From the NCBI GenBank assembly GCA_043754515.1, contig JAYUUO010000262.1:1-24868 (forward strand): a stretch of DNA of 24,868 bases, in the 5' to 3' direction. Positions within the stretch are counted from its first letter, which is position 1; each line of letters starts with the position of its first letter. A program made the translations under genes and the position numbers. The stretch comes from Armatimonadota bacterium. Lineage in GTDB: Bacteria > Armatimonadota > Armatimonadia > Armatimonadales > Armatimonadaceae. Positions 1 to 24,868 of this stretch are shown here, piece by piece. The notes under the pieces were generated by a model. That model saw only the letters and a program-made list of their open reading frames with translations, ran no database searches and was not told the origin of the DNA.

Positions 1-690
1 AGGGCGACCGATTAAAGTCCCCCACAAACCGCCGACGCCGTGTACGGCGAAGACGTCCAGCGTATCATCTGCCTTCACAATGCCTTTGATGCGCGTCGCC
101 ATGTACCCCAAGAGAGCGGCGACCGAGCCGATCAGGATCGCCGACAAAGGGCCGACATAGCCGGACGCGGGCGTGATCGCGACCAGTCCGATCACCGCGC
201 CGGACGCGAACCCGACCGCCGTCGGTTGCTTGAACGTGATCCACTCGATGAGTGCCCAGGTCAGGGCGGCGGTCGCCGCAGCGAGGTGCGTGACCATGAA
301 CGCGTTCACGGCGAGATCGTTCGAGGCGACCGCCGACCCGGCATTAAAGCCGAACCAGCCGAACCAGAGTAGAAACGCCTCGGTCAGCGTCATCGGCAAA
401 TTGTGCGGGCGCAGAAGCGGCCCTCCTGATGTGAGGACGCGCTTCCCGAGCAAAAGTGACAGCACGAGCGCGGAGACGCTGGAGCAGGTGTGTACCACTA
501 AGCCCCCGGCGAAATCGAGCGCGCCCGCTTTCGCGAGCAGACCGCCGTCCCCCCAGACCATGTGTGCGATGGGCGTGTAGACGAGAAGGCTTCAGAGCGC
601 AATGAACAGCACATAGACGGAGAACTTCATCCGCTCCGCCATCGCGCCCGAAATAAGTGCAGGGGTAATGATAGCGAACATCAACTGATA

Positions 691-716
691 AGCACTTGCG
701 TAGAAATGTGTTAGAC
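691..716 (+). repeat. IS630 left terminal inverted repeat
   Basis: AGCACTTGCGTAGAAATGTGTTAGAC matches the reverse complement of 1842-1867 (AGCACCTGTGCATATTTAAGTTAGAC) at 18/26 positions. Confidence 0.88.
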
Positions 717-726
717 TGGATGCACC

Positions 727-1852
727 ATGCCACGCATCAAAACCGTGACCGCCACGGACATACAAAAAGCGGCACTTATCAAGGGAATGAAATACGGTCG
801 TACGCCCTCCTACCAGATGCGCTGTCAAGCCATCCTGCTCAAATGCGAACAACGAACCTCGGTGGATGTCGCCAACGAACTCGGTTGCTGCGAGATGTCG
901 GTTAATTCGGTGAAACGAGTTTCACCTGTACTGGATGGTACGCTTCGCCGAGCAAGGGATCGAAGGGTTGGCGGTCGCCAAAGGGCGCGGCCGTAAACCG
1001 ATCCTGCGGCAGGACAGCGACCTGTCCGCTGTCAAGAAGGCGGTCCAGGATAATTGTCAGCGATTGCATTTGGCGAAAGAAGAGTTGCAAGGCGAGTTGA
1101 ACAAGGAGTTCAGCCTGCCGACGTTGAAGCGGTTCCTGAAAAAATGGTTGGCCGTGCCGTAGTGCGAAGCACTACGCACCCACAAGAGGCTGAAGCGGGT
1201 GGTGCGCGGCGAGCCGTCGCCGGAAGTGTTCGCCCTTCGCTGTGAATGTTTACGGGGCAGAGAAATCGATTGAGGCGATTTTCTTGAATGGGAGGCGTTG
1301 TGCGAACAAGGATACATAGACGTATTCTACGGGGACGCGAGCGGGGTCAGTCTGCGGCCGTGTATAGCGTCGGGGTGGCAACTCAAGGGGGAAGAAGTCA
1401 CCGTGTCCTGTAGGCACGGCGGGCAACTCAACTGTTTCGCCCTGCTGTCGCGTTCCGACGAGTGCTTCGTTCGCGCGATGGAGGCGACCATCACGGGGGA
1501 TTGGCTTGCCGAGCAACTCGGTGACTTCGCCGACGGATTGGGGCGATTAACCGTGGTCGCTTTGGACAACGCATCCGTGCACAAGAAGATGGTGCGCGAG
1601 CATGGCGAGGAATGAGAGCAGAAAGGTTTGTATATCGGCTTCCTGCCGCCTCGGTATTTTGACATGTACTCGCCGCACCTGAACATCATGGAGACACTGT
1701 GGAAGAAACTCAAGTACGAGTGGCTGTGGGCGAAGGATTACGCGGACAAGGGAACATTACATGGGGTGGTGAGCGCGATTTTGCAGGCCGTGGGGACGAC
1801 CTATCGGATCGCCTTTAGCCCGTTCAAGATGCCAGAAACAGGTCTAACTTAA
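727..1852 (+). pseudogene. IS630-family transposase, fragmented
   Basis: HTH region RCQAILLK...VANELGC...GRGRKP, then FYGDASG, VVALDNASVH and FLPP...YSPHLNIMETLWKKLK (IS630 DDE motifs). It is split across ORFs 727-996, 935-1162, 1298-1615 and 1628-1852 by short insertions and a TGA at 1613-1615. Confidence 0.92.
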
Positions 1853-1867
1853 ATATGCACAGGTGCT
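1842..1867 (-). repeat. IS630 right terminal inverted repeat
   Basis: Reverse complement pairs with 691-716. It overlaps the transposase stop (1850-1852) and is followed by TA. Confidence 0.88.
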
Positions 1868-2414
1868 TACATGACATAAAGTCGGGTCGGGATGATCAAC
1901 ACCTCGCCATTAAACACCGATTGGATCGCCGGTCCGGTGTTCTCTAAGAACGCGTTGCGCAGACTACCTAGTACGGGCGACCCGGCTGAGAAGACTCGGC
2001 TGTACTCCACGACTACCCACAGTAAACTGACTACGGGTACCGCGATGAGCGACATCATCATCACGTTCAGCACGTTCTTGCGCCGCACAAGCCCGCCGTA
2101 AAACAGCGCGAGCGCGGGGGTCATCGGGAGCACGAGCGCGGACGAGACGAGTATCCAGGCGGTGTCGGCGGAGCTGGGAACGAACCGCGTGGTTCCTCCG
2201 GCGGTCTACGCGGCGGCATCTCGGGCGGCGAAGAGCAACGTCAGCAGGAGAAGTGCTATGAAAGTGAGAGAACTAGGGGGAGCCGGTCGGGGGAATTGGG
2301 AGCGCATTCAGAGTCCTTCATGTGTGAAATTTCGCAGGCGGATCGGGCCAGAGGGCCGGGTAATCGCCGGGGCGCGTGAGCCACGCCCCGCGCGGGGATA
2401 TGAATTTCGCGTGA

Positions 2415-3263
2415 TCAGCCTCGGGCGCGGGGCGAGCCGATCTCGAACAGGGCGGCGAGTGCGTTCCGCCGCGTCTTTTCGGCGGGTGCCGTCTCGGTGC
2501 TCTCGCGCGGCACGGCATTCGCGACGCGGAGCGGCTCGCTCCACTCCCCGACCGCGCCGTTGACCGTCAGGGCGCGGACGCGGTACACCAACGGTGTACC
2601 ATCTTTGACCGGGTGATCGGGGGTACCGGCGAGTTGGAAGCGCAGGCTCATCTCCGCTCCGGGTTCGGTAGTCCCCAGGATAACGAAGTCTTTCCCATCA
2701 CTTGCGGTCGCGGTGCCCCGGTAAACGCTCGTGGTGCCGACGGCGGCGGCGACCTCGAAGCGTAGTGTCTCCGACCATGCCCCCTGCCATAGCCACTTCA
2801 GCACTGTGTGATCCTTATCGGCACTGACTTTCAGCGCGTAGGGCATGAGCGACGGCGCGCCGCCATCATCCCTGGCTTTGCTCTCCGATTTAGTGCCGCC
2901 GAATATGTCGCGCAGTCCGGCTTTGTACATGGGGCGGACCTGGGGGCGGGAGTCTACTTTTTCGATGATCGCCTGGGCGAGGGCACGCGCCTGCTCCGTC
3001 CCCAGCCGAGCCTCGACCGTGACGCGGGCGAGTAGCTGGTTGGCGACTTCGAGTGCCATCTCCGCATCGGCGACGGAGCGCGCGGCGGAGCGGCAACGTA
3101 CCATTAGCGTGGCGACCTCGCGCTCCGCGTCCTGCGTCGCCTTCAAGTCGGCGGGCTCTAACGCGAGTAGCGAATGAATCTCGCCGATCATTTCATTAAA
3201 GTACCGGAGTTTTTTATGGAATGAGTCGCTCGCCGCGACCTCATCCGCCAGAGTTCTGTCCAT
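2415..3263 (-). CDS. Hypothetical protein: N-terminal helical region plus fibronectin type III-like C-terminal domain
   Basis: 282-aa ORF with AAAGG upstream of the ATG. The pattern P..LKV...VLKW...YRVRALTVNGAVGEWSEP is typical of FN3 folds. Confidence 0.65.
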   Translation of the reverse strand: MDRTLADEVAASDSFHKKLRYFNEMIGEIHSLLALEPADLKATQDAEREVATLMVRCRSAARSVADAEMALEVANQLLARVTVEARLGTEQARALAQAIIEKVDSRPQVRPMYKAGLRDIFGGTKSESKARDDGGAPSLMPYALKVSADKDHTVLKWLWQGAWSETLRFEVAAAVGTTSVYRGTATASDGKDFVILGTTEPGAEMSLRFQLAGTPDHPVKDGTPLVYRVRALTVNGAVGEWSEPLRVANAVPRESTETAPAEKTRRNALAALFEIGSPRARG

Positions 3264-3592
3264 TGCGCACCTTTTCTAGGAGTGGTCGGCTCCATGAGCG
3301 TTTGTCATATATATTCCTGTTCATGTGTATCAGGCGGGAGCTACGAATCCGCGAACACGCAACTCCATTTTGTGCATCAGGGCGTCGCCGCGCGGTAGTT
3401 CCGAGCTATCGGACAGCCCCGCCTGATGAGCCCATCCTAACGGTTGGGGACACGGAATCGGGACCCCACGCGCTTCGTCCTCACTACGAGAACACGCCGC
3501 CTCTAGTGACATCACACGGCGTGATTCGGATATCGGAACCGTTACTACCGCCGCTAGTTCGGCGCATCAGAACCAATACCCTCGTTGGCCAT

Positions 3593-3598
3593 ATTATA
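3593..3598 (-). promoter_or_regulatory. Putative sigma70 -10 element (TATAAT) for the 2415-3263 gene
   Basis: Perfect TATAAT on the minus strand in an AT-rich patch. No clear -35 element. Confidence 0.4.
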
Positions 3599-3762
3599 TA
3601 CCATAGTCGTGCCACCTTGGAAGCATACGACTCAGATTGGTCTGTGGATTGGCGCACACCCCATGTCAGCAGCATCCGCGCCGGGATGACCGACTCTTAC
3701 CTTCGTCTAGGTTTCTCGCGAGTCAGTTTCCGGTTTCACGCGCTAGGGAATAGTGTTCGTAT

Positions 3763-3999
3763 ATGGCGAACTCACAACCTAACCCGATCCAGCTGGACTC
3801 CTCAATGCTCCGCGACGCGTCTTACGACGGCGAGCGGAACCTCTTGACACTTACGTTCACATCCGGCAACATGTACGGCTACACGGGTGTTCCCGAAAAT
3901 GTCGTTCGTGAACTACTTGCCGCGCCGAGCAAGGGACAGTACTTCAACGCGAACATCCGGGATGAGTATCCCTACTCGCGACTGAGCAAGGGGCAGTAG
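3763..3999 (+). CDS. KTSC domain protein
   Basis: 78 aa; SSMLRDASYD...LTLTFTSGNMYGYTGVP...LLAAPSKGQYFNANIR matches the KTSC consensus. Confidence 0.92.
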   Translation: MANSQPNPIQLDSSMLRDASYDGERNLLTLTFTSGNMYGYTGVPENVVRELLAAPSKGQYFNANIRDEYPYSRLSKGQ

Positions 4000-4045
4000 C
4001 GCGGAAGGGCGGTCAGAAGGCACCGGCGCGATACACTGTTACGTT

Positions 4046-5194
4046 ATGCGGTACATCGTACTTTTACTACTTCTCGCGTTCGTGGCACCAGTTGCGTCGG
4101 CACAAACTGTTCCAACACCCACGCGCTCCCCCGCCCCGCCGGGACCGCTTCGGATACAGACGCGGTTGATCCTGCCTTTCGTCCAGCGCGAGGCGGACGG
4201 CAAAATTACCGGCTTCTCAATTGATCTGTGGGATGCCATCGCGCGGAAGGCGAAGTTGCCTTCGTACCGCTACGAGGTGAGCGACAACATCGGCGATTTG
4301 CTCGCGCAGGTAGCCTCGGGCAAGGCACCTGTCGCGGTCGCCGCGACCTCCATAACAGCGGAGCGAGACGCCCGTTTCGACTTCTCCCAGCCGTTCTTCA
4401 ACGCGGGCTTGCAGATCCTGGTGCGTGACGAAAGCGGGGGCGATTCCGGGGGCGGGGGCGGCGACGCGAACGGTGCCCTATCACCCACCGTCATCCTCCA
4501 CAACCTGCTGACCCCCGCGGTGGGGAAACTATTCGGCTGGCTGATGCTACTCGCGGTGGTGGTAGCACACGTCATCTGGCTCCTGGAACGTAACCACCCG
4601 GAGGGTTTACCCGAGACGCGCAAGTATTTTCCCGGCATATTCAAGGCGACTTGGTGGGCGGCGGCGACGCTCGGGGCGCAGGCGGACGAGATGCCGAAAA
4701 CCTATGCCGCGCGGATTATCGCGGTGTTGCTCATGTTCACGTCCGCCCTTTCCGTCGCCTACTTCACCGCCGCCGTCACCGCGCAGATAACGGTGCAACA
4801 ACTCAGCGGCGCGATTCACGGACCCGATGATCTACCCGGTAAGCAGATCGCGACCACTGCTGGGAGCACGGCGGAAGCCTATCTAAGGGCGCACGGCGCG
4901 ACGGTGGTTGCCTTCGACACGGTCGGTAAGGCGTACGACGCGTTGCAAAACAACAAGGCGCAAGCCGTGGTTTATGACGCGCCTGTACTACTCTACTACG
5001 CGGCGCACGAGGGGAAGGGCAAGTCCCGGCTCGTTGGGCCGGTTTTCAAGAAAGAGGACTATGGGATCGTTTTCGCGCCCAACAGCCCCTTGCGCAAACG
5101 GGTCAATGTCGCGCTCCTTCAACTCAAAGAGGACGGAACCTACGACGCCATCTACGCCCGCTGGTTCGGGGACACGAACGGTGGCGGCAAGTGA
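4046..5194 (+). CDS. GluR0-like prokaryotic ligand-gated ion channel (SBP family 3 domain split by an M1-P-M2 pore)
   Basis: Signal peptide; S1 lobe GFSIDLW...ITAERDARFDFSQPF; TM1 ...VIWLLER; pore helix WWAAATL; TM2 AYFTAAVTA; S2 lobe GPDDLPGK...GSTAE...YDAP...YGI...DGTYDAIYARWFG. Confidence 0.88.
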   Translation: MRYIVLLLLLAFVAPVASAQTVPTPTRSPAPPGPLRIQTRLILPFVQREADGKITGFSIDLWDAIARKAKLPSYRYEVSDNIGDLLAQVASGKAPVAVAATSITAERDARFDFSQPFFNAGLQILVRDESGGDSGGGGGDANGALSPTVILHNLLTPAVGKLFGWLMLLAVVVAHVIWLLERNHPEGLPETRKYFPGIFKATWWAAATLGAQADEMPKTYAARIIAVLLMFTSALSVAYFTAAVTAQITVQQLSGAIHGPDDLPGKQIATTAGSTAEAYLRAHGATVVAFDTVGKAYDALQNNKAQAVVYDAPVLLYYAAHEGKGKSRLVGPVFKKEDYGIVFAPNSPLRKRVNVALLQLKEDGTYDAIYARWFGDTNGGGK

Positions 5195-5269
5195 GAAGGC
5201 GCGAACTGTTCGCCAGGAAGGGAGCCACGTGGAAGCCCCCGCCCCTCCGCTAGTCGTACGGCTCGCGGC

Positions 5270-6394
5270 TCAGTTCACCATGACACGCGCCCGCGCCGCG
5301 CCCGTCCCGCCGTTCATCGCCGAGCCGACCGTGGTCAAGAACGCAGACATGTTCAGCACCTGACCCGGCGTGAGGTCGGTGCCGACACGCCACGTCCCGC
5401 CGAACGACTGTTGCTCGCCCGGTTTGAGCGTCATCTGGCGTACCATCTGCGCGAACATCATGCCGTCGCTTAGACGCCAGACCGGGGTGAACCGTGCGTC
5501 CGGGGTGCGCGTCGCCCGCGTCGCCGTCACGTCGAAAGTTTGGCCCGAGCCGAATGTTAGCGTGACCGGCTCCCGACTCGTGTTGGTGACCAGATAGACG
5601 AACTTTACCTCATCGCCAGGCTTCGCGACCGTTTTACTCAGTGTCAACGTTCCGGCCACGGGAGCGGACGGCGTGGTCACATCGCGGTTGCCACCCCCTA
5701 TGAGGTAAGCACCGTTCCTCACGCCGCTCGCGTCGCCGGGGTTGGGAGGAGTGACAGGGTTAGGCCCCGTCGCGGGGTCCGGCGTCACGATGTTCTCGTC
5801 CGCTCCGTTGCCATTACCCGCGCCTGGACGGGGGCGGGAGACGGCGCGGTCACTCAGAAAAATAGGGGCGGAGATCGGTAGCAACTCGATCACCTTGACA
5901 TCAACGCGGTACGCGCCCATCGGCACAATGTTGCCCGCGGCGTCGCGCTGATCCCAAATCTCGATCCACTGCGCGGTGCCGCCCGCCGCCAGTTGAAGCG
6001 TGGCCCCACGCGACTGCGCCCGATCCCGACGCCAGACGATTCGGTTGGTCCGCGTGTCGGTAACCGTGATCACGTACTCGCCGTAGCGCGGCAACTGGTA
6101 AGACGTACTACCGCTCGCGATGTTGGTCAGCGTCACGCGTAGCCGGACGCCGGTACCGGGGCGGTAGCTCGCCCGGTCGGTGTAGAGCCAGGCTTCCATC
6201 TTCCGGTTGTCGTTACGCCAGTAGAAGGACTGGCCCGGATCGCCGTCGCCGGGGGTCGCACTCCCACCATTCACCACCGTCACATTATTGTTGATTATCG
6301 TTTGCGCATGCGCCGTCGCCGCTACGAGTGACAACGCCACGGCCACTGTAACCATCGCGAACACCGTCCCGCCCAAAAATGCCCGCTTTGTCAT
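5270..6394 (-). CDS. Secreted protein with two BsuPI-like (intracellular proteinase inhibitor-like, Ig-fold) domains
   Basis: Probable ATG at 6394 overlaps the mazG stop (ATGA). Signal peptide ends AHA-Q. Domains are TDRASYRPG...LTNI...VWR...WDQRDAAGNIVPMGAY and VTNTSREPVTLTFGSGQTFD...VWRLSDGMMFAQMV...LKPGE, joined by a Pro/Gly linker. Confidence 0.75.
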   Translation of the reverse strand: MTKRAFLGGTVFAMVTVAVALSLVAATAHAQTIINNNVTVVNGGSATPGDGDPGQSFYWRNDNRKMEAWLYTDRASYRPGTGVRLRVTLTNIASGSTSYQLPRYGEYVITVTDTRTNRIVWRRDRAQSRGATLQLAAGGTAQWIEIWDQRDAAGNIVPMGAYRVDVKVIELLPISAPIFLSDRAVSRPRPGAGNGNGADENIVTPDPATGPNPVTPPNPGDASGVRNGAYLIGGGNRDVTTPSAPVAGTLTLSKTVAKPGDEVKFVYLVTNTSREPVTLTFGSGQTFDVTATRATRTPDARFTPVWRLSDGMMFAQMVRQMTLKPGEQQSFGGTWRVGTDLTPGQVLNMSAFLTTVGSAMNGGTGAARARVMVN

Positions 6395-7926
6395 GATTTC
6401 TTCTCGCTTTCTTTCGCCTCGTTCCACCACACCAGCCACTCGCCCGCCGTTAGCGTGGTCAACTCCCGCGCCGCGCCGCTAGCCCGTCGCTCGATATAAC
6501 GGAATCGCCCCCCGAATCGTGTTATCTGCCGCCGCAGGGCGTCCTCCGGGTCAACGCCCGCGCGCCGCGCCACGTTCACCACGGTGAAGAGCAGGTCGCC
6601 GATTTCGTCCTCGACGCGCCGCGCGTCCGGTGTCGGCGCGGACAATTCGGCGATTAGTTCGGACAACTCCTCACGCACCTTGTCCAGAACCGCGTCGGTG
6701 TCGCGCCACTCGAATCCGACTTTTACCGCTCGTTTGCTAGTTTCGAGTGCCATCGAGAGCGCGGGGAGCGAGCGCGGCACGCCGTCCAACACCGACACCG
6801 GCGCGTTCCGCGTCCCCTTCTCCCGCGCCTTGATCGCGTTCCAGTTTGCCAGTACCGTTTCGGCGTCGTCCGCCACCACGTCCCCGAATATATGTGGGTG
6901 TCTGCGGATCAGCTTCTCCACGATGGCGGCGCAGACGTCGCCCTGATCGAACGTCCCCGCCTCTTTCGCGACCTGTGCGTGGAACACCACTTGTAAGAGT
7001 AGGTCGCCTAGCTCGTCACACAGGTCATCGGGCGAGCCGGAGCCGTCCGAGAGCGCGTCTATCGCCTCCGCGACCTCGTACGCCTCCTCAATAACGTATT
7101 TCCGCAACGTTCCGTGACTTTGTTTCAAGTCCCACGCACAACCATTTTTCTTATTCCGGAGTCGGGCCATTACCCGCGCCAGATCGTCGTAGTCCGGCTT
7201 GCGCGACGCGTCCGGTAGCGGCGCGACGTACACGCTGGTGAGGTGGCTATGCACCTCGGCTTCGGCGCGGTCCAGCGCGTAGAGCGGCACCACCCGCACC
7301 ACCTCCTGACCCGTGATCCCCGCCGCGTGAATCACGGTCACGGAGAACTCGTCGGGGTAGCCCGCATTCATCAGTGCGAGTTTCGTTTCCGATGCCACCG
7401 GGCGCGAATGTACCTGATATAAAAGCAAGGGGCCTCCGACGCGCAGTTCGGGTGGGGCGATAGGTGCATCGGCGCGGAGGGTGAGCGCGTCCACGATATG
7501 CAGATCCGCGTCCACCGTCAGACGCAATGTTTCCAAACAGGCGTCCACGAACGACGGCGCGGAAAGCACCCGTACCGCCATCCCCCGCGCCCGTGTCGCC
7601 TCCAGCAAGATCGCGACCGCGGTCTCCCCGAAAAGCGGATGACCAGGGACAGCGTAGATTACGTCGCCCGCGACCGCCGCATGCATAACCCGCGCCGCGA
7701 TAGCGGCGTAAGTCTCGTGGAACGACGCGCCCCGCTCGTACTCATCGTCCAGCGCGGTCACCGTGCCGGGGGGCAACGCGTCCAAAATGTCTCGCACGAC
7801 ACCCGCGCCAAGCGTCGGATGCCGCGCCGTGCGCAGAAGGATGGGGGTGCCGGAGCGGAGCGCGTCGAGATTGCGGGCGGGGAGAGCAGACGGGTCGCCG
7901 GGGCCGAGTCCGAGGATGGTTAGCAT
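6391..7926 (-). CDS. mazG: YabN-like tetrapyrrole methylase / MazG nucleoside triphosphate pyrophosphohydrolase fusion
   Basis: N-terminal ILGLGPGD...LRTARHP...YAVPGHP; MazG motifs GCAWDLKQSH, IEEAYE, DELGDLLLQVVFHAQ, KLIRRHPHIFG and EDEIGDLLF. Confidence 0.95.
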   Translation of the reverse strand: MLTILGLGPGDPSALPARNLDALRSGTPILLRTARHPTLGAGVVRDILDALPPGTVTALDDEYERGASFHETYAAIAARVMHAAVAGDVIYAVPGHPLFGETAVAILLEATRARGMAVRVLSAPSFVDACLETLRLTVDADLHIVDALTLRADAPIAPPELRVGGPLLLYQVHSRPVASETKLALMNAGYPDEFSVTVIHAAGITGQEVVRVVPLYALDRAEAEVHSHLTSVYVAPLPDASRKPDYDDLARVMARLRNKKNGCAWDLKQSHGTLRKYVIEEAYEVAEAIDALSDGSGSPDDLCDELGDLLLQVVFHAQVAKEAGTFDQGDVCAAIVEKLIRRHPHIFGDVVADDAETVLANWNAIKAREKGTRNAPVSVLDGVPRSLPALSMALETSKRAVKVGFEWRDTDAVLDKVREELSELIAELSAPTPDARRVEDEIGDLLFTVVNVARRAGVDPEDALRRQITRFGGRFRYIERRASGAARELTTLTAGEWLVWWNEAKESEKKS

Positions 7927-7982
7927 GACGTGCTATGGTACCCTACCCCCTACCCCGCCGCTGTCGGTATAATGGAAAAATC

Positions 7983-8849
7983 ATGCCGATCCTCTACGCC
8001 GACTTACACGCCCATACAACCGCGTCCGACGGTACCGCGACGCCGGAAGAACTTGCCCGCGCCGCACGGGACGCGGGGATGGCCTACCTCGCCGTTACCG
8101 ACCACGACACGGCGAAGGCAGTCGGCGGCGTGGTCGCCGAAGCCGCGCGACTCGGCTCCCTCAAAATTATCCCCGGCGTCGAGATCTCGGCACGGGGAAC
8201 GCCGGGCTCATGCCACCTGCTCGGGCTGGGCGTGGATTACCGGAACCCGTCGCTGAACGACACCCTAGCCGATCTGCTCTCCGCGCGCGCGGAGCGGAAC
8301 CGCCAACTAGCGGAGCGGCTCACCCGGCTCGGCGCGCCTATCACCATTGAGGAGGTCATCGCGTATGCGCCGGAAGGGGCGAACCTGGGTCGGCCCCATT
8401 TCGCGCTCGCACTAGTGGCCAAAGGGTATGTCTCGACCCCACAGGAAGCCTTCGACCGTTATCTCGCCGACGGCGGTTCCGCCTTTGTCCCGAAGGACGA
8501 CTTGTCGCCCGCCGATGCCGTCGCGCTGATCCACGCCGTGGGCGGCATCGCCTTCCTCGCGCACCCCGGCTCACTCACGCTCGCCGGACACGAAACGATG
8601 GACACGCGCGTACGGGCTTACCGGGATGCCGGATTGGACGGGATTGAAGCCTATTACAGCCGTCACACCCCCGCGGAAACAGCGCGGTTTCTGCGACTCG
8701 CCCAGAGGTACGGCCTCCTCGTGACAGGCGGCTCCGATTTCCACGGCGCGAACCGCCCCGGCACCCACCTCAACCGGGTCCTCAACGAGGGCACGGAGCC
8801 GCTTCCCGCGAGTCTGCTACCGGACTTACTTTTAGCGCGGGCGGTGTAG
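7983..8849 (+). CDS. PHP domain metal-dependent phosphoesterase (TrpH/YciV-like)
   Basis: DLHAHTTASDG, AVTDHD, IPGVEIS, HLLG, GRPHFA, LAHP, GIEAYY and TGGSDFHG. Start placed at ATG 7983. Confidence 0.93.
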   Translation: MPILYADLHAHTTASDGTATPEELARAARDAGMAYLAVTDHDTAKAVGGVVAEAARLGSLKIIPGVEISARGTPGSCHLLGLGVDYRNPSLNDTLADLLSARAERNRQLAERLTRLGAPITIEEVIAYAPEGANLGRPHFALALVAKGYVSTPQEAFDRYLADGGSAFVPKDDLSPADAVALIHAVGGIAFLAHPGSLTLAGHETMDTRVRAYRDAGLDGIEAYYSRHTPAETARFLRLAQRYGLLVTGGSDFHGANRPGTHLNRVLNEGTEPLPASLLPDLLLARAV

Positions 8850-8993
8850 TGTCAGGGACGTATCTTGACTGTCATACCGACGCATTGGCAACTTGCTCCG
8901 GGCTGAATTGTCGTTGTTATCGCTTAAATTGCTAATGGCGACCTTGTTTTACAACATGGTCTAATGGGCATTATTAGATTAGGAGATCTAATA

Positions 8994-9677
8994 ATGAACG
9001 ATACGACGACTAATAACGAGTTACCGACCAGTACGGATAATGAAGTGATTAGCCTCACGCCGCTCGGCGGGGCACCCGTTAGCCCCGCGCCGCTAAACTC
9101 CGTGTCCGGGGATGATTCCGTCGCTTACGTCTCGCAACCGGTTCAACGCGCGGCGGCTCTTGGCGCACCCGTCGGCGCGTCGCATTTCGCCGTGTCGCCC
9201 AACGCGTCGCCGCCGGGCGCGGGATCGTCCCGTCTCGCGATCGCGGGCGCGTCCCGCTTCGGGGCTACCTCCGTGTCTGGTCCGGTTCGGGTCCGGCGTG
9301 GTGACATGGCTTCCGCCCGTGCCACGGACGAGCCGTCCGCCGCCTTGACCGTCGGTGCGCTCGTTGCCGGATTACTCGTCGGCGCGGCCTGCTTTTTCGC
9401 GTGGCGTTGGGTATCCCAAGCGGTGCATTTCGACACCTCTTTGTTTTCCATAGTGCTCGGGCTAGCGGTCGGTTTCGCTATGTCTCTCGTGGCCAAGAAG
9501 GAAAGTGAACTTATAACGCTCAGTGCCGCGCTTCTCGCGGCGGGCTTTTGCGTCGCTGGCACATGGCACAACCTGGGTAGCGATAAGTTAATGCCTATCT
9601 TATTCGGTGCCCTGTGTGTAGTACTCGGGGCGGGTGCCGCCGCGCGGGCGGCCACGGCGAACCCGGACGCCGTGTAA
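8994..9677 (+). CDS. Hypothetical membrane protein (low-complexity N-terminus, about 4 C-terminal TM helices)
   Basis: AGGAG 8 nt before ATG 8994. Pro/Ser/Ala-rich N-terminus followed by hydrophobic segments. Confidence 0.65.
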   Translation: MNDTTTNNELPTSTDNEVISLTPLGGAPVSPAPLNSVSGDDSVAYVSQPVQRAAALGAPVGASHFAVSPNASPPGAGSSRLAIAGASRFGATSVSGPVRVRRGDMASARATDEPSAALTVGALVAGLLVGAACFFAWRWVSQAVHFDTSLFSIVLGLAVGFAMSLVAKKESELITLSAALLAAGFCVAGTWHNLGSDKLMPILFGALCVVLGAGAAARAATANPDAV

Positions 9678-9877
9678 CACGGCTCTCGACAGTTGAACTC
9701 CCCTCCCATGTTCCGGGGGGGTAGTTATACGTCAACGCGCCGGTGTTGCCGCGGTGCTTTCGCCCTCGCGTAAATTGCCCATTATCGTCCCCCTCTGTTC
9801 CCAGTAAATAAAAAGGAGACGGACACTGTTGCGTGGAATATTAGCCCGCACGCCGACCACGTGTAGGAGGCTTCCCG

Positions 9878-10909
9878 TTGCTACCCAGACCCGCCGAATA
9901 TTACGTCGCTAGAATGCGCGAACTACATGATCGTATGCAGACCGATCTGCTACATCACCTGCGGGCGCAAGAAGATTCCGACGCGCTTCAGAGTGACCTC
10001 GCGGGGATTGCCGACGTGCGCGGCGGGGACACGATCTACACGATTGACGCCCATGGCGAGGAGATTCTGTTCGACTTCTGTGAGACGTGGAGCCGCGAAG
10101 TAGGCCCGTTCGTGTTGATAGCCGAAGGGATCGAGGAGAACGGGTGGCGGTCGTTCCCGAACGGCGCGGACGAAGCGGACGGCACGTTTCTGATGATCGT
10201 GGATCCGATTGACGGTACGCGGAATATCATGTACAACAAGCGCTCCGCCTGGATTCTGTCCGGCATCGCTCCGAACCGGGGCCCCACGACCTCGCTCGCC
10301 GACATTGAGGCGGCGGTGATGACCGAACTGCCGACCACGCGCCACCTGCTCGCCGATCAGTTGTGGGCGGCGAAAGGCGGCGGTGCCTTCCGTGAAGCGA
10401 AGGACGTATTCACCGGCGCGCGGAAGTCGCTCCCCCTCCGCCCGTCCCGGTCCCCCACCCTCGCGCACGGCTTCGCCTGCGTAGCCAAGTTCTTCCCGCC
10501 CGCCAAAGCCGAAACCGCCGCGTTCGAGGGCCGACTATTCGACGCGGTGCTGGGCGAGACCGGCGATAACCCGCTCATCTTCGACGACGAATACATCTCG
10601 ACGGGCGGCCAACTTTACGAGATCCTGGTCGGGCATGACCGGTTCATCGCCGACCTGCGCCCCCGATTCTTCGCCGCGCACGGGCTACCCGGAAAACTAG
10701 TCTGCCACCCGTATGACATCTGCACCGAACTGATCGCCCGCGAAGCCGGGGTTATTGTGACAGACGAGGCGGGCCGTCTGCTGTCCGCGCCGCTCGACAT
10801 CCGCGCCGCCGTTAATTGGGTCGGCTACGCGAACCCGGCTCTGCGCGACGCGATCCAGCCGGTTCTGACACGCCTCCTAGCCGAACTACCGAAGGGCGTC
10901 GCGTTATAG
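9878..10909 (+). CDS. Inositol monophosphatase / FIG-superfamily phosphatase
   Basis: AGGAGG upstream of TTG; AEG metal site, IVDPIDGTRN, and HPYDIC...AREAGVIVTD. Confidence 0.88.
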   Translation: MLPRPAEYYVARMRELHDRMQTDLLHHLRAQEDSDALQSDLAGIADVRGGDTIYTIDAHGEEILFDFCETWSREVGPFVLIAEGIEENGWRSFPNGADEADGTFLMIVDPIDGTRNIMYNKRSAWILSGIAPNRGPTTSLADIEAAVMTELPTTRHLLADQLWAAKGGGAFREAKDVFTGARKSLPLRPSRSPTLAHGFACVAKFFPPAKAETAAFEGRLFDAVLGETGDNPLIFDDEYISTGGQLYEILVGHDRFIADLRPRFFAAHGLPGKLVCHPYDICTELIAREAGVIVTDEAGRLLSAPLDIRAAVNWVGYANPALRDAIQPVLTRLLAELPKGVAL

Positions 10910-11042
10910 CGCCGTATCAACGATGTCACCCGAAAGATAAAATCCACGATGACCCATAAGACCGTGCCAACCTACCCAACAATACGATGCTCCATGGTAG
11001 CGGCGGGAATCGCTGTCGCTTTACAGAGTGGACGGGAGATAA

Positions 11043-11957
11043 GTGGAAGCCGTGAGTCACGCGAAATCTGATCACATGCCTATCTTTTCCTTCGTTGCTA
11101 CGGTTTCTGCCGTCGCGCTGGCGGTAGTCCTACTGTTACCCGCATGCCGGCCTTTGTATGCTCAATCGGGCGGCTTCAAGCCTACGGAGCCGAGTGTCCT
11201 TCGTCGCGAGTTGCAAGTAAAAGATCGTCACGCGCGGAATAGACGGGTCTGGCTTTATATGCCTTCCACGATAACAGCAAAGTCTAAACTCCGCGCGGTG
11301 TTGATCGTTGCGGCGGGATCAAGAATGTTTAACGGGGTTTTGCTAACATCCGGGGACGTGCCCGAACACCTGCCCTACGTCCGCGCGGGTTTCGTGGTGA
11401 TCGCCTACGAAACAGACGGGACACTGACCGGTGACGATGAACCGAGCGTTATCCGCGCGGCGAGTGAGTTCGCCGAGGCACGGGGCGGTCTGCGGAACGC
11501 CGAGGCCGCACTGGATACCGTACTTCCCCTCGCGCGGTATATTGATCGTTCGCACATCTACGCGGTCGGACACAGTTCGGCGGCGACACTCGCTCTCGCT
11601 GTCGCCACAAATGTCCCTCATATAGCTGGCTGTGTCGCATACGCACCACAACCGGACATCGTGAATTACCTGGGTGATCTGGGAAAGGGACTTGACAAAC
11701 GCGTTCCCGGCTTTCTTGCCGCGATGTCAGCCGTGTCTCCTCAGGACAACGCACGGCGATTGCGCCGCCCGATCTTTCTTTTTCATGCGAAGGACGATAC
11801 CACTGTCACCCGAGCCGCCATATTCTCTTATATCGGTGAACTGCGCCGGGAACATGTCTTGTTCACGTTCAAGGAAGTACCGAACGGAGGTCACTACGAC
11901 TCGATGATACGAGAGGGAATACCCGCCGGGATTAAGTGGATGAAAAAGCAACCGTAG
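11043..11957 (+). CDS. Secreted alpha/beta hydrolase (prolyl oligopeptidase/S9-like)
   Basis: Signal peptide ending LYA-Q; nucleophile elbow AVGHSSAA, FHAKDDTTV (Asp) and GGHYDSM (His). The start may be ATG 11076. Confidence 0.82.
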   Translation: MEAVSHAKSDHMPIFSFVATVSAVALAVVLLLPACRPLYAQSGGFKPTEPSVLRRELQVKDRHARNRRVWLYMPSTITAKSKLRAVLIVAAGSRMFNGVLLTSGDVPEHLPYVRAGFVVIAYETDGTLTGDDEPSVIRAASEFAEARGGLRNAEAALDTVLPLARYIDRSHIYAVGHSSAATLALAVATNVPHIAGCVAYAPQPDIVNYLGDLGKGLDKRVPGFLAAMSAVSPQDNARRLRRPIFLFHAKDDTTVTRAAIFSYIGELRREHVLFTFKEVPNGGHYDSMIREGIPAGIKWMKKQP

Positions 11958-11978
11958 GTGGAGGGATTAAATAACACA

Positions 11979-12950
11979 ATGGGAATCGTACGTAAGGCGG
12001 TTATCACGGCGGCGGGGCGCGGGACACGGCAGTTCCCCGCCACCCGCTCCATCCAGAAAGAACTCCTGCCGATGGTGGACCGCGACGGCGTGACAAAGCC
12101 AACGATCCAGATCATCGTCGAGGAGTGTCTCGCGTCCGGCATCGAGGACATCTGCATCGTAGTTTCGCCCGGCGGCGCGGAGGCGTTCCAGAAGCACTTC
12201 GCGCGACTGACCGACGAGGAACGCCGGGTGTTCAAGAATAAGGAGTGGGCACTCGCGCAGGCGGACGCCCTGCGCCGGATGCAGGAGCGCATTACCTATG
12301 TCGAACAACCCACGCCCGAAGGCTACGGGCATGCCGTGTACCAGGCTCGGGAGTTCATACGCGACGAGCCATTCCTGCTCCTACTCGGCGACCACATCTA
12401 CATCGCGGGCGGCAAGAAGCGGTGCGCGGAGCAGGTGATCGAGACGTACAATGTAGCGCGGTGCGCCGTGTCCGCCGTGCAACAGACCCCCGACGATAAG
12501 TTGCACCTATTCGGCACCGTGCAGGGCACCCCACTCGGTTCCGACCCGCCGATCTACGACATCACGGCGATGTACGAGAAGCCGACCATTGAGTACGCCG
12601 CCGAGCACCTGCAAACGCCCGGCGTGAAGCGCGGCTATTACCTCTGCTTTTTCGGGATGCATGTCTTCCCGCCGACGATCTTCGACTGCCTCCAGCACCA
12701 CATCGAGAACGATATACGGCAGGGCGGCGAGATACAGATGACTTCTAGCATGGACCTGTTGCGGTCGCGGGAGCGGTACGTCGCCGTGGAGACGCGGGGG
12801 GAACGCTACGACATGGGGGTGCCGTTCGGATACGTCGAGACGCAGACCGCGCTGGCCCTGAACGGCGTGGAGCGGACGGAGATGCTGTCCGCGCTACTAC
12901 GGATCGTGGCGAAGTCGGCGGCGACCGAGCCGTTCGGCAACATCGGCTAG
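11979..12950 (+). CDS. UTP--glucose-1-phosphate uridylyltransferase-like sugar nucleotidyltransferase (GalU-like)
   Basis: KAVITAAGRGTRQFPATRSIQKELLP, EQPTPEGYGHAV, LLLGDH, YEKP, GEIQMT and RYDMG. Confidence 0.88.
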   Translation: MGIVRKAVITAAGRGTRQFPATRSIQKELLPMVDRDGVTKPTIQIIVEECLASGIEDICIVVSPGGAEAFQKHFARLTDEERRVFKNKEWALAQADALRRMQERITYVEQPTPEGYGHAVYQAREFIRDEPFLLLLGDHIYIAGGKKRCAEQVIETYNVARCAVSAVQQTPDDKLHLFGTVQGTPLGSDPPIYDITAMYEKPTIEYAAEHLQTPGVKRGYYLCFFGMHVFPPTIFDCLQHHIENDIRQGGEIQMTSSMDLLRSRERYVAVETRGERYDMGVPFGYVETQTALALNGVERTEMLSALLRIVAKSAATEPFGNIG

Positions 12951-13033
12951 CGGCGAGCGTAGTGCCGGATTCGGTCGCGCGATGCCACCCACCGGGGATG
13001 CACCGACGATCCTTGGTGTTACGCGGCGAATCT

Positions 13034-14161
13034 CTAGCACGCCAGCGACGCGGCGAGGTCGGCGAGGCGTTCCGTCAACGCGTCTCTTATCTCGCCCGGA
13101 TCGAAGCCAGGTTCCCAAAGGAGGGACACCACCGTGACCGTGCCGGCTCGTTTATTCAGACGCGGCTCGACCCGCCCGACCAGGCGATCCCCCCACAGAA
13201 TAGGTAGCACGTAGTAGCCCCACCTGCGCTTCGCGGCTGGGGTGTATACCTCCCATATGTAGTCGAAATCCCACAACAGGCGCGTCCGGTCACGGTCATA
13301 TACCAGCGGGTCGAGCGGCGCGAGCAGGTTCAAGGTCTCGCTCGCGCGGGGCGTGGAATCGTCGCCGCCCGTCAATCGGGGAAGGTCGTCTGTGAAGACG
13401 TGCCATGGGCGGACGTCGCCCTCGATTAGAACCGCAGTCGTCTCGCCTTCCTCAAGCATCGCCTTGTCGGCGGGGCGCAATCGGAACAGGCGACGGGCGC
13501 GGAGCCGCTTGCGCGCGAGATACGCGTGGGCTTCGGCGTCCGTCGGGACGGGGGCGGCGAGCGCGTCTCCCGGCAGTAGCCGCTCGATCCGGTCGAAGGC
13601 GCGCAGGAACCCGTCCCGCCGCGCGATACCGAGCCGCCCCTGCGCGAACAGTTTGTCGGCGACGAACGACAGCATATGGGTACGCGTCCCCCACCCCGAC
13701 GTCGTGTGGCCGTGCTCCGCGCCGAGTGCTTTCGCGTCGCGCAGAAGAAGAGGCCCGTCCGCATCCAGCCTCGCGAACAGGGTGTCTGCGGCGGCTTGCT
13801 CGTCCGGCGTCATGGCACCCCACCGCCCTTCCCGCTCCCGCCGATGCCTCATGCCGGGGACGAAGTACGGGTAGTCGCCCATCGGGAGCACGCACAGGTT
13901 CGGCAGGTAAAACTCCCACGCGCGGCGCGGTGCGTCCTCGTACAGGAACCGGGACAGGTCGGCGGGCGCGTAGTTCCGGACGCGGCTCCACAGGATCAAG
14001 TCATGGATTCGCCCGCAAACATGGATGGAGTCTTCCTGCACGAATCCCAGCGTATCGAGCGTGTCCGCGACGGACGGGAGCGTCTGGAACGCGTCAAGGG
14101 CGAAGGCGCGGACGAGAAAGCGGCGGGCGTCGGCGCGCGAGACGGCAAGCGGCGGGGGCAT
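13034..14161 (-). CDS. YcaQ/AlkZ-like (HTH_42) DNA glycosylase, crosslink repair family
   Basis: FVQEDSIHV (QxD catalytic motif), LLAPLDPLVYDRDR...WDFDYIWEVYTPAAKRRWGYYVLPIL.GDRLVGR. Start placed at ATG 14161. Confidence 0.9.
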   Translation of the reverse strand: MPPPLAVSRADARRFLVRAFALDAFQTLPSVADTLDTLGFVQEDSIHVCGRIHDLILWSRVRNYAPADLSRFLYEDAPRRAWEFYLPNLCVLPMGDYPYFVPGMRHRREREGRWGAMTPDEQAAADTLFARLDADGPLLLRDAKALGAEHGHTTSGWGTRTHMLSFVADKLFAQGRLGIARRDGFLRAFDRIERLLPGDALAAPVPTDAEAHAYLARKRLRARRLFRLRPADKAMLEEGETTAVLIEGDVRPWHVFTDDLPRLTGGDDSTPRASETLNLLAPLDPLVYDRDRTRLLWDFDYIWEVYTPAAKRRWGYYVLPILWGDRLVGRVEPRLNKRAGTVTVVSLLWEPGFDPGEIRDALTERLADLAASLAC

Positions 14162-14535
14162 AGGACTGGATTGTACCGCGCGAGGGCGGGGAATATCTCG
14201 GGCGAGAATAAACATCCGTGAAACAAACGCTTATTTATTATCAGACCTTGACATATACTAGCTTTAGTATTAGTCGGAGGACAGAACGGAAGGAAGCGGC
14301 GTGTTAGCTAGCAAAGACGTAACGAAATGCTTTATCGTTGCGCTAGTCAATCTTTATTTGGTTCTCCACGATGGATGATTCATCACAGGTATTACAGCAA
14401 AGTGTATTTCCGTTCGCAGGCAAAAATACCTCGTAAAAAACGGGTTCAAGCAAGCGTAGACGCATTCGTTGCATTCTTCACTCTTCTGACACGCGATCGT
14501 CTTCAGCGCGACGAAATGCGAAGAAGCAGGTGCTG

Positions 14536-14688
14536 TTAGTAGGCATTCTGCATAGCGCACTCGTCCCAGACGGAGAAGCCGCCGTGGTGATCGTTCTCCT
14601 CGTTATTCGTTTCCCACTCGGTGGACGTAGCAAGCGCGGCGCGGGCATCGGTCAACGCCGCATCAATCTGGTGCTGTTCGGGTATCAT
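14536..14688 (-). pseudogene. Short 50-aa ORF, possibly the 5' remnant of a decayed gene
   Basis: ATG 14688 with GAGG upstream; MIPEQHQIDAALTDARAAL...QNAY*. Fragmentary ORFs follow downstream in an AT-richer tract. No recognised family. Confidence 0.3.
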
Positions 14689-14811
14689 TCTTTCGCCTCG
14701 TCTCTTTCGGCATCATCGTTCCGGCTAGCCGAGTCAAACCAGCGCGGTTTCCCCGCCTTCTTGACGCCCCGGCCCAGTCGTAGCTCGGGCCGCGGCTCGG
14801 GCGAGAACGAA

Positions 14812-15238
14812 TTACAGTAGGCCTATCATCGTTCGTATCTCGGTGAGCTGCCGAAGGATCTCTTGTTGCAGACGCAGTTCAAGCTGTTGCCTTTCGATCA
14901 CTAATTGCAATGCGGATTGGTCGCGGCGACGCGTTCTGAGTTGCGGACGGTTCAAGTAGAGTCGCTCTATTAGTCGCTCGCCAATGCCACTCCGGGCGCG
15001 GATGGTGCCGTCTAATTCCTGGTCGAATTCCCATGCCTGCTCGTCGTGAACGGGATGCGGCAAACGATCCGCTTCCAATTCGCCCCAATAGTCTCCTTTA
15101 AACTCGTTACAAGCATGACAAGCATACACAATATTATCGCGCGTCGTCGGTACCGCCCGCGCTAATCGGGCGGAAATAATCATAGGTTAACTCCGAACCA
15201 ACCGTTGTTTCGGACACGCCGCGATAGCCGCAAATGAG
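14812..15238 (-). pseudogene. HNH endonuclease pseudogene
   Basis: One frame reads CGYRGVSETTVGSELTYDYFRPISAGGTDDA, then a frameshift to DNIVYACHACNEFKGDYW...LYLNRPQL. The expected CxxC is CGYR and the expected DH is DY. No intact start. Confidence 0.82.
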
Positions 15239-15324
15239 CGTCGTAGAAGCCGGCCTCGTCGCGGCAACAATGAATGGTAAACGTGAACTCACTCGGCTGA
15301 TATTCAATGTTATCCCATCCCCGT

Positions 15325-15602
15325 TTATACATTTCTCTTCTCCAGGGCTATCTTGTTTCGGATCGTGAACGCTACGGCACCGACGGCTACCGCGAATGCA
15401 ATGATAAAAGGTGATGCGAGCATCAGTGCGATCCCCGCGCCCACATTACTACAGCCGTCGGGAAACTCGCGCGGGTTAGCGTATACGTAGCCACAGGGAT
15501 TGTACCGATGGTCGTACCAGAGGAGGTACCCAACAACCCCGGCGACGTATATGCCTACGCGGCCGCGAGGCCCACCGCCAACGACGTCAGCACACGCTTC
15601 AC
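15325..15602 (-). pseudogene. Small 2-TM membrane protein with an apparent frameshift
   Basis: GTG 15602 overlaps the ABC stop (GTGA) and reads MKRVLTSLAVGLAA. It continues in another frame as VGIYVAGVVGYLLW...GAGIALMLASPFIIAFAVAVGAVAF. Confidence 0.5.
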
Positions 15603-17419
15603 CGCGCCAGCACCACTTCCGCCCTGCCCGCCGACACGCCGTTCGTGTACTGCCGCGCCTCCGCTTCGTCGCGCGACGCCGACGCGTACAGCTCGACCCG
15701 GAACTGCTCCGCGTACAAACGCGCGTAGACGCCGCCGAGCGCAAGTAACTCCGCGTGCGTACCCATCTCCGCCACCTCGCCGAGTTCCATCACCACGATC
15801 TTATCCGCCTTGGTGATCGTGGACAGGCGGTGCGCGATCACGAACGACGTCCGCCCGCGTAGTAGCGTGTCCAGTGCGTCCTGGATTAATGCCTCGGTCT
15901 CCGAGTCGAGCGAACTGGTCGCCTCGTCCAGGATCAGAATACGTGGGTCGGCAAGCAGAGCGCGGGCAATCGCCATCCGCTGTTTCTCGCCGACCGACAG
16001 TTTCACGCCGTCTTCGCCGATCTTGGTGTCATAGCCGTCCGGGAACGCCGCGATGACCTGATGGATGTTCGCCGCCCGCGCCGCCGCCTCGATCTCCTCG
16101 TCCGTCGCATCCAGTTTCCCGTAACGCAGGTTCTCCCGGATGGTTGCGTGGAAAAGGATGCTCTCCTGTAGCACGACGCCGACCTGGCGGCGGAGCGAGT
16201 GCAGTTTCACCGCCCGCACCTCGTAACCGTCCACAGTCAGTTTGCCCTCGGAAACGTCGTAGTGGCGCAATAGCAGGTTTGTGAGCGTGGTCTTGCCGGA
16301 GCCGGAGCCGCCGACGAACGCGATCATCTCGCCGGGGTTCACCGACAGATCGAAGCCCTTGATGACCCACTGTCCCGGCTCGTAGGCGAAGCGGACGTTC
16401 TCGTAGCGCACGAATCCTTTGATCGTGGGCAGGTCGGGCGCGTTCGGCAGATCCGTGACCGCGGGCGGCGTGTCCAGCACGTCGAAAATGCGCCGTAACC
16501 CGGTTTGCGTCCGCGCGAGCTGGTCGTTCATCTGGATCAGACGCACCGTGGGCGCGTACACGAAACCAGTAGCAAGGAGCAGGAACTGCACCAGCCCTCC
16601 CTGGCCGAGCTGCCCGCGCATCACGGCGTACCCGCCCGCGCATAGAATGACCGCGGTGCCGACGGCGGAGATAAGTTCGGCGCGGACGAAAAGGAGCGTG
16701 CCGAGCGTGTTTTGCTTCACGTTCAGGTCGAAATTGTCGCGGTTTAGATGCGTGTACTGCCGCACCTCGGAACGCTCCTGGGCGTACGACTTGACGACCT
16801 GCACTCCGGCGAGTTTCTCCTGCAAGTCGGAGAAGATCACGCCGCGTAGTTCGCTGATCTTGCCCGCGTTGTCGGTCAGTGCCTTGCGCGTCAGGTAGTA
16901 GTTGACGACATATATCGGGTAGACACAGAGCGCGAGGAGCGTGAGCCGCCAGTTCTGGTAAAACATCATGCCGACCGCGCCGATCAGGATCACTGTGTCC
17001 TGGATGATGGTGGTAAACCCGCCTTGTAGGAGCGCGTTCACCTGCCCGACGTCGTTCACGACCGTGGCGACGATCTTGCCGATCTGCGCCTTCTCGAAAA
17101 AGCCCTGCGATAGGTGTTGCAGGTGGTCATGCAAGCGTTGCCGGATGTTGTAGGAAAACTGTTGCGAGAGCCAAACGACGCCGACGCCCATTATAAAGGT
17201 CAGGGTACCGATGCCGAGCGCGATCCCGACCATTTGCGCGAAGAAAAGCGGCAGATTGATCGGCACCGGATGGCGCGGGTCGAGGGCGTTGAAAAGCACG
17301 CGCACCAGAGAAGGGACTTGGAGCGAGAGCACGGAGTTCGCCAACGTCACGGCGGCGATGCCGACGCAAACGGAGAGATAGGGGCGCAGTTCCCGGAGGA
17401 ACCGGACCAGTAGGTTCAC
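15599..17419 (-). CDS. ABC exporter, fused permease/ATPase (MsbA/Sav1866-like)
   Basis: N-terminal TM domain; Walker A GGSGSGKT, Q-loop VLQE, signature LSVGEKQR, Walker B ILILDEATSSLD, and IAHRLST. Confidence 0.95.
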   Translation of the reverse strand: MNLLVRFLRELRPYLSVCVGIAAVTLANSVLSLQVPSLVRVLFNALDPRHPVPINLPLFFAQMVGIALGIGTLTFIMGVGVVWLSQQFSYNIRQRLHDHLQHLSQGFFEKAQIGKIVATVVNDVGQVNALLQGGFTTIIQDTVILIGAVGMMFYQNWRLTLLALCVYPIYVVNYYLTRKALTDNAGKISELRGVIFSDLQEKLAGVQVVKSYAQERSEVRQYTHLNRDNFDLNVKQNTLGTLLFVRAELISAVGTAVILCAGGYAVMRGQLGQGGLVQFLLLATGFVYAPTVRLIQMNDQLARTQTGLRRIFDVLDTPPAVTDLPNAPDLPTIKGFVRYENVRFAYEPGQWVIKGFDLSVNPGEMIAFVGGSGSGKTTLTNLLLRHYDVSEGKLTVDGYEVRAVKLHSLRRQVGVVLQESILFHATIRENLRYGKLDATDEEIEAAARAANIHQVIAAFPDGYDTKIGEDGVKLSVGEKQRMAIARALLADPRILILDEATSSLDSETEALIQDALDTLLRGRTSFVIAHRLSTITKADKIVVMELGEVAEMGTHAELLALGGVYARLYAEQFRVELYASASRDEAEARQYTNGVSAGRAEVVLAR

Positions 17420-17520
17420 TTTTCGCGGTGTCCTTTCTGCCGGCTTTGAGCTATGGATAGTTTACCACGGAACGCGGGCACCGTCGGGTTGTGAAATCGA
17501 GCGATCAGGGCGAGGGGAAG

Positions 17521-18360
17521 TTACCGCGTCCGCGCGTCACGAAGCCATTTCACGTGCCCGTCCAGAAACACGCGGTTACGCCCCCCAAAATGCACCGCCT
17601 TGCCGCGCGCGGTCACCGGAACCGTGGGGATCGTCGCGGGGAAATACGGGTCTACCACCATTTCGATGTCCGCGACCGATTGCGGATGGAGCGGCGTGAT
17701 CGTTAGGTTGCCGGACGCCGTGAGGTCGCGCAGTGCCTCGTCCTCCGACTCGCCCCAGAACGTCGGCCCCGTCACGCCTGGCTTCGGGAACGTCGGCGTG
17801 TCGAACCGCCAGAGCCAGTAGCGGCACATGGCGGAGCGCGGCTCGTACGGCGCGGGCGGAGTGACCTGCACGGTTTGCGCGAGGTCCGCGAATGTAGAGC
17901 CGGCGACCGCGGGACAGTTCCACACCCGCGCGTCCCCGATATACGAATGGAGCACGATCATCGCCCAGCCGCCGCGCGGGTCGGACGCGGGCCAGCCGGG
18001 ACTCCACGGGCGGAACCCGCCGGGGAGCGCGGTTTTCAAGTCACGCCGATCAGGAAGAAGCCCGTCATAATCCTGCATATATTGCTGAAATCCCAAACCG
18101 ATCTGCCGCAGGTTTGACGCGCAGACCGTCTGCCGCCCCTTTTCCCGAACCTGCGCGAAGACGGGAAACAGGATCGCAGCGAGCAGTAAGATGATGGCTA
18201 TTACGACGAGAAGCTCGATCAAGGTAAAACCGCCCCGGCCAGTTTGTACCGTGGTAAAGCCGAAAGGCCCCCCGCCCGCGCTGGCAATCGCGCCGCCACG
18301 GGCAGGATTGCTAGCGTTACCAGCGTTACCGGCGTCGGGAATGGTGACGGCGCGCATCAT
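17521..18360 (-). CDS. Prepilin-type N-terminal cleavage/methylation protein, DUF1559 with H-X9-DG C-terminal motif
   Basis: [45 protein letters not shown]...YMQDYD and C-terminal [15 protein letters not shown]. Confidence 0.92.
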
Positions 18361-18418
18361 ATATTGATCATGTTTCCGGAGACGACACTGGTTAAGTCAG
18401 CCGCCGCCACGCCGGGTG

Positions 18419-18982
18419 CTACGCGGCGGACCGCGCGGCGAGGTGGCGCGCGGCGAGCGTCAGACCGGCAATCGTCTTCGCATCCTGAATCTCGCCCGTG
18501 GCGATAGCGGCGATAGCGGCGTCTAGCTTCATTTCTACCCGCTCCACGAACTCGTCCTCGTCGGGGTCCGCCCTCTGGTCGGATAAGCCGAGCGCGAGGT
18601 AGCAGTAAATCTTCTCGGTGCAGTAGCCGGGCGCGACGAACGCGGTGTACAGGTGGACGAGTTCTGCCGCCGTTTGTCCGATCTCCTCGGTCAGTTCGCG
18701 CTTCGCGCATGTCTCGGGATCTTCGCCCTTTTCGATCCCGCCCGCCGGAACTTCGAGGAGCGCACCCCCGACCGGGGTACGCCACTGCCGCACGAGCACG
18801 ACCGTCTCGTCGTCCGCGAGTATCGGTACGATGGCGACCGCGCCGCCGTGCTCGACGACCTCGCGCTTGCCGGTGTGCCCGTTCTGGAAGCGCACCGTGT
18901 CAACACGCAGGTTAACGATGCGGCCCTCGAAGATCCGCTCGCTGGACTCGGCAGTCTCGTGGTGAGAAGTAATTTTTGCCAT
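18419..18982 (-). CDS. Nudix hydrolase, ADP-ribose pyrophosphatase (NudF-like)
   Basis: REVVEHGGAV, VRQWR, Nudix box PAGGIEKGEDPETCAKRELTEEIG, APGYCTE, DEDE and IQDAKT. Confidence 0.93.
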   Translation of the reverse strand: MAKITSHHETAESSERIFEGRIVNLRVDTVRFQNGHTGKREVVEHGGAVAIVPILADDETVVLVRQWRTPVGGALLEVPAGGIEKGEDPETCAKRELTEEIGQTAAELVHLYTAFVAPGYCTEKIYCYLALGLSDQRADPDEDEFVERVEMKLDAAIAAIATGEIQDAKTIAGLTLAARHLAARSAA

Positions 18983-19020
18983 GATTCTGTTCACTTTCGC
19001 GTAATTGTACTAATCACACT

Positions 19021-19050
19021 ATTATACCGTGTCGGCAGTAGGCGTGTCAA
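19021..19050 (-). promoter_or_regulatory. Consensus sigma70 promoter for the Nudix gene
   Basis: Minus strand TTGACA (19045-19050), 18-nt spacer, TATAAT (19021-19026). Confidence 0.75.
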
Positions 19051-19159
19051 GCGCAGGGCGATTGTCCCGCCCTTAACGGAGACTGGATCGCAAGAATAGG
19101 ACTCGATGCGATGCCCACCGGGCGTGGCTGACCCGCGCCTGGTTTACCGTCCCAGGAGA

Positions 19160-19459
19160 CTACTCCGCGGACGGGCTTTCTAGCGCGACCGGCCCGTCGT
19201 CGTCGTCCGGCCCCTCGAATGGGTTGCGCACCCGCACCGTGGCGGTGCGCCTCTGTTGCACCGCCCGGATGTGAACGTAGGCGACCGAGTCCTTCGGCAC
19301 CACGATCATCTCCGCGTCGTGGGAGCAGGCGATCGCGCCCGGTCCCTCGAACTTGCTAGAGGCGATCTGCCCCGCGTGCGCGATAGATTCGGCCTCAATG
19401 GACTCCACCGGTTTCTGGTCGGAGCCTTTGAGGTAGTAGGTAAGTGCGTATGATGGCAT
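19160..19459 (-). CDS. Small hypothetical protein (99 aa)
   Basis: GAAGGA upstream of the ATG, GC3-rich codons and an acidic tail. No recognised family. Confidence 0.7.
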   Translation of the reverse strand: MPSYALTYYLKGSDQKPVESIEAESIAHAGQIASSKFEGPGAIACSHDAEMIVVPKDSVAYVHIRAVQQRRTATVRVRNPFEGPDDDDGPVALESPSAE

Positions 19460-19483
19460 CAGCGTTGGTCCTTCTCGGAAGTT

Positions 19484-19535
19484 AAAGAATAAGAACGGCG
19501 GCGTGCCGTCCGATGAGGGACGATTCGCCGCCGTT
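19484..19535 (-). terminator. Intrinsic terminator-like hairpin in the leader of the 99-aa gene
   Basis: AACGGCGGCG (19494-19503) pairs with CGCCGCCGTT (19526-19535), with inner CGTCC/GGACG. CTTATTCTTT follows on the minus strand. Confidence 0.55.
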
Positions 19536-19846
19536 GCCGCTTTTTCCTACCTACTTTGTCGCGCGAGCCGATAGTTCTTCGGGCGACTCGCCTCTGCCGC
19601 GCGGACCGCGCTTCATGCTCGGTTGAAAGTTCTGAATTATACGTTATCGCGCCCGGCAACAACCCCGCCTGCCCCCGGAACGCGATCACGCGCCCTCCCC
19701 TGGCTACGCCGAAAGCTACCGGCGCGACAGGCCGCGCTCAATCAATATCCACCGGAAGGAGTTAGCCTCTGTCCCGGAGAATAGCACGGTATCGGCGTGT
19801 TTTCCCATTGGGAACATAGTGTCGCCGGCAGAAAGTGGGTTCAGTC

Positions 19847-20716
19847 ATGGACAAGTTTCTTCAAGAATTGCCGGGGCGCGCTCTCACGCTCGGTCAACAA
19901 CTCCTCGGCGCGGCTCTCGTTTACATCATCGGGTCGTGGATCATCGGGCTGATCGTCAGGATCGCGGCGGCGGGGATGAACAGTCGGCACGTTGACGCGA
20001 CGCTCGCCAACTACGCCGTCTCGACGCTAAAAGGCGCGCTCAACGTCCTGCTCTTCATCTCCGTGCTGGGGACGCTCGGCATCCAGACCGCCTCGTTCGC
20101 CGCCATCTTCGTCGCGTTCGGCCTCGCCATCGGCACCGCCATGGGCGGGCTGCTAGCGCACCTCGCCGCGGGCGTCTTCCTGATGGTCATCCGCCCGTTC
20201 AAGGTCGGCGATTTCATCACGGCCGGCGGCATCACCGGCACCGTGACCGAGATCGGGCCGTTCGCTACGCAGATCAACACGCCGGACAACATCCTGACCG
20301 TGGTCGGCAACAACAAGGTATTCTCCGACAACATCCAGAACTTCTCGCATAACCCGTTCCGGCGCGTCGAACTGGCGCGGCATTTCGGCGCGGATGTCAA
20401 CATTAAGACGCTCGCCGCCGATCTCAAGGCGCGTCTTTTAGAAGTGCCAAACGTCCTCGCGGAACCGACACCCGACGTAGAGATACTGGAGTTCCGCGCG
20501 GGCGGACCTTTCGTCGCCATCCGGCCGTTCACCGCGAACGCGCACTACTGGCAGGTCTACTTCGACAGCAACGCCGTGATCGCGGCGTACTGCGACGAGA
20601 AAGGACTCGCCGCGCCGGAGCAGGCGGTAGTGGTGCGGCAGACCAGCGTTACGCCCCCGATGCCGGGGACGAAAGCGGCGGGCGCGAAGTCGTTCGCGCC
20701 GGTCGCGCCGGTTTAG
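19847..20716 (+). CDS. mscS: Small-conductance mechanosensitive channel
   Basis: Three TM helices, LGIQTASFAAI...GLAIG...LAAGV, RPFKVGDFI...GTVTEIG...TPDN...N and NFS...RRVEL. Confidence 0.92.
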   Translation: MDKFLQELPGRALTLGQQLLGAALVYIIGSWIIGLIVRIAAAGMNSRHVDATLANYAVSTLKGALNVLLFISVLGTLGIQTASFAAIFVAFGLAIGTAMGGLLAHLAAGVFLMVIRPFKVGDFITAGGITGTVTEIGPFATQINTPDNILTVVGNNKVFSDNIQNFSHNPFRRVELARHFGADVNIKTLAADLKARLLEVPNVLAEPTPDVEILEFRAGGPFVAIRPFTANAHYWQVYFDSNAVIAAYCDEKGLAAPEQAVVVRQTSVTPPMPGTKAAGAKSFAPVAPV

Positions 20717-20875
20717 GCAAGTCGCGAGTACCGGCGCGGCGGGCAAGCCGCGCCTGGGCACGTTCGGCACGCCCAGTAGTGGACGGCAAAGCATAGCAAG
20801 TGAGGATATATTCGGTGTGGCCCTCCTGCCGACAGTGAGACGGTGAAACGAGTTCACCCTTGCGCCGCGCGAACC

Positions 20876-20884
20876 TGATATACT
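20876..20884 (+). promoter_or_regulatory. Extended -10 promoter (TGnTATACT) of rel
   Basis: TGATATACT lies 15 nt upstream of ATG 20900. Confidence 0.55.
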
Positions 20885-20899
20885 GACATTTACACCCTT

Positions 20900-23209
20900 A
20901 TGGCGGCGAACATTGACAGCATCCTGCAGAAGGTCAAGCGGTACATCGCGCCCGCCGACCTTGCCCTCGTTCGCCATGCGCATGACTACGCCACCGCGAA
21001 ACACGAGGGGCAGTTTCGAAAAACCGGCGAGCCGTATATTAAACACCCCATCGAAGTGGTGGACATTCTGGCTGGCCTCGAAATGGACGCGCCCAGCCTC
21101 GCCGCCGGGTTCCTGCATGACGTGATCGAGGACTGCGGCGTGTCCCGCGACGAACTCGCCGAGGAGTTCGGCGCGGAGATAGCCGACCTCGTGGACGGCG
21201 TCACTAAACTCAAACTTACCGACTTCGAGCGGCGCGCCGCCGAGTTCCCGGGCGTCGCCGCGCCCGCCCCGAAGGATGGCACCGCCGCAGTTAAAGACGC
21301 CGCCCCCGACCCGCGCAAGAAGAAGCGGCTCGAAACCCGCTCCTCCGCCGAAAACCTGCGCAAGATTCTGCTCGCCATGGCCCGCGACTTCCGCGTCATG
21401 GTTATCAAACTGTGCGACCGGCTTCATAACATGCGGACGCTGGTCGGGCTGTCCCCCGAGCGTCAAAAAAAGGTCGCTGAGGAGACGATGCAGATCTTCG
21501 CCCCGCTCGCGCACCGGCTCGGCATCTGGCAGGTTAAGTGGCAGCTCGAAGACCTGGCGTTCAAGTACATCTACCCGGAAGAGTACGAGGACATCGCCGA
21601 AAAGGTCGCCCGCACCCGCCGCGACCGTGAGAAAGACATCCGCGATGCCGTATACAAACTGCGCGAGGGCTTCGAGGCGTCCGGCATGACGCCCGAGATC
21701 CAGGGGCGGCCCAAGCACCTCTGGAGCATCCACAACAAGGTCAAAAAGAACGAACTAGAGGTCGGCGACCTGTACGACCTGATCGCGCTCCGCGTCGTCG
21801 TCAACACCGTGCAGGAGTGTTACGCCGCGCTCGGCGTCGTCCACGAACTGTACCTGCCGATCCCCGGCAAGTTCGACGACTACATCGCCAAGATCAAGCC
21901 GAACCTGTATCAGTCGCTCCATACCAAGGTCTACGGGCCGCACGGCGAGCCGCTCGAGGTGCAGATTCGGACGTGGGACATGCACCGGATCGCCGAGTTC
22001 GGGGTCGCGGCGCACTGGGCGTACAAGGAGAAGGGCGAGAACGCGAAGAACGCGGGCGGCAAGTACGACTTCGACCGCAAAATGGCGTTCCTGCGCCAGC
22101 AACTTTTCGACTGGCAGCAGGACGCGAAAGACTCGTCCGAGTTCCTGCGCGGCGTGGTTTCCGACCTGTTTACGGATCAGGTGTTCGTGTTCACGCCGAA
22201 GGGGGACGTGCTCGACCTGCCGACCGGTGCCACCCCCGTAGACTTCGCGTACCGCGTCCACAGCAGTATAGGTGAGCATGCGGCGGCGGCGAAGGTGAAC
22301 GGCAAGATCGTCCCACTCGCCTACAAGTTGCAGAACGGCGACATCTGTTCCATCGTCACGCGTCCGCAGGCGAACCCGTCCCTCGACTGGCTCCTGTTCG
22401 CGAAATCCTCGCACGCCCGCTCTAAAATCAAGGCGCATTTCCGCAAACTGCGATACGGCGAAAACGTCATCAAAGGCCGGGAAATGCTGGTCGCGGAACT
22501 CGGGCACCAGAACCTGTCGCCCGATCTTTTGAAGGACACGAAGCGGCTACTGCCCCTCGCGCACGCGATGGCGAAAGAGTCGGTCGAGGATCTGTTCGCC
22601 GCCATCGGGTTCGGGGATACGCCGACCGGGGTTGTCGTGACGCGCATCAAGAGCGAACTCACGGTGGAGCGCGACGAGGGCGAGATCAAAGCGACGCGCA
22701 AGGCGGGCGGGGGCGGGGGCAAACTTTCCATTGCGCCGGGCGGCGTGGACGGCGTCGCGATCTCGCGCGCCAAGTGTTGCAAGCCGCTCCCCGGCGACCA
22801 CATCGTCGGCTACGTTTCGCGGGGCAAGGGCATGGTTTTGCACCGGGACGGTTGCGCGAACGTCGTCGCGTGGCGGACGAAGGAGCCGGAGCGGCTGGTG
22901 GACGTGGATTGGGGCGCGGTGGACAACTCGCGCTTCGACACCGGTATTCTGCTCGAATCGGTGGACCGCGTCGGGCTACTGCGCGACGTGACCGAGATAT
23001 TCTCCGAAAACCGCACGTTCATCGTCGGCATCCACACGTCGAGCGACAAGCAGGTCGGCACCGCTCGGATGCGCATTGACTTCGAGGCGTCGTCAGTGGA
23101 GCAGGTACGGAGTCTGATCCGCAAGGTGCAGAACTTGCAAGATTTGATCGCGGTCTACCGGCTCGGCGTCGGGGCGGAGGAGCGCTCGGAGCCGTCGCCC
23201 GCGCCGTAG
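20900..23209 (+). CDS. relA: Bifunctional (p)ppGpp synthetase/hydrolase (long RSH, Rel/SpoT)
   Basis: HD hydrolase HEGQFRKTGEPY...LHDVIED; synthetase GRPKH, DLIALR, YQSLHT, EVQIRT; TGS FTPKGD...DFAYRVHS; AKCCKP; ACT domain DRVGLLRDV. Confidence 0.97.
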   Translation: MAANIDSILQKVKRYIAPADLALVRHAHDYATAKHEGQFRKTGEPYIKHPIEVVDILAGLEMDAPSLAAGFLHDVIEDCGVSRDELAEEFGAEIADLVDGVTKLKLTDFERRAAEFPGVAAPAPKDGTAAVKDAAPDPRKKKRLETRSSAENLRKILLAMARDFRVMVIKLCDRLHNMRTLVGLSPERQKKVAEETMQIFAPLAHRLGIWQVKWQLEDLAFKYIYPEEYEDIAEKVARTRRDREKDIRDAVYKLREGFEASGMTPEIQGRPKHLWSIHNKVKKNELEVGDLYDLIALRVVVNTVQECYAALGVVHELYLPIPGKFDDYIAKIKPNLYQSLHTKVYGPHGEPLEVQIRTWDMHRIAEFGVAAHWAYKEKGENAKNAGGKYDFDRKMAFLRQQLFDWQQDAKDSSEFLRGVVSDLFTDQVFVFTPKGDVLDLPTGATPVDFAYRVHSSIGEHAAAAKVNGKIVPLAYKLQNGDICSIVTRPQANPSLDWLLFAKSSHARSKIKAHFRKLRYGENVIKGREMLVAELGHQNLSPDLLKDTKRLLPLAHAMAKESVEDLFAAIGFGDTPTGVVVTRIKSELTVERDEGEIKATRKAGGGGGKLSIAPGGVDGVAISRAKCCKPLPGDHIVGYVSRGKGMVLHRDGCANVVAWRTKEPERLVDVDWGAVDNSRFDTGILLESVDRVGLLRDVTEIFSENRTFIVGIHTSSDKQVGTARMRIDFEASSVEQVRSLIRKVQNLQDLIAVYRLGVGAEERSEPSPAP

Positions 23210-23339
23210 ACATAAACGATTAAAACGCGCTTGCGAGCCACACGGCGAAACGAAACATCGTTGCCTTCTCCGCTGACCCCGAGACAGAGACGTGAGCCGA
23301 CAACAACCCTGGTATAGTCGTTTGGAGCGAGGGAAAACT

Positions 23340-23810
23340 ATGTCGGAAATGGCTTCGATTAACATACCCTATCAGGAGATGAGAGCGATCAACGAGATCG
23401 TCAAATCACATTCCAATGCGCATATTGATACTCTGAATGCCGTGATAGTGTTCGGCACGTTGGTGAACTCTGGCGAAACGCGCGATATAGAGTTGCTGGA
23501 GGTTGTCGAAGGTTGGCAAGGCCCTCGCCGAGTCATATTCGGTAACACAAAGGACCTACCTCTACGCGGTTTGGCTACGTTCTATTTTCTACTCCCGGAG
23601 GAGTTTGAGCACCCGACGGAAGTATTGCTGGACAACGTAGATTTCTCATCGGCATTTTTGTTGCGTCGTGTCCGAGAGGCCTACACGATGCCGATCAATC
23701 GCCTCACGAACTATGTCCAACTTGCGATGGCACATCAGACTGAACAGTCTGTTCCCCCGTCAGACTTCTTCGCTCGTCCTAATCTGTTTGTTAATCAGAC
23801 GATCATATAG
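23340..23810 (+). CDS. Hypothetical protein with a degenerate minimal nucleotidyltransferase (MNT)-like fold
   Basis: GAGGGA upstream of ATG 23340 and extended -10 TGGTATAGT at 23310-23318. AVIVFGTLVNSGETRDIELLEVV resembles the hhFGS...DhDhh MNT motif. Confidence 0.55.
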   Translation: MSEMASINIPYQEMRAINEIVKSHSNAHIDTLNAVIVFGTLVNSGETRDIELLEVVEGWQGPRRVIFGNTKDLPLRGLATFYFLLPEEFEHPTEVLLDNVDFSSAFLLRRVREAYTMPINRLTNYVQLAMAHQTEQSVPPSDFFARPNLFVNQTII

Positions 23811-23816
23811 ACAGGA

Positions 23817-23957
23817 GTGTATCCTGCAACTGAAGAGTCAGCAAAAGTTTTTTTCGATGAAGCCGTTAGGCACCTCGCCGATTCCATGGACGTGCTACCC
23901 TTCACGCGCACGGCGATTCTTCGCGGCGTCGGACGGTCCCGCGCCCAAGTAATTTAG
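23817..23957 (+). pseudogene. Possible truncated HEPN-domain gene
   Basis: GTG 6 nt after the MNT-like stop. AKVFFDEAVRHLADS resembles the first HEPN helix; a stop follows 46 codons. Confidence 0.35.
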
Positions 23958-23991
23958 CCTAATTTTGAGCGCGGTGAAGGGTCATCATCCC

Positions 23992-24300
23992 GTGCCAGAT
24001 CATATCTCCGTCTCCGCGTTTTGCGTAGCGGGCAGGCTGTCCATGATCGGTGTTATCGTCGCATCGTCTCCCGGCGCGAGCAAAGCGCGGGCGGACATCG
24101 GCTACTCCTCGGTACGAACGGCTGGCAACACCCTGGTCATCGTCGCGCCCAGTGGCACCATCAACACCAACCCACTCACCGGAGCGATACTCGGCAACGT
24201 TTCCGCCGGGTTGAACACCACGATCTACGGACGCGCCTTTCGGGCACCACTCTATGCGGGGTATAGGACGATGGATCTAAACACCTCCCCAAACAATCCG
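23992..24300 (+). pseudogene. Possible remnant of a secreted-protein gene
   Basis: Hydrophobic stretch ending KARA-DIGY, then TINTNPLTGAILGNVSAGLNTTIYG. The sequence then loses coding character. Confidence 0.25.
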
Positions 24301-24477
24301 GGGCGGCTTCTCAACTTGTCCGGTGCGTCCCCCGTGCTTGTGGTTCACCCGGCTTTCGCGTCGGGCGTCGGTCGGGATATGAAAAGCCGGTGCTGGTACC
24401 GCCGCGTGCCGTTGCGCCCTTTTCACTCACGCTTCGTCCCTACCACGGCATCATGCGCGCCTCTACCCCCTTCCCCT

Positions 24478-24868
24478 TTAGGCGGACGCCCCTACACGTC
24501 GCGCGACGGCGACCAGCTCCGTCGTAGCCCCCATCACCGGTTGCGCGGCGACACTCGCTATCGGCTGCACGGGGTTTATCGCTCGGAGTAGGCTGACCGT
24601 CGCCGTCGCCGGGTTGCGCTTGCTCGGCCACGCCACCACGCCCTCATTCTTGAGCTTCTCCAACTCGTCCATCACCTCGCTCGCCCCGATGCCGTACTTA
24701 TCGTTCATCAGGTCGGTCATGTCGCCGAGCGTCACCGCCGTTTCGAGTGACGACAGTTGCCGTAGGATTACCTCGCGAACGCTCTCGTCGCGCGACTCTT
24801 CCTCAATGCGTTGCGTCTCGCTGATCGCCTTGCTCAGGAGCGCGCGTAGTTCGTCGGTCAGAAGTTGA
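24478..24868 (-). CDS. Partial hypothetical protein (3' end): coiled coil followed by a winged-helix-like segment
   Basis: Open frame from the window edge: QLLTDELRALLSKAISETQRIEEESRDESVREVILRQL...TLGDMTDLMNDKYGIGASEVMDELEKLKNEGVV. Stop at 24478-24480. Confidence 0.65.
   Translation of the reverse strand, partial: QLLTDELRALLSKAISETQRIEEESRDESVREVILRQLSSLETAVTLGDMTDLMNDKYGIGASEVMDELEKLKNEGVVAWPSKRNPATATVSLLRAINPVQPIASVAAQPVMGATTELVAVARRVGASA

Follow-up and report, generated by a model that had tools for sequence, protein, structure and literature searches.

Results

An inactive IS630 copy splits an amt-like gene

The window, that is, the whole stretch of DNA analysed here, is a 24,868-nt contig (JAYUUO010000262.1) of an Armatimonadota bacterium (GCA_043754515.1); the source assembly is referred to below as G000, its contigs carry C-numbers and the window is C262. 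G000 is metagenome-derived, comprises 5.13 Mb in 313 contigs at 62% GC and is 92.7% complete, and sequencing runs containing DNA like that of the window come from sediment, glacier, freshwater and ice metagenomes. The feature of interest is an inactive copy of an IS630-family insertion sequence at positions 691-1867 of the forward strand. Its ends are 28-nt inverted arms (689-716 and 1842-1869), its transposase matches the HTH_32 and DDE_3 domains in profile searches, and a paralogue 82% identical to the window copy lies at a different locus on C149. A TA target duplication can be read from the sequence, with the left copy at 689-690 and the right copy at 1868-1869. The flanking DNA on both sides belongs to one minus-strand gene, read by eye from its translation as an ammonium transporter (amt-like), with its 3' part at 1-688, which carries a TGA, and its 5' part at 1870-2133. 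The amt-like reading frame resumes across the IS630, which therefore splits its host gene.

The transposase gene is a pseudogene (727-1852, forward strand) in which ORF A, from 727 to ~1144, is followed by ORF B, which ends at the stop codon at 1850-1852. A slippery A-run at ~1139-1144 separates the two, and homologues shift frame at the same A-run. The initial annotation of this DNA had noted that most breaks in the transposase coincide with short extra segments. We found four such inserts and, in addition, a lesion not listed there, a point nonsense mutation at 1613-1615 that turns a conserved Trp codon into TGA and is unrelated to the inserts. An Rfam search of positions 600-2000 returned no match.

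Four precise insertions in the transposase pseudogene

The four segments are present where the initial annotation had placed them and are missing from intact IS630 homologues of related genomes (L004, L006, L007 and L015) and of a metagenome (L065). Comparison with filled and empty alleles refined their net sizes to 22, 26, 30 and 15 bp, with inserts 1 and 2 each replacing one G; inserts 3 and 4 each have two equally good placements. Three of the four had been described as palindromic. The hairpins are borne out, and as judged from the sequence variants of insert 4, the relic of a 25-bp hairpin, all four inserts are hairpins by origin rather than three.

Insert 1, a family A hairpin on the forward strand (net 907-928, 22 bp; unit 907-929), has the form T-C-18-nt hairpin-T-G-T. 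Where the window reads AAT, the 22 bp and then TAC TGG, the empty alleles of five homologous lineages (C149, L063/64, L065/66, L067) read AAY GAC TGG, so that insert 1 is best read as a 23-nt unit that swaps one G. Variants of it occupy the same site in C137 and C70. Insert 2 (1153-1179, forward strand) is a 27-nt bulged hairpin with a GAA triloop that contains a TAG; its net length is 26 bp, with one G replaced as judged against L063, at 83% identity, and the A-run upstream of it is also short by 1 nt in the window. Its inner 17 nt form a GTAG...CTAC core with a 3-bp stem, and it is missing from L063/64, L065/66 and L015.

Insert 3 (1257-1286, or equally well 1256-1285, forward strand) is a clean 30-bp insertion of a family B bulged hairpin and brings an in-frame TGA. 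Empty alleles are found in L065, and runs X5 and X13 show them as loose ends; the X13 allele has exactly the same flanks as the filled C149 copy. Insert 4 (1651-1665, or equally well 1652-1666, forward strand) is a family C relic with a GGA triloop, the 15 bp left of a 25-bp hairpin after loss of 10 internal nt; the full-length form is present in C149, C125, C217, C256 and L063/64 and in runs X6 and X10. Predicted DNA folding energies are -5.2 kcal/mol for insert 1, -9.9 for insert 2, -4.0 for insert 3 and -6.2 for the full insert 4.

Sequencing-run evidence, which consists of assembled contigs, bears on the concern that the segments might be assembly errors: contigs from runs X2, X5, X6 and X10 carry inserts. 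Those of X2, a run that may be the source sample, cover inserts 1, 3 and 4 with 0 differences and 0 gaps, and an X5 contig with 35 differences covers insert 1 gaplessly. The filled alleles in X5, X6 and X10 all come from other studies, those of X6 and X10 having the full insert 4, and X5 and X6 possess an extra family-A-like insert near 1137.

Three families of dispersed hairpins

Inserts 1, 3 and 4 belong to genome-wide hairpin families, which we designate A, B and C. The initial annotation had suggested a genome-wide search with each insert; inserts 1, 3 and 4 proved to be dispersed, and insert 2 is without a dispersed family in the data searched, its only 2 copies there, in the window and in C149, being at the same site. 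The curated family copies number 199 in the genome, including 29 borne by one MITE. Their common shape is usually T, C, a 17-26-nt hairpin and TG, with a stem in which an A-tract pairs with a T-tract (the T-tract comes first in family C), and many have a single-base bulge close to the foot and a triloop. A de novo hairpin scan yielded clusters of 127 and 84 related hairpins. A-tract hairpins flanked by C and TG occur 131 times in the genome against ~6 in a Markov control, and a looser scan for C..TG hairpins found 249 against 80 in the reversed genome.

For individual inserts, the scan with insert 3 gave 35 genome matches when up to 8 mismatches were allowed, while neither of two shuffles gave any. 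Of the full insert 4 there are 7 copies at <=2 mismatches, 4 of them in IS630s and 3 in tnpB elements. The mismatch scan with insert 1 alone was not above its shuffles (9 matches against 9 and 2), so that the case for family A is built on scans by pattern and by structure. Its pattern is present 11 times in the source genome and 3 times in G003, and 69 further genomes of the class lack it; for family B, the pattern was seen 12 times in the source genome and twice in G002 among the 32 genomes of the family that were searched, and in a wider genome collection only two stretches, of one Armatimonadota record, matched it outside the source. Among the genomes searched, families A-C were seen solely in the source genus. 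In a viral collection, the family B pattern and insert 2 each had 0 matches; two lone matches to the family A pattern, in unrelated phage contigs with no similarity to the genome and each with <=1 library match, were taken as chance.

In a set of family B copies picked by their outer 8+8 bases only, with relatedness uncontrolled, 127 of the 150 cells for the inner five pairs hold a Watson-Crick pair, compared with a mean of 99.7 and a maximum of 115 over 2000 shuffles. Several double (compensatory) changes are seen in these stems, which indicate that the family B fold is clearly kept while its sequence changes.

Junctions and a common target context

Replacement of a single base was observed in five family A events: insert 1, the MITE event, C27:2414, C143:8409 and C143:31863. 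Where copies are nested, the empty site was read off the host hairpin. Read on the element strand, the replaced base is always a purine, G once and A four times. Family B junctions are clean, or a swap is invisible (insert 3, C284, C50, C143:14672 and C125), and family C adds a net 25 in IS630, tnpB and tnpA hosts, with frames read by hand. In two or three events (C271, C223, C219) one extra base has been added, each directly following the end of another element or repeat. A fixed target-site duplication was not found at the junctions, where the two flanking bases are only weakly identical (z 2.5).

The families are unrelated in sequence, and they have a loose target context in common, C-n-A-n/W-n-Y, where the slash is the junction. 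After removal of homologous contexts, 133 sites were reduced to 88, the 29 MITE-borne copies being omitted from all flank and contig statistics. At these 88 sites, upstream positions are biased towards C at -5 (56 sites), a purine at -3 (68) and T at -1 (58), and downstream positions towards A/T at +1 (63) and a pyrimidine at +3 (74). The joint pattern is present at 48 of the 88 sites against 13.7 expected, and at 10-15% of nearby control positions. Families A and B each show it separately. A single preference common to sequence-unrelated families argues for one machinery, and nesting of elements within one another may account for part of the signal.

A target matrix trained on the 78 sites outside IS630 and ranked against all positions of an intact IS630 gave percentile ranks of 99.3 for insert 1, 89 for insert 3 and 97 for insert 4. 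Overall, 13 of 18 held-out sites, several of which are the same site in paralogues, lie above the 80th percentile and 3 lie below the 40th. A hairpin-shaped target was considered and rejected, since complementarity between left and right flanks is absent. In orientation, 81 of 163 same-contig pairs agree, and 25 of 55 copies are on the G-rich strand, a weak comparison given a median skew of only 0.012.

Copies reside mainly in mobile DNA

The main hosts of the hairpins are prophages, IS genes, MITEs and other hairpins. Long host-like ORFs contain 55 of the 199 copies, compared with 141 expected, and the 55 include probable false positives in ordinary genes (C192, C274, C13 and C253). Three contigs, C138, C143 and C172, together hold 51 of the 170 non-MITE copies; C143 has terminase and portal genes, C172 has a serine integrase, and C138 was read as prophage by eye. 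A prophage protein of the genome had no relatives in the viral collection. By the same kind of by-eye reading, a type I-E cas operon adjoins a prophage in the source genome. Further hosts are IS630, tnpB elements, the IS200/IS605 tnpA genes of G002 and, in our reading, putative IS3 and RHS pseudogenes, and a ~165-bp MITE of the source genome is likewise a host of hairpins.

The copies that were checked in open genes are in frame: one adds 7 residues to a prophage HerA-like ATPase, and two G002 tnpA genes each carry a copy that adds 10 residues. Such a distribution is the one left by selfish insertions once selection has filtered them. The initial annotation had envisaged hairpins deposited in neutral DNA, which describes part of the pattern; in-frame copies are found in open prophage and tnpA genes, and the choice of site follows a sequence preference.

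Repeated use of the same sites

The IS630 copies of the window, C149 and L063 are separated by dS values of 0.57-0.91 with dN/dS of 0.11-0.18, which indicates that the three lineages diverged under purifying selection. Inserts 3 and 4 are found at the identical base in all three, and insert 4 also at the same base in C125, C217 and C256. Nevertheless, the shared insert bases differ between the window and C149 at only 4 of 71 positions by our own tally of the aligned sequences; P is 4e-11 when the synonymous rate is taken as the reference and 0.006 when the overall divergence is. Near-identical inserts in lineages with such high dS imply that inserts 3 and 4 are younger than the lineages that carry them. 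The shared sites reflect either separate arrival at good targets, spread by recombination, or removal of the inserts on expression. Independent arrival does occur, since in G002 two different 30-nt elements are found at the same codon of two tnpA genes that are 83% identical, a codon that is empty in three homologues. Loop tolerance at this codon may contribute to its reuse.

Discussion

Proposed movement of the hairpins as folded single-stranded DNA

The four segments are precise insertions of 22-30-base hairpins, three of them from genome-wide families. They are likely to be tiny non-autonomous elements that one enzyme encoded elsewhere moves as folded single-stranded DNA, the best candidate being a Y1/HUH (IS200/IS605-type) transposase. 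The naming of a Y1/HUH transposase, taken on its own, is a guess that we put forward tentatively. The suggestion in the initial annotation of very small mobile elements resembling the small dispersed repeats (SDRs) of cyanobacteria is supported: the families are dispersed, sites occur in precise filled and empty forms, copies are nested in one another and stems covary. A length of 22-30 bp leaves too little room for transposition by two double-stranded ends, which is why we prefer a single-strand route. In the proposed mechanism, the enzyme would read the hairpin fold, not its sequence, and the hairpin would be peeled from a single strand and joined into a site fitting C-n-A-n/W-n-Y. Selection would then purge copies from needed genes, in-frame copies would persist in working phage and tnpA genes, and frame-breaking copies would accumulate in IS pseudogenes such as the window copy.

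Y1 transposases are attractive candidates in that, as described in the relevant parts of PMC6006769, they bind 20-25-nt hairpins on single-stranded DNA. Y1 transposases are found in 4 of 4 genomes of the genus and are intact in G002; in the source genome there are four matches, weak or broken, and Y1 genes are equally common in related genera that lack these hairpin families. At the Y1 loci examined, none was flanked in the manner of a REPtron and no element arrays surrounded them; the G002 hairpins sit inside tnpA genes as guests. IS200/IS605 elements use a contiguous 5' tetranucleotide as target, and a single cut-and-join reaction does not give a one-base swap. An alternate-base target together with a one-base swap does not fit these rules, which leaves room for an undescribed enzyme or repair capture. 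IS200-type guide/target pairing, applied by hand, fits some subfamilies and fails for the main A and B forms.

Other candidate movers were sought in the source genome. The RAYT model NF047646 had no match there and none over the cut-off in five relatives (including G001-G003; genomes 82-95% complete), and the IS110 model PF01548 had 0 matches in the source genome, which is 92.7% complete; the mover gene may be missing from the assembly. Two reverse transcriptases, one retron-like and one read as DGR-like from a gene neighbour, were rejected as movers, being below curated cut-offs and having no adjacent element cluster. The genome also encodes 14 tyrosine integrases, five tnpB matches, with a family C hairpin as guest in three of them, and 36 matches to Uma2-type nucleases, which we note as a lead only. 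An all-against-all ORF comparison found no candidate gene common to the 37 element-rich contigs, and a search of the open-access literature found no description of such elements in Armatimonadota, nor of a mover. It is possible, if doubtful, that the hairpins belong to an undescribed system in which one enzyme recognises a 22-30-nt single-stranded hairpin by shape alone and writes it into a loose alternate-base target, often replacing one base and making no duplication.

Relation to known elements

Small dispersed repeats of Nostocaceae were reportedly described by Elhai et al. 2008 (Genome Res 18:1484; PMC2527708), and tiny dispersed hairpins are thus already known from published SDRs. By analogy, these SDRs appear to be the closest known system. 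SDRs resemble the hairpins in being ~20-30 nt long and dispersed, and in both a genome has several families, insertion is precise and favours a particular site, and no mover is known; SDR5 inserts between bases 3 and 4 of HIP1 (PMC4390886, PMC5861425, PMC2884548, PMC3116915). The SDR-type features present here are the dispersed 20-30-nt repeats (inserts 1, 3 and 4), the filled and empty sites and the preferred target. The two systems, compared here by description, differ in phylum, in a target that for all our families is a degenerate alternate-base pattern and not HIP1, and in that some hairpin junctions swap one base. The sections of PMC5861425 dealing with HIP1-rich cyanobacteria report no SDR outside Nostocaceae.

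The REP/REPIN sequences and their RAYT (TnpA-REP) Y1 transposases, as presented in parts of PMC3733652, PMC6006769 and PMC3116915, resemble the hairpins in size, in bulged hairpins, in lineage-specific families and in tandem and nested arrays. Moreover, in the account of REP subclass 2.4 given in PMC6006769, in-frame copies lie in the Y1 gene between the HUH and Tyr motifs, as they do in G002. However, families A-C lack a GTAG, GTGG or CGTC foot tag, beginning instead with (T)C and ending with TG; insert 2 alone has a GTAG...CTAC core. There is no over-cut-off RAYT and no REPtron, and the families concentrate in mobile DNA and coding sequence, not between host genes.

The ends of IS200/IS605 elements, in the description of PMC6006769 available to us, likewise use a 20-25-nt hairpin as the recognition unit, with no target duplication and with precise empty sites. 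The elements described here have one hairpin and not two ends, family A swaps one base, and no strand bias was detected at the weak skew of these contigs; only alternate positions are biased, on both sides, and no guide/target tetranucleotide rule fits. They are non-autonomous and have inverted arms, as do MITEs and collapsed ISs, whereas the MITEs listed in the part of PMC3184786 consulted are at least 67 bp, end in repeats derived from a parent IS and are bordered by target duplications. The hairpins have neither MITE size, nor parent-IS repeats, nor target duplications. With respect to IS110/IS1111 bridge recombinase substrates, no IS110 recombinase was found in the 92.7%-complete source genome.

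Short structured inserts inside genes also include the mobile GC clusters, double-hairpin elements and byps of fungal mitochondria, and the Rickettsia palindromic elements. These differ from the hairpins in host and in size, and for the hairpins there is no evidence of translational bypass.

Alternative explanations

A process of repair capture would dispense with a dedicated transposase: host nucleases would cut hairpins that loop out of heteroduplexes or single strands, and a ligase would seal them into one-base gaps or nicks, for instance at sites of purine loss, the families being the hairpins that survive this cycle. The five family A swaps, each replacing a purine on the element strand, speak for such a process, junction lengths vary by 1 nt, the unrelated sequences have only their fold in common and no partner gene was found. 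An alternate-base target that predicts held-out sites and the fixed T-C and T-G ends point instead to an enzyme that reads sequence. Furthermore, 4 of the 5 swaps are in A-tract hosts, a bias towards A, and the family B and C events appear clean. We consider repair capture unlikely.

Alternatively, insertion might be rare, with one hit per site, and be followed by homing through short-patch recombination among diverged IS630 paralogues, the large loop escaping mismatch repair. Homing explains shared sites and near-identical shared inserts. The IS copies are mosaic, the identity between the window and C149 dropping to 0.58-0.65 at 1455-1575, and insert 1 in the window and in C137 share the same rarer basal stem. 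As the full account, homing is improbable in our estimation. It still requires the first insertion step; copies are also found in unrelated single-copy contexts; and one tnpA codon of G002 is the site of two different elements. At insert 3, lineage-specific bases lie 1-5 nt away on both sides and the empty allele has C149-type flanks, both of which argue against co-conversion of the flanks. Given the mosaic IS copies, homing may be a contributor.

If the inserts were micro-introns or ribosome-bypass signals, removed or skipped on expression, the transposase would have stayed functional. The divergence of IS copies bearing inserts 3 and 4 under purifying selection (dN/dS as above) would be accommodated by such a model, as would the identity of L063 and L064 at two loci with no lesions besides the inserts. 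The hairpins are not always in the sense orientation to the gene, as an intron or bypass element would be: a codon model scored 6 as sense and 10 as antisense to the host gene (16 scorable of 161), and the C125 IS630 bears an antisense insert. Many copies are in non-coding MITEs, the copies in open phage and tnpA genes keep the reading frame, as translated copies should, and most alleles lack matching take-off and landing codons. Removal or bypass is therefore very unlikely.

The second possibility raised in the initial annotation, that the inserts are footprints of collapsed ISs, in which terminal repeats were joined after deletion of the IS interior, is in our view highly improbable. The arms are indeed inverted repeats, and a multi-copy IS may be absent from a 93%-complete assembly. 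Yet at distances of 0.1-5 kb no solitary left and right half-arms facing each other were found for any of the four inserts, and exact matches to the ends of this IS630 do not exceed 5-7 nt; IS630 ends were compared directly and other IS families via the half-arm search only. There is no consistent target duplication, and loops and stems covary rather than stay fixed. Finally, an assembly artefact, conceivable in a metagenome assembly of 313 contigs, can be dismissed given the identical X2 contigs, the related filled alleles in independent studies and the same inserts in L063/L064, which come from another collection.

Implications of probable hairpin mobility

How DNA of 20-30 bases moves has, as far as we found, been an open question since the 2008 description of SDRs. 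The hairpins described here offer exact junctions, a target rule that is predictive on held-out sites, many natural variants and few candidate enzymes. Should a single enzyme prove able to move every suitably shaped hairpin, it would provide a new route to scar-free small insertions, and its activity would inactivate IS elements and give phage proteins additional loops. Shape-reading integration, if true, would make these hairpins the smallest transposable units for which a target rule can be identified, and a parasite of or brake on IS elements and prophages, and it could be the missing mover of the cyanobacterial SDRs. An IS630 copy from another genus (L003) bears two different inserts, of 20 and 24 nt.

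Hairpin inserts in IS630 copies and strain variants

Two IS630 copies from one metagenome (L063 and L064) are identical to each other and lie at different loci. Both contain inserts 3 and 4, two of the four short segments that break the transposase of the window, together with a new 29-nt hairpin (L063 ~1110-1140), and they have no other lesions. Given that the copies are identical at two loci and that their only lesions are the inserts, an IS630 broken by hairpin inserts was apparently still moved in trans. An IS630 of a genome from another genus (L003, G014) has hairpin inserts of its own, of 20 and 24 nt and unrelated in sequence, and on this comparison the insertion process may extend beyond a single genus. 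In other strains (metagenome runs X5 and X6) an extra 21-22-nt hairpin resembling family A is found at window position ~1137, directly upstream of the slippery A-run (~1139-1144).

The amt-like gene that hosts the IS630 (1-688 and 1870-2133, minus strand) has one TGA and appears to be internally shortened. The junctions between the IS and this gene are spanned by contigs from other studies (X5, X6 and X10), so that populations have this insertion in common.

Other hosts of the hairpin families

In the genome of the window, a ~165-bp MITE is found at C35:12848, C305:1, C150:30253 and on about 20 more contigs; it has terminal repeats of 13 bp and shows apparent duplications of 5-6 bp. Its copies form a nesting series, from empty to one hairpin, then a second within the first and a third alongside. 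Three tnpB-only elements of this genome (C123:6126-7700, C276:1-260 and C281:1-260) carry a family C hairpin close to the tnpB end, the expected guide RNA-coding position, and those on C281 and C276 have one further hairpin.

Many inserts of the same families are found in the IS200/IS605 tnpA genes of a relative in the same genus, G002 (L121, L139, L140, L146, L148 and L149). Two of these genes, L121 and L139, are open and contain in-frame 30-nt inserts, which differ between the genes and are located at the same codon, immediately ahead of the catalytic Tyr helix.

Other genes and candidate systems

Elsewhere in the window, the genes for an AlkZ-like glycosylase (13034-14215, minus strand), a prepilin-type N-methylation/DUF1559 protein (17521-18360, minus strand) and RelA/SpoT (20900-23209, plus strand) are ordinary and free of inserts. 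The ORF at 14812-15183 (minus strand), of 123 aa, contains an HNH-like motif; it had no match in Pfam and has paralogues on C126, C246 and C281.

Genome-wide, there are 36 matches to Uma2-type (PD-(D/E)XK) nucleases, a family also expanded in cyanobacteria, where the small dispersed repeats (SDRs) occur; these numerous nucleases are a lead only. A type I-E cas operon, as read by eye (C138:661-9707), adjoins the most element-rich prophage-like region. In the region C263:17469-24488 the genome also encodes a retron-like reverse transcriptase, preceded by SWIM-like and large unknown ORFs. Another reverse transcriptase, DGR-like by eye, is found in the region C197:29307-30928, with an Avd-like gene alongside. 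Inserts of a separate 32-nt family are found at C77:13273, C1:67230 and C44:14640 and have a 6-nt direct repeat.
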